DNA of 63,468 bases, the filler included, from Reticulomyxa filosa (Eukaryota > Protista > Foraminifera), in assembly GCA_000512085.1 (NCBI GenBank). It is 11 parts of 11 records of this genome, joined end to end, with 100 filler letters (N's around TTAATTAATTAA, not from the genome) between each part and the next. Parts side by side here need not be neighbours in the genome. Positions count along the whole stretch, not along the records: positions 46,842 to 62,368 come from ASPP01004662.1; 10 more parts are not named here. One strand, 5' to 3'. The notes below the pieces were generated by a model, which worked only from the letters and a program-made list of their open reading frames with translations, did not search any database and was not told the origin of the DNA. Within the stretch, counting starts at the first letter, position 1, and each line of letters opens with the position of its first letter. The position numbers and the translations under genes were made by a program. Of this stretch, positions 1 to 63,468 are shown piece after piece.

Positions 1-30
1 AAAAAAAAAAAAAAAAAGTGCAATACGCAC

Positions 31-916
31 CTTCGCAACACAGTGATTGCAAACAGTACAATGCTTAGACCTGGCCAGTTTCGTGAATTGACACGTGGAA
101 CATTCGATATCGTCATAAGGGAATATCGGCCCATTGGGAAACATTTTCGCATAAACGCGATGGCTTTCTTTCGTTATTACTCCAGGGTCCGCCATGCACA
201 CCATAACAAATGACAGCAACGTTAATACCATCACTACTGACGTTGTATATCTTTTTTTTTTTTTTTTTTTTGAAATTGTAAAATAATTTTTTTTTTTTTA
301 AATTTTTTTTAAAGTTGCGAAATTTCTTAATCATACATGTGCATTGGTGACAATTGATATTTGGACACATCTTGAATATACGGCCATACGAAGATAATAA
401 ACAAAGCAAACACCCCGGGGACTAGTACCATGTACACGAGTTGCAACAATGGGTTCTTTTGATATATTATCCAATGTGTCACCCTACGAAAGAATTCGAC
501 CACTCTCTTTCCAAAGATCTGCTCACAGCATCGTCTTTTTTAATAAAATAAAAAAAAAATAGACTTCCTTTTTAAATGTATTGTATTGCAGTGACGGTCA
601 CGAAACAAAAGTAGATCCATTAATTTGTGCAGGCCACGGACACACTTCCCACTGATCCCACGACTGTGGGGATTCCCGAGACAAAGCACCACTGACACCT
701 TTTGCAATTTCAATGTGTGCGTGTTGTGCATTTGGGTTTGTTTGGATATTTTCAAAGCCGAGAAATAATCCTCATACTTTTTTCTTGTTCTCACAACTTG
801 ACACAAAAGAGAAACCGCTCAGTATTTAGTAACTACGGAACAAGAGAACCAACGAGAATACAAAGCCATAAAGCTCTTCCAATCCAGCTGGCTAAAACAT
901 GTACATAATGATGCAT
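31..916 (-). CDS. DHHC palmitoyltransferase, ZDHHC4/Swf1-like; multi-exon, 3' part runs off the window
   Basis: Manual splicing gives MHHYVHVLASWIGRALWLCIL / VSVVLCLGNPHSRG... / ...YQKNPLLQLVYMVLV... / ...MADPGVITKES...CSTCQFTKLARSKHCTVCNHCVAK followed by a GT donor. This is the DPG motif plus the Cys-rich CxxC...RSKHCxxCxxCV segment that precedes DHHC. The ORF track mostly misses this frame. Confidence 0.85.
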
Positions 917-1497
917 TGATGCTTGCAATTATTTGCTATGAATTAACGTTGTTCCTTGAAAGTTTGTTATTACACTTTTGCTCACGGCAAAATTGTAACT
1001 CTATTATGAAATAAGTTCAAACATGAAGGGGACGAGTTTATACTGCTGTTACAACTCCGCTTTTTTTGAAACGATCAATAAAACAAATTTATTTTAATTT
1101 AATTACTAAAGATTGAATAAATCTCCTTCAATAATCAAAATTGTAATTTAAAACTCTAGTGAAAGATTTCTCATTTAAAAGAACAGGTTAATTGAGAGCC
1201 GTAAAAATTCTTGTGCATTAACGTCAGACGAGCTACTTAACTTATATTCAATATTTTGTAAATAAAAATTTTGAAGGATAGAAAAACAAGCAAGTGAAAT
1301 TATTAACCTGATGCCTTTGTATAATTTTTACATTTTTGAAAATTTGTCCTCAAAAAGAAATTATAAAAAATGCTTGCATTTTGTTAAACAAAGTTATTTG
1401 TACATTTTTTCATTTCAGTATTGAGTGTTAAAAACGTTGTACACATCATAATGATTAAGAAAAAGCGTACTACTTCTTCGCATAAACACTTATAACG

Positions 1498-2894
1498 ATG
1501 GACACCGAATCATTAGCAGATTCGGAATTAGAGAGCTCGAGTTTGGGCCAGCTAAGCCAATTTTTTGATAACATCTCACAAAATACAAAAAATTCATTTT
1601 CCCCAAAAGTATCTCAAACTGTGTCAATTCAGCCCCCTCCGCCTGCCCAAGGAGGTTCAAAAGGTACTATGATATTTTCTTGGTTGCAAAAAAATAAAAA
1701 ATGTTTCATTGGCAAAATATAAAAGCAATGCTTGGAGCTATAAAGGCTTTGCAAGAGCGAGTGTTGTCGCTAACTGAAGAAGCGCAACAAAATAAAATTG
1801 CTTATGAATCTCAAATTGACAAATTGTCAACAACAATACAACAAATGAAAGAAAAATATGCAGATGCCAAACAGAAGCTCAAAACAATGACTGCTCACAA
1901 CAACCGTATGCATTACTTTTTTGGGCCAAAAAGTTCAACAATAGTAACCTGTTAACAAACAACAAAAAAAGTGGTTGAATGTACAGAGCTCAATTCGCGA
2001 TTAAAGGAAATGGAAGTGGATAACCTATCTATTAAAGCAGAAAAAAAGAAAATGGTAGAAGATATGCAGCGTTTAGAGAATACCGATCAAATGAAGTTAC
2101 ATCCTTTTTTTTTTTTTTTGGAAGGGGCAGGTGGGTTCAACAAGTGTTGGTGTGAAAATAAAAGAACACAAGAATTAAAGACACAATTGGAGTATTTGCA
2201 AAATGACTTAAGAACAAAAGCAGATGTTGAAAAAAGATTACACAAATTACAAACAAAAAACCAGCAATTGCAAATTGAGCTGGATGCAACAAAAGAGGAA
2301 CTAAAACAACAAAAAACCCTGAGAAAATCACTTCTCAAGCGAAATGAAAAGTCAGATAATTTGTTAAATGTTCTAATGTCTGAAAACGACAATTTGCACA
2401 ATGAAATGTTAACGTTGAAAGAAACAACTGTCAAGTCTTCTGGAGTCTTAAAAGATATTTCTAATCGAACCGTTAAAGAAAGAAAAAACCAAACTAAAAC
2501 ACTTAAAAAAAAGAGACAATACAGCACTAAAAAAATACATCAAGTTCCAAATCCAGTCCTTGTCTTTGACGCGTCTATTCCTTTCACTGGTGAGGAGAGT
2601 AGCAGATCTAACTGTTCACCGTGTTTAAAAAAGTCAAAAAGTATAGCAAATTTGAGATTCTCTTCAACAGTATGTGTTTTTGTCTTATTTCTAACAACGG
2701 GATCTATTTCATCTCCAATTTATCGATATCTTTCAACAATTGTTTGTTTGCTCTTAAAGCCCACAACGTCCTTAAGAAAAGCAAAGCAAGCTTATGAGTT
2801 TCATAAAAATCGAAGTATGAAAATGCTACGAGCTAATGTCTCATCACAGAATAAACCTAAGACAAAAATAAAAACAAAATCAGTGTGGAGGTAG
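1498..2894 (+). CDS. Coiled-coil protein, possibly Cep57/translokin-like; at least 4 exons
   Basis: Spliced GSK-AMLGAIKALQERVLSLTEE resembles the Cep57 N-terminal AIxSALKxLQEKIRRLE motif and is followed by a long heptad-rich region. GT-AG introns at about 1664-1725, 1906-1971 and 2097-2164. Confidence 0.55.
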
Positions 2895-3645
2895 CATCAC
2901 ATTGTATTAAGTTCTAATTTTTGTTGTCAAAATGCAACTCTTCATATGTCTAAAAAATATTCTTAATAAGTAAGATAGCACGTTTAATTTACTTACTTCA
3001 GATTTAAATTTTTTTAATTATAAGAAACCAAATTATACAATGCTATTCACAGAAATTACTCATATTACTTCTAAACCTTTATTGATTGTTGTACACGACG
3101 TATTAAGTGAAATAGTATATGCCAATAATCTTTCGTAGATACTGTAAGTGATGAGAAAAATGTTAAAAATAATGCAATAAATTAGGGTACATATTGAAGA
3201 AGAAAGTATGCAAATGGCGTATCAAATAAGATTCAATATTCATGGTTTTTTTGTCCAAAAAAATCCACGTTGCTAAACCTTACCAAAAAAAAAGTGGAGA
3301 TTTTAGAATTTTTTGTTAATATTACCATTTCATGAATAAAAAACAGTCAATTCAAAAATTCGATTTGAATCGAAAAAAAGATGTATGAAGTAGGACTCTT
3401 TAATCTTAAATCTTTTCTTTTTTTGTGAAATTTAATTGCAAAATTAAAAAAAAACTTGTTTTTTGATGTCTTTCTGTACACTTTCTTCGAAAGTCCCAAC
3501 CATTATGTCACAGAGGATGCATTTTGAAGATTTTTAGATCAAAAATACAACACAAAAAGGAACAGTATTGAGAAGACAAAAATTTAAAATTTGCATAGTG
3601 AAATTGTACACTTGTTTTGAATGTAGACCCTTTTTTTTTTTTTTT

Positions 3646-5747
3646 TCAATAATTTCGTTTCAGCTCTGAGCGGGAAGCAAACTTTGGGTAAAATTCTTTC
3701 TTTTTTCTTTAAAGGTGTCCATGGATTTGGAAAGATATGTGATGATAAATGCACTTATCAAATAAGAAATGAAAACGGTCAGCCATATACTGCATAGCTC
3801 ACCGCTACTGGCACCCTCGACCGAGTCTATTATTTTGTGCCAATTATTGGTTTTTTAATGAGTTGTCTCGGATTCATGCAAAATGCATGTTAACATTGCA
3901 TTTGATATATAAAAATATGAGCATTGAGCAACAGCAACAACAACAACAAAAACCAAACTGGGGTCATAGCTATCACCAAACATGGCGAGCCAAGAAAAGG
4001 AGATGGCATCAGCAGCAGCATAAGATCCTGCAACGGCAATGGAGTTGATCACTAGTTCAACCCATTTCTTGCCAAACTCGGAACACGATTGATTGGTTTT
4101 GGCTGAGCCCTGTTGTCGTCCTTGCATTTGCGACGTACTGCGCTGAAGTGCGTCTGCACTTGTGCGCGTCCATTTTTGGAAATAATAAGTGCCCACCACA
4201 CTTGTCGACACAAAAAGTATAACCACGATCCAATAGGTCAACAAACGAACTCCACTGGTTTGTCCATGTTCGCACGACGCTATCAACGCATCATACAGCG
4301 ACAGGCCTATACACACAAAGCGTATATCACAATGTCGGTTATATATGTATATGTATACGTATGTGTAGGTATATCCATACATAAATACACATATATGCAT
4401 ATATATACATATATATGTATATAACCGACAACAGTTTGAATGACATTGAAAGTCATATAAGCAGCCAATTGTGTTTCTTTTTGATGGAACTTGGTGAGAT
4501 CGAGTTTTTGCTGCGACACGTATCCATACTTTTCCAAGAGGAGATTGACCCAGGCGACAAAGCACGTGAGGAGAAGCACGTAGACCCACAAGACGAAAAC
4601 GGCTTTGCGCGTGCCTTTGTCCTGTTGATACGTGCCATAAAAAGCGGCGATGATCGAGTACTTGGCGGCGTCGCGGATGGCCCACGCCATGCACAAAGCC
4701 ATGGCGATCGAATACAACCGATACCATTGCATTCGATACGACATTGTCAGCAAGTTGTCGCGCAGCTCCAAGTAGTCGGGTTCGTCCATCACTTTTGCCA
4801 ACTCCGTTTCGTTCACTCCACTCACGTACTTTGACAACTTCGAAATACTAACAATCCCTTTTTTTTTTAAAATAAAAAAAAAAGGGGGAGGGATATTGTA
4901 TTATACGAACGTGATTAAAACCATTATATATATATTATATATATTTATATATACACATTATATGTTTGAAATTAAACCTATGATAAAAATGAGTACTGCA
5001 TAAGTCCACAGCATTGCCAAAGAGACCCCGCCTTCGGCATCGTTTCCATTGAATCCCTTTTCTACTGTCAACACGGTTAGATTGTTTAGTGCAAATGCCA
5101 CCACTAGGCCGAACACTGCAATTGTCAACGTCAGCAAATTGCGCGTCACTTCGTCAGTTTGTGCTTCCGTTGTTTTCAACACCTTCGTTACCAATCCGTC
5201 ATTGTTGTTGTCTGATTTCTCCTTTGACATTTCTTTCCTTTTTTTTTTTTATTATTATCAAAATACACAAGTATTTTGCACTCGCAATATCGCAACTTAC
5301 AAAAAAAAAAATTAAAAAAAAAAAGACTGACGTGAGTTGTAGTTCAGGGTCACTTACATGCGTATTATCGGCGGGGTTGAACACGGATTTGAGTTTTTTG
5401 TGCAATGAAACAAGTCCATAGGTTTGACAAACCTTTGGCAGGAAGCCAAAGAGCACTGCGCAAACGCATGAAATAATGAAGTAAATCCACGCGCCTGCGT
5501 AGTTATCCAATGGGTTACGCTTGATGCTGTAAATGATTGCTGCAGAGGTCAGTGCCGCATTTGCCCATGCAAAGTCTACCAGTATTAACTGCACCGTTGT
5601 TGAGTATACCTCTTCCAATAGCTGCAAATGCGCCAACTCCTTTGTGCTTGCCTCACTTACTACTGCTGCTTTCGTGGACGGGCTTGACACTGCTCCATCC
5701 TCTTGCACGTTTAACAGTAAGGGCTCTTTCACTCCAGTCGTTGCCAT
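3646..5747 (-). CDS. Polytopic membrane protein with about 10 TM segments, made of five 2-TM hairpin repeats (DUF5654-like); 5 exons
   Basis: ORFs 5199-5747, 4958-5230, 4307-4837 and 3855-4727 plus a last exon at about 3826-3646 (...SVEGASSGELCSIWLTVFISYL...ELKRNY*) join through GT-AG introns. Unit 2 reads TIAVFGLVVAFALNNL...LWTYAVLIFIIG. Confidence 0.7.
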
Positions 5748-7237
5748 ACTTTTATTTTCACTTGTTGAGTTTTAGTATGAGAGAGAAAAAAAAGAGGTAC
5801 CAATATTCTAGGTTTACTATCTTTATTAAGGATTAGTCATCAATTATTTCCATAGAAAAATTATTTCCTTTAGCCCCTACTTGTGCCACTGAAATATACA
5901 GTGGCTTAACGCAAAGCAAAAGCCTTTTTCATTCACCAATAAATCGCCAAAGTGAAGTAAAGCCACAAAATGTGTTATTAGCACTTGCAGATTGATATTG
6001 CAAACAATTTTTACTGTCTTGTTTGTTATGAAACAACAAAAAGTGTTTCAAAAAATTTACTTTACAAAAATGTTTTTTCATTGAAAAATTACTATATTAT
6101 TTGTAGAATAACAACTTCAAAAATAATTTTCATTATTCTGGTGTAAAAAAAAATAAAAATAATTCTTTCAAAAAAGTGTGACTCACGTGAAATGAAAATA
6201 GTATAAATGATATATCTTTTATGTGTGGAGTCAATGTTGATGAAAATGAAAAAAAAAAAAATTAAATAAATAGAATGCCCTTGACTTGGGCAGCAATTGG
6301 TGATATTTTCACCAAATAAAATCAATTTTTATTTTTAATTATACCCCCGGATTGCATCACATTCATCACACTTTTTATAATATTATTTTTTTGAAGAATA
6401 TAAACACTTAGAATTAAAAAATATATTTTAAGTCTTATCAGTTGCAGTTTCATGAAAAAGTTTCAAGTTTGGTTCGAAATACAAATACGAATATAATGTT
6501 TACGATATGAAAAATTTGCATTTTCAAAACTAAAACGATTTGTATTGGCACATTTTGTTTATAATGGCAATGTCAAAAGAACACTAATTTTAACAAATAA
6601 TCGTGCATGAACTTCATTGCGCTTTTGTTAAGGAAGAAAACGTATAAAAAAGTAAATCGTAAAGGCGATTGGTGTGTATTGAACTATTTGCCTGTTACTA
6701 TAGTCATGCAATAGCAAATTATATATCACTTCTATCAAAACGTATATGACGTCTCTGATAAAATCTGCGACCTCTTTGAGCAGTCAACACATTGCTCCAG
6801 ACATAAGGTTTTTCATTTATCCTACATTTTCTTGCAAGACAAGTGCATCAAATGAAACAAAGAGAAAGTTATATTTATTGTTGGTATTTCCAAACAACCT
6901 ACATTAAAAGTAATGGTTCCTGATTTCTTGAATAACTAGCGCAAATCTGCCAAGATCTATGAATGTCATGCAAGCAATAGTTGATATAATTTGACACCTA
7001 TCTGCAAGTGATATTACACTCGATATCTTTTCCAAAATTATGCAATGAAAGCACTATGACAAGTCTAAGCAAACAACTTCTGACAATATTTTTTTTTCAA
7101 TGTACAATTAGAAAATTATTTTACACGCTCTTAGAGATAATAAAATCTGTTCAAAAAAACGCGGCTGTTCTCTTCAAAAAAAAAAATTAAAGGGGAAAAC
7201 TTTTGATAATTTGGAAGCATCAATATAAGAACAATAA

Positions 7238-8596
7238 ATGAGCTCAGAGTGGTGCACAATCGAATCAGATCCAGGTTTTTTATATCTGCCTAACATTTTA
7301 ATTTCAAATGTCTTTAAGAATTTTTTGGGATGAAATTTAAGGAGGACGTTAGGAAGGTTCGGCACAACAAGAGAAAAGTAGGGCCGATGTGTGTGCAGGA
7401 GGGGGGGATATGTATGTGAAAATGTGTGAATGATTGAACAATTGCATAGGGGTGTTTACGGAGTTGATTCAAAAATTTGGGGTGAAAGAAGTGCAAGTAG
7501 AAGAGCTATGGAACATGGAGGAGGAAACATTTCGACGATTCAGGTTTGTTTTTTTTTTTTTTTTGAAGAAAAAAAAAATTAATGATAATAAAAAAACTTT
7601 GTTTATTATTTAAAAAAAAAAAAAAGGGGTGCAGAAGTATACGGCTTGATATTTTTATTTAAATGGGATAAAGAATTGCACAAATCGACAAGTGAGAACG
7701 TGTTGGAAGATATCCCCGAGGGGCTATTTTTTGCTCGTCAAATGGTGACGAATGCATGCGCGACACAAGCGATATTGAGTGTACTATTGAATTGTGAAGA
7801 CCGCGTGGAATTAGGAGACACACTGACGGAATTTCGAAACTTTAGCACTGACTTAGATCCCGATAGCATCGGCATTGCCTTGGAGAATTCCGCGCCGATT
7901 CGAACTGCCCACAACTCGTTCGCAAGGCCCGAACCCATTCAGATCGAAGTCACCGAAAGTACCAAGGGTGAAGACGCCTTCCACTTCGTCAGCTACGTGC
8001 CAAAGAATGGCATCTTGTATGAGTTGGACGGATTGCAAAAAGGTCCCCGTCTCATAAGTTAAGAATTTTTTTTTTTTTAACTAGTAAAAAAAAAAAAATT
8101 CCCCCCTTTTTTTTTTTTTTTTTTTGAAAAAGGGTTGAAATTAAAATTAAGCGAAAGTCAATTATTGTGCAAAAAATAGGCGAATGTGAAGATAAGGCAT
8201 GGTGGGAAGTGGCACGCCCTGAACTCGAAAAACGAATGTCGGAGTATGGTGATGAACTGCGATTCACGTTGTTGGCTGTTGTTCAAGATTTACATACAGT
8301 TTATTGTTTGTTTTTTTTTTAATGGCTTGTAACTTCTCCCCCCCCTCTTCCCCCTTGCTTGTAAGTAAACTAACTACCACATCAAACATAATAATTTACT
8401 GTAGTCAGGCTTTTCTTTTATTACAACATGTAATGCATATGTTTGGGACATAAAACAAAAGGTGTATTCCAAAGAGTTGGCAACACTGGCAGGACAAGAA
8501 AGTGAAGCGGCACAACAACAAACAGCGGAATTGAAGGCTTTGATTGAAACGCAAGATGAAAAACGAGAAAAATGGAGGGTATCTTTTTGAAAAAAA
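7238..8596 (+). CDS. UCHL5: Ubiquitin C-terminal hydrolase UCH37/UCHL5 (peptidase C12); 3' end at contig break
   Basis: Spliced MSSEWCTIESDPGVFTELI...VQVEELW...VYGLIFLFKW...FFARQMVTNACATQAILSVLLN (catalytic Q and C)...EDAFHFVSYVP (H)...LYELDGLQKGP (D)...RFTLLAVV, then a C-terminal coiled coil ending KREKWR. Confidence 0.95.
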
Positions 8597-8696
8597 NNNN
8601 NNNNNNNNNNNNNNNNNNNNNNNNNNNNNNNNNNNNNNNNTTAATTAATTAANNNNNNNNNNNNNNNNNNNNNNNNNNNNNNNNNNNNNNNNNNNN
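8597..8696. other. Artificial contig spacer, 44 N + TTAATTAATTAA + 44 N; repeated at 12914, 14206, 15964, 30514, 31619, 37506, 38843, 46742 and 62369
   Basis: Ten identical 100-nt spacers, each carrying a stop-in-all-six-frames linker. Sequences on either side are not physically adjacent. Confidence 0.99.
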
Positions 8697-8920
8697 CGTC
8701 TTTCACTGTTATTGAATACTCTCTCAAGTTTATTACTATTTTTATCTCACTTGCTTTGCTATCGATGCTGTTCATTATCAACTCGTCCATGATCCGGTAG
8801 ATGTCGGTGATTAAAAGTGTGGAACGGAGTAATTGTTGTGTTTTGCCATTTAGGCAGTGTATTCGTCCTGATCGTGAAGTTGCCAGTTTTCTTTTTTTCG
8901 TCGACTTCAGTCTTACCTGA
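8697..8920 (-). CDS. MLH3: MutL homologue N-terminus, MLH3-like GHKL ATPase; truncated by contig end, start unresolved
   Basis: IHCLNGKTQQLLRSTLLITDIYRIMDELIMNSIDSKASEIKIVINLREYSITVKD matches the MLH3 pattern LRS...ELxxNSIDA...VxDNG. Confidence 0.75.
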
Positions 8921-11900
8921 AAACAAAAAAAAAAAAAGGGACAGTTCCACAAAAGATAAGCCAAAATTAACGTTTTCTAATATTTAAAGATAAAAAAGAG
9001 ATAAGTGTAGTCTGTTATAACTAAATTCTATTTAAAATAATTTCAAGTTGAAATTTTTTTTAATCAAAAACTATTGAGACTTTTGTGAGGATCCTGAAAA
9101 AAAATTGTTTTCATTTGTTTGCTTATTTAAATCATAGAGAAATTTGCTAATACCACTAGTTGGTGCATTTCTTTGTGTAAAGAAAATCTGTTTGGAATAG
9201 AACCTCTCTTCACTTTTCCCGACTTGTTCAAAGTGTTGAGCTGTCATCTGCCATTTATGTATTCTGCTTTTGCTATATTTTGATCTTGTTATTGTTAATT
9301 TTAAAGAATTTCAGTAAAAAATATAAAGAAACAATATTTCGCAAAAGTGAAAATACTTACAAACAACAATTGGTGTCTATGAAGACATACAATGATTTGA
9401 GTTTTTCAACATTACACAGAATATTTTGTTATGTGATTCAGAGTACAAATGTTCAAAATGCAAACAAAAGTTGAAGATGAAACAAATAAATCTTTAAATA
9501 TGTATAAATGCAATGTTCAAATATTTTTGTTATTACTTTCTTCATGCTTGAACAGACTCTATTTGTAAATTTCATTGTTTCGTTGGAAACAAGGCGTTTA
9601 GTTCAAACTGATAATTTCAAATATATTGTTTTTGTTATCTATAATATTTCTATCTATATTTTTGACTTATTTTCAAATATTTTCTTAAATTTTTTTCTAT
9701 CTAAAGGAGATATGATTTATGCTTTAGAAACAAATTCCACTTCTTCAAATAAATGGAACTGAAACATTATATACCGTATGAAGAAATACAAAAACATCAC
9801 TTCTTCTTTTTTGGTAAGCAAAAATAAAGAGTCTAGTTGCAATAACACTGTTGTGCATACACAAACTCATGGATTTGAAAAAATACGGCGGCGAAGTCGG
9901 TTTGATTGTGCAAAATTGTCTGTATTTTTGCAATATGACGAGACGGACAGTGAGTCAATGGATCGTTGCTTTCGTCGTTTTCTTTTTTTTGCTTTTTAAT
10001 TTTGTGGTTGTTTATTACGTTCTCCTAAAATTTGGTGTGTTGAGTATCGATAGCACAGCGCCCTTACAAAAACGAGAAACTGATCCGAACATGCAAAATT
10101 TGTTAATGCAAATTTTGGGTGCCTCTTTATTAAAAATATTTTATTAAAAATAAATGTTATGTTCAGATAACCTGTTTCTACTAGGGAATTAAAAAATATT
10201 ATCATAATCTAGTAAGAACAACAACTTCCCAAAGCATTACAAAAAAAAAAATTTTTAAAAAAGGAAACATTTTAGATTGAACTGTTTGTCTTGTTCAAAC
10301 TTACTTGTTGTTTTCTTATCTTGAGTTCTTTTGCTTTAGAGTTAATTTTTTTGAAGGTATTGTAGTAACATAGCAAGTATCAAAAAAGAAAAAATGTGGC
10401 GTAATGCATGATGTTGTTCTGCAACAAGCTTGCGACATGTTAAAAAAAAAGAAAGCATGGAAAAAAGCTTGTGTTGCAAAAAAGTCTCAAAATTTATTTT
10501 TTTTGCGATGTCATTTGTACATACTTGATCAACACTGTTTTTTGATAAAAAAAAATATAGTGGCGTGGCGTAATAGAAACTAAGATGCATGCACGATTTT
10601 GCTCAGAACGAGCATTCTAAAGATCATACGTGTGATGGATACAAGCAGCTAGTTGCGTTACTGTGAATATGTTCCTGCGGTTGAGTTCATGTGGCTATGT
10701 TTATGTAGTTGTATTCTTGTGGTTTCTTAGTGGAATCTTTTCTTACTGTGCTCCAGATTTTTTTGTACTGAAGCCCTTTGTTCTCTTATAATATATCTGG
10801 TAACTGCTGTTACTGTAACGACGACCACTGGACACATAAGAGCAAGAAAAGATTTTCTTCTTATTGCAAACTGACAGTGGTCTTTGATAGAATATCTTAG
10901 AGTTATGCATCCAAACTTCAATTACGCGTAAAAGATATTGAATTTGGCGAGCATATCAGTAAGTGCAAGTGATCGTGTTCGTGTGGCAAATGACTTTGGT
11001 CAATATGTAAGTCAGTCAAATGATATAAATTGTTTGCAGAAGCGAACACAAAGAAAATTTTGACAATCTGTTGCTAGCGATGGAAAAAAAAAAGTCTGGA
11101 CTTGTACGTAACGATGTGGACATATTAGATGGATAGAATAACTACTTTTGTATGCCAATGCTATAAAATAAATAAATGAAATGAGACCATCCAAAGATTA
11201 AGTATTGTAAATGATTCATATTGTCACTTGTGTTTGTATTTGAAATATCGGTTCGAAGCAAAAACAATGCGAATGAACGTATCGATAATATCACTTTACT
11301 TCTAATCGGGACGATGCGTGTGAATGTGAATTATTTTGATCAATTATTACAACTCTTATCAAAATGATTGCTTTCACCGTTTTACTATCAATCGTTCATC
11401 AAAAACAACTATGACTGATATTGTCTCTTCGGATAACAATAACGAAGCTAGTCGTTCAAATTATCTATTTTGGTTCGCTTCTATAATCATCACAACATAT
11501 AAAAAAAAACAAAAATTTTAGTACAAGTTCTTCTATCGTTTTTTGTATTGTTGTGTGTCAATATATGAAAGAGATTGATTTTCAAATTTTAAGGTTCTTT
11601 TTTTGAATTAAAATTTGTTTTCAATATGGTCAAATAATTTTCAATATGTCTTTTGAAAAAAAAAAAAATTAACCAGTTTGATTTTTTTAAATAATCATTC
11701 TTCCAGCGTATTATCATATTAACAATTTATCCACTTGTTCTTTGTTAACAATTTTAAACATTTTTTCATTGATCTTATCGAGTTTTTTTGGAGACAATAA
11801 AATAATACTTTAACTCAAATTTGTGATTGCATTCCAAAAAAATATATTCAAGCTAAAAATCAAATAAATTCAAAAGTTGAATTAATGTCTTTTTTTGTTT

Positions 11901-12440
11901 TTTCGTAAGAGACAAAGCGTGGTTTACTAATCTACTTGTCATTCTACTTTTTTCTATAAGTCAATTTTTATTTCATAACGGGAACATGTTTTGTGCTGTA
12001 ATTCACACTGACTATTAACAGTGAAAAATACAAAATCGTTGATTGATTCCGACTTACAACATTTGACCCTTTTTAATAAAAAGGAAATTTTAATAAATTT
12101 TTAAAATTCATTACTAAGTTGCTATCGAGTATTAGAATAAATGGCAATTTAATTGAATACTAATAAAATCAAGACCTTTATCAAAACTGAAAACCAAAAA
12201 TTAATCTAAATATCAACTGAAAAGGGAATAAAAACTATTTGTCAACAATATCAAAAACATCCAAAACTTAAGTCGAACGTGAATCAAAACAAAGCGACAC
12301 TTAATATTACCAAAATGAACAATATAATTCATTTATTGTGGCCAAAAACTAGAAACACAAGAAATAAAAAATAAAATAAAAACAATGAAAAATCTAAGAT
12401 AAATAAAGCATCTAAGGAAAACATCCAATGTCAGATTAAT

Positions 12441-12913
12441 CTACGTATATTCAGGCGAATGCGGGTCAGATATATATTTTTTTAAAACAGGTGGTACATA
12501 CTCTCCTTCCCATTTTTTGTGTGTAGGAGAGCGACCAGGCAATGTATTGTCTTTTTTTTGGGTTTTGCCCTCGGATCTTTTTTGTGGAGTGACTTTCTTG
12601 TTATCAGGAGGATGTCCATTGTGAGCCGGTGTTGTATCATATTGGCCTGTCTGTTTAGCTGGTGGATGTTGCAGTTCAATTTCGGAAGTTTTTTGAGGAG
12701 CATCATGTTCATCGATTGGAGGTAAGTCTGTGACAGTCGGCTCCATCTCCGATACTCAAGCTCTTGCAAAACTTTTTCGGCAGCGTTGATACGTTCTTTG
12801 TCCAGAGCAGTCAGATGGGTGTCCTTGGGGGGGAGGGGGGGGACGACGACGATAACATCATCGACCATGCCATTAATATCTTCTCCAGAAATGGACCGTT
12901 CTGCAGGTGCAGG
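12441..12913 (-). CDS. C-terminal part of a Pro/Lys-rich hypothetical protein with an apparent frameshift near 12750
   Basis: Frame 12482-12868 (VVPPLPPKDTHL...EKVLQELE) overlaps frame 12441-12746 (EMEPTVTDLPP...SPEYT*). Local GC is higher than the flanks. Confidence 0.35.
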
Positions 12914-13013
12914 NNNNNNNNNNNNNNNNNNNNNNNNNNNNNNNNNNNNNNNNNNNNTTAATTAATTAANNNNNNNNNNNNNNNNNNNNNNNNNNNNNNN
13001 NNNNNNNNNNNNN

Positions 13014-13189
13014 ACCAATCCGACTTTACCGCTTTCATGAACGGCTTTCTGGAACAGAACCCGCAAGTCGATACCGAACGTCGCGAACTGCGCCTGACCT
13101 GGTGGGAGCGCAAGCTGGATCTGGACGACCAGCGCCGCTGGAAAGAATCCCGCGTGCCGCAAAAACCGTACGTTTACCAGCCGGAGTGA
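13014..13189 (+). CDS. DUF3460-family small protein (betaproteobacterial), 5' truncated
   Basis: YQSDFTAFMNGFLEQNPQVDTERRELRLTWWERKLDLDDQRRWKESRVPQKPYVYQPE*; the Y-x-S-D/E start and RVPQKPYVYQ end are characteristic. Absent from the ORF track. Confidence 0.8.
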
Positions 13190-13226
13190 CCCGCCCGCAC
13201 GGCTTGCCGTGTAGCGGACAGACCAT

Positions 13227-13253
13227 GACGCCCGCAAGGGCGTTGTTTTTTTT
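13227..13253 (+). terminator. Rho-independent terminator
   Basis: GACGCCC-GCAA-GGGCGTT stem with a GNRA tetraloop, followed by GTTTTTTTT, downstream of the DUF3460 gene. Confidence 0.8.
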
Positions 13254-13263
13254 GAGCATTGGC

Positions 13264-13929
13264 ATGACCAGACAAACCATGACCATGGGTGCCGACGTTG
13301 CTGACTACCTGTTGCAGGTGGGGGTACGCGAACACCCGGTACAGCGCGCACTGCGCGAGTTCACTGCCACCCATCGCCTGGCCAAGATGCAGATTGCGCC
13401 GGAGCAGGGGCAGTTCCTCACCTGGCTGGTGGGCTTGACCGGCGCCCGCCGTTATCTGGAAATCGGTACCTTTACCGGCTACAGCGCGCTGACCGTCACC
13501 CTGGCCATGGGCGAGCAGGGCAGTACCGTGTGCTGCGACATGAGCACCGAATTCACCACCATCGCGCGCCAGTACTGGGCCGAAGCCGGCGTGGATGGCC
13601 GCATCGACCTGTACGTGCAACCGGCAGTGCGCACGCTGGCCATGTTGCTGGCGCAGGGCCAGGCCGGCACCTTCGACCTGGCCTTCATCGACGCCGACAA
13701 GAACAACTACCCGGAATACTACGAAACCTGCCTGCAGCTGGTGCGCCCGGGCGGCATCATCGCCATCGACAACATCCTGCTCAATGGCCGTGTGGTAGAC
13801 CCGCAGCCGGACCACCCGCGCAGCGTCCCCATCATGCGCGCCTTCAACGACGCGCTGGTCAACGACCCGCGTGTCAGCCTGTGTATCCTGCCGATGGGCG
13901 ACGGCATGACGCTGCTGCGCAAACTGTAA
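13264..13929 (+). CDS. SAM-dependent O-methyltransferase, caffeoyl-CoA/COMT-like (Methyltransf_3), bacterial
   Basis: MQIAPEQGQFL, LEIGTFTGYSAL, FDLAFIDADKNNY, PGGIIAIDN, LPMGDGMTL. Start placed at ATG 13264 because the longer ORF crosses the terminator. Confidence 0.93.
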   Translation: MTRQTMTMGADVADYLLQVGVREHPVQRALREFTATHRLAKMQIAPEQGQFLTWLVGLTGARRYLEIGTFTGYSALTVTLAMGEQGSTVCCDMSTEFTTIARQYWAEAGVDGRIDLYVQPAVRTLAMLLAQGQAGTFDLAFIDADKNNYPEYYETCLQLVRPGGIIAIDNILLNGRVVDPQPDHPRSVPIMRAFNDALVNDPRVSLCILPMGDGMTLLRKL

Positions 13930-14031
13930 GCCGGCGCGCAGGAACCTGGCCGCCGGCGCGCAGTCTGTCCGGCATGTGTTTGTGCGCTGCCGGTGTTACC
14001 ATCGGCTTGTTTATTGAATCAGGATACCGCC

Positions 14032-14205
14032 ATGTTGCAACGCCGCCCGCGCCGCATGATGAACCAGATGAATGTGGTGCCTTACATTGACGTGATGCTG
14101 GTGCTGCTGGTGATCTTCATGGTCACCGCGCCCATGTTCACGCCCGGCGTCATCGACGTGCCCAGCGTCAGCCGTGCCGCGCAGGTGGACACCACGCCGC
14201 TGGAA
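14032..14205 (+). CDS. tolR: TolR (ExbD/TolR family), 3' truncated
   Basis: MLQRRPRRMMNQMNVVPYIDVMLVLLVIFMVTAPM; AGGA ribosome-binding site upstream of ATG 14032. Confidence 0.88.
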
Positions 14206-14349
14206 NNNNNNNNNNNNNNNNNNNNNNNNNNNNNNNNNNNNNNNNNNNNTTAATTAATTAANNNNNNNNNNNNNNNNNNNNNNNNNNNNNNNNNNNNNNN
14301 NNNNNAAAAAAAAAAAAAAAAAAAAAAGGGGTTTAAAAAAAAAAAAAAA

Positions 14350-14955
14350 TTTGTTTTTTTGGTAACTGTTTTTGAACCAAGGACTTTGGATACAAACAAA
14401 AGGTGAAATTATGTTGGTTGTGGTGAAGCACTAAGAGCAGCCCATGTGTCGATTTGAGATTGGTGTCGACCCTTTCGAAACTCGATTTCGATTCAATCTC
14501 TTTGGTTTCTTGCTTCAATTGAACACTATTGTTCGCAATGATTGCTGTTGCGGACATTGTTGCTATTGCTGTTGTCATGGTCGTGATTGGATCGTTGAAG
14601 TCTTCCTCCGTATAGTATATCCAATCCTTGGCCAAGTCCGTCGACGGAAGCCTCTCATCGTCGATGATGCAATGCGCAATCTCTTCGATAATGGCCAGCG
14701 GCACTGGAACAGCCGACAATGCTTTTCGAGAAATACATTATTGCAACTCAGGTACTTTTGCACTACTCCATACACTTGCTGCAATGATAAGTGCATACGC
14801 GTTTGAATCGAACTCAAGTTGTTCTTATCTATCGTCGACTCGAAGATGCGCTTTGATCGCATGTCTCGCAACTCTAAATGCACGCTCTTCTTGTTCTCGC
14901 ATAGTTGCAAATGCACGCCAAAATTCGTCTTTGTCCCTGGGAATTTTACTTCCAT
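14350..14955 (-). CDS. Hypothetical protein; two overlapping frames joined by an intron or frameshift near 14720-14750; 3' end at contig edge
   Basis: ORF 14575-14955 and ORF 14333-14719 both have coding-like composition; no family recognised. Confidence 0.45.
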
Positions 14956-15362
14956 GGTCTCTTTTCAATTTCCTGGCATTCGTCTACTGCCACACACTTT
15001 CAAAAACAGAAGATCATAATTGGTGGCACAGGGGAGAAAAATTTTCCTTCCCACCCCCCCCTCCCTCGTCCGTCACTCGTGTTTCGGGCTCTTTCTTTTT
15101 TTGAACTTGGAAGCGATAAGCGTTTATTTATCTTTTTTTGGTGCTGTCGCTTGAGTGAAAGACATTCCACAAGTTTTTGCACTTTTTTAAAAAACTATTG
15201 AATTTTCTGCTAGCTTTGTCTTTTGTAAATGCTTTCCTTTAGTCAACACATTTATATTGTTTAGGTAAGGATTTTGAACTTTTATCTTTGGGAAAAACTG
15301 TTTTGTAGTTGAAAGCATCAGTAACTTAAAAAAAGTTCGTGTTCAAAGAATTTTTTCAAAGA

Positions 15363-15963
15363 ATGTCTCATTCAGGTAATAGACACATCATAAAGAAGCA
15401 TTTAGTCAAAATATAATGTAGAAAGAGCAAAAGAGAGGAGTTTGTGATACTGGACAGGATAAACTCTTTTTTTTTTCCTCCCTCCCTCTCCTCCCTTTTC
15501 CCTCCAAAAAAAAGGGGTTCTCAACCAATGGGTAGAATCAAAATATCTGCGCGACTTTGGAATATTGAAGGAGAAGTCAGGACTGCACGTAGTATATCAA
15601 ACGAAGTTCTACACAGAAGAAGAATTCACGGCAGTAAAGAAAGATAATATTCCACTGTTTTTTTTATTCGGAGACAATGAAGAAGATAATATGAGGGACA
15701 AATTAAGAGATGAAAGGCTGGGTCTCGCAGGACAAGCGAGTGTTGCAGGAAAGCCTCAATTTGAAGGTTTTATTTCCTTTGGGATCATTACTGTCTGGAA
15801 CTCAGTTAAAGGCTATTTTTCCTATACATATGTGTATATACATATATGTGTGTATATGTCACTGTATGATATTAAAAAAAGGCAAAGGTTTAGGGATTGC
15901 ACAAAAAAAAAAAAAAAAAAAAAAGTGTCTGTGATGTACTAACTTCTTTGCATTTGGGGGGGG
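15363..15963 (+). CDS. Intron-containing gene with a phage/bacterial-type FGDN...GxxGQA...GIxT domain (recalled as DUF7831-like); 5' exons uncertain, 3' truncated
   Basis: Exon at about 15515-15810 reads VLNQWVESKYLRDFGILKEKSGLHVVYQTKFYTEEEFTAVKKDNIPLFFLFGDNEED...LGLAGQASVAGKPQFEGFISFGIITVWNSVK, flanked by host-type TA/poly-A intron sequence. Confidence 0.55.
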
Positions 15964-16399
15964 NNNNNNNNNNNNNNNNNNNNNNNNNNNNNNNNNNNNN
16001 NNNNNNNTTAATTAATTAANNNNNNNNNNNNNNNNNNNNNNNNNNNNNNNNNNNNNNNNNNNNAGGAGCAATTCTAATGCTCAACCGAATCCTCTGAGCC
16101 TTGTTTTTGAAGCGTTGAAGTCTCATAGAAATATTGAAATTCAATTCACCTCTTTTTAACAAATTACAGCAACTAAATAAAAAATAAAATGTAAATACTT
16201 ATTATTAAAGAAAAGCATCCAAATGTTGTTGATATTGCCATTTCGGCTTATTTAATAGAAAAATAGTTCAATTTTGTTCGCCATTCGTTTTGTGTGTTTT
16301 GTTTGTTATCTTGTATATATCTGATCTCACGCAAAATTGCAATATCAGATATCTGAAAGTTTTCAACTAGTAGGAAAAATTTTCTTATCTCGATGATGA

Positions 16400-17100
16400 A
16401 GGATTTCCTTTTTTTTTTGAAACACTTCTTGATATCATGTCCGCTATCAAGGATTTAGAGAAGCATGTCAAGCGTCAATTAAGACATTGCTGCCACATTT
16501 TAAATTCAGCATATCGAACCTGGGAAGTTTGGTGATTGGAGGCAAGACATTGGATCCCAAAATTGTAAATGAATTTTCAAAGTTCGTTGTTGCAACTGGA
16601 AGGAAATTTGAATTGTTTCATCCTATTTGAAACTTTTTCATTACTTTTATGACCAATCCCCTTTACAACCACTTCTTTCATCTTGTATTCGCTATCTGAT
16701 ACTTGACAAATGATGTATTTATTAAATCCTACTACATTAATATCATTCACAAAATCTTGTACATTGAACATATTACTATTTCTGTTAAGGCAAAACACTA
16801 GCTTGTTAGCCTTTGTATTATAATTGTTCATATTGTTTTCCAATATTTTTTCGAATATCCCGTGACAACTTGATTGTAATTTTTAATTTACGACAATGTT
16901 CGATCGCTCTGCAAATGTGAATACTACTGTCGGAAGCTTTACACTTTTGGATCAGTTTTCATTGTCTCGATATCGAATTTGAGATACCGAATTAAGCATT
17001 TTGAAGTTTTACACTTGTTCCAATAAGTTTTCACTTAAAACGTGCATATCGTAATTATGATCTGATATAGAAATTTTTTTTGTATATTCTTCTTCCGCAC
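16400..17100 (-). pseudogene. Possible heavily decayed ORF, weakly like a non-LTR retroelement ORF1/gag
   Basis: Short ORF 16577-16843 contains EVVVKGI and is followed by broken Cys/His pieces (QQCLN...GHDIKKC). Many stops; no RT motif seen. Confidence 0.2.
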
Positions 17101-19388
17101 GTTTTCAAAGCCTTGTTATCAGCTAGTGTTTCAGTTTTGCCAGAAGTTCATTAAAATTTAGTTCTGCCAACACAAAAACCTGATATTTGCGTATATGTTG
17201 ACAATTTATAAAATGCTTATTACAATCTTAAGGCAAGCAAGGTTCTGCTTTCTCCCACAAGCCTCCCGTTTCCAGTAAAAGAGTTACTATCCCAGTTCCA
17301 TGAGTTTGCACATCTGTACTATTAAAACAACTGATGTCAATATACTCTGTGAATTTAACCAAGCACTTCAACCGCCACTCATATTCTAAACATACTACGA
17401 AAACCCACCAAAAATGAATTGCAAAAATGTTGCCGAAAGCTGTAATAAAAGGTAATAAGTCGCACTATAATGTGGGAGTATGCTGCCGATGAAATATTAC
17501 ACTAAATGTAATACGAAAGGTTAATTAACTCTTTTGAGAAAGTATCAACGAAAAAGATTAAATAAAAAAAAAGGAAAACAAATGTGTGGAAATGAGTACA
17601 CCGAAACACCAGATTAAAACGAGACAAGAAAACACTGGTGAGTGAAAAGTGTTAGTAAAAGTTTAACCCACCGGGAGTTCATAAGCCCCTTTAACGATTC
17701 TATCTATATAGTAGGAGCTTCTTACAATAATAACTTTATATCATTATAAAAAAAAATTTTCAAGTAGTAAAAGTTTCTTTTGAGTCTTTCTTGAGTTTTC
17801 TTGACTTTTCTCGATCTCGCGAAATTTCTTGACTACCAAAATCTTTAATCTAGATTTCAAAATTTCCTTAAGCGATATTGAAGTATCTAGTCATTTCTAA
17901 CTTAAAATACAACTTTAATGTCTCTTTTTCTTTTAAATTTTCCACTGCCAACTGACTAAGTTTTAGTCAGATGATTATCATGTCTGTTTGATATTTTTTA
18001 TTTTTGTATATTAACAATTCCGTGACTCCATTATCCAACATTAAACCAACATCAACGCAAATGTATATTAACAATATCACAAAAACCGAAGCATTTAGCT
18101 TCTTTACTTGTATAAAGTCATTATTTATTATCTACTCATTTTTTAAGCAGGCAAAAGTAATTCCTCATATCTTATTGTTGATAAAAAATTTTATTTGTAA
18201 TGCTACTTGTAAGTAGCTGACGATTTGTAAGGACATATTTTTTAGTAATTTGTGGACGTGATACTTTTACAAGTTCGCTGAGATAAAAACTACGTTTTTA
18301 GTTGAAGGGTTACAGAGAAATATTCTCTCCAAAAATAAGTTGCAATGACCCAAAAGGATATCATTGATATTAAAAATGAAGTAAACTCGATAAAAGAATC
18401 TATCGAAAAACTAAGAGAAGCCAATGCTGAAATTCAAAGAACAGTTAGTCAATTGTGTACTTTCACTAACACGTGTTTCAAAAGGTGTTGAACTGTAGGA
18501 GTTGAAAAATCTTGGGCGTCGATTGCAAGCATTAGAAGAAAAAATGGACACAGTTGAGTGATTAAAATGCGATAAGACAAACCACAAACCATACATACGT
18601 AAATCATAACCTATAGGCACGCTTGTCGGACGTAGAGAGAAATTTCACCAAGAAAGAAATACTGAATATTTTTTTAAAAGTATGCTCTATTTAAAATTTC
18701 TCAAAAAAACAAAACATATGTGTGTGAAATGGTTAGTCATTGGCTCAAGGAATCAGTTTTTATTTTGCGTATTTGTTATTGGGCGTTGTTTGGGACAAGT
18801 TTGTTAAGAAAGATGCAAATACTGTCAAGACAACTGACAATAACTAATCCAATGTTTATTTTTGGGGCTATAACTAACGACATTCCAAATCCCAAATAAA
18901 AGAAAATTAAAATACAGTGTCAGCTGTATTTATCCTCTTGCCTTTTCTTTGTAGAAAATGAACTAATTTCTTGTTTCCGAATGCTTACATTAACATACGC
19001 TCTCTACAAAAAAAAGGATACTCTCCAAATGTGGATAGAACTTTCGTGCGAATTCATGTCAATTTTGTTTCTTTACTGATCTTTGTTCAACAAAGATGAT
19101 ATAACCCTCAGTTTTTTCATAGTTTTTATAAAAAATTTTACTTGGAAAGCAATGTCGTAGTAGAATCCAGCATGATAACGTATTAACAAACAGTCTTTTA
19201 GCATAACCGTATTGTTCAAATTCAAGTTTGATTCATCCAAATTTTGCCATGTTTGTTAACAAAAAAAAACTATTGAGTATCCGGTTGGCTAAACAAAATT
19301 TTACTCAAGGATTTGAATACACGAACACAAAACATCAAATTGTTTCCTCCAGTCATACCATCTTCAAACATTGAGATAAATCGAGTGC

Positions 19389-22016
19389 TTAGAGTTGATC
19401 TGCGCTGCCTGATTTAGGAACTGTTTTAGATTTGGTCTCGGAGAAGAGCATTTTTTCACAATCATCAATACAAGGAAGTAACTCAGATAATCCATTAACA
19501 ATTTCCTTTTTGGAGAATTTGTTATTGATTTTGGTGACGTACATTAACATTTTGCTCCAATATTTAGTCATGTTCTTGTTTTTATTGGCGATATCGTTGC
19601 ATAAGACAAGGACGTGATATTTTATATTCCAATTTAAAAGGTCAAATATCCACAAAAACAATTGCAAACTTTGTGACAAATTCAAGTGTTGCTTCATTTT
19701 ACGTGTTGAGCTATCTTTCTCACTGTTCATTTCGTTTTTTAATTTTTCATGACTTGCTTTAATTTCACATAATATATTTTCATTTAAAATTTGCAATAAT
19801 TTTGTCCAATGACCAGCAACAGTAACATCAAGATTGTCATACAATTTATTCTGTGCCACAGGAATAGTCTCTTTTGAACCACCATACACGCAAGGCAACG
19901 GTATTAAGAGGCTCTCATCGTTTGAATCTTGTTTCTCTTCTTTGCTTTCTGAAGAGATATTTTCTTGTTTCATTCGATCAATACATCCAAATATTCGGTC
20001 TTTATATTTGGAAAGAACGACTAATTTGTTTCCTAATTGTAACTATGAGTACATATAGTGTACTCACTTTTTCAAATAAAAATAAAAGTGCTTATACACA
20101 TATACATATATTTCTTGTTGAATTATATTTGGTTATGTCATTACCGTGTCATTGTCAGATGGGAGAGCATTGACATGAACATAATTGCCGAAATCAGTCA
20201 AGTTGGTTTGAAATAACAACAGCTGGAGTTCGCAAAAGGAAATGGGATTATAACAAGGTTTGTAATGTTCAACAAATTCGGTATTATTTTCCAAGAAAAG
20301 TTGCAATTGGCCCAACGAACATTTGGAAATTGAAAATCGCATGATTAAATAAAATAAAAGTTTCCAGAGTACCTCAAGCAATACATTTGGAATCACTTCG
20401 TTGGCAAGATGACCGTGTCCTAACAAATCACGGAACCGTGGCCCATCGCTTTGTTCGTCAAATGAATTGCTATTTATGATTTTGCTTCATTTAACAAATA
20501 GACACACGTAACTTTGCAATGATTAGATCTTGAAGCAAATAAAAACAGCCATGTGCAATCCATAGTTTGAGGCTTTCTACGGTCAGACCAGAATCAATTT
20601 TCATTTTAAATAAATCTCGTGAATTTAGGCACCAAAAAGAAACGAATTGAATATCATCTTCGGCTAATATTCGAGTTGAATGTAGGCTTTTCTGATGAGA
20701 TGAAATGGAGACGACCAATCGTCGCAATCCACTGTCCAAAATGCCAAATAATAAGCTGCTCAAATAGTAGGTAGGCATTTGATTCAATAGATATCTATTA
20801 TCAAATAGCAAACAACAAATGGCAAATGAAACGAATGGGACTTTGAAACAATCGTTTATGTTTTGTATATGTTTATGAAAACTCAACTGTTCAACGCACC
20901 ACATAAAGTCATTGTGGTAATCACAACTAAGGAAATAGCTATTTTCAACAAGCGATTGGACACCCTTCAACTCTTTGCATGAAATCCATTGTCGCAAAGG
21001 CTTTTCAAAGCCATTTTGAACCCATGGACTGGTATTGGGTAATATATTCCATTTTTCAAATGCCAACAACTCACTTGAAAGTGGTCTAGAGATCTTTGCA
21101 AGCAATGAACCACCATCGCCACTCGATAATTTTTTCATTAAATCGGCAAAAATTGCAATTAAAAAAGTCACAAATACCAAAGGCACGCTTTCATTGGTGA
21201 AAAATCCATGCCACAACAAATTTCGAAAGTTGTCTGAATACGGTGGGCCCATAATGCACCACAAAATTAGATGGAATTCTTCACCTTTTTTATTCAAAAA
21301 TGATTTGTTTGAAGAGTTCATCAATTCTACAAACAAACAATATCTAACAAACCTAAAATTTCTTTAAGTTCTTTCAATTGAAAAAATTCCACAAAATTGT
21401 GTGGTATATATTCTGCTTTTGAATTTTTCTTTTGCAAGATATCTCGTTGATAGGTGACAATTGCATCACCCAACATTTTTTCTAAATAGCTCGTCAGCAA
21501 CATAGCACTCATTAAATATTGCTTTTTGTTGTAACATGCAATGCATTCTTGCCATCGTTTTACATATAAACTTTCTACTTTTGGAAATTTCATTTCGGTA
21601 TACGTTTTATCCTGCAGTTTGTCGCTCACAATTGGGTGCACTGCGTGCATAACACATAACAATCGCACACAACAATCATTCACAGTTTCTCGATTCTCCA
21701 ATCCATCGCCATTTCTGGTCTTCATTGGTACTGCTACATATGAACACACGTTTGTCCAGTGCACTTCTCCGTTTTTGCTCAGGTCTGGTAAGTCAATTGC
21801 TGACTTTTGTTTGTCGCCATCAAGAAATAGTCTATTTTTCACACGGGTGTGAAAATGGCCTTCATATTTTTTCCACTGTTGTTTCAGCTGTTGTAAGTCT
21901 GTCTTCAAAGATTTTCCTGCTGAGAGATTGAATTTATGTAGAGTATATCCAGCATAAAAAGAATCAGTAAATACTTTTGCACGCTTTAGAGAAATCTCAC
22001 AAATATTGCTGGACAT
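19389..22016 (-). CDS. ERMARD: ERMARD/C6orf70-like protein (DUF4209); multi-exon
   Basis: LLTSYLEKMLGD...IPHNFVEFFQLKELKEIL...MGPPYSDNFRNLLWHGF, and a second repeat LQDLII...DGPRFRDLLGHG, match the two ERMARD motifs (NLRNVLWHGF; GPRIRDHLSHG). Confidence 0.8.
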
Positions 22017-22737
22017 TTTCGTGTTTTTTCTTTACACTGAAACGTCTTGAGCTGCCCTGCTTTCAGACTTCTTTTCAGCTGAAAAATTTGTAATCTTTTT
22101 AATTTTGAATTACAGTTGAATTGAGGCATCTGTTTTTTTTTCGCAAGTAAATTGCATTTGATCCGAAACTGATTAGTACAAAAATGGTATCCGCACGTAA
22201 CAAAGAAAAACCGACAAGTACTGAACAAAAAAATTCGTGCCACTTAGTTCACACCCAAACTCTAAACATCATCCTATTTGCGTCGCATCTACTGTCATAG
22301 GACATTGACTTGTGTCTAATTGAATTTAACAAAAGAGTGGTCTTTTCATCAAGTCACACTGTAGTGCAGGTGCCAAAGACTTTATTTCCGAAGGTGTTTT
22401 TCATACAAATATTTACTGAATTGCAAATAGACAATGAACTGGGTTAATTTATGTGGTGAAGACTCAAATTTATCTATGAAGTCAGAGGACTTTCGCGCAG
22501 TTATAATGAAGTGTTTTCTACATGAATTGCATACAAATGGTCTACTATAATTTGGTTTGAAACATTAAACACCTTCAGCTTCAAAATGAGAAATCGCAAA
22601 GTCGTTCGATGTTGGACCCAGACCTAGACCATAGTCAAGGGGGTGAGTTTGTTTTTTTTGAGATTCTCTATTTTTGGACAACAGGTCAAAATATCGAATA
22701 AAAATCCGAGACGTTGAAAATATTAGGAGTAGGCCAA

Positions 22738-25684
22738 ATGCTACAGCGAACAATGATAAGCAATGAAAATGAATGGAATCAATTGTCTCCGAAGAAAGTA
22801 TTGGAAAAGCCTTGTTTTGGTGATGATGAGCAAGAGAATGACGCATTTAATAGATGTAGCAATGTTACTCCCAAATCCAAGTTCATCGTCAATGAAAAAG
22901 ACACGACAAAGAAAACAAAAAGTAAAATATAAACATTTACGCACTTTGAGAAGTCAAAAAAAAAAAAAGCATTGTTAATGTCTCCGAAATAAATTTATTT
23001 TGTATGTTGAATGAAACAATAAAGACAGTGACAATGATGAAGTTGGTTTTGGTCGATTTTTAATGACCGGGAACAAGACTGAGCCCCGTTCTATCTCATC
23101 TCGTTTGTTTTTTGTTGTTGTTGTTGAGATATCACATTGTCCAAACGCCGAACAAAAAAAAAAAAAAAGAGAAAACGTCACCACAGTCAAAGATCGTTTT
23201 AAGAGCTGCCCAAAATGTGAAAAGTCACAACGGCACACTCGTTTGGACAAAGTCATCTCGACCAACATCCGCTTCAAAAGAAAGAACGACACAAGAAAAA
23301 TGCATGTTTGGAGACATAATGAAAGACGTAACCAATGAACCTGACGAGAGTTCAAACGCGGTAAATCGGCCAATGTCTTTGTGTAAGGATGTCTTGAGAT
23401 CATCGAACGAGTATCAAAGTGAAGTGAAGGAAGCTATACAACTTGAACAAGACGATAACATAGTTCAAGAAAAGTGTCTGCAATCGACCAAGGGTTTGTT
23501 CTCTCTCTCTCTCTCTTTTCCTCCTCTCTCGGGCGTACACAAAGTGTTTTGAATGGAATGCATAGCATCAGACGCCACACAAGAGAATACGACAGCGACA
23601 AAGGAGGAGACGATTCCAAAGGAATTGCCATCGAAAGAAGTCGAGACGATAAAAGAACAAAGCGAAGCGCAGAGTGAAAAGGATGTCAAGACGAATCATC
23701 CGACATATCGGCCCTTGAGGATCGTGTGGGGACCCCCCAAAAAATTGGATGAAGCGTTCATGCTCAAACCTCAAGCGTCGATGAAACAATCCACACAGTC
23801 CGAAAAGACTAACAAAGCATCTGCACCGACCCGGATACGCGTGGGACATAACAGCGGCTACAACACATTGGCACCGAGAGCAGGCAATCGCGAGAGACAT
23901 AGATTCTATCGCAAGGTCGATTCCTTTGTTTTATATGCAAGACTTTTTATGTCAAAAAAAAAAAAAATCAATGACAATAACAAGAGGATTGTGCTTGGCA
24001 ATAGAAAGTGTTTGTTCCAAAAGAAAAGTCGAATAAAAGCAATACATCATCCACATCTGGCGAAAATGAAAAAAAGATAGAACATAACGAGTCTATTCAA
24101 TGCACGGATATAAATATGGCTTCTGATTCTATTACGACAATAGCGTCATCTCAAAAAGACGAATTGAACACATTCGTCCAAGTCAATCAAGATACAAATG
24201 TCAATAACAAGTCATCGACTCTTAATCCTTTTGCAGGACTCTCTTTGGAGGAAAGTCAACAGCTTTTCGTCAGATTGTTCAATGCCGCCAATTTGAACGC
24301 CGAAATCAACACAAAGAATGCCAATGTGTCAAATGCGAATTTTCCTTTTACACCACCGACCACGCTTACCTTTGGTTTGTTTTTTTTTTTTAATAACTAT
24401 GTGTTGTTCCGAATCAAATCGCAACGTCTTTTATTTGTCTTGCGATGCAACAGGCCAACCCATTTTGTTGTTACAAAACGATCCTCTTAATCCCGGTCGC
24501 CAACTCTTAATCCCTCATCTCCCATTACTCGATATGGCCGTCCCTTATGTCGCTCCACAAAATGCGTCCCAAGACGGACATTTGTCTACTGCGTCCACAC
24601 AGTCTCAAAGTGGACATGGTGACCAGATCTTTACGATTGCTCCGAGCTCGCATCTGCCCAATTCATCTCAACCCAGTTGAATTGTAAAACACTTTGACAT
24701 TCATTTGTATATACTTATATTTGTTTGTTTGCAATGGACTTCTTCAGTTAAGAACAATGCTCCTTCTTCGCAACCGGATCAAGCATCAGTTGAAAACATG
24801 GAATCAAATCATGTTCAAGGAGACAATAGCTTTGTCAAAAAAAAAGAACAGCCAAATGTAAATAGTAACAAAATGCAAAGAGTTGATAAAAGACCTCATG
24901 AATCTGACAGTTGAATGTATTTATAGTGCGAAAATGCGAATATGGCTTGATGGATGTCTGTTTATAGAAAACACGGCAAAGACATGGGCAAACAAGTTGT
25001 TTTCCAAAGGACACTCAAAAAGCAATGACAAATGGGAAAAGGCTATATATGTTGAAAAGAAATCCAAATCGCAAAGCGATGAATGTCCTCCGCGTATGTA
25101 TCTTTACATATAAATACGATATCAATTCACACTTTCTTTTTATGTATGCATGTTCATTGAAAAGATCAAAAAAGCAAATTGGAAGAAGAGCTAACCGAAC
25201 ATCAAATTTATTCCAGACAAAAATTGATCGCAATGGGAAAAAACACGACTGGATACGTCAAGTATCGTGCTCTTGTTGCAAAGTTGATGAAATGCATAGC
25301 TGAATGAATTTATCTGATCGAAACACACTCTTTGCACTTTTTTTGTAAAAAAATTACAGAGCACAGCGACACTATCAACGTGATCCTGCAACCCCCGAAC
25401 CAACGAGCAAAATCAGCAAACGTCGCTGGCAAGGAAAGCTTTGCAAATGGAGACGACAGCTACACGAGTATGATCTGACTGAAGTTGATGAAGCTCGGCT
25501 CAAAGAGACACGCCGATTGATTGAAAGGGAATTTCCAATGTTACAAGAGTTGGACGCCGTGACCACGAACCACCACAATGCAACCGATATTGCTGTCTCG
25601 TCCGAGGTAGATCAAGATCAATCTCTCACTGAGCACGATCATAAAACAATCGCACAAACGGATGTCATCAGCGAAATTCAATGA
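22738..25684 (+). CDS. SLBP: Histone mRNA stem-loop binding protein with a long low-complexity N-terminus; multi-exon, upstream exon chain tentative
   Basis: Last two exons splice to LTEHQIYSRQKLIAMGKNTTGYVKYRALVAKAQRHYQRDPATPEPTSKISKRRWQGKLCKWRRQLHEYD, the SLBP RNA-binding domain (RQK...GKNT...Y...P-x-TP...SRR-W...W...LH-x-D). Absent from the ORF track. Confidence 0.8.
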
Positions 25685-26100
25685 AATTCAGATTATACTT
25701 TTCAATCTCAAAGACAAGACTAAAAAAAAAGTACTTTTTTTTTGTTTTTTGTGGAGGTGAACACAATTGTTATCTCATTTTTCTTCTCAACTAGTTGAAA
25801 ATGATTTGTTTCATTTATTTACATGACTATTTTCCAATTTTATTGAGATTTGCAAGAAACATATCAGTAGTATGTATAATCCTTCCGAAACTTTTACCAT
25901 TACTACTTATATTGAGTACCTCCGAGACACTATCATTGTTTTACAAATTTTTTGACACCTAGAAAAAAAGGTGATCAGCCTTTTCTTTTCAAAGATAAAA
26001 GCAAACAAGTAAACTATTAGTCACACAGGCCAAACATAAGCATTCAATTTCAAGGGAGTAAAAGACTAAAGAAAGTGAAAAGTATTAAGAAACAAAGGTA

Positions 26101-27375
26101 ATGAAACCAACCTCAGTGTCGTTGGAAGAGAAGTTCGGGATGAATGATCAGGAGAAAATATCGAATCATCGAAATACAAATTCAGTAAATGACAATGACG
26201 AAGAGACAAGGATAAAAATTTATCGTCCAGGAAGTGGTCATGGATATGAGCAGGTGAATTGGCGACAATGGAAAACGGCGAATCGAAACCATTTTCTTTG
26301 CAATGGTCGCATAATGTGTGGGAGTGATTGGTATTTTTTCCTTGGGACAAATGCATTGACAATCATCCCATCGGTCTTATATTTCGTTTTTGTTAATGTG
26401 ACTTTGAGTGTGGGATTTCAATGCCTTGGCTACTTCTTCTTTCTGTTGAGTGTAGTTTTTTTATTTCGCGCTGCTCTGACGGATCCAGGATATCTTCCAA
26501 GAGGTAACCTACTAACACCGGAACCTCATCGTCAAAATAGATCTGACGGCACTAAATTTTGTCGTTTTGTTATATACACACCTTTTGTATGTCTATTTGT
26601 ACCATGTGTTTATATTTATATTTTTGTGTAAGATATGACTTACAAAAAAACATTGACGTTTTTCATTTGAAAAAAGCAACATGTCGTATTTGGCGACCGC
26701 AGCGTGCGAAACATTGTCGATATTGCGATGCTTGGTTTGTTATACGCATATTAATTGCTTCTTTATAAATTACCCCAAAAAAACACATAAAATTATCCCA
26801 AAAAAAAAGTGTGAGAAAGTTCGATCATCATTGTCCTTGGGTCGGTACATGTGTTGGAGAGAGGAATTATCGATATTTTGCTGGATTTGTAATCAGTATC
26901 AGCTTATACGCTGCATATATTGGCGGGACATGTTTGTATTGGTTGTACCACAAATGTAACAGTCTGGCCAATGACAAAAACACAAAATGGACAGAACAAA
27001 TTTCTAAAAGTATTAAACAAAACCCTTGTGCATTAGCCATTTCCATTTACGCTGCTGTTGTGTTTTTGTGTGTCTCTTCGTTGGCTTTGTATCACATTCA
27101 TTTAATTATCATCAATCAAACCACCAATGAAAATGTCAAAAACACTTATACCAGTACTGTTAATCCCTATGATCATGGCTGTACTAACAATTTCAAGCAA
27201 GTATTTTGCTATCCAACACCACCAAGGTTTGTTCTCTTTCATTTACTTGTTTTGATGTTTTCTCTTGTCCATCGAGAAATACACAAACACCAAACAACGC
27301 GATTAATATTGAAAATATAGTCTAATTGTCAGCACCAACAAGTCTTATTCTGCTATTGGCCATGATACACAGTGA
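26101..27375 (+). CDS. DHHC palmitoyltransferase, Erf2/ZDHHC9-like; 4 exons
   Basis: NRNHFLCNGRIMCG, TDPGYLPRG, KFC/TCRIWRPQRAKHCRYCDA/CVRKFDHHCPWVGTCVGERNYRYF, TTNE, NPYDHG. Confidence 0.95.
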
Positions 27376-28465
27376 ATCATAATATTAATATTAGTTGTTG
27401 TTTTTCTTTGCCGTGGGTAAAAATAGACAAAAATGAACATCGTCTAATTTTGCACAACTTTTGTTGAATGTGAGTTATTCACAATTGGGGCTTTTGTACT
27501 GTTCAAAAAAATTTGATAGCAATTCAACATTTGATATTGCAATTTTAATAATTCAAATAGATTTTAAACCAGGTCTAAATAGTGAATATATTCGTCTAAT
27601 TACAAACTCGAAAATTCGATCCTAAAAGAAAAATTTTCTGGGCATACAAAATTGTTTTTATTTAGCGTATTAATTTGAAATAGCATCATATTTTTTTCTC
27701 TTCAGCGGAAACTGAAAAAGTCCAAACATTGAAAATTGAGCGCAACTTGGGCTATTTGAATAACATTTATGTTATCTATTTTACGAAAGTACAATTAATC
27801 GATTTGAAAGTGGGTAATCGCGTAAATTCAGACAGCATGATTGATTTATTTTTAATACTTGGCAAGGATTACACGTTTTTTGTGGAGAAATCGGTGGTCT
27901 TCATAAAGCAGTTGGAAGGACTAATGCGGAAAAGACCGAAAGTGTAAAAAGTCATCGCTCTATTGAGTAGACAAAATAATAAATAAAACAGAGCCTTGTT
28001 CTGTAAAGTGGATTTTTGGCAAACTATTGTATTTGATATTGTGTTGAATCTGACTGATAAATAATAGCAAGATTAATTATCAGAAATGTATTCTTGAATT
28101 GGGCTTACAATTGAGTTCTGATTCTTTTTCAGTTCTTTGAAATATCCCTTAAGTGGTGCGACATAGACAAGGATTATGTATAATTTGTAGAGTTTCTAAA
28201 GTCAGAATTTCGCTTTTTTGAAAAATTGGACTGAAAGGTTAAAAACGTTTCATATTCAAAAAATATTTGTAGTTTTTTCACAATAGTTTTTGCATTAAAT
28301 TTTTAATGCTCTCCAAATTGAGAGTAACTTTTTTGCTTTTTTTACCTATTTTTCATATAGCAAAAGCAACTCTGTTTAAGTCAGACATTTAATGAAAAAC
28401 TATTGTTTCCAAAGGTGGCCCGATGAGAACATAAATTTAATTGCTTTGAATATAGAGAAATAAAA

Positions 28466-29419
28466 ATGTGTTTGGAGTGTATTCTTGGATCAGTTCGCAT
28501 CATTTTACACCTTTTCAATGCCGCACATTCTTTGGTTGGCTTGGCATTGTTCGGGGTTGGAATTTACATGGAATTCAAGCACGGTTCGATGTTTTCGGAG
28601 CTAGTGATGATTGTCGGAGCCTTTGTCTTCATTTGTGAGTGTTAACCTCTTTGTCTAGTGATTGTCTTCTCCTAAAAATTGTTTTCCTTCATCCTTTTAC
28701 AAATTTACTTTATTATTATAGCGGCACTCCTTGGCATTATTGCTGTTCGCAAAGAAAGTATGTGTTTGCTGGTCACTTGTGGTTTGGCCATGGTTGTGCT
28801 CTTTTTGCTGAATCTTGTTTTGCTGATTATGTCGTATACGAACTTTGATGATCTATTGGGAAAGGCAAATGACACTGTATGTTGTTATTCGAACAAAAGA
28901 AAATTATATTTCTTTAATTATATTACCTTTTATACGTGTATTTTCAAAAAACAAAACTAAAGACGAAAAACTGGGCTCAAGACCATAAAACCATTGTTCA
29001 ATTCTTACTTATGGGTTTAGTTGGTATCGAAGTTAAGCAATTTTTGTCATAACAATCAGCAAAAAGATCTTTTTAAAAAACTATCGAAAAATCGCATAAT
29101 ATTTGCGGGTTATTGTTGACATGGATTTGGGTGTGTATATGAATAGCTGTTAAGTCTCCCGCTGGTTTATACTCTTTATCGAAGTGACGATAATGATCAT
29201 GAAGGAAAGGAACGCCGAAAAAAGTTGAAGGAAATGAAAAAAGAAAATTCAAAAATGAAGGTTGAAAATAGTTACAGTGGTGCGACTGGAAAATATACCA
29301 AATCGCTTAACAGTCCAAAGAGCACGAGCCAGCCAAGTAAGAAAAGAGTAGGTTCAGACCGTTACATGCGTGTGGGAAGTCGTGACGAACTTCCACGAAT
29401 GTCGATTGATGATTTGTGA
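28466..29419 (+). CDS. Tetraspanin-like 4-TM protein with a basic cytoplasmic tail; 4 exons
   Basis: ILHLFNAAHSLVGLALFGVGIY / IVGAFVFI..ALLGIIAVRKESMCLL / LLNLVLLIM / FLLMGLVGIE follow the tetraspanin TM1-4 pattern. The large extracellular loop is short and has no CCG motif. Confidence 0.65.
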
Positions 29420-30101
29420 CATTTTTTTTTCCTCTATTAACTATATCCTACAAACTTAAAGTGCGTTTGCGAACAATTATTTAGTACTCTTACTCATGGT
29501 TTCACTTTTCTTCAAGTTTTCTGATCTTTGACATGACAAGGAAAATTCAACTATACAGATTCTGTTATGTCGAATGTTAATCTTTAAATTTTTTGGTTGA
29601 GTACTTTTTAACTAATAAAGTTTGTTAAAATAATTATATTTTTAAAACTAAATAATAGAAAAATAATTGGGTAGTCTTTGATATGAGAATATAAAAAAAC
29701 TATCGGCTTACAAACAAATCTGCGCATTAAATTGAGAATCCAAAAGGGAATCTAGCTTCAGTTTCAAGCAAAAGATTTAGATGGTATCTTTGATTGATTC
29801 AAAACAAGTTTGAAGTTTTTTTGTTTGTTTTTGGAAAGGATAACGTATAAATATTAATTAGACAGTATTTTACAAAAAGTCAATTCATAACGATTTTTAA
29901 AAAAAACATAAAATCTCTTAAAATTATTTCAAGAAACTTAAACTGGTACTTTTGAAAGGTTGCGAAAAATTTCATTAAAAACTTTTGATTCTGAATAAAT
30001 TTAAAAAAAAGCCATGAGCCACTTCATTTGGCTACCACGGCTTTCAAAAAAAATATTTTACAATTCATTTACACTCCCACTTCACTCAAATCAAAAAAGT
30101 T

Positions 30102-30513
30102 TTAATTGTCACCTGCGTCGTCGCCAGCATTGTCAAATCACACATCGTCTGTTGGTTGTTCAATCAAGACATCCAAGTAATCCTTTTCTAAGAAGCCTAA
30201 GTCTTCACGAGCTTCCGCAAATTCTACTTCTTCCATTCCTTCTCCTACGTACCAGTGCACAAAAGCTCGCTGGGAGTACATAATATCATACTTCTGGGCA
30301 ATGCGTTTACTAAAGACGCGAGAAATGCCCGTGTTGTTGGCTATCATAACATCATTTTTACTAAATGCACCAATATCATCAGATTATAACGTCACTGCTG
30401 GTACTTCGTTTAATCCTATCTTAAATCCTGTTGGACACCATTCAACTAAAGCAATATTATTATTCGATCTTAACCATTGAACCGTTGCATTTGCTTCTTT
30501 CGATTTAATATCA
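30102..30513 (-). pseudogene. Divergent Retaria-type (alpha2-like) alpha-tubulin 3' end with in-frame stops; 5' truncated
   Basis: KEANATVQWLR...VEWCPTGFKIGLN...TL*SDD (TAA 30384-30386)...[34 protein letters not shown]...DDV* (TGA 30138-30140) FDNAGDDAGDN*. Confidence 0.8.
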
Positions 30514-30669
30514 NNNNNNNNNNNNNNNNNNNNNNNNNNNNNNNNNNNNNNNNNNNNTTAATTAATTAANNNNNNNNNNNNNNNNNNNNNNNNNNNNNNN
30601 NNNNNNNNNNNNNTTTTAAAAAAAAAAAAATTTTTTTTTTTTTTTTTTTTTTTTTGATTGGTTGAGATA

Positions 30670-31017
30670 ATTCACAGTTACGCAACATAATTTTGATGTG
30701 TACCACAGTGTGCAGCTAATCAATGACTCTTTTGAACAACCTAAGCCCACATGGTAACCAAATGACAGGGGAATTCGAAATACGTTCCAAGATACTACCA
30801 TCACCATAGATAGTAATGCATACAGATTCATCACGCTAATGCGCCAAAGACTGCCTATCGGGAGAGGCTCGATTGCTTGCCGGTGTCGTACATGTTGTAT
30901 CAGCTGCTTCGTCAAAATTACAAGCAATATCAACGAATGCACACTACCTATGCATACCATGACTCGATCTGTCCATATTGAGCCATCTGTCACGTAAGGA
31001 TATTTCCAATATCGCAT
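30670..31017 (-). CDS. N-terminal exon of a multi-pass membrane protein, GPCR-like; truncated
   Basis: Three hydrophobic segments with a Cys before the third (GLGCSKES...LWYTSKLC), then an intron running into the contig end. Confidence 0.5.
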
Positions 31018-31718
31018 ACTTTCTTAAATCTTGTCGATTTGGAAAACCCCATCTCTTTTTAAAAAAGACTTTCAAAGTTATTTGCAAACAACTCATTCCC
31101 TTTATATTACATTATACAATCGAAGCACAGAGAGGATTAATCTTAAAACATTCTTGTTTTTAAGATTGGCTGGAATGACTACCAAAATATTCAAAAAATG
31201 TTTTGCATGTGTATTTCATTTTATTATTGGGGAATACTTTTGTGATAAATGCCATTGTTATTGTTTATTTCCATGTCTGAAAAATGTACAGTTTCATTTA
31301 CATTTAATACTTATTGTATTGTTTTTCGTGTCCTAATAAATCAACGTGTTTTACCTCGGATGTTCAGAAATGTTCTGACCAAGACGTTTTTTTAAAAAAC
31401 TCTGTCGAGCTTTTTTAAGCTTATCATTTGGAAGCACCAAAGAAAGTAATCAAAACCTTTCTCAGACTAATTCATTCAAATTATTCAAAGACCAAGTGAA
31501 TAACATTTGTGAATATGACAGACATACAAAAAGCAGAAAGTCCAAACAAGCAAATACCAAACATCGACAAAAGTAATAATGAAAACATTGCTTTTTCCAA
31601 AAAACAAAAAAAAAAAAANNNNNNNNNNNNNNNNNNNNNNNNNNNNNNNNNNNNNNNNNNNNTTAATTAATTAANNNNNNNNNNNNNNNNNNNNNNNNNN
31701 NNNNNNNNNNNNNNNNNN

Positions 31719-31751
<33 letters not shown>

Positions 31752-31814
31752 GGAGGAACACGAGGGTTCAAGACTTATTTGAAAAACAAAACAAAAAAAA
31801 ATTAACTTTTTAAA

Positions 31815-32316
31815 CTTGTGGAGATTCAAAAACGGCAACCAATGGCAAGTTTAGTTGTTTGATCAAAAACGTACTTGTCACGGCCGCGGTGCTGCCGACA
31901 CCGGCAGTAGCCTTGACAAACACTGATCCGTTGACAAATTCCGATCCTTCGTACTCGATCAAACTCGATTGGTTTCTCGGCCCATAATGGAACCAACTGA
32001 TCATCTTTGGCCTCTTTATACATCCTCGATCTATTATCGCTGCTTTCTCTTTTTCGCTCTCCTTCTTCTTTTTCTCCTCTTCGCTCTCTTCTTTGGCTTG
32101 CACCTGGCTTGGAGGCTCTGCTACTGCACTCGGTGCAGTTTCTGCTTTCTTCTCTTCCGGTGCTGAGGAAGACGCCACTTGCTCCTTCTTGTCCTTGTCT
32201 TTCTGCTCTACTGACGCGTCCGCTGGCTTATCTGGGGCAGATGAGGACCCTTTTTGATCCTTCGATTCAACTGGGGATAATCCCTTCTCATTGTTCGTTG
32301 CTGGCTGTGAACTCAT
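31815..32316 (-). CDS. PAC2-family (proteasome assembly chaperone-like) protein with an acidic low-complexity N-terminus; first exon only
   Basis: VFVKATAGVGSTAAVTSTFLIKQLNLPLVAVFESP resembles the PAC2 N-terminal GxxGVG...xLIxQLxL motif. Confidence 0.45.
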
Positions 32317-32853
32317 TATTATTGCTAGATTTTCGGTTTTTTCTTGTCTGACTTTCCTCCTTTTCCGTAAACGTTTTTTTTAAAAGTACTTTTGAATTGT
32401 TATTAGTTGTATATATGTTCTTTTTCTTAATTGGTGATAGATCCAATAGCATTAGTTCCTGTTGCTACATTTAATCGTATTTTAAGAAATGAAATATGTG
32501 TCCTACTTTTAAGAAACAAAATAACCATTGAATTTGATCTTTATTTGTGTTAATAAAAAGCGATGCGTAGCAAAATAAATATGATATTAAAATGTTCAAC
32601 TAAAACATTGAAGATATGCTAACGATCATGAATGTTATAAAAGATGATTATACAAATGAAAAAAAAAACAACTAAAATGTCCTTGGAAAAAATCATATAC
32701 TTTCTTAAGAAAAGATTTTATGTGTGGCACAAAATTTTTAAACGATTAAAACAAAGCAAAAATCACAAACAAACAAAATTTTACAATGAATAGCAAAAAA
32801 TATATTATTGTTTTTATTTTTGCTTATTGTTTTTGGACAACTTTGGAAACAAC

Positions 32854-35111
32854 TTAGTGTTGCCTGTAAAGCTGTGACTTGGCCATAATCTGATTAAGTT
32901 GGTAAAAACGATCAACCCCGTTAAGAGTGAAAGGTACTGCTCTGATTCGAGGTGCAATGAAAGATGATGCACTGACTGAATGTCTGTCATTTTGTAGAAG
33001 ATAGCTCTCTTTATTGAAAAATCTACTAGGGGAAGAGTGCATACTGCTTTCCACATTTTGAATAATATTTTTTATTTTGGGCACGTCCTTTTCTTGTTCA
33101 GTCGCAGCAATCTGATCTTTTAATTGACATTGTTGCGATTTAATTTTCTGGTCCCTTGCTGATCGATATTGTTTTATGCTGTCACGTAATTGAAAGTTTT
33201 TAAGATGGTTTGCTTCTTCTTTTTGCATTTTTTTCAGCATTTGATACTGTGTAGCATGTCCAAAAGTCAATCAGTTGAAAAAGAGCTGATTCTTTAATTT
33301 TTTTTGGAATCTGCCTCCTCTCCTTGAAAAAGAAAAAGGAAAGGCTTTGGCTACTAGTACTTTTAGAACACACCAGAGAACTGTTAACTCACATTTTTGA
33401 ATTCGTTAACACGTTGGTAGCGAGTTAAGTGATGAGTAGCAGCACGCCTTTTCATTTGCGAAACTAGTCTCTAAAAATTAAAAAAGCAGAGATAACAGAT
33501 AAACAAAATAAAACAAGCTTTTCATTGTTTCTAAGTTTTGGGACAGTAACCAGAAGAAATTTTTAAAAAGTTCAACTTTGAGCTTTCCTTCTTCCATTCT
33601 TCTTGCCAAAGTGAGTCTACGATTTTTCTCGGCTCTATTTTGATCTGCTTCCATTCTACTTAATCGTTCTTGTTGCAATTCAGTTGGGAAATAAATTGAT
33701 TTCATCGACTCTTTTTTTGCCTGTCTTTTGGCGAGATACCTCTTCATTTTTTCAACCTCAAATTTTTGAATCTTTGCTTGTTCCAATTTTTGTTTTTCTG
33801 ATAAAGCGTGATGTTTGTACTGTTCTTGATCAGCCAGTCTTTTTTTTGAATAAAGAATTTGATATTTTTATAAGGATAAATGAACAGAGCAGCGGAAAAA
33901 CAACTCTCTGAACTGTTGATGATTGTGCGAGTGTTTTTGTTTGCGAACATTTTGGGTTTGTTGTGTATGAAGAACCAACTCTTCGACCTTATGGTGATGT
34001 CTTTGTAGTTCTTGATGATAGCGGTGTTCGATTTGCTCAACAGTTTGGTTTCTTTGATGATTTAACTGTTGACCGCTTTGATACATTTCTTCAGCTTTAT
34101 CCCACATATCTTGCGCTCTTTTCTGCATGAGCTTTTGCCTTTGAACTTTTTGTTCCATCTCAGTTTCCTTCCATTTTTGTTTATTTTCATTTTGAAGTTT
34201 GGTTGATTCGGTCATCTTTGTTTCTTGTTCTTGTTTCAGATATTCTTCCAATTGCCTTGTTCTATCCATTGTTCTCATATTGTGCAGCTGTCTGCACTGT
34301 AGTTCCGTTTCAAGTTTTTCCGCCTCTTTTCTGATATGTCCTTTAGACTTTTGCTGCCGTTTTTTACGTTTCGCTGTTTTTTGAATAGCCTCCAATTTTT
34401 AGTGCTAACCTTCTTGTCTCATGCTCTTGTTCAAATATACTTTTTTGGATTTTTTCTTCTTCTTTTGACATCATTTCTTCCACACTGTCTCCTCTTTTCT
34501 CTGTTTTTGTGTCATCTGTTAGATGCTCTCGAATTACTTTTTCTCTGCCAGCTGCCAACTTTTTGTTTATAAAAGGCATCACATATATTTATATGTATAT
34601 ACTTTTGTTTAAAATTTTTGAAAAAAATACGACGCTGGTCATTGTTAACAAAATTAAATTAAAACTTTTATAAGGCATATTTTTATATAAAAAAAAATGT
34701 ACCTCTTGCAAAAGAACCATTTGACGTTGCTGATAAAAGTCCAATTGAACTTTTTTTTCGGTATCTGTCCCTTCGAAGTCGTCCAAGGTTTTGTTACAAA
34801 CTTCTTCGAACTTTAATCCAAGCATATCCAAGGCATAACGCGTTCTGATAAATAAAAAAAAAAGAGAACAACAAATGGGTGATGTTGTGTTTTCTCGGAT
34901 CAAAGTCAAATCATGCCATTAATTCATTTCGTACTTTTTTTGCTGGAAAAAACTTGGACATTACAAAAAAGCTAATATAAGAAGATGATATTGCAAAAAC
35001 AAAAATTTTCCTAATCGTAGAGTCAAACCTTGGAGTGATATTTTTTTGGGGGGTAGCAGAAACGCGACCAATTTGACGCAAATCTTTTTGAGGAACATCG
35101 TTGGCTGTCAT
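32854..35111 (-). CDS. Long charged coiled-coil protein, weakly CCDC177/DUF4659-like; multi-exon
   Basis: ORFs 34911-35111, 34589-34909, 34364-34582, 33868-34395, 33478-33786 and 32854-33270 are collinear and K/E/Q/R-rich. N-terminal RTRYALDMLGLKFEEV...DDF motif. Confidence 0.55.
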
Positions 35112-35523
35112 TGAGGCTTTTTTATTCTGACTGATCGATTTTTTGTGATAGTAGATTGTAATTACAAAATTGATTTGAAACGTTGACTGTGTTTAATGCA
35201 TACTGTCATTACATCATAACCTACTCCTGAAGATATATGACTAACTTTGACTAGCCAATGTCATGTACATGAGATCAAATGCTACATAAAAAAGCCAGTT
35301 TTAATTAGCGTTCAAGCATAAGCTGAATTAGCACAATACAGAAAATAAACAAGTTTATTTACTGTTTTTTTTTAGTAGTTGTTTATTCAAATTAACTTAC
35401 TTTTGTTACAATTACGACAAAATTTCGAGTAAATGTTAAAAAAAAATAAGAAAGAAAAGTTATGCTCTTTTCAATTGGCCCTTCCAAATTTGTTGAAAAA
35501 AAAACACTATCATTCATGCATGG

Positions 35524-36411
35524 ATGGATGCATTTTGGTCCGCCCTAAAAAATTATATATCCTCCTCATCCTCTAGTACTTCATCATCACAAGATCAAGT
35601 CGTAAATGTAGATAAGTTTTCGTATTTCAAAGTGGGTTACAGTTGTGCAACCAACACACTGTTTGACCCTGACCCAGGAATAGCGAACGACATTCGAAAG
35701 CAACGTTTTGAGTGGTTGAAATTTTTCAAGGAGGAAGAGTTTATGGTGACAAAAGTGTCGATATACGTAAGACCAGTGACAAGTAATACGTTTTCGACAG
35801 TGGATTACACATTGATAAACCACGGAATCTTCCATCCGATAATAATTCTAACAACGAACCATAAGAAAGAAGAGTACCGTTATTTTTACTGCGACCGTGT
35901 TGTGGAGGAGATCCGATTTGAGGTGTTGACAGAGGAACTGGAGCAGGAGCAATTGTTGAGCAAAGCATGTTTTAAAGTGGTGTCGAATGAAATAAGCAAA
36001 GGGGATGGGGTTGTGTCTGATGTGATCAGCAGTCAAACTTTTGCTCAATTTATTGAACAAGAGTCAGCCCATGGCTACAGCATTCTTTCCAACAACTGCA
36101 TCCATTTCACGTACCACGCTTATTGTCTTTTTGTCACTAAGCATGTCTTGAGCCATGACACTTTTTGGTCTGGATGGACTTTGAGACAATTTTGGAGTCG
36201 TTGCAACCAAACTTTGGAACAACAACATTGGGATGACAAATATTATCCACTCTTTCGAGACAGAAAAACTGGACTTTCTCTTCTGTCTTTAGACTCTTCT
36301 ACTCCTTCCTCTTCCTCTTCCTCTTCTCCTTCCCTTGTTCACACCACTGCCAATTTTCATACTCATTCTGGACAACACCTTCACAAACACATCTTTCGGG
36401 CAATGATATAA
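35524..36411 (+). CDS. Permuted papain-fold enzyme (PPPDE/DeSI or LRAT-like), single exon
   Basis: His in a beta strand (GIFHPIIIL) precedes YSILSNNCIHF, the Y-x-x-x-x-N-N-C-x-H-F catalytic Cys motif of permuted NlpC/P60 families. Confidence 0.6.
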   Translation: MDAFWSALKNYISSSSSSTSSSQDQVVNVDKFSYFKVGYSCATNTLFDPDPGIANDIRKQRFEWLKFFKEEEFMVTKVSIYVRPVTSNTFSTVDYTLINHGIFHPIIILTTNHKKEEYRYFYCDRVVEEIRFEVLTEELEQEQLLSKACFKVVSNEISKGDGVVSDVISSQTFAQFIEQESAHGYSILSNNCIHFTYHAYCLFVTKHVLSHDTFWSGWTLRQFWSRCNQTLEQQHWDDKYYPLFRDRKTGLSLLSLDSSTPSSSSSSSPSLVHTTANFHTHSGQHLHKHIFRAMI

Positions 36412-37010
36412 AAATAGTCTTTTCTAAATTTATTTATTCACAATTAAAGTACTTTTTTTACTAACTCCAATTCTCTTTGAGCAAACTGGATTGTACGTGT
36501 ATGTTTTGGCTCTCTTTGCTTCTTTTTTGGTGGATTTTGCAATCTAATGTTTCCTTTTTGTACAAAATTCTGGCTCGGAAACTTCGTTTTATCTTTTTTA
36601 CAAATCATCCCTTCCAAGGCTTAGTGAAAAGAAATTTTTCTTGTGTCGTTCCATTGCCATTCCACTCCAGCATTGGTCTTTTTGAAGCTTTAGAGAATTG
36701 TATGGCATATTTAAATACAATAATTCTGGAAACAGCCATTTTTAAAATTCGGTGTTAAGCTAGTTTTATGTCATTTTTTCTGGGTATGAATAAAAATATT
36801 CGGAATGTTCATTGAACAAAGTAATCAGGTGAATCAATTGCCAAGTAGGAAAGACAATTAGTTGGAGCGTGCCTTTGTTCAATTTTATCCAGTGTCCAAA
36901 GAAAAATTGTATTTAATTTGCTCAAAATTTTTGCAAAAAAAAAATCAAAAAGTTTTAGTTTTTTCGAACCGGGGGTTTCAAGCAAGGTTAAAAAAAAATA
37001 CCCTATTGTC

Positions 37011-37505
37011 AATGGCCAATCAACTGCAACAACTCCAAGAAAAATTTGCTACTGTTGAAAAAGAGACTATTTCGAAGGTCTGGAAAATTTGTAAAGAGAA
37101 TTTCGACAAAGCAGCTAAGATGCTGGACCTCGCCAAAGAGGTCAAGTTAAGCGGCCCATACACTAACCTAGGATGTAATGTTACTTATTTTTGTTTGGTG
37201 ACATTCATGACACCTCAATTACAGTACAACTTTTGAAAGTCGAAAATATTTTATGGAGTTATCGAAGCAATATTCTTATGAAATTGAAAAAGCAAAGTTT
37301 TTAGAAGCATCAAAGAACTCTAATCAAATTTTTGATGATACATTTACTGAATTAAACAATGCCTATTCCGCTCGCGATTTGAATAGATTAAAAGTCGATG
37401 AACACACATTACATACAAAAATTGAAAAACAAGATAAAGATAAATTGAAAATGACACGAGAAAAATTAATAGAGATTTGTGCAACTTCCAACTTAAATGA
37501 GTTAA
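37011..37505 (+). CDS. Hypothetical protein with a CUE-like N-terminal helical domain; truncated
   Basis: LQQLQEKFATVEKETISKVWKICKENFDKAAKML fits the CUE pattern L...FPxxxxxxIxxVL......A..L. Confidence 0.4.
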
Positions 37506-38543
37506 NNNNNNNNNNNNNNNNNNNNNNNNNNNNNNNNNNNNNNNNNNNNTTAATTAATTAANNNNNNNNNNNNNNNNNNNNNNNNNNNNNNNNNNNNNNN
37601 NNNNNATAGTTTTACTTTTTTTTTTTTATTTTATTTTTTCGTTATTTTTGGATTTTAAATTTGGTGGTCGGTGATAAAACTTATTTTATTCATTTAATTT
37701 TATGTAAAACATTTGAATTTATTTTGTTATGATTGAATAATTTATGGATGAAAATAATTCTATTTAATGTGCATCATTGAAAGAATGAAAGTGATTTGAT
37801 ACACTTATATTTTGTTGCATATTTTTAATAGAATGGTTTAGATATTAGAAGGATATGTTAAAAATTTAATCAAATTAGAGACAGTGATTGCAAAGAAAGT
37901 ATGAAACATTTATATTGCAGTGATAATAATAAATCATTCTTTTTTTTGTGAGAGAAATGTGTTATCGATCGTAACACATTGACAATGTCATCCAATTCAA
38001 AGTAATATGCAATGAGTGGAAGTACAAACAAAGTAAAAGGTGATAGTAAATCAAATGCATTGAATGAATAATCACCACATATTCCCAGTCACTCAGAATT
38101 GATGAACTTACTCTCGAGATAATTGAAAGTTCCATATGAAGAGTTATAAATTGAATAGCATTTGAACAAGCACTTATTACAAAAGCAAATATATACACTA
38201 TTTAAACAGGAGCATTTTATCATCGTGATGCATCCACTAATCAAAACTTTTTTCAATTTTATTTTAATTCAACAGAGCGAGCCATTTTTATCGATTTTAT
38301 AAGTCCAAATTTCCAAAACTTATTAAATATTTCAAAGAAATTGATAAGAAATAGGTTCGATTTTATTTTGACACTAATGTATTTTGTTTGTTTAAGCTTT
38401 GAATAACACATCACAGTTGTATGATTTTGTATCAACAGCTTGTTTAATGCATTTTATTATCAAAGTCAATTTTGAAATTGAAGAATCAACACGGTGATTA
38501 AGAGTATAAATGAAAATACTGATCATCCAACAAGACGTCTTCA

Positions 38544-38842
38544 CTATCCACAGATACGGATAAAACCATAGTGTAAACCGTAACACAAATCAACACCACA
38601 GCCAATATCACCATTGATTTTTTTCTTCTTTTCATTCTATTTTAATTGTAAAGACTTCAAAAAAATTATTCCTCCATCATCTCTTTTGATCACATACAAT
38701 TGATTCCTATTTGATCGAATATTCCAAAAACGAATTGTATTATCACATGATCCCAGAACAAATTGTATTTCCATTTCCACCAACACACCAATATTATCCA
38801 TTTTATTATTAATATCATTTTTGTTATTGCTTTATAATGTGA
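38544..38842 (-). pseudogene. WD40 pseudogene of the same family as 50-62 kb, with internal repeat deletion
   Basis: Reverse complement reads ...NIGV(fs)GGNGNTICSG(fs)SCDNTIRFWNIRSNRNQLYVIKRDDGGIIFLKSLQLK*...DLCYGLHYGFIRICG*. Confidence 0.8.
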
Positions 38843-39480
38843 NNNNNNNNNNNNNNNNNNNNNNNNNNNNNNNNNNNNNNNNNNNNTTAATTAATTAANN
38901 NNNNNNNNNNNNNNNNNNNNNNNNNNNNNNNNNNNNNNNNNNTTTTAATCTTATTTCTTTTTTTGTAATAATATATCTTTTTTTATTTACCGCCATCTGA
39001 AAAATCTCTTGCTATGTTTTTTTTCACTCGAGATAATGGAATTTTATCCACCCATTTGTATATTTCTTGTAATTCTTCAGCATTAAGACTCATTTTTTTT
39101 TTTTTAAGTATCTTTTTAATGACTGTTTAATTGCCCTATTTATTGACGTCATTTTTTATTGATTCTAAGATTTTTTTTATCATCATTTTTATTAGCATGT
39201 AAATATATTATCACTTACAAAAATTCCTTTTTTCAAGTCTTTGCATTAAATTTAAAGTTCAAATACAACATCAAACAGAAATGGTACATTCCCACAAAAA
39301 ATTTGGGACACATCATTTAGTCTGCATGCTTGGATCTCAAAAAAAGAAAAAAGAACGATACTAACATTGAAATAGAAAAAAACAGCTCACACAAAATTCG
39401 ATTCTTCGAGAAGAGGAAAACAAAAGAAAAAATCAAAATCTGATATTATTTTATCTTGACCTACAATTTATAAAAAGGGG

Positions 39481-41374
39481 TTAGACCATTTCTACTAATA
39501 ATTGTTCATACCCTTTTGTTGAAGCAAATCTTGTAAATGCACCATTCATCAAAAAATACATTTCACGGACACTATCACGATACAGCTCATAAAAAAATCG
39601 TATATCCGCTGCCGTTAACGTGTCTCTACGACGACCATCATGACCAAAAGTATGAAGAACACGATTGCGATCCATTTCGCTAATGTTTACTTGGCACGAA
39701 GAAGTATCTTCAAAATACTTGACTGACAATCCATATGCAATATCATACAATTGCGCAATGGTTACGGACGTAATTTGACTTTGACGTTCAACAGACAACA
39801 CGTTGCAAATAACATCCGACAATGGGATTATTTCGAGTCCATTTTCTTCACACGTTACTAGTCTTCCATCCCATTCTCCCGTGTTAATATCTTGCAATTC
39901 TTTTTTACAATCATCTTCGCAATATTTAAATAACTGTAGATATTGAATTAATTCCGTGTAACATAGCAAATTCTCTGATGATATTTCACTACACAAAACA
40001 CAAACAGATGCTTTTTTTTTTTCTAATGTGCCAAAGGAGCACGCAATTTTCTTTTCTTTCCTCAAAAAAATTAGTGTACGTAGTGGATCATAAAGTAGAA
40101 ACCCAAATATGAGCGCAAAATAAAAAATAAAGGGCAGAAAAAAACCTGATCAAATGTCCCATGAAAACACCATATCCTTTCGGATGTCGTAAAATATCAA
40201 ATAGGGTTGTTGAATCCGTATTGTCTGTAATAGAAATAATCTTACTTTTATTTGAGCCATTTTTTTTCGCGGTTGCTGAAATTGCCGATGCTATTTGACT
40301 TTCATTGGACCACTTCAAGCGTTTTGTGGAGCGCTGCGCATCCCATAATAGCTGGGGCGACTCTTGGATTATCTTACTCAAAAATACCTCACTCACCATG
40401 CAAATTCCAAATCTAGCAAGAGCAATCGAAAACCATCGTAGCGCACCATCCCAATGACTATTGTGCATACCATAATTTGCGGCGATCGTCACAAAATAAA
40501 TCGAAACTAGAATAGCATACGCTTTTATTGCTATCAAAAACTCGTCTATGTTATGTATACGTAACGTGACACAGAACCTGACAAAAAGTATTTTTTTTTT
40601 TTTTTACGTCTTTTCACCGTGTGCCCACTTTCCCTCCCCAAAAAAGTTATTTTGCTTGCTTGTATTTATTTGCGTGTTTTTTTTTTTTAAGGGACCTTTA
40701 ACAAACAAGGAATCTTGAAAGCGAGGCAAGAGGAAGTAAATAGTGCAAAATATGCACAGGATCGCTCCATAATGAAGCATTTGAAACGCAATAAGCAAAT
40801 TATTGAAAAACTCGTCTGTATCTGATTGGCCGTATTCTTCAAATATTTGACCTATTACAATAGAAACACTAATCGTTGACACCACTACGCATACCATCGC
40901 CACAAATCGTTTCATCCACGAATAATTGCCAAATGTAGATCTGTGTCGGTAGTACCACATTTTTTCTATGTTGGCTTTTTCTAGGTAATTCTTATTGATT
41001 CCTGATTTCCATTGGTTGTTCATCTGGAACAAAGCAAAATTCAAGTCGAAACATATCATCCAATTTCTCATCATCAGCCCATATATGAAAACATTGGTCA
41101 GTATATCATGCAAAGGAGAGGATGCTAGTTCGATGATGAGCGCTCGATCTATTGGCATTGAAACTGTTTCTGAAAAATAATAAACTGGACATGCTACCAC
41201 CAAATCAAGCAGTAATATGACACAAACTTTTTCCAGCAATGGATAGTATCTCTTTTTCATAAAGGTAGTCTTTTGAAAACGCCTAAATCGGGACACACGG
41301 AAGTACGTTACAGGAAAGAAAACAAATACAACAACAAATGTCCATATTATGTAAAAAATCGTCGCCGAATACAT
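39481..41374 (-). CDS. 7TM-RGS protein (transmembrane domain plus regulator of G-protein signalling box); 3 exons
   Basis: About 7 hydrophobic helices, then LFDILRHPKGYGVFMGHLI/SEISSENLLCYTEL...KYFEDTSSCQVNIS...EMYFLMNGAFTRF, the RGS consensus (E-x-S-x-EN-L, VNI, M...F-x-RF). Confidence 0.85.
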
Positions 41375-42558
41375 GGTTTAAATACTTTGTACTTATAGGA
41401 TTAAAAGGCCAAGAAATTATATTTTTAGTTTTGCGACACAAGAGTTTTTACTTGTACTTTTCGCTCACAGTATTTGAAATTAATACTCAGTGCACACGAA
41501 AAAAATCACATAATAAAACTAATAAAAAATAATGCCAAAAAATTTGTTTGTAATAATAAACAATCAGTATAATATTCTCACGGTTTCTTAGAAACAAAAT
41601 AAACATACAACAGTATGATGTCCCTAAGTCTGTTATGCTACTTTATAAAAATAATCGATTTTCTCCATCAAAAACAAATACTTCATCCTAATTTTTTAAA
41701 ATTGTTTTTAGTTTTATTTTCGTCTTTTTTTATTTTTCCATTGTTTAATCTCAGCATTCAATTGAGTTAAAAGAAAAGTGAAAGTTGCATACACAACATT
41801 ATGATAAACCTAACAACAATACTCCAAAAAATTTGAAAAAATATCCCTTAAAATAGCATAAATTTTACAAATTAAACAGCAAGAAAAAAAGTTTGAAAGA
41901 TATTAGATCACGTTTTATGTATTGCAAAAAAACTAATGAAATTTTTTATTATGTTAAATTTTTTTAAATTTAAAAAATATACAGTTGCGACAAAAAAAAA
42001 TTAGCAAAAACTAAAATATGAACTTTTTGTGTTTCTAACAAAAATTTTAGTAGCAAATTGTTATGATTTTTTCTGGTTTACTGGATATACGTTTATAATT
42101 TTATAAGTAGTTTGTAAAAACAATAAATAAAAATTTAGAAAATTTGTTGGAAGAAAAAAATTTTCAAAAATGATTAGAAGGGTGTAGTTTTCATGTTGGA
42201 CTTGCTTTAGTTGCGGTCACAATTTTCAATCTAATTTTTCTTTTTCAACATTCCAACAAGTTGTTTGTTTTTATTGTTATTCTTTGGCTTCTAGTCATGA
42301 TTTACAAGCTATCTGGAATACAATTTTGGCTACTTGAGCAAATCAGTTTTTGAAAAATTTTATCAAGAGCAAGATATTCCACAATTGTAAGTAATTTTTG
42401 GTTAATTTTTTTACAATATACTGAAAAAATACGAGCTGAATAATCAAACGTTAAAAAGCGGTAGGTGATCCACGTTAACTAAAGTTTTTTTTTTTGTAAA
42501 CGGTTCAAAATTGTTGAGAATTTGGTTGACTTTTTCTCAACCCTCTGATTATATATCC

Positions 42559-45500
42559 ATGTGGAGGACGAATTTTTTGTCATTCCAAAGAAGATGCCTG
42601 TTGCAAAGGGGTTTTTCAACCGCAGGTAAAGGACTCCCGTTGAACAACGTGACGATAGGTGTGCCGCGCGAAACGTATGAGGGCGAGAAAAGGGTCGCTC
42701 AAGTTCCATCGACAGTGGAGAAGTTGAAAAAGCAAGGATATAAAGTGAAGGTCGAACAAGACGCAGGGAAGTACGCATTGTACTCAGATAGTGAATACGC
42801 AGCAAGCGGAGCAGAGATTGTGGCGAACAAAGAGGCATTATTTGCAGGGAGTGATGTGATAGTAAAAGTGCAGCCCCCTGACAAGACAGAAATTGGACTT
42901 TTGTCAGAGAAGCACACATTGGTATCATTTGTATGGCCCGGGCGAAATTCTGATTTAGTGTCGCAGCTGCGCAACACGAAAAGCACAGTATTTGGCCTCG
43001 ATTGCGTGCCCCGTATTTCGCGAGCGCAAAGCATGGACACTCTGAGCTCAATGGCCAACCTTGCCGGGTACAAAGCAGTGATCGAAAGCGCGCACGAGTT
43101 TGGGCGCTTTTTCCCCGGCCAAATCACAGCAGCAGGCAAAATCCCACCCGCCAAAGTGCTCGTGATCGGAGGAGGAGTGGCCGGACTGGCCGCCATTGGT
43201 ACTGCGCACAGCATGGGCGCCATGGTAAGGGCCTTTGACGTACGACCTGCGGTGAAAGAGCAAATCGAATCGCTGGGAGCGCAGTTTTTGACGGTGGAAC
43301 TGGCGGAGAGTGGCGAAGGCTCCGGGGGCTATGCCAAGGAAATGAGCAAAGAATTTATCGCCGCAGAACACGCGCTGTTTCGCAACCAGTGCAAAGACGT
43401 GGATGTGATCATATGCACGGCTATGATTCCAGGCAAGTCTGCGCCAAAGTTGATCTTGCAAGATATGGTGAAATTATTGAAACCGGGATCTGTCATTGTT
43501 GACTTGGCGGCCGAAACGGGAGGAAATTGCGAATTGACGCAGCCTGGAAAACGCATTGTGACTGACAATGGTGTGGTTATTCTTGGATACACGGATATGC
43601 CGAGTCGTCTGCCCACCCAGGCAAGCAACTTGTTCGCCAATAACATGGTCAAGTTTTTGGGAGAGATTGGACAAAAGGAAAAGGGATGGCATATCGATTA
43701 TAACAATGACGTGATCAAAGGGTCGATGATTACTCAAAAAGGAGAATTGAAATGGCCCCCACCAGGACCCATTGGCCCACCACCCGCACAACCCAAAAAA
43801 CCTGCTCAGACCGCTGAAAAGGCAACGGAAAAAAAGGTGAATCTGTTTCGAGAACAGCTGAAAAACTCATTGGTCACGTCGGCCTTGTGCGCGTCTTTGC
43901 TGGGCTTTGGGTACATATCGCCTGATCCCAGTTTCACGTCCACTTTGACCACGTTTGGCTTGGCTGGCGTGGTTGGGTACAATGTCGTGTGGGGAGTCAC
44001 TCCGGCGTTGCACTCGCCTCTGATGTCAGTCACAAACGCCATATCCGGGCTGACGGCTGTCGGAGGGTTGATTCTGATGGGCAAAGGAGAGACATATGGA
44101 GCACAAGTCTTGGGAGGGCTGTCCTTGGGGATATCTTGTATAAATATTGGAGGTGGATTTTTGATCACTCAACGAATGTTGGATATGTTCAAACGCCCAA
44201 CCGATCCAGCTGAACACACTTACTTGTATCTGTTGCCCGCAAGCGTATTTTTGACAGGTTATACCATGGCACGACTCAAAGGTATCACCGAGGTCATTCA
44301 AATGGGCTATTTGGCGGGAGCTTTGGGATGCATTGGAGGCATTGCTGGTCTCTCCAAACAGTCGACGGCAAGAGTAGGAAATGCCTTGGGTATGTTGGGA
44401 GTTGGAACGGGTTTGTGCGCGACAGTAGGAAGTCTTCCATTGACTGCATCCTACAGTCTTCCTATCTCGATGGCCACCTTGGCCGGTGCCGGCGCAGGGA
44501 CAGGCATGTACTTTGCGAAAAAAGTAGAAGTGACTGAATTGCCCGAAATGGTGGCTGCTTTCCATTCCTTAGTTGGGTTGGCTGCAGTAGCTACTTCCGT
44601 TGGTAGTCATTTGAATGAAGTTTCACACTTTGCTACGGACCCAATGGCAGGAGTTCACATGGGCGCCATTTATGCAGGTACTTTGGTTGGTGCCATCACG
44701 TTCACTGGTTCCATTGCCGCATTTTTAAAACTGAGAAACTTGATATCTTCGCAACCACTGTCATTGCCAGGCAAAAATGCCATCAACGTATCGTTATTGG
44801 CAGCCTCTCTTGGCTGTGGTTACATTTACATGCATGGAAGCGCAATGGTTCCAATGTTAGTTGCGACGTCTTTATTGAGTGGAGCCTTGGGTGCTCATAC
44901 AACCGCTTCCATTGGTGGTGCAGATATGCCAGTCGTCATTACAGTGTTGAATAGTTACAGTGGATGGGCTTTGTGTGCTGAAGGATTTATTTTGAACAAT
45001 GACTTATTGACTGTTGTCGGATCATTGGTCGGCAGCTCAGGAGCAATTCTGTCTTATATCATGTGCCGTGCCATGAACCGAGATTTGACCAATGTCTTAT
45101 TTGGTGGTTGGAATACTGCTGCACCTACTGCGTCAGCAGCCTCCACTGAACACAAAACTGCCACCGAAATCAATGTACCGAATGCTGCACAAGAGTTGTT
45201 TGAGGCCAAATCAGTCATCATTGTTCCTGGATATGGTATGGCCGTGGCCAAAGCCCAATATCCAATTAAAGAAATTGTCGATTTATTGACAAAACGAGGT
45301 GCAAAAGTTCGATTTGGAATCCACCCTGTTGCAGGAAGAATGCCAGGACAAATGAACGTGCTGTTGGCTGAAGCTGGTGTTCCTTATGATATTGTGTTGG
45401 AAATGGAAGAAATCAATGAGGACTTTGATCACACAGATGTTGCATTGGTGTTAGGTGCCAACGATACAGTTAACAGTGCAGCAGAAGATGATCCAAATTC

Positions 45501-45699
45501 ACCAATGGCTGGTATGCCAGTATTGAGAGTTTGGAAAGCTAAGCACTGCATTGTCATGAAACGAAGTCTTGGTGTTGGATACGCTGCGGTTGACAATCCA
45601 GTGTTTTACAATCCTAACACAAGCATGTTATTGGGTGATGCCAAAAAGACAACAGATGCATTAGCGTCTGCTTTGAGACAATTGGCCGAAGGAAATTAA
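42559..45699 (+). CDS. NNT: Mitochondrial proton-translocating NAD(P) transhydrogenase, single chain dI-dII-dIII, intronless
   Basis: Arg-rich targeting peptide ([12 protein letters not shown]), [93 protein letters not shown]. Confidence 0.98.
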
Positions 45700-46923
45700 A
45701 ATCATTTTGGCTTACATTTTTTTTGTCAATAAAAACTTTGTGTGGCTAAATTGCTGCGCTTTTTGTTGTTACCACTGTGTATTTTGTTTCTTGACAAGAT
45801 CATCTAATTTCTCTGAAAAAGTCTGCCATGCTTTATTGATGTTATTCATGGCCATTTTGATTATTTCAATGCAATGCTAAAAATATCACAACTTTAAATT
45901 AGAATTTTTCAAATTTTAAAACAAACTGAGCAAAAGGTATTTTATTTTTCATCGTGCTTCTTGAACGAAGGAACCTTGGAAAATATAACTAATGGAAACC
46001 ATTGATATTTTGTTCGTTTTCAAGCACTATTAAAAGAATAAATTTTTAAATATTATGTTGTGACGAAACTTTTTTAAGAATAAAATATTTGTAAATGTTT
46101 GAAATTAAATATTTTTTGGATGCTTTGTTCTGCTTGTAGTTAAGTCCTTGAAATTGACATCAATCAAAACAAAAGTCATGGAAACATATTTTTGCATTTT
46201 GATGTGTTTATCAATATATTGATGTTAATTGAGAATTACTTGCTATATTGAATAATTTTCATTTTCAGGCTTTCCAGATTGATAGTTTGAGTTAGACAAC
46301 GCAGAGATAACAATAGAAGTAATGTTTAAAAAAAAATCAAAGTTCACAATCACATCATTAAGACCAAATTCAAACTGTAGTCGATTGAGATTTTGATATA
46401 AATATTGAGATATCATTGATCCCACTTCTATGGACATGCTGAACATGTACGCAATCTCGACATGGTGGATCCAAAATAAAACTGTCGAAGTGCAATCTAG
46501 CAAAATATGCAGCAGTCCGAAATAAAAAAGAAAGAAATCCTTATTGTTTCTCAACAGGCCAGTAACCAAGAGCACAATATTCTTACACATATTGTATTAT
46601 CTTTTTTTGTTTAATTTAAATTAATTTTTTATTTTCGAATTCTTTTAAAGCTTTAATGGTTAAGAAATGCAAAGAAATTTAAAGGTATATCAAATCAAGA
46701 TAAATATATGAATATAGTATATTGCAAAAAAACTAACTACANNNNNNNNNNNNNNNNNNNNNNNNNNNNNNNNNNNNNNNNNNNNTTAATTAATTAANNN
46801 NNNNNNNNNNNNNNNNNNNNNNNNNNNNNNNNNNNNNNNNNAAAAAAAAAAAAAAAGACAAACAAACAGACAGACAGACAGACAAACTAAAGTAATACAC
46901 TTTGACTTGTTTCAATTTTCATA

Positions 46924-49543
46924 GAAACATAAAGTCGATGCACCAGGTCGTACGCATCCCTCGACGCATGCTATTACCGAGGCCAAGAGAGACGAAACGA
47001 CAGCTCCACGGACGTGGACGACGAAGAGACCCGAGTACCGTGACTTGGTTGCATCCCAAGTGCATGGGTTGTTACGCCCTTGTCACGCGCAGTTGGCAGA
47101 GCGCTTGTACTCGTTGTCCATCAACGGTGCTGACCTCCTCACTTTGAATTACAAACGCATTTTGGCGCTCACTGCTATTGCCACCAAAGACTTTGGTGAA
47201 CACGACTGGACAAGGATCGTGGAGCAACTCCAGTTGCCCCTCGTCACAATCACGGTAAAAAAAAAAAAAGTGTTTCTCTTCTTCAGTAGCATCACTTTCA
47301 ACAACAATAATAATAATAATATGTAATAATAATATGTAATGTTTATATTTGTGTGAACGAAACACACAGGACGAGGAGTTCAATACCAAACAAAAAGAAC
47401 AATGGAGTCCTAGCCACGTCTCTGCCGAACAAATGCAAAGACTAGAACAGAAGCAAACACGTGTCATCCAATCATTGGAAAAACTCTCCAATCAAGTGCA
47501 TCAAATTGCTTCTGACAAACACACATTTGAACAGTCGCAACGAGGACACACAGAAACAATCGCAACAACACAGAGCGTTGTGGATGCCGCGAAACTGGCA
47601 CACACGCAAGTGCAACAGCTTCTCGATGTGCGAAGCATGCAAGACACCATTGACAAACAGACACTGTCTCCTCAGATCTATCAGCTCAAACAGCGCCAAT
47701 GCAATGCCATCGATCGCTTGGAAGCTTTGTTGCAAGACAAGGCCATCTTTCCAAATCCACGAAATGCATTTTCCCATTTAATCCAAATTTCTGTCCACTC
47801 GGAGCAAGTCTCCTGGCAACAACTGGTGAGCCACTTCAAAAAAAGGGGGCATTTTAAAAAAATTGTTTATATTATATACATATATGTACATGTTAATGTT
47901 GTTTTTTTTTTTTAAAAAAAAAAAGGAAGACACACAAAACCGCGTTGGAAGCGAATGACGAGGAATCCAAAAGCAATGTCTCGAAAAAACAACAAAAGAA
48001 AGCAGAGCGAAAACAACGCAAAAAGGATGAACACGGACCAACGTCGGCCACAGAGCAAAAGAAAGGACAACCAACCAATGCGATAAATATCGCACAGCTG
48101 ACAAAGAAATACGAATCTCTGGCCACGAATTTGAAAGAACTGTTGCATGAGTTGTCTGCATTCAAAGAGAAAGGCAACGTGTGCAGTCAACCTGCCCAAT
48201 TGGTCGGTCCCAACAAGGGCAATGCATTGTCCAAACACACGAAAGCGTCGGCCGTGGGTACGTCCGAAGAGCTTAAACAACGTCAAAATAACAACTTGCA
48301 ACAACTGTTTCAGTTGGCCGTCGATGTAAAAGCCATTGCAAATGCACGCAACATTAAATTGCCAGAACAACAGTTTGTCGATCAATTACTTTTGGAAAAT
48401 ACCAAAGTTACAATATATACATATATAAATATATATATATATTTATATATGTGTGAAATGAATACAAATACAAATACAAATACAAAAAGGAACTGGAACA
48501 ACAACAAATAACTCTAATTCAAAGATTGGAGCATTTGTTGCAACAAGCTGCGCAATTGACTGGACAACCTGATGAATCGATTCGATCGAAACCGACCACA
48601 CAGCGCCACTCAAGACGCAGAAGTAGCTTGCTTGAGATCCCTGCAGATGTCATGACCGGATTATTGGAAAGTGACGAGGAAATCAAACTTCCCGAATCGA
48701 ATGGCGCAAAAGAGGCGAAGGAAGCACCACTGCCTTCGCAATCGAGACATGAAAAACGCCCCAGCATTGTCATCACCTCTGCCGCAGAGACTGAAAAAGA
48801 AATCCAAGGTTTGAGAAAACGTAAAAAATCATTGCAAATTGGCATTGCCCAATTGCGAAATATCTTGTCTGATTTGGGCGTCGTTGAAAGTGGAGATGGT
48901 GCCTTATTAACCATTGCACTTCAACAATTGAATGTCTTTAATCAAGTTTGCTTAAAAAAAAAAAATATATATATATATATATGTAATACATATAAACATA
49001 TATACATATATATTTATATATGTATATTGATTTTTATGTGCACAGAGCACAGACAAGACTACCTTGCCGCCATACATGGAAAGTGTAGTCGCAAGTGTCA
49101 CCAATCAAAGCGGAGAAATAAACTACAAAAAACTCTGTGAGTATTTAAGTGAACCAACAGCAACACGATCATTGCCAAACCGTTCTCAATGGGACGATTT
49201 TCGCAAATCGCTGGTCGAAGGCATGCACATGTCAAAATGTTTGCGCATTCATTATTTGTGGGATGACTGGAACGAACACAAAACACTTGAGCTTGAACAG
49301 TTTAGTCTCACTGAATTTATGAATGAAAATAGTCAGATTGAATTGTATCGCTTATTGCCACTTATTCGAAAAGAAATTGGAAAAGAATTTTCTTATCAAG
49401 ATCTTCTCGTCAAAATTGGAAGTGCAACTGGAACATGGGAAAAATCTGATGATTTTGTTCCAGTGTCGTTTGCTAAAGATGGATGGGCACAAGTGTTTAT
49501 TTGGTTTAAAAGTCGTGCTTTTCTCGCCAACAAAGCTCAATAA
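46924..49543 (+). CDS. Multi-exon hypothetical protein with a possible SAM-like segment, coiled coils and a degenerate EF-hand; 5' truncated
   Basis: Collinear ORFs 47045, 47349, 47945, 48526 and 49064 separated by TA-rich introns. INGADLLTL is SAM-like; TNQSGEINYKKLC is EF-hand-like. Confidence 0.55.
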
Positions 49544-50105
49544 ATGAAACACCAATATAAAAACAAATAAAGTATGAATTATTGCATACAGCAAATGTCC
49601 TCAGCTATCCTAATAAACACAACCAACAATCAACGACAATAATAATAATAAAAAAGATTACACAAAAATGAATCATTACAAAACATTTGCAATTTTTTAA
49701 AACAATATGCAGGAAAAAAAAAAACAAAATAAATGAGGAAAATTCTTTTTCAAGTTTTCTACAATTTATTATTGACTACTTTTTTGGGTCCGTCAGAATA
49801 ATAAATATATCATTTAACATTTTGAAACTGTAAATTTTTCGTGAATAAAATTGCAAACTCAGAACAAATAATTAACTTTCCTCATCTTTTGGGATTTATA
49901 ACATTGAAACATTTGTTAACTCAATTCTTTGTTTTGGTTTTTTATTATCACACGCGCTACTTTATAACCATTTTCATATCTCCCAATGATAATCTATCAA
50001 AGTAGCAGTTTGTTCTCTCTTCATTAACGGAAAGTTGGTTTTGAGCTAAAAAAGTTCAATTTTTCATCTGCCTGAGACTCCGGAAAAAATACAAAACAAA
50101 TTGGA

Positions 50106-51501
50106 ATGATCACTCTTAATGAAAAAGAAACTTCAATACAATTAGTTTGGTAATATTCATTCCAATATTTAGACTTTATCTCTTTCTCTTTAGTTGTTTT
50201 GACGCATTTCATGTGAATCAGTCAGAAAAAGAAGAAACTCAAATAATAATTCAATATTGGATTCGAATATTAAAGATTAAATTAGGATGGATCCATGAAT
50301 TTGACAAACTTGTTGTCAATTATGTTATGATTTTTTTGTTGTTTGTTTTTCATCTAAGATCAAGGTGTTATATTTATTTATTGTTATAATTAATAATCAC
50401 TATTTAACGCAGGCAACTACAGTATTCATGCTTGACACGTTTCGTTCATCATCTAAATTACTTAAAACATTCTCTGGACACACTGATTGTGTGTATAGTA
50501 TTGATTGCTTCACATTGGATTGTGATCAATTCATTTGTTCTGGATCAGATGATAAAACAGTTCGTGTATGGGATGTTGAGAACAACAAACAAATTCAATC
50601 ATTCAATGGACATTCAAGTTCTGTGTCTTGTGTGAAATTTTCTCCATATCACTGTCGCAATTATCGTCGTAATGTTATTTGTTCTGCATCACATGATAAA
50701 ACCATTCGCTTTTGGGATATCAAAGATAATCAACAATGGAAAATATGTAAAGAGCACACAAAGGGTGTTTGTGGAATTGAATTTTCACAATTTAATCGTG
50801 GTCGATATTTATGTTCTGCATCCGATGACAAAACAATTCGTTTATGGGATATTGAAACATACAAATCATTACATGTTTTCAATGGGCATGAATATGCTGT
50901 TTGGTGTATAGCTTTTTCATCATTGCAAAGCTATAATAATAAAAATAAGAATAATAGTATTGGAGTGATTGGTGGTAATGGATACACAATTTGTTCTGGA
51001 TCAAGTGATAGAACTATTCGTGTATGGGATATTGAAACAACTAAACAATTGATTGTATTCAAAGGACATAGAGATGCAGTAGTGAGTGTAAAGTATGGAT
51101 CAAACGAATTAGGAATTAATGGTGGCACAAATACAATATTATCAGGATCACAAGATAACAATGTTTGTTTGTGGGATATTCGTTCCAAGAAACAAACTCA
51201 AGTATTCAAAGGACATAGAAATGGTATAAATATTGTCGAATACTCATCATTTGTAATGGATAATAACGATATTGGTGATAGTTCCAATATAATATGTTCT
51301 GGATCAAGTGACAATACAATTCGATTTTGGGACATTCGATCAAACAAAGAATTGCATGTAATTAAAGAAAATAATGGAATACATTGTCTTACATTTTTAC
51401 AATTAAAGAAAGAAAAAAAAGGCAAATGTAAAGATGACCGTGATTGTGATATTTCTCTGTGTTATTGTTTGTCCAATGGCACTATTCACACTTGGGGATA
51501 A
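50106..51501 (+). CDS. WD40 repeat protein (7 blades) with conserved N-terminal helical motif; 3 exons
   Basis: MITLNEKETSIQL / SEKEETQIIIQYWIRILKIKLGWIHEFDKLVVNY / ATTVFMLDTFRSSSKLLKTFSGH..., then repeated GH...ICSGSxDxTIRxWD units ending IHTWG*. Confidence 0.93.
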
Positions 51502-51754
51502 TCTAATAAAAAAAATTGTTTACTTGATTTGACACTTTTTAAGTGAGTTCAATGAAGTAAATTTTTTTATTAATGACAAAATAATATATTTCAGGCATTT
51601 CTATTCCTCATTAAACGTTCTGTTTGAAAATATAGACTAGTTTTTAATTTTTTCTGGAGTGCATCCATTTTTAAAAATTATGTGGACCAGCTTTTTCTGC
51701 AATTTACGGACGCCTAAAATACCAGAGGTATTTTATCTTTCCAATTTAAGCAAA

Positions 51755-52160
51755 AGAATGTATCAATTGATGAAATGTGTACATCATTTAATTGTTATAA
51801 AAAATGAAAGCATTCAAAGATCTTCCAAAAATATTTATCATTGATACTTATCGTGGTGAAAATGCTCCAAAATCTTATGAAATTGTAATGTGAGGAGATG
51901 AGATATTATATGGGCATAACGACGATGGATTTTTGATCATTTGGTCAACTACTAAAGGACATCGGGTCGCTGACTTGTCATTATTGAGTGAATCTATGAA
52001 AGATATTGTATCGTCAAAATATAAATGCAGTTGTCCATTCAAGCAAATGTTGCAAGAAATTAGGACAGAAATCCGAAACAAGAAAAATAGTGAATGGTAT
52101 TGCGTGGAAAGTCAAGACACCACGGATTAGAACATCATTTTTCAACAAAAATCTATGTAA
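51755..52160 (+). pseudogene. 5'-truncated caspase-fold (peptidase C14) pseudogene, paralogue of the 56557-57539 domain
   Basis: VSIDEMCTSFNC(fs)MKAFKDLPKIFIIDTYRGENAPKSYEIVM*GDEILYGHNDDGFLIIWSTTKGH...EWYCVESQDTTD*NIIFQQKSM*. Catalytic Cys is replaced by Tyr; two premature stops and one frameshift. Confidence 0.88.
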
Positions 52161-52248
52161 AATTTTAATTTTTGTAATAAGTAAGTAGCATTTTTTTTTT
52201 TGGAATTAAATCACGCAAATCAATTTTTTATTGCTGAAAAAAATAAGG

Positions 52249-53627
52249 CTATCCCCAAATATGAATTGAGCCATCTTTTGAACCATAATACAAATTAATA
52301 TCGCATCCACTATAATTATTACTTTTTCTGTTTTTTATTATTTGTACAAATTTAAGACACATTATTCCATCATTTTCATCGTCTCCGTTGATTATATGTA
52401 ATGCAATCTTATTTGATCGAATATCCCAAAATCGAATTGTATTATCAATTGACCCAGAACATATCACATTTGAATGACCACCAATTTTGATATTACTTAC
52501 TACAAATGGTGAAAATTCAACAGCATTCACGACATTTGTATGTCCATTGAACATTTGAATTTGCTGACCAGATCGAATGTCCCATAAGCGAACACTACTA
52601 TCATTTGATCCAGATAATATTGTATTTATTAATTCATTTGATCCATATTTTACACTTCTAATCCAATCCTCATGTCCACGAAATGTAATGAATTGTCTGG
52701 TTGTTTCAATATCCCATACACAAATAGTTTTATCAAATGATCCAGAACAAATTGTATATCCATTTCCACCAATCAAACCAATTTTACTATTTTTATCATA
52801 GTCACTCTTGCTATTGTTATTGCTTTGCAATGGTGAAATATCAACACATCTGACAGTATCTGAGTGTCCACGGAAAATATGTAATGATTTAGATGTCTCA
52901 ACGTCCCATAAATGAGTGGTATTGTCAAATGACCCAGAACACAAATATCTACCACCATTAAATGGTGAAAATTCAATGCTACAAATACCATATTGGTGTC
53001 CATTGAATACTTGCAATTGTTGATTATCTTTGATATCCCAAAAACGAATGGTTTTATCATTTGCTGAAGAACAAACGACAATACGGTGATTGTTATAATG
53101 ATAATATTGTGAAAATTTCGCACAATACACATAGTTGGAATGTCCATTGAACGATTGAATTTGTTTATTGATATCTACATTCCATATACGAACTGTTTTA
53201 TCAGCTGATCCAGAACAAATGAATTGACCACAATCTAATGTGAGGCAATCAATACTATTCAAATAACCATTGTGTCCAGTGAAAGTTTTGAGTAAATTGG
53301 ACGATGAACGGAATACATCAAGCATGAACAATTTAGTTCCCTGGAACATGAATAAAACAACAAATAGATATTTATCATTGAACAAAGCAAAAAATGCATG
53401 AGCTTAACATATTTATCAATAAGTCTATCAAAATCCTGGATCCATCCTAATTTAATTTTTAATATTCTGATCCAATATCTGATAATTACTTTGACTTCTT
53501 CTGTTGACAGATCTGTCTAAAGTCAATCGTCAAGTCTTAAATACTACCTTTCTGAAGGATAGATTGAAATGAAACATACCACTGATTGTTGTGTTGACGA
53601 CGCCTTTTTACTGATAGGATTTCCCAT
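52249..53627 (-). CDS. WD40 repeat protein (7 blades) with a possible N-myristoylation signal; 3 exons
   Basis: MGNPISKKASSTQQSV / TEEVKVIIRYWIRILKIKLGWIQDFDRLIDKY / GTKLFMLDVFRSSS... ending IHIWG*. Confidence 0.93.
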
Positions 53628-54938
53628 TTGCTTTGTCTTAGATGAACATGACGCGAAATTTAAAAGGGCTGTCAACAAGTAGACCAAAACCTTTGTTATG
53701 TTATATGATTTTTTAAAGAGACAAGCAACCAAAAATTAAAATTAAAATTATTTTCGTTACTGTTGAAATCACATAGCCTATCAGAAATTGTGCAATACCA
53801 GTTTATAACTTCTCCTCAAAGTAGTTATATCTCCTAATTTATGAAAAGTTGATTTTTCATTCAGTATTGACACACTACATTGTGTTATTTAAAAAATGAA
53901 TTGCTGTTCAGAAATAAGTATGTGAATAACACTTTTGAAATATCTTCATTATCAAAAAAATTTTTTGCAGTGAAATTGGAGGGGAAAAAGCATACCAAAC
54001 GACATAGCCCATATGCACAGTACTTATTCCATTTGATCTTTAATGATTAATTTATGACTTACATCTTGTGAGTTTGCAATGCTTCTAAATGTAAATTGAA
54101 TAAATTAATAACAGCAGCGACAATTGAATTGTCATTGAAAATACTTACATTACTTTTAAACAAAAAAATTTCTTTGTTTTTTCATAAATTCAAAGCAACT
54201 TTTCTTTGTTGTATTCAAAACGATTTCTAGTTTTGTACATAAGGATTTAATTCTTCAGTGTTTTCTATTGATTGTTTTTGTAATCTAAATTCATGCAATG
54301 GAAAGCTTTATAATTTTTAGATTTTTTGTCATGATGATTGAAGAAAAACTTTTTTTCTTGCACACGGTCTTCAAAAAATTTTTTATAATTCGGGCATGTC
54401 AAAAAATATCTACAAAAAATTTCTACTCCAAAAAATATTTTGTGTTAACAAATAATATTTTTCAATACTCGTTTCCCTTTATTTGTAAAAAAAAAATAAA
54501 AATTGCACAATATCGACGTGCATTGAAAATGATTCATAAGATTTTTCTACTTTCATAAAATAATGCACAACAGATATAAAGGTTCCCATAACATCTTTCG
54601 GACAAGGAAAATATATTTTTGTTGTTCTTAAAAGTGTATTTTTAAGTTGTAACATTTTAGAGGAGCTAGATTTTTTAAATCTGTAAGAAATAATTCATAT
54701 TTTTTCTGTAAAGAGCTTGATGTGCGTATTGAGAAGATGCAGTGTTTACATCCGCAATGGAAGATTGCGTACAATTTAAAAAATGCTCAAAAAATCATGA
54801 CAAAAATTTGTTTTGTTTATTACAAATACTTTTGCTGAATAATTTATTGCTGTGCAAAATACGTTTTTGCTGTTTTTCGTTTTTTCAAAAGTCACTCCAC
54901 ATCCCCCTTTTTTAAAAAAATTCAGCAATATTAACAAC

Positions 54939-57539
54939 ATGGCTAATCAAAATACAACACAAAAATCTCTTGAAAAACAAACTAAACAAAGTCAACATAT
55001 TATTACTTCAACTCCCTTTCAAAGTTTGAATGCTTTGCCAAACTCACTTTGGCAATCTCAGTGTGTGCTACACAAATACGAAATCCTCATTTGTGGAGGT
55101 TATAAAAAAAGGGATTGCTATTCTTATCATACACTCAAAAATGAATATAAGTTTATCTGTGAGTATCCAAATGATGTCGCGTTATGGGGACACTGTGTAG
55201 TGAAGCTGGTAGATAACAATAAAAACAGTAACGAAATCACTTTATTGTCTTTTGGTGGAGATTATAAACATACATTGGTGATGAAATATATGAGTGTTTG
55301 GAGTAATGAAAATGATGAAAATGAATCAAATAAATTAAAGGAATTAAATAATCACAATCAATGGATTCCCTTCAAAGACAATGACGGTAATCCAATTCAA
55401 ATTGGAAGAGATTATGATAATTATTGGGGAGTGCGTGCAGTGATTGGTGGAAGCAACAATCATTTGTTATTTATTGCTTTTAAAGATAACAACATTAGTG
55501 TATTTGATTTAAATACATTTCAATTTATTAAACATAGTAATATTCCAACTGATGATTTAGTTTATTATCATTGTTTTGTATTAAAATCAGAAAATGTACA
55601 AGAAGAAAAAATAAAAAAATTATGAAATGGTATTGTTTTGTAAAAAGACAGGATTATCAATAGAATATGATGAAGATGATAACACTTTTCAATTTTGCAA
55701 TCTACCTGTTTGTAAGAGTATTGCGGTATTCTCTCATTATGCTTATGTGTGTATTAATGATGTTATCTTGTTCTTTGGTGGAAGTAATTTAGATGTTGTT
55801 TCAAAATCAGTGCATAAGTATTCAATTCGAGAAAACAAATGGATGACATTTCAAAATACTTTACTCAGTCCTTTAGGAGATTGTGTTGCAATATTGAGTG
55901 AAGACAATACGTATGTGCATATTATTGGGGAATCGACACACGTGAAAACTCAAGTAAGTGAATTATTGAGTGAAGAAGAAATGAAAGTGGAAAAAATAGT
56001 AAATAGAGATGGAAAAGGACAACAAAACAAATTGAAAAAGGATGACAATGTTGAGCATTGCTTTTTTTCTCTTAGGAAACTGTCAACTAAGAAAAAGTAA
56101 TAAATTAATAAATTATAATTTATATCATTTTTTTTTTTTAATAGGAGACAAAGGAAAGAGACGAACAAACAAGCAAGAAAAGACAAAAAGAAAGTAGTGT
56201 CAATGTTATGAAATGCTTTCTTATGTCTTTTTTTTTCATTTTACTGCATTATATGTTAAACAAAAAAAAATAGGAAAAAAACAAAAAATGGATGAAATGG
56301 TGGAACCAAAGAGAACAAAGAGATAAAACAGAGATCATTCAAAAATTTAAAATAATGTCAAGTGAACAGTTTCGAGTATGGCTACTGAGTGAATGCAAAT
56401 GGAAACGTATAATCACAAAAGATGATATTGATTTTATTTGTTTTTCCATTGATTTTTATCTTGATTTTGTAATACCTAATCAAGGAAAAGGAGTTATTAA
56501 TTATGTAATCTTTTAATCTTACTTTTGATCAAATGATAATAACAAATATAACATAGTTGCTCGCGTATGTGATAATTGACGAAATAAAAAAATTAATAAA
56601 AATGAAAGAATTGACATTTGAAGAACTTCTTCGTCAAAGTTATAATTGTTTGAAGTTAGAACATTTCCAAAAAATGAATAATGAATACTTAAAATTGCAA
56701 TTAGTTAATATGAATGATAATGTTATTGAATCTGATAAAGATGTGACAAAAGAATTTGAGACTAATGAACCTACCTTTAAGATAACTTGGATCCCGTTTC
56801 AACAACTAATAATAATTGGAAAGACAAAAACAATAAAAAATGCATTAGTGATAATGATTGCAATTAGTGAATATATGGATAAAACATTGCGTAATCTTCC
56901 AAATGTGAATGAAAAGGATGTTACGAATTTTAAGCAATTATTTGAAGAAGAATTAAAGTACGATTTTATATGTAATCCATCCCCAAAAATGACAAAACAA
57001 GATTTACAATCATTTTTTGCCAAATTAAATGCAAACTATGATCTTCATGAAAATACACGCAAATACGATGGCTTGATTGTGATTATTTGTGGACATGGCG
57101 AAGATGGAAATGTGTTTGTGACAAGTGACGGAAAACAAGTATCAATTGACAAAATACGATCTTCATATAATTGCAATGAAATGGAATCATTTAAAGATTT
57201 ACCTAAAATTTTTATTATTGACTGTTGTCGTGGTGAAAATATTCCAAAATCATATGAACTTACAATGAGAGGAAAAGAAATTTACATGGACACAAGGATG
57301 ATGGCTTTTTGATTATTTGGTCAACTACACAAGGACACAAAGTAGTTGACTTGTCGTTGTTGAGCAAAAGCATGAATAAGGTTGTCATGTCCAAATATAA
57401 GAATGGTTATCCGTTCAAGCAAATGCTGCAGTATATTAGAACAGATATTCGCAGCATCAAAAGTAGTGAATGGTATTGTGTGGAGAGTCAAGACACAACT
57501 GATTATGATATCATCTTTCAACAAAAAAAATCTGTGTAA
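54939..57539 (+). CDS. Kelch-like propeller, charged linker, helical domain, PB1/ubiquitin-like domain and caspase-fold protease in one gene; 4 exons; two 1-nt homopolymer frameshifts (sequencing error or recent pseudogenisation)
   Basis: Kelch-like blades (ILICGGY, LLSFGG, VIGGSN, ILFFGG, VHIIG). Three phase-0 GT-AG introns at about 56050-56144, 56205-56273 and 56493-56556 keep frame into KNALVIMIAISEY...IICGHG (His 57094)...PKIFIIDCCRG (Cys 57226)...FLIIWSTTQG...CVESQDT. Extra A near 55615; missing T near 57281, confirmed by the paralogue reading EILYGHNDDGF. Confidence 0.8.
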
Positions 57540-57559
57540 AAGATTATTTTTATAAGAGG

Positions 57560-58100
57560 TCAGGTAGTTCATTTGATACTTTTATCTATTAATTGTACTA
57601 AAACACAAATTAATATTACAACAACAGTCATCATTTCTTTTTTTTTTAATTGTATAAATTTGAGAATTTATTCTATCATCTACAATATTATTCCTTTGAT
57701 CACATATAATTCATTCTTGTTTGGTCGAATATCACAAAAAAGAATTGTATTATCACATGATTCAGAATATATCATATATGAAAAAAATGCAAAGAAAATT
57801 TGTTGCAGTTCTGAAAAAAGATTATTTGATTTTTTGATTGAGCAAACAGATGATGGTTACTTTAGGGATGGTACAATAGGCTGCAAAGAAAACTGCAACA
57901 CCTAAATGGCACCCTTATGAGGAGAATCGATTTTCTCAATGAAAAATAAACATTTAGGCATTAATTTTTTTAAAAAATATCTACAAATCTTGTAGTTTTA
58001 AAATATAAACTTTTTTTTTCTTTGTTCAATTATTTTTTCATATATTTAAATGGTTTGATCGACTGATTCAGGTCAAATTGTATATCCATTATTACAAATT
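57560..58100 (-). pseudogene. WD40 relic of the same family, tail-to-tail with the caspase gene
   Basis: Reverse complement of 57590-57775 reads IYSESCDNTILFCDIRPNKNELYVIKG...LKFIQLKKK...CNINLCFST; of 58065-58095 reads NNGYTI*PES (compare GNGYTICSGS). Confidence 0.7.
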
Positions 58101-58759
58101 ATTTTTGTCCTTACTGATTTTTATTAATGGCATATGAAAGTTATTGTAACTTGTCGAAGTAATGTATTGAATGAAGATATTCAAAATTATTTTAATTAAA
58201 TCATACATCAATGATGTATCTTGACCATTTAAAATGAACAATGGAAGAAAGTAAAACAAAAAAAGATACCAACAAGGTCACTACTGGTTGTTTGTTTGTG
58301 TATCACTGTTCTTTTTATATTTATCCTACGCTTGTATTGCCACAAAAAGAAAATTGGAAACGATGACGGTCCTTTAGTGTAACTTACTTTATTCATTTTT
58401 CATTAATTTCTTTAAATAAATAACTCAAATTTTTACATATCAACTTATTCATGGTTAGTACTTCAATTTTAGGGACTTTTGGCCTTAATCAAATATAGAC
58501 AATGTAAGACAATAAATTGAAAGCCAGCCTTTGTTTGTTTATCAGCTGGAATTTTTGCGATTTGAAAACAGAAAAATGTTAAACTTTTCGCTCTATGGCC
58601 AGAATTCGCACGAAATTCTTGTTTTGGACAAGACAATAAGTGCTTACTGATAAAATGAAAATCATCAAAATGTAACATATGAAACAATTGTTACATTTGT
58701 AAAATAATAAGATCATTAATGCACAGATTTAATATTTTTTTAGAGTATTTTAAAATTTT

Positions 58760-60123
58760 AATGTGAAAGTTGGAAGCTGATGTAAATAAAATATTTAGCA
58801 TAGATGTTTCACCAGATGATAATACTATTGTATCATTGTAGTGATACTACTTACGCCACAATGGAGTCAGTATGACTCCAAATATACAAATTATTTCTTT
58901 TTAATTTAATTTCAAAAACATATTCTTACTTTTCTTAAAACGGGCTTTTCCGCTCCAGGTTCTCTACATCATGTTCAAATGAAATAATCAAAGTATGGGA
59001 TTGCATAATAAAGCGTCAAGCAATCAAAGTATAACAGAATGAAAGGAGTATATTTGTTTAATAATACACATAAACTCATTGCTTATTTATGTATTTGAAA
59101 GGTTACGATATTTTGTCAATGATAGCTGCGTTGATATTTTTTTTTTGATTTTTTTCTTGAGATCTTCTTAGATAATGAAATTTTGAACTTTTTAATATTG
59201 TGTTCAAAAAAATTCTGAGAAACAAATTGAACAACAAGTGAATTCTTTCAATAAAAAAAATGTTCAAAATTAAACAAGTTTTTTAATATTGAAGGAAAAC
59301 TATGCTACAAAAATTTTATTTTCAAAAATTTATTCCAGCATTATTTTTATTATTTTATCATTTTCTTTAACAATTTTGTTTTTTTCTTTTTGTTCAATGA
59401 CACAATCGATGCAATAAACTAGCATATAAAACTAATTTATTCAATGGACCAGAATTAGGTTAGTTAATAAATTACTCTTTTTCTTCCGAGCTGAATAGAA
59501 TATTTTGTTTCATCTGAATATTGCACAAATTTTGGAACATAATTACAATATACAAAAAATCAAATGATACACATATCTAAAGAATGCTTCTAATGCTCAT
59601 TGGCTTTTCATATTCATTCAAAATAAACAATATTTTATAGTGCAATTTTTTGTGTAAAATCCGAATATAAAAGAAAAAATCAATTTTGGAATGTCTGTAA
59701 TCAATAAAAGCGCATTTTTCATTAAGCTTACTTTTTCCATTCAGATAGGCTGTGCAAAAAAAAACAACGAAAGATGAAAAAAAGCGAAAAATAAAAAAAT
59801 TTGCCAGGAGAACCATTGGTGTCAACAATCCACAACAACAACATCACACCACATAAGATATACGCTTTCATAATTAAATTAATAAATAACAATAACACAG
59901 TTTATTACACAATCTATACATTGTGCTTTGTTGATTTTCGAAAACTTGTTTTCTAATAATTCTGCTTTCGTGACTAATTACAAATATAATGTTTATGACA
60001 TGCATTTGACAGTAGACCTAGCTCCATTAGTGAACGATGAAATGTCGTTTGTGGCATTGACTTATATCCTGATGGTTCAAAACTAGTTCATGTTCTAATG
60101 AAAACAATTTGATTATGTGGTAG
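58760..60123 (+). pseudogene. Scattered relics of a second WD40 subfamily (SPDG type)
   Basis: About 58770-58850 KIFSIDVSPDDNTIVS; about 58965-59005 TSCSNEIIKVWD; about 60050-60123 VCGIDLYPDGSKLV(fs)CSNE..I*LCG*. Confidence 0.5.
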
Positions 60124-60619
60124 TGATGACGGTAAATTGTTGATTTAACTGAGGATAATATTGTAGATTATATTTGGAAAGTAGGCAATCAAACTGGTTT
60201 ATCAATGAAAGGAAGTATTTGGAGAGATTCAAAGGTTTGGAACATAACAAAAAATTCTTGCGAAACAATGTGGTGGAGTATTTTGATGTTTTTGTTTTTT
60301 TACTTGTGTGAATAGAACTTGTTTTTTAAGTATTCTTATTAAATACAGTTATTCTAAGCAAAATAAAGTGTGACAGAAATTAACTGATTCTTGTTTTTCT
60401 TGAGATTATCTTAGATTATATAAGATAAAAATTCCTTGATAATGTGTCATATTGTCCTTTTCACTTTATACTGTTTTGAAGGTTCGATACAAAAAACAAT
60501 AGCAAATAGATAAAACACATTTCGATGCTTGCGTTCAATCAAATCAAACAAGTTTAATTTTCTTTTAATCAAACTTTTCAAACAAAGACAATTTCATTTT
60601 TTATTCAACAAAAAGGAAA

Positions 60620-61855
60620 TTATCCCCAAATACGAATGTGACCTTTCTCTGAACCATAATACAAATTCAAATCATATGTGACATTCTTTGTCTTATCTTT
60701 CTTTTTCAATTTAATAAATTTAAGACAAGTTATTCCGATATCTTCTTCTTTATCTCCTTCAATCACATACAACTCATTTTTATTTGATCGAATATCCCAA
60801 AAACGGATTGTATTATCCCATGATCCAGAACATATTACGCTTGAATTCTTTATTACAAATGGTGAATATTCAACAGCATACACCCAGTTATTGTGTCCAT
60901 TGAACACTTGAATTTGTTGACAAGATCGAATATCCCACAAACGAACACTGTTATCTGCAGATCCAGATAATATTGTATTCAATAATTCATTTGATCCATA
61001 TTTTGCACTATTCACATGACTGCCATGTCCTTTGAATACATTCAATTGTTTAGTTGTTTCAATATCCCATATTCGAATGGTATTATCATATGATCCAGAA
61101 CAAATCGTATATCCATTTCCACCAACCACACCAATATTATTAACTTTATTATTATTGTCATTGTTGTCATTGCTTTGTAATGGTGAAATATCAACACAAC
61201 AAATATAAGATTTATGTCCTCTGAAAACATGTAATGATTTTGATGTTTCAATATCCCATAAACGAATTGTTTTGTCCCATGATCCAGAACACAAATATCT
61301 ACCACCATTAAATGGTGAAAATTCAATACCACGAACATCACTAGTGTGTCCATTAAATGTTTGTAATTGCCCATTATGTTTGAAATTCCAAAAACGAATG
61401 ATTTTGTCATGTGATGAAAAACAAATGACATTTTGATGATGACTATGATAACAATATGATGAAAATTTTACACAACTGACATAACCTGAACTCATATTGA
61501 GTGATTGAATTTGTTTGTTGTTATCAACATCCCATATACGAACTGTGTTATCATATGACCCAGAACAAATGAATTGGCAATCATCAAATGTTGAATAATC
61601 AATACTATACACCCGATTAGTATGTCCAACTAATGTATTGATTAATTTGGATGATGAACGAAATGTGTCAAACATGAAGAAAGTAGACACCTATGTAAAT
61701 AGTATTGGAATATTTGATTGCCATTTAAAAAAAAAAGAACAAATGAACTAACATAATTGACAACGAGTTTGTCAAAATCTTCAATCCATCCTAATTTAAT
61801 GTTTAATGTTCGAATCCAATAATGAATAATTATTTGGGTTTCTTCTTCTGTTGAC
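60620..61855 (-). CDS. WD40 repeat protein (7 blades), third paralogue; first exon and start unresolved
   Basis: STEEETQIIIHYWIRTLNIKLGWIEDFDKLVVNY / VSTFFMFDTFRSSSKL... open through to HIRIWG*. Confidence 0.9.
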
Positions 61856-62549
61856 TGTTTCAGTCATAAAGCAAAATGAAAAAAAAAACCTAAAAAAAAA
61901 ACAGCTTAAACGAAACTTTCATTACTAAGCTAAAGTATCTTCTTCTTTTTCCTTGAGATAATCTTTGATGATGCAAAGATGATGAAAAAGACGCTTTCAA
62001 CTTTTTTTTTAGACCACGAAGCCAATAAAAAGTTGAAATGAATTTCTTTTATTTAATAAATATAAACTTTGTAATGATAAAGTATTTACAAGCAAAACTT
62101 TGTGTCTTATTGAACTTATAATGACATCAATTATTTATACATATACAAATGTTGTTTTTTTTTTCTATTGGAAAGAAATCTCTAAAACTCATAAATACGT
62201 TCAAGAAAAAGGCAGTAATGATTTTGTCGTAATTTGGTGAATAATAAAAGAAAACAAAATGGATAATTTTCCATTGTCTCAAAAGTACAAAATGTTAGCA
62301 TTTTAATCCACTTTATCCTTGTCCCAAAAACACAAAAGGGGAAACAAAAATTCAGTGTAATCATCAGCNNNNNNNNNNNNNNNNNNNNNNNNNNNNNNNN
62401 NNNNNNNNNNNNTTAATTAATTAANNNNNNNNNNNNNNNNNNNNNNNNNNNNNNNNNNNNNNNNNNNNAAGAAAGGTTTGGTAAATAGATAATTATATAT
62501 ACATATATATATTTATATATATATATATATATATATAAACAGACACAAA

Positions 62550-62962
62550 ACTTGGGTGTATTTGTACTCCAATGCCTTCTTTTCTTTTGATAACTCTGTG
62601 AGTTGATCTTGAATGACACTGTTTGTAACGCTCAAAGTGTCGACTTGCTTTTGCAACTCGTCTATTTTTTGTTGGTATTTCAAGATCGCATCTTTCATGG
62701 TGTTGCGCAGATTTGCAAACAACACCTTCATCCCCTCGGTCGACTCGTCCACTGCTGCATCTGACTTGCTTCTGCACCATACATTCACCCCCGTTATCAT
62801 CAACACAAACACTAACAGCTGTATCACCACTGTCAATCCCCATCCCCACCGTCCCGCCTTCCTACAGGGCACTTGGCACCACAGGCACGAATGATAACAC
62901 GACGACAACCAGGTCAACCAACTCCCAGCCTCTCTCTTAGGTCGAGTGCGAATGTAATACAT
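62550..62962 (-). CDS. Single-pass (type II) membrane protein with a coiled coil; truncated at contig end
   Basis: GWGLTVVIQLLVFVLMITGV hydrophobic segment, then heptads LRNTMKDAILKYQQKIDELQKQVDTL..., then a GT donor into a (TA)n intron. Confidence 0.55.
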
Positions 62963-63468
62963 TACCTAAGCTTAGAGGGCGTCTGATGATCTTTTTTCAA
63001 GGGGCACAATTTTTTATCAAATTTTTCGTTCTTTTGTTTTTAAAAACACTGCTGGCAGTGAAATGACATATTCAAACATTGATATTAAAATTACTATCAG
63101 AAACCAAAGCAACTAAATTAGTTCAACTCAACATACATTCAAACTCTTCTTTCTTTTCATTCTCCTTCAATGGCGCTTTTCTTTCTTTTTGAATTGGATT
63201 GATGTCTATCCACCTAATTCAATGTTGAAAAATTACATTCTTTTAACTGAGTTAAATCATAAATTGCATGACATTTTTTGTCTAAAAGCAAAGGAAATCC
63301 TGAAAGAATTAAAACCTATGTTATAAATGATCTCTTTTTTTAGTTGAAGATAATATGATCATTTTTCCAACTTTTTTCTAATAATACTCAATAAAATAAT
63401 CATGGCCTAAATGTCCAATATTCAATCCATTACATTTGATCGAGAATATTGCATACTTTTATTTGTTT

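What the first reader, a model, noticed from the sequence alone, without database searches (positions are those of the whole stretch)
50106..61855. Candidate protist immunity/allorecognition locus: diversified WD40 genes interleaved with caspase-fold effector genes
Seen: about 12 kb of one contig contains only three intact WD40 paralogues, relics of two WD40 subfamilies, one Kelch-caspase fusion and one caspase pseudogene, with no housekeeping gene between them. Established: birth-and-death clusters of repeat-domain sensors linked to death effectors are typical of NLR and fungal heterokaryon-incompatibility loci such as the Podospora HNWD genes het-e/het-d. Inference: in a syncytial organism whose pseudopodia fuse, this could be a NACHT/NB-ARC-free non-self recognition system in which beta-propellers sense and a caspase-like protease executes.
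Basis: partly seen in the sequence, partly recalled or inferred. Interest (0 to 1): 0.85.

Follow-up and report, generated by a model that had tools for sequence, protein, structure and literature searches.

The report
Foraminiferan arms-race propeller and caspase families
This stretch of the giant freshwater amoeba Reticulomyxa filosa is not a special recognition locus but one of many patches of three huge gene families, whose binding surfaces evolve like immune receptors and one of which carries its own caspase-like protease, pointing to an undescribed protist defence repertoire.

Summary
The piece is a 15,527-bp contig of Reticulomyxa filosa. The inventory is largely right: three WD40 genes, a Kelch-caspase gene (two one-base frameshifts, yet still under purifying selection), a caspase relic and two WD40 relics. 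The locus reading is not supported. The WD40 family has at least 538 members and the Kelch family at least 340, scattered among housekeeping genes. The three WD40 genes are not each other's close relatives. WD40 contigs carry caspases no more often than stand-alone Kelch genes (1/26 vs 3/63). 'NACHT-free' is wrong: one relic is a decayed NACHT-WD40 gene, and an intact-looking one exists elsewhere. What survives is strong. WD40 paralogues show positive selection (p about 1e-16) at the same top-face codons as fungal HET-E. Kelch domains are also positively selected, while the protease module is conserved. The fusion is a recurrent family: Kelch, helical domain, PB1-like beta-grasp, caspase fold with intact His-Cys and a non-Asp pocket. 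WD40 and stand-alone Kelch proteins share an unannotated 30-residue box. Best reading: dispersed, defence-type recognition families. Function, and allorecognition in particular, is untested.

The parts
50106..51501 (+). WD40 gene A; exons about 50106-50149, 50194-50323 (box motif), 50413-51501 (propeller)
   Evidence: Pfam WD40 E 3e-46; in-frame introns
50216..50323 (+). Shared ~30-residue box (I..W.R...I.LGWI.DFDK.V..Y) of gene A
   Evidence: Profile hit E 5e-22; found in 70/120 WD40 and 52/120 Kelch proteins
51752..52185 (+). Caspase-fold relic, C-terminal part, catalytic Cys replaced by Tyr, two stops
   Evidence: tblastn 71-76% to the local caspase domain; DNA closer to L012 (84%) and L002 (81%) than to the local copy (76%)
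52249..53627 (-). WD40 gene B with box exon (53394-53510)
   Evidence: Pfam WD40 E 3e-46; NCBI model P0286
54939..56050 (+). Kelch-type propeller of the Kelch-caspase gene; one-base frameshift in the A7 run at 55613-55619
   Evidence: Pfam Kelch hits; member of a family of at least 340
56274..56492 (+). Exon for a ~60-residue helical domain of unknown family (duplicated in some paralogues)
   Evidence: Alignment A5; helical in the model of a paralogue; no Pfam or PDB match
56557..56820 (+). Beta-grasp domain, PB1/CIDE-N/ubiquitin-like
   Evidence: Model of paralogue P0002, pLDDT over 90; VIA Z 8.0 to MEKK3 PB1, 7.8 to Par6 PB1, 7.5 to CIDE-A
56821..57539 (+). Caspase-fold protease domain, His (CGHG) and Cys (DCCRG) intact; one-base frameshift in the T3 run at 57281-57283
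   Evidence: Pfam PF00656 E 2e-14; Foldseek best hits caspase-8, -9, -3; branch dN/dS 0.14-0.19
57588..58120 (-). Decayed WD40 gene of the same family as A-C, interrupted by a dispersed repeat
   Evidence: tblastn E 1e-8 with stops
57871..58019 (+). Dispersed ~130-bp AT-rich repeat
   Evidence: 79-81% copies on L001 (two) and L010, 73% on L011
58117..60260 (+). Strongly decayed NACHT-WD40 (NLR-type) gene
   Evidence: Colinear blastn matches to L010 NACHT part (E 3e-8), WD repeats (E 9e-8) and C-terminus
60620..61949 (-). WD40 gene C with box exon (61752-61860); start not resolved
   Evidence: Pfam WD40 E 1e-47; NCBI model P0181, partial

Best explanation
The stretch is one AT-rich patch in which copies of several dispersed, lineage-expanded Reticulomyxa families have accumulated and partly decayed. 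The families behave like recognition proteins in an arms race, most likely against ingested or intracellular microbes and viruses. Two separate machines are inferred. (1) The Kelch-caspase protein is a self-contained receptor: a variable Kelch propeller binds a ligand, the PB1-like beta-grasp domain drives oligomerisation, and the caspase-fold domain is activated by proximity and cuts after basic residues. (2) The stand-alone WD40 and Kelch proteins are interchangeable substrate receptors: a variable top face plus a constant 30-residue box that plugs into a common partner, as F-box or SOCS-box proteins do. Shown: family sizes, dispersal, domain order, fold, selection pattern. Inferred: ligand binding, oligomerisation, protease specificity, the partner of the box, and the defence role.
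For: At least 538 WD40 and 340 Kelch relatives; every listed hit is R. filosa. WD40 M1a vs M2a LRT 71, omega 7-9.5 on 4% of codons under three frequency models; null simulations give at most 4.3. HNWD-equivalent codons have omega 1.8-2.6 against 0.23-0.36 elsewhere, and 6 of 8 selected sites fall on them (p 2e-6). Kelch: p about 1e-8, omega 9-10 on 5% of codons; beta-grasp plus caspase: omega 0.11-0.21, no selected class. Full-length fusions P0361, P0365, P0373, P0312, an intron-free 731-aa ORF from an environmental contig (P0068, L006) and a Kelch plus caspase-like protein in Nonionella stella. The same protease module also occurs behind TPR and TRAF zinc-finger domains. The box is on WD40 of two subfamilies and on stand-alone Kelch, and absent from Kelch-caspase genes. 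GC 28% in the patch against 40% in the neighbouring gene.
Against: No expression or functional data; no sequencing run was listed. Selection tests rest on 10 and 7 paralogues and a home-made codon model; gene conversion and multi-base changes can inflate omega. The box has no Pfam or PDB match, so the F-box/SOCS-box likeness is by eye only. The beta-grasp Z-scores (7-8) do not separate PB1 from CIDE-N or ubiquitin-like domains. TPR-caspase and zinc-finger-caspase proteins are gene predictions and may be mis-joined.
Confidence: 0.58

Rival explanations
1. One reading: a linked locus in which stand-alone WD40 sensors signal to the neighbouring caspase, as a NACHT-free allorecognition system.
For: 3 of 6 caspase loci have a WD40 gene nearby (L001, L003, L012); WD40 selection matches the HET-E pattern.
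Against: Only 1 of 5 WD40-picked loci (73 kb) has any caspase sequence, a fragment. Contig sharing with WD40 is 1/26 for caspases and 3/63 for stand-alone Kelch, Fisher p 1.0 (small sample, contig length as proxy). The local WD40 genes rank 30th to 116th among each other's relatives. L001 shares DNA with the window, so it is not independent. NACHT-WD40 genes exist, one as a relic inside this locus.
Confidence: 0.08
2. The families serve self/non-self recognition between plasmodia or nuclei, but as a dispersed repertoire rather than a locus.
For: Foraminiferan reticulopodia branch and fuse (PMC2111848); the selected codons are those used by fungal allorecognition repeats (PMC1805685).
Against: Hundreds of paralogues in one genome fit pathogen recognition better than a few multi-allelic het-type loci (established pattern, my inference). 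No concerted evolution of repeats. No isolate data.
Confidence: 0.14
3. Non-immune signalling or protein-turnover adaptors that diversified for endogenous partners (life cycle, cytoskeleton, membrane repair); the caspase-fold enzyme is a non-death processing protease.
For: Top-face residues are the general partner-binding sites of WD40 proteins (PMC3419727); PB1 domains are common signalling scaffolds; para- and metacaspases have non-death roles (established knowledge).
Against: Omega well above 1 with nearly every paralogue carrying a different residue, heavy pseudogene turnover and co-clustering with NACHT-WD40 and TPR genes are typical of conflict systems.
Confidence: 0.15
4. Neutral amplification of junk copies in a repeat-rich genome.
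For: Many relics; star-like tree; dispersed repeat and a retroelement-like gene in the patches.
Against: Strong purifying selection on frameworks (omega 0.1-0.4) and selection focused on predicted binding sites.
Confidence: 0.05

Closest known systems
Podospora anserina HNWD genes het-d / het-e (fungal NLRs; PMC1805685)
   Same: Positive selection on paired codons flanking two conserved WD40 residues on the top face; pseudogenes in the family.
   Different: The intact genes here have no NACHT and no HET domain; single propellers with position-specific blades (within-gene identity 44-52% over the conserved core) rather than homogenised repeats; hundreds of paralogues rather than ten.
Reticulomyxa caspase-like proteins (Klim et al. 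2018, PMC5982838)
   Same: Same family; reported there to branch with animal caspases.
   Different: The passages of that paper that mention Reticulomyxa give phylogeny only. The Kelch fusion, beta-grasp domain, non-Asp pocket and selection pattern were not found in the searchable literature.
Animal initiator caspases (caspase-8, -9) and paracaspase MALT1
   Same: Fold closest to caspase-8/-9/-3; His-Cys dyad; an N-terminal interaction domain.
   Different: Prodomain is beta-grasp, not CARD or DED; sensor fused in cis; Asp replaces the Gln of QACRG and the caspase-3 YSWR Arg has no counterpart, as in MALT1 and metacaspases (from knowledge).
Expanded F-box, SOCS-box and MATH-BTB ubiquitin-ligase adaptors of nematodes and plants (from knowledge)
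   Same: Constant short box joined to a positively selected repeat domain, hundreds of copies, birth and death, clustering.
   Different: The box here matches no F-box or SOCS-box model; it sits N-terminal on WD40 and C-terminal on Kelch.

Membership tests
HNWD / NLR (STAND) receptors | Central NACHT or NB-ARC domain | tested here: not met
   None in the WD40 or Kelch-caspase genes; present only in the relic 58117-60260 and in the L010 gene
HNWD / NLR (STAND) receptors | N-terminal cell-death effector (HET) on the WD40 protein | tested here: not met
   Only a 30-residue box precedes the propeller
HNWD / NLR (STAND) receptors | Near-identical repeats under concerted evolution | tested here: not met
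   Within-gene blade identity mean 0.44-0.52, maximum 0.72
HNWD / NLR (STAND) receptors | Positive selection on four top-face codons per repeat | tested here: met
   Omega 1.8-2.6, p below 1e-4 under three models
HNWD / NLR (STAND) receptors | Allelic variants cause cell death on non-self fusion | not testable with these tools
   One isolate, no reads
Caspases (C14A) | Caspase fold with His-Cys dyad | tested here: met
   PF00656; Foldseek E 1e-14 to caspase-8 for paralogue P0002; Cys kept in 85 of 98 motif matches
Caspases (C14A) | Asp-specific S1 pocket (Arg, Gln, Arg) | tested here: not met
   Gln replaced by Asp; the YSWR Arg aligns to a gap; the first Arg lies outside the aligned stretch
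Caspases (C14A) | CARD or DED prodomain | tested here: not met
   Beta-grasp domain plus an unassigned helical domain
PB1 domain proteins | Beta-grasp fold closest to PB1 | tested here: inconclusive
   Z 8.0 to PB1, but CIDE-N, FERM and ubiquitin-like domains within 1 Z; no Pfam PB1 hit
F-box / SOCS-box substrate receptors | Sequence match to F-box or SOCS-box models | tested here: not met
   No Pfam or PDB hit for alignment A4; no usable Atlas hit
F-box / SOCS-box substrate receptors | Constant box joined to variable, positively selected repeat domains | tested here: met
F-box / SOCS-box substrate receptors | Binding to Skp1 or Elongin C and a cullin | not testable with these tools
   Needs co-folding or pull-down

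The most novel reading that the evidence does not exclude
Foraminifera have a large innate-immune repertoire of their own: single-chain receptors in which a diversifying Kelch propeller triggers a caspase-fold protease through a PB1-like polymerising domain, alongside about a thousand box-bearing WD40 and Kelch sensors and NACHT-WD40 NLRs. This would be a convergent inflammasome-like design in a multinucleate protist.
Probability: 0.4. Interest if true: 0.85.

Novelty: new variant of a known kind. Interest (0 to 1): 0.62.

Why it matters
How phagotrophic, multinucleate protists recognise invaders is largely open. Here hundreds of propeller genes show the selection signature of fungal recognition repeats, and a caspase-fold protease is wired to such a propeller through a different oligomerisation domain than in animals. 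Reticulomyxa can be cultured and the modules are small, so the model can be tested directly. It also bears on caspase evolution: these proteins are used as the outgroup of animal caspases, yet their pocket looks non-Asp-specific.

Tried and rejected
Reads: none listed, so the frameshifts could not be checked and read laying was not used. The genome paper is not held; that the assembly used 454 reads prone to homopolymer errors is from memory. Local tandem duplication rejected (the formal one-clade test did not finish). A first fixed-site test used mis-indexed codons and was redone. Helical domain as SAM or death fold: no support. Box related to the helical domain: no. Box as F-box or SOCS-box: no hit. 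Locus-tag adjacency was not usable because most WD40 names lack tags; contig length served as proxy. The bacterial promoter scan is not meaningful here. Literature searches for Reticulomyxa with NACHT, WD40, Kelch or immunity found no description; subscription papers are not covered.
Full report
Source. All 48 hits of the caspase domain are Reticulomyxa filosa proteins, and NCBI models of the window's genes lie on a contig of 15,527 bp, the length of the piece. The organism is a multinucleate freshwater foraminiferan (from knowledge).

Observation. Three WD40 genes are present, 60-62% identical, each with a short upstream exon joined by in-frame GT-AG introns. A caspase relic lacks its catalytic Cys and has stops. 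The Kelch-caspase gene runs from 54939 to 57539 with three introns and two one-base frameshifts, both in homopolymer runs. It has no in-frame stop otherwise, and its terminal branch has the same dN/dS as its paralogues (caspase module 0.14-0.19, Kelch 0.36-0.48, both below 1 at p < 0.01). It is therefore either intact and mis-assembled or lost very recently; no reads were listed to decide. The second relic is not a mere WD40 subfamily. It matches, in order, the NACHT part, the repeats and the C-terminus of a NACHT-WD40 gene on L010 (PF05729 E 9e-10), well above shuffles. The organism and this very stretch are thus not NACHT-free.

Is it a locus? The WD40 family has at least 538 near-full-length members, the Kelch family at least 340, the caspase family at least 48 in one length class and more with fusions. 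Five long contigs picked by a WD40 gene carry ordinary neighbours (SAGA-Tad1, adaptin, epimerase, PUB, dehydrogenase, S9 peptidase, RabGAP) and, in 73 kb, one caspase fragment, two Kelch relics, further WD40 copies and the NACHT-WD40 gene. Six contigs picked by a caspase have a WD40 gene in three cases, along with TPR, Kelch and NACHT-type fragments. With contig length as identity proxy, 1 of 26 caspase contigs and 3 of 63 stand-alone Kelch contigs share a sampled WD40 gene; the sample is small, but shows no caspase-specific link. The three local WD40 genes are not close relatives, and the caspase relic is closer to copies elsewhere than to its neighbour. The patch is AT-rich (28% GC against 40%) and shares 5' and upstream DNA with L001. 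These families cluster loosely with each other; the window is one dense example.

Selection. Across 120 WD40 paralogues, variability peaks at the residues three and five after the GH histidine and on both sides of the conserved Asp (mean entropy 2.9 against 0.8 bits). I equate these with the top-face binding positions R1-2, R1 and D-1 (PMC3419727) and with the paired codons under positive selection in Podospora HNWD repeats (PMC1805685). Codon models on 10 genes give M1a vs M2a LRT 71 and M8a vs M8 p 1e-13; 19 null simulations reach at most 4.3. The 24 pre-defined codons have omega 1.8-2.6 against 0.23-0.36, and the 18 hotspot codons 3.0-3.7. Seven Kelch genes give p 2e-8 to 3e-9; the beta-grasp plus caspase module of seven genes gives omega 0.11-0.21 and no selected class. 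Variable sensor and conserved effector within one gene family is the strongest evidence for a recognition role. Unlike HNWD, the blades are not homogenised.

Anatomy of the fusion. Paralogues with the full domain set exist (P0361, P0365, P0373, P0312), P0361 as a clean three-exon-type gene on L012. An intron-free 731-aa version comes from an environmental contig, and Nonionella stella has a Kelch plus caspase-like protein, so the design is not confined to one assembly. The order is Kelch, charged linker, ~60-residue helical domain, beta-grasp, protease. The model of paralogue P0002 (pLDDT 86) matches caspase-8, -9 and -3 best. The middle domain is a beta-grasp nearest PB1 and CIDE-N, both of which polymerise head to tail (established). 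His and Cys are kept, but Asp replaces the Gln of QACRG and the second pocket Arg has no counterpart, which suggests cleavage after basic residues as in para- and metacaspases (inference). The same module is predicted behind TPR and TRAF zinc-finger domains in R. filosa and with SAM, MATH or Ras domains in environmental relatives.

The box. A ~30-residue motif with invariant W, G and W is N-terminal in 70 of 120 WD40 proteins, C-terminal in 52 of 120 Kelch proteins, present in a second WD40 subfamily and in all three window genes, and absent from Kelch-caspase genes. It has no Pfam, PDB or Atlas match. Its spacing recalls F-box helix 1 or a SOCS/Cul box, from memory only. It implies that stand-alone propellers plug into a common partner, which need not be the caspase.

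Comparison and verdict. Reticulomyxa caspases are known and group with animal caspases (PMC5982838). I found no description of the fusion architecture, the box, the NACHT-WD40 genes or the selection pattern, though subscription papers are not searched. The system works like fungal NLR repeats in its selection pattern and like expanded ubiquitin-ligase adaptors in its box-plus-variable-domain design, but is a member of neither by the tests made. The locus claim fails; the family-level finding is real and testable. Interest 0.62.

Noticed in passing
L010:3599-8737 (+): NLR-like gene: 481-aa upstream ORF with no Pfam hit (RelA/SpoT-like motif by eye), then NACHT and about 15 WD40 repeats in a 1231-aa open frame. 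No paper on Reticulomyxa NACHT proteins was found.
   Followed up: partly
window 57871-58019; L001:3386-3492 and 4511-4628; L010:13537-13682; L011:12055-12204: Dispersed ~130-bp AT-rich repeat with a short internal hairpin, next to or inside WD40 and Kelch relics; possibly a transposon end.
   Followed up: partly
window 61616-62322 vs L001:12578-11665: 82-86% identical DNA covering the 5' end and upstream region of WD40 gene C; L001 also holds the closest caspase paralogue.
   Followed up: partly
window 46900-49543 (+): GC-richer, intron-rich gene with coiled-coil regions and a C-terminal domain without Pfam hit; unrelated to the patch.
   Followed up: partly
L002:4963-7678, L003:5888-5939, L004:5712-6641: Other Kelch-caspase copies also show frame changes or split gene calls, so annotation undercounts the fusion.
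   Followed up: partly
P0323, P0333, P0344, P0369, P0409: Predicted Kelch-box-WD40 proteins with one box between two propellers.
   Followed up: no
L003:6981-9359 and L009:3521-5861: TRAF-type zinc finger joined to the same WD40 family; the same zinc-finger region occurs on caspase proteins P0070 and P0056.
   Followed up: partly
L001:4721-6433 (-): Retroelement-like ORF fragments (by eye; no Pfam hit) between two copies of the dispersed repeat.
   Followed up: no
P0081: Hsp70-like region joined to the helical and beta-grasp domains; may be a mis-joined gene model.
   Followed up: no

What the first reader, a model, noticed from the sequence alone, without database searches (positions are those of the whole stretch)
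54939..57539. Single-chain Kelch / helical / PB1-like / caspase-fold protein
Seen: four ORF-track fragments join into one protein through three phase-0 introns and two homopolymer corrections, and the His (CGHG) and Cys (DCCRG) dyad is intact. Established: initiator caspases and MALT1 carry death-fold prodomains and are activated by induced proximity; caspase-like sequences have been noted in Reticulomyxa, but I know of no characterised Kelch-caspase. Inference: sensor, oligomerisation module and protease sit in one polypeptide, like a compact apoptosome.
Basis: partly seen in the sequence, partly recalled or inferred. Interest (0 to 1): 0.8.

Follow-up and report, generated by a model that had tools for sequence, protein, structure and literature searches.

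The report
Kelch-propeller caspase-like protease gene, Reticulomyxa
A foraminiferan gene encodes one protein that joins a Kelch propeller, a PB1-like domain and a caspase-like protease; the design recurs across the genome, is already in GenBank unstudied, and probably cuts after arginine or lysine, not aspartate.

Summary
The piece is the Reticulomyxa filosa contig that carries RFI_05290. On the + strand, 54939-57539 encodes in order a six-bladed Kelch propeller, a charged linker, a three-helix module, a PB1/CIDE-N-like beta-grasp domain and a Peptidase_C14 domain with His and Cys in place. The ORF pieces are joined by phase-compatible GT-AG introns and broken by two one-base frame shifts in A-runs.

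GenBank already models the locus as one 751-aa protein. At least 16 R. filosa loci have the same order. One of them (758 aa, L010) has three clean exons and no break. Two paralogues carry Kelch and helical module in one uninterrupted ORF. An environmental contig has Kelch plus caspase in one 731-codon ORF, and a Bolivina argentea protein has Kelch plus C14.

New here: the family has Asp, not Gln, two residues before the catalytic Cys. It also has conserved acidic residues near the other S1 positions and an Arg/Lys-Gly in the intersubunit linker. It probably cuts after Arg/Lys, like para- and metacaspases. 'Compact apoptosome' remains an untested analogy.

The parts
54939..55953 (+). Exon 1, first part: six-bladed Kelch beta-propeller. 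It is read in frame 0 up to the A7 run and in frame 1 after it.
   Evidence: Pfam Kelch hits. The pieces are 62% and 68% identical to P0071:1-345. The AlphaFold model of P0071:1-345 (pLDDT 93.9) matches Kelch propellers. The start Met is supported by similar N-termini in paralogues.
55613..55619 (+). Frame break 1: an A7 run in a Lys-rich loop of blade 4.
   Evidence: Frame 0 stops at 55623-55625 and frame 1 opens at 55615. L004 and L005 are continuous here. L002 breaks at the same place, in an A12 run.
55954..56049 (+). End of exon 1: Glu/Lys-rich linker.
   Evidence: Conserved at protein level with L002, L004 and P0304 up to about 56055. Beyond that the paralogues diverge into T-rich sequence.
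56050..56144 (+). Intron 1 in the paralogue-guided model: 95 nt, AAT|GTTGAG ... AATAG|, phase 0. GenBank's alternative is 56097-56144, phase 2.
   Evidence: The same AAT|GTT donor is annotated in L007. L010 has GAA|GTTAAG at the homologous place. The GenBank model was mapped.
56145..56204 (+). Candidate micro-exon: 20 codons, charged. It may be skipped, and either choice keeps the frame.
   Evidence: Open in frame 0 with flanking AG and GT. A homologous stretch exists in L002. It is absent from the intact paralogue L010, so its use is unproven.
56205..56273 (+). Intron 2: 69 nt, AAT|GTTATG ... AAATAG|, phase 0.
   Evidence: The acceptor ATAG|GAAAAA is shared with L011.
56274..56492 (+). Exon 3: three-helix module, with a KKW-M-KWW motif and a conserved WLL...KWK.
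   Evidence: 69% identical to P0304 residues 365-428. The model of paralogue P0004 predicts three helices at pLDDT 70-79. Conservation runs upstream of the in-frame Met. That Met is Ile or Thr in P0059 and P0049.
56493..56556 (+). Intron 3: 64 nt, GGA|GTTATT ... CATAG|, phase 0. An alternative donor lies at 56505.
   Evidence: The acceptor before L-x-A-Y-V-I is used in gene models P0001, P0004, P0304 and P0315. The homologous donor GAA|GTTAAT is seen in L010.
56557..56829 (+). Exon 4, first part: ubiquitin-like beta-grasp domain, PB1/CIDE-N-like, with a conserved acidic E-S-D-x-D-V stretch.
   Evidence: 57% identical to P0004 in alignment A4. In the model, residues 69-148 have pLDDT above 93. 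PB1 and CIDE-N are the top structural matches. No Pfam family matches.
56830..57539 (+). Exon 4, rest: caspase-fold Peptidase_C14 domain, made of a p20-like part, an intersubunit linker, a p10-like part and the stop codon. It is read in frame 1 to about 57279 and in frame 0 from 57285.
   Evidence: Pfam PF00656. A profile of the family matches procaspase-3 at E 4.8e-11. 65% and 80% identical to P0304.
57094..57096 (+). Catalytic His codon (in C-G-H-G).
   Evidence: Nearly invariant (H262 in A2); aligned to the caspase-3 His.
57220..57228 (+). Asp-Cys-Cys: the catalytic Cys at 57226-57228 and, two residues before it, an Asp where caspases have Gln.
   Evidence: HMMER aligns iiD-v-C-R-G to caspase-3 IIQ-A-C-R-G. 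D-x-C-R is present in at least 85 of about 100 relatives.
57265..57273 (+). Met-Arg-Gly: the conserved basic-Gly pair in the intersubunit linker, a candidate self-cleavage site.
   Evidence: RG is present in 28 of 38 complete linkers, mostly 14 residues after the Cys. KG stands at the same place in most of the rest. It lies within two residues of the caspase-3 D175 site in the alignment.
57273..57283 (+). Frame break 2: an A4 run and an A3 run between the Arg-Gly pair and the G-H-x-D-D-G-F motif.
   Evidence: Frame 1 runs on to a stop at 57310-57312, and frame 0 is open from 57258. Paralogues read straight through.

Best explanation
Shown. 54939-57539 (+) is one gene of Reticulomyxa filosa (GenBank RFI_05290). 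It belongs to a multi-copy foraminiferal family. The product runs, from N- to C-terminus:
- a six-bladed Kelch beta-propeller;
- a Glu/Lys-rich linker;
- a small three-helix module;
- a ubiquitin-like beta-grasp domain nearest to PB1 and CIDE-N;
- a caspase-fold cysteine protease with His and Cys in place.
This copy has three or four exons and two one-base frame breaks in A-runs.

Inferred. The breaks are more likely homopolymer errors of the assembly than decay. The propeller is the ligand- or partner-binding end. In paralogues the same helical/beta-grasp/protease cassette sits behind TPR, TRAF-type zinc-finger or Ras-like domains instead. The beta-grasp domain, with its conserved acidic and basic patches, brings chains together head to tail as PB1 and CIDE-N domains do. 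Proximity then switches on the protease. The protease has Asp instead of the caspase Gln at the S1 position two residues before the Cys, and it has more conserved acidic residues nearby. It therefore most likely cuts after Arg or Lys, starting with the conserved Arg-Gly in its own intersubunit linker. The biological role (cell death, non-self response or cytoplasm remodelling) is unknown.
For: Identity of the locus. P0315 (RFI_05290, 751 aa, contig 15527 nt, the same length as the piece) maps to 54757-57309.

Single chain.
- Pieces A-B-C-D-E are collinear in L002, L004 and L005.
- L005 3544-5157 (538 codons) and L009 3-1160 (386 codons) each carry Kelch, linker and helical module in one ORF.
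- The helical module is joined to the beta-grasp and caspase parts in models P0002, P0004, P0018 and P0019.
- The intact paralogue P0304 (758 aa) maps exactly onto three clean exons in L010, with phase-0 GT-AG introns of 77 and 67 nt.
- Thirteen annotated Kelch plus C14 proteins exist.
- L006 is one 731-codon ORF with Kelch and C14.
- Bolivina argentea P0145 has Kelch and C14.
- The Met at the start of the helical module is Ile or Thr in P0059 and P0049.

Folds.

Protease.

S1 pocket.
- D-x-C-R in at least 85 of about 100 relatives.
- Asp after W-S-T-T-x-G-x-x-V-x in 54 of 57, and Asp at the fourth position of V-K-E-x-D in 51 of 56.
- RG in 28 of 38 linkers, with KG at the same place in most others.
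- The roles of caspase-3 R64, Q161 and R207, and of MALT1 D365, D462 and E500, are taken from PMC4626109.

Against decay. There are no nonsense codons in about 2.2 kb of 27-31% GC sequence. A true caspase relic in the same piece (51801-52151) has two stops and Cys replaced by Tyr.
Against:
- Both frame breaks are in the deposited assembly and may be real. The second lies in short runs (A4, A3), where sequencing errors are rarer.
- GenBank splits the homologous loci L002, L004 and L005 into two genes each.
- The linker splicing is ambiguous, with three frame-preserving models.
- The PB1 likeness is structural only: Foldseek E is 1e-3 or weaker, and VIA Z of about 8 stands about 1 above generic ubiquitin-like folds. 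Pfam finds nothing, and hhalign against a real foraminiferal PB1 finds nothing.
- Specificity is inferred from alignment. Only the Cys-2 position is aligned with confidence. The R64 position lies before the aligned stretch, and R207 falls in a four-residue caspase-3 insertion.
- No oligomerisation, ligand or activity has been tested.
Confidence: 0.7

Rival explanations
1. This copy is a pseudogene. The two frame shifts are real, so the locus makes at best a truncated Kelch fragment, while intact paralogues carry the function.
For: - Both breaks are in the deposited assembly.
- The family is large and clearly sheds copies. A caspase relic with stops and a lost Cys lies at 51801-52151, and many paralogue loci also show frame breaks.
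- The second break is in runs of only 3-4 A.
- Blade 6 is six residues shorter than in P0304.
Against: - There is no nonsense codon and no loss of a catalytic or nearly invariant residue across about 730 codons of AT-rich DNA.
- Both breaks are single-base and lie in A-runs.
- The first coincides with a break in a poly-A run of L002, which suggests a systematic length error.
- Identity to the intact P0304 is even along the gene, at 59-80%.
Confidence: 0.3
2. These are two neighbouring genes: a Kelch gene ending at the stop 56098-56100, and a separate caspase-like gene starting at the Met at 56292. GenBank models L002 and L004 this way.
For: - Split gene models exist in L002, L004 and L005.
- There is an in-frame Met at 56292.
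- The frame-1 ORF has a stop at 56098 if intron 1 is not removed.
Against: - L005 and L009 have uninterrupted ORFs across the supposed gene border.
- L006 is a single 731-codon ORF.
- L010 is a clean three-exon gene.
- Conserved K-K-W lies upstream of the Met, and the Met is replaced by Ile or Thr in paralogues.
- The gaps are only 52-190 nt.
- GenBank's model of this very locus is a single chain.
Confidence: 0.06
3. It is a true Asp-specific caspase, an orthologue-like relative of animal caspases as proposed in the literature. It acts in apoptosis-like death, and Kelch serves as a prodomain.
For: - The best solved relatives are caspase-3, -6 and -7.
- Klim et al. 2018 place the Reticulomyxa proteins on the animal caspase branch with 92-95% bootstrap (PMC5982838).
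- The C-R-G after the Cys is as in Q-A-C-R-G.
Against: - Gln161 of caspase-3 is replaced by Asp, as in MALT1 D462.
- No Arg is aligned at the R207 position, and conserved Asp residues stand near both other S1 positions.
- A conserved Arg/Lys-Gly stands where caspase-3 has its Asp175 processing site.
Confidence: 0.12
4. The protein is not a death or defence switch. The Kelch propeller tethers a limited-proteolysis enzyme to a cytoskeletal or cargo partner, for remodelling of the reticulopodial network. The beta-grasp domain is a docking site rather than a polymeriser.
For: - The Kelch module belongs to a family of at least 395 R. filosa proteins, most without a protease.
- Kelch propellers are general protein-binding platforms (matches include KLHL, KLHDC and LZTR1 adaptors).
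- Nothing here ties the gene to death or immunity.
Against: - The same cassette follows TPR, TRAF-type zinc-finger and Ras-like domains. In other foraminifera the protease follows PB1 and MATH-SAM domains, a set typical of signalling hubs.
- PB1 and CIDE-N, the nearest folds, are known homotypic assemblers.
Confidence: 0.2

Closest known systems
Animal caspases (family C14A), e.g. caspase-3
   Same: - Caspase fold by sequence: Pfam PF00656, and a family profile matching procaspase-3 at E 4.8e-11.
- His/Cys dyad.
- F-I-I-x-x-C-R-G strand.
- p20, linker and p10 in the same order.
- A conserved cleavable-looking site in the linker at nearly the position of caspase-3 Asp175.
   Different: - Asp replaces the S1 Gln two residues before the Cys.
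- The loop that carries caspase-3 Arg207 is four residues shorter.
- The linker site is Arg/Lys-Gly, not Asp.
- There is no CARD or DED. The N-terminus is a Kelch propeller plus a helical module plus a beta-grasp domain.
Paracaspase MALT1 (C14B) and metacaspases
   Same: - Asp at Cys-2, as MALT1 D462 (PMC4626109). From memory, metacaspases have D-x-C-H-S-G.
- The predicted S1 pocket is acidic and the specificity basic.
- The protein is multi-domain, and its protease is expected to need assembly for activity.
   Different: - No death domain or Ig domains.
- The motif after the Cys is caspase-like (C-R-G).
- The best solved sequence matches are caspases, not MALT1. The rank of MALT1 could not be seen, because the list was filled by caspase-3 entries.
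Apaf-1/caspase-9 apoptosome and other induced-proximity platforms
   Same: In concept: a beta-propeller at the sensing end, an assembly module, and a caspase-fold protease activated by proximity.
   Different: - Everything is on one chain.
- The propeller is Kelch, not WD40.
- There is no NB-ARC/STAND ATPase and no CARD.
- Assembly would rest on a beta-grasp domain.
- None of this has been tested.
PB1 domains (p62, Par6/aPKC, MEKK3, NBR1) and CIDE-N domains (DFF40/45, DREP, FSP27)
   Same: - Beta-beta-alpha-beta-beta-alpha-beta grasp fold.
- These are the top structural matches in three searches: VIA Z 8.3-7.4, Foldseek 1.2e-3 and weaker, and 7 of 10 ESM Atlas rows being PB1 clusters.
- A conserved acidic E-S-D-E-D-V stretch lies at the strand-4/helix-2 position. 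It resembles the PB1 OPCA motif (comparison from memory).
   Different: - No Pfam PB1 or CIDE-N match.
- No profile match to a genuine foraminiferal PB1.
- Z is only about 1 above generic ubiquitin-like domains.
- Polymerisation is unproven.
Kelch substrate receptors (KLHDC2/3/10, KLHL12, Keap1, LZTR1)
   Same: Six-bladed Kelch propeller of about 340 residues (Foldseek E 5e-13 to 1e-9, TM about 0.6).
   Different: - 10-15% identity.
- No BTB/BACK or BC-box partner domain.
- The domain belongs to a lineage-specific expansion of hundreds of copies in R. filosa.
Prokaryotic caspase homologues fused to WD40/TPR repeats (orthocaspases, CHAT-type); from memory
   Same: A repeat domain and a caspase-fold protease sit on one chain. 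R. filosa also has TPR-caspase versions of the same cassette.
   Different: These are eukaryotic, spliced genes. The Kelch partner and the interposed beta-grasp module are not described for those proteins, to my knowledge.

Membership tests
Peptidase family C14 (caspase fold, clan CD) | Sequence match to the Pfam Peptidase_C14 model above its gathering score | tested here: met
   E 1.6e-14, 54.6 bits against a cut-off of 21.4, for window:56557-57312.
Peptidase family C14 (caspase fold, clan CD) | Catalytic His and Cys at the conserved positions | tested here: met
   C-G-H-G and D-C-C-R-G align with the nearly invariant H262 and C306 of alignment A2, and with the caspase-3 active-site strand.
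Peptidase family C14 (caspase fold, clan CD) | Complete large and small subunit regions on one reading frame | tested here: inconclusive
   Both regions are present and 65-80% identical to the intact P0304. In this copy a one-base frame break lies between them. Whether this is an error or a mutation is unknown.
Caspases in the strict sense (C14A, Asp-specific) | Gln two residues before the catalytic Cys (Q-A-C-x-G), part of the S1 pocket | tested here: not met
   Asp stands at this position in the window and in at least 85 of about 100 relatives; only 2 have Gln.
Caspases in the strict sense (C14A, Asp-specific) | Two Arg residues that hold the P1 Asp (caspase-3 R64, R207) | tested here: inconclusive
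   The alignment starts after R64, and R207 falls in a caspase-3 insertion. The family shows conserved Asp near both places. No structure superposition was possible.
Caspases in the strict sense (C14A, Asp-specific) | Cleavage after Asp | not testable with these tools
   Needs an enzyme assay.
Initiator caspases / MALT1-type | Death-fold prodomain (CARD, DED, DD) | tested here: not met
   No Pfam death-fold hit in any piece or paralogue. The helical module is predicted as three helices, not a six-helix bundle.
Paracaspases (C14B) | Asp at Cys-2 (MALT1 D462) and an acidic S1 pocket | tested here: met
   D-x-C-R. The role of D462 is taken from PMC4626109. The other two acidic positions are inferred only.
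Paracaspases (C14B) | Death domain and Ig domains around the protease; closer in sequence to MALT1 than to caspases | tested here: not met
   No such domains were found. The best solved matches are caspase-3, -6 and -7. The score of MALT1 was not seen.
Kelch-repeat beta-propellers | Kelch motif matches by sequence | tested here: met
   The window pieces are at threshold only. Paralogues 50-68% identical carry several Kelch Pfam families.
Kelch-repeat beta-propellers | Six-bladed propeller fold | tested here: met
   The model of paralogue P0071:1-345 has pLDDT 93.9 and pTM 0.91. All top Foldseek matches are Kelch propellers. The window's own pieces were rows of the alignment, not the folded sequence.
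Cullin-RING Kelch adaptors (KLHL/KLHDC) | BTB/BACK or BC-box domain that docks to a cullin ligase | tested here: not met
   No such Pfam hits in the window pieces or paralogues.
PB1 domains | Match to the Pfam PB1 model, or to a bona fide PB1 profile | tested here: not met
   None of 34 family members matched at E up to 1. hhalign against Bolivina P0146 PB1 gave probability 0.1.
PB1 domains | Ubiquitin-like beta-grasp fold closest to PB1 | tested here: met
   Foldseek ranks 1-7 are PB1 apart from rank 4, the aPKC-Par6 complex 9ejl. VIA Z is 8.3-7.9 for MEKK3, MAP2K5, Par6, Bem1, NBR1 and p62 PB1. Seven of ten Atlas rows are PB1 clusters. The margins over other ubiquitin-like folds are small.
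PB1 domains | OPCA acidic motif and/or conserved basic patch; head-to-tail homotypic binding | tested here: inconclusive
   E-S-D-E-D-V is conserved (D128 in at least 90%), as is a K-x-L-I-K-M-K strand. Equivalence to OPCA is judged from memory. Binding is not testable here.
Apoptosome-type STAND platforms | NB-ARC/NACHT ATPase oligomerisation domain | tested here: not met
   No P-loop NTPase domain in the window pieces or in full-length paralogues.

The most novel reading that the evidence does not exclude
Foraminifera evolved their own family of single-chain 'sensor, polymeriser, protease' switches. A fast-diversifying repeat domain (Kelch here; TPR, TRAF zinc finger or Ras-like in paralogues; PB1 or MATH-SAM in other species) detects a cue. 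A PB1/CIDE-N-like beta-grasp domain polymerises. An Arg/Lys-specific caspase-fold protease is then activated by proximity and cuts its own Arg-Gly linker. This would be an independent invention of apoptosome- or inflammasome-like logic in Rhizaria. It would also mean that the 'Reticulomyxa caspases' used to root animal caspase trees are not Asp-specific caspases.
Probability: 0.25. Interest if true: 0.8.

Novelty: new variant of a known kind. Interest (0 to 1): 0.55.

Why it matters
Caspase-type proteases of Reticulomyxa are cited as evidence that caspases predate animals, and they are used as the outgroup for animal caspase trees (PMC5982838, PMC10959488). Their domain make-up and active-site pocket have not been discussed in the papers I could search.

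This locus and its relatives show three things. These proteases come as a cassette (helical module, PB1/CIDE-N-like beta-grasp, protease). The cassette is bolted behind interchangeable repeat or signalling domains, Kelch being the commonest. The S1 pocket is of the para-/metacaspase type. If assays confirm Arg/Lys specificity, the label 'caspase outside animals' needs revising.

If the beta-grasp domain polymerises, this is a simple one-gene model of induced-proximity protease activation. It can be tested with recombinant protein from the intact paralogue.

Tried and rejected
All searches used single exon pieces by reference or database proteins. The structure models are of paralogues P0004:1-160 and P0071:1-345.
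- A Pfam scan of the helical plus beta-grasp module found only noise.
- hhalign of that module against the PB1 of Bolivina P0146 found nothing.
- The ESM Atlas feature search gave no usable hit.
It stays unassigned.
- The rank of MALT1 and the metacaspases among solved structures could not be seen, because caspase-3 entries filled the 60 rows.
- The nature of JGI sample 3300030740 (DNA or RNA) could not be found. L006 shows no poly-A tail.
- GenBank's intron 55560-55647 was rejected as real. It removes about 29 codons (blade 4) that are coding and continuous in P0304, L004 and L005.
- GenBank's 5' extension from 54757 was rejected. Paralogues start at the Met that corresponds to 54939.
- The bacterial promoter/terminator scans were not used, because this is a eukaryote.
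Full report
WHERE WE ARE. The piece 46842-62368 is AT-rich, with GC 0.25-0.31 around the finding. The caspase ORF finds only Reticulomyxa filosa proteins of assembly GCA_000512085.1, at 40-75% identity. One of them, P0315 (RFI_05290, 751 aa), lies on a contig of 15527 nt, which is exactly the length of the piece. It maps to 54757-57309 with blocks of 100% identity. The locus is therefore already in GenBank and UniProt as an uncharacterised 'Caspase family p20 domain-containing protein'.

THE OBSERVATION. Five + strand ORF pieces are present:
- A 54939-55622, frame 0
- B 55615-56097, frame 1
- C 56274-56504, frame 0
- D 56557-57309, frame 1
- E 57258-57536, frame 0

Pfam finds Kelch motifs in A and B, at the gathering score only, and Peptidase_C14 in D at E 1.6e-14. 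The His of C-G-H-G (57094-57096) and the Cys of D-C-C-R-G (57226-57228) are in place.

The A/B break lies in an A7 run at 55613-55619. Paralogue loci L004 and L005 read straight through it, and L002 breaks at the same spot in an A12 run.

The D/E break lies within 57273-57283, in an A4 and an A3 run. The intact paralogue P0304 aligns to 57282 in one frame and from 57285 in the other, with a single residue between.

GT-AG introns that keep the frame exist at 56050-56144, 56205-56273 and 56493-56556. All are phase 0, and they flank a 20-codon micro-exon.

Two other models also keep the frame. GenBank uses 56097-56144 (phase 2), 56194-56273 and 56493-56556. Skipping the micro-exon gives the two-intron structure of the intact paralogue. 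The donor type GTT-A/G is shared with annotated or clean introns in L007, L010 and L001. The acceptor before L-x-A-Y-V-I is shared by many gene models.

ONE GENE OR TWO? The case therefore rests on comparison.

(i) The order A-B-C-D-E recurs in L002, L004 and L005 with gaps of 52-150 nt.

(ii) In L005 a single ORF of 538 codons, and in L009 one of 386 codons, run from the Kelch domain through the linker into the helical module. The helical module is in turn joined to the beta-grasp and protease in models P0002, P0004, P0018 and P0019.

(iii) P0304 (758 aa, named 'caspase-8' by its source) maps exactly onto three exons of L010: 1501-2574, 2652-2879 and 2947-3918. Its two phase-0 GT-AG introns are 77 and 67 nt, and there is no frame break. 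An intact Kelch-C14 paralogue therefore exists.

(iv) Thirteen annotated R. filosa proteins combine the Kelch module and C14: P0049, P0050, P0054, P0059, P0071, P0302, P0303, P0304, P0308, P0310, P0311, P0315 and P0316. With the three split loci, this makes at least 16 loci.

(v) Outside R. filosa, an environmental JGI contig (L006, 2268 nt, GC 0.32) is one 731-codon ORF with Kelch and C14. Bolivina argentea protein P0145 (EukProt; the species was studied by gene expression in PMC8153729) also has Kelch and C14. Its Kelch part is only faintly similar to the R. filosa one, so common origin of the fusion is open.

(vi) The Met at 56292, used as a start in some models, is preceded by conserved K-K-W and is Ile or Thr in P0059 and P0049.

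THE DOMAINS.

Kelch. The window pieces are 62% and 68% identical to P0071:1-345. Its AlphaFold model (51 sequences, pLDDT 93.9, pTM 0.91) matches six-bladed Kelch propellers: KLHDC10 at 4.8e-13, then LZTR1, NS1-BP, KLHDC3, KLHL12 and Keap1. The module belongs to a very large R. filosa family, with 395 proteins at E up to 1e-3 in the 190-604 aa range alone.

Helical module and 'PB1-like' part. The model of P0004:1-160 (34 sequences) shows three helices at pLDDT 70-79, followed by a beta-grasp domain at residues 69-148 with pLDDT 93-98. Three structural searches gave the following:
- Foldseek ranks PB1 domains first (NBR1, p40/p67phox, Par6-aPKC), then CIDE-N and ubiquitin-likes. All are at E 1.2e-3 or weaker.
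- VIA-align over 48,161 chains gives MEKK3 PB1 Z 8.3, MAP2K5 PB1 8.2, DREP3 CIDE-N 8.1, Par6 8.0, and p62, NBR1 and Bem1 7.9. Generic ubiquitin-like domains score 7.0-7.5.
- Seven of the ten nearest ESM Atlas rows are PB1 clusters.

By sequence there is no PB1 or CIDE-N signal. The label 'PB1-like' therefore holds as a fold statement, not as family membership. A conserved E-S-D-E-D-V stretch (the window has E-S-D-K-D-V) lies where PB1 domains have their acidic OPCA motif. That equivalence is from memory.

Protease. A profile of 17 family members matches 155 solved sequences. The best are procaspase-3 and caspase-3 at about 5e-11. An exhaustive search of 1.84 billion representatives finds 2867 relatives. 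After R. filosa, the nearest are Nonionella stella and Bolivina argentea.

HMMER aligns the family's I-I-D-x-C-R-G to caspase-3 I-I-Q-A-C-R-G. That Gln (Q161) is one of three anchors of the P1 Asp in caspase-3, with R64 and R207. MALT1, which cuts after Arg, has D462 there, with D365 and E500 (PMC4626109).

D-x-C-R occurs in at least 85 of about 100 relatives, and Q-x-C-R in two. After the conserved W-S-T-T-x-G there is V-x-D, with Asp in 54 of 57. The caspase-3 loop that bears R207 is a four-residue insertion relative to the family. At the start of helix 1 the motif V-K-E-x-D has Asp in 51 of 56.

In the otherwise variable intersubunit linker, Arg-Gly stands in 28 of 38 complete sequences, mostly 14 residues after the Cys. 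Lys-Gly stands at that place in most others, including Bolivina. In the alignment this is two residues from the caspase-3 maturation site D175.

Together this points to Arg/Lys specificity and self-cleavage after the linker Arg. It is an inference from alignment; only the Cys-2 position is secure.

HOW IT PROBABLY WORKS. The domain order and folds are shown. The rest is inferred.

The propeller binds a ligand or partner. The same helical/beta-grasp/protease cassette also follows TPR arrays (P0053, P0305, P0306), a TRAF-type zinc finger (P0066) and a Ras-like domain (P0312). In other foraminifera the protease follows a true PB1 (P0146) or MATH-SAM (P0147). This fits an effector cassette behind exchangeable sensing or docking domains.

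The nearest folds of the beta-grasp domain are homotypic head-to-tail assemblers. A role in bringing protease domains together is therefore the most economical reading. There is no STAND ATPase and no death fold, so the apoptosome comparison is one of logic, not of ancestry.

IS THIS COPY ALIVE? Two frame breaks argue for a pseudogene. Several points argue against:
- Both breaks are single-base and lie in A-runs.
- There is no nonsense codon in about 730 codons of AT-rich DNA.
- All nearly invariant residues are kept.
- Similar breaks pepper the paralogue loci of this assembly.

By contrast, a real relic in the same piece (51801-52151) has two stops and has lost the catalytic Cys. I put a pseudogene at about 0.3.

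NOVELTY. Reticulomyxa caspase homologues are known (PMC5982838, PMC10565124) and serve as outgroup for animal caspases (PMC10959488). I found no paper that links foraminifera, caspase and Kelch. The architecture sits in public annotation unremarked.

It is a new variant of a known kind. The added value here is fourfold: evidence that the fusion is real and recurrent, the fold assignment of the middle domains, the modular family picture, and the para-/metacaspase-like pocket.

Noticed in passing
window 51801-52151 (+): Relic of a second caspase-like gene, about 78% identical to P0304 residues 639-755. The catalytic Cys is replaced by Tyr (I-I-D-T-Y-R-G) and there are two in-frame stops. It lies about 300 nt downstream of the WD40 gene 50365-51501 on the same strand. 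Only the C-terminal third of the protease is left.
   Followed up: partly
window 50365-51501 (+), 52249-53385 (-), 60620-61690 (-); also L005 6981-9359 and L008 3518-4886: Three paralogous single-ORF WD40 propeller genes of 356-378 aa lie in the piece (WD40 E about 1e-46). WD40 genes also flank Kelch-caspase genes in two other contigs. The two expanded repeat families seem to be interspersed.
   Followed up: partly
P0053, P0305, P0306 (TPR); P0066 (zf-TRAF); P0312 (Ras); P0146 (Bolivina, PB1); P0147 (Nonionella, MATH plus SAM): The foraminiferal caspase-like domain is fused to many other N-terminal domains, several of them typical of animal death and immune signalling (TRAF/MATH, SAM, PB1).
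   Followed up: partly
window 54757-57312 (GenBank model RFI_05290 = P0315): The deposited model has a doubtful 5' extension from 54757. It bridges the first frame break with an 88-nt 'intron' (55560-55647) that deletes conserved blade-4 codons. It ends at the second frame break, so it lacks the whole p10-like part.
   Followed up: yes
L001 1393-2581 and 2880-3101: The closest paralogue of the protease part (P0001, 75% identical) has an unrelated first exon instead of the Kelch and helical modules. Another Kelch gene starts about 300 nt after its stop.
   Followed up: no
P0049 residues about 320-470 (L008): This Kelch-caspase paralogue carries the three-helix module twice in tandem (K-N-W-T-K-W-W... 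and K-K-W-I-K-W-L...).
   Followed up: no
window 56050, 56205, 56493; L010 2575, 2880; L007 about 1949: Donor sites in this gene family often read GTT-A/G-A/T instead of GTAAGT, and the introns are 40-95 nt long. This may be a general feature of R. filosa introns.
   Followed up: partly
window 46842-49543 (+): A GC-richer stretch (0.35-0.45) holds several Gln/Glu/Lys-rich ORFs of 160-200 aa on the + strand. They have no Pfam match. This is probably a multi-exon gene cut by the contig end.
   Followed up: partly
L002 4951 and L005 about 3598 (N-termini M-G-N-Q-S...): Two paralogues start with Met-Gly-Asn-Gln-Ser, a possible N-myristoylation signal. The window copy has Met-Ala-Asn-Gln.
   Followed up: no
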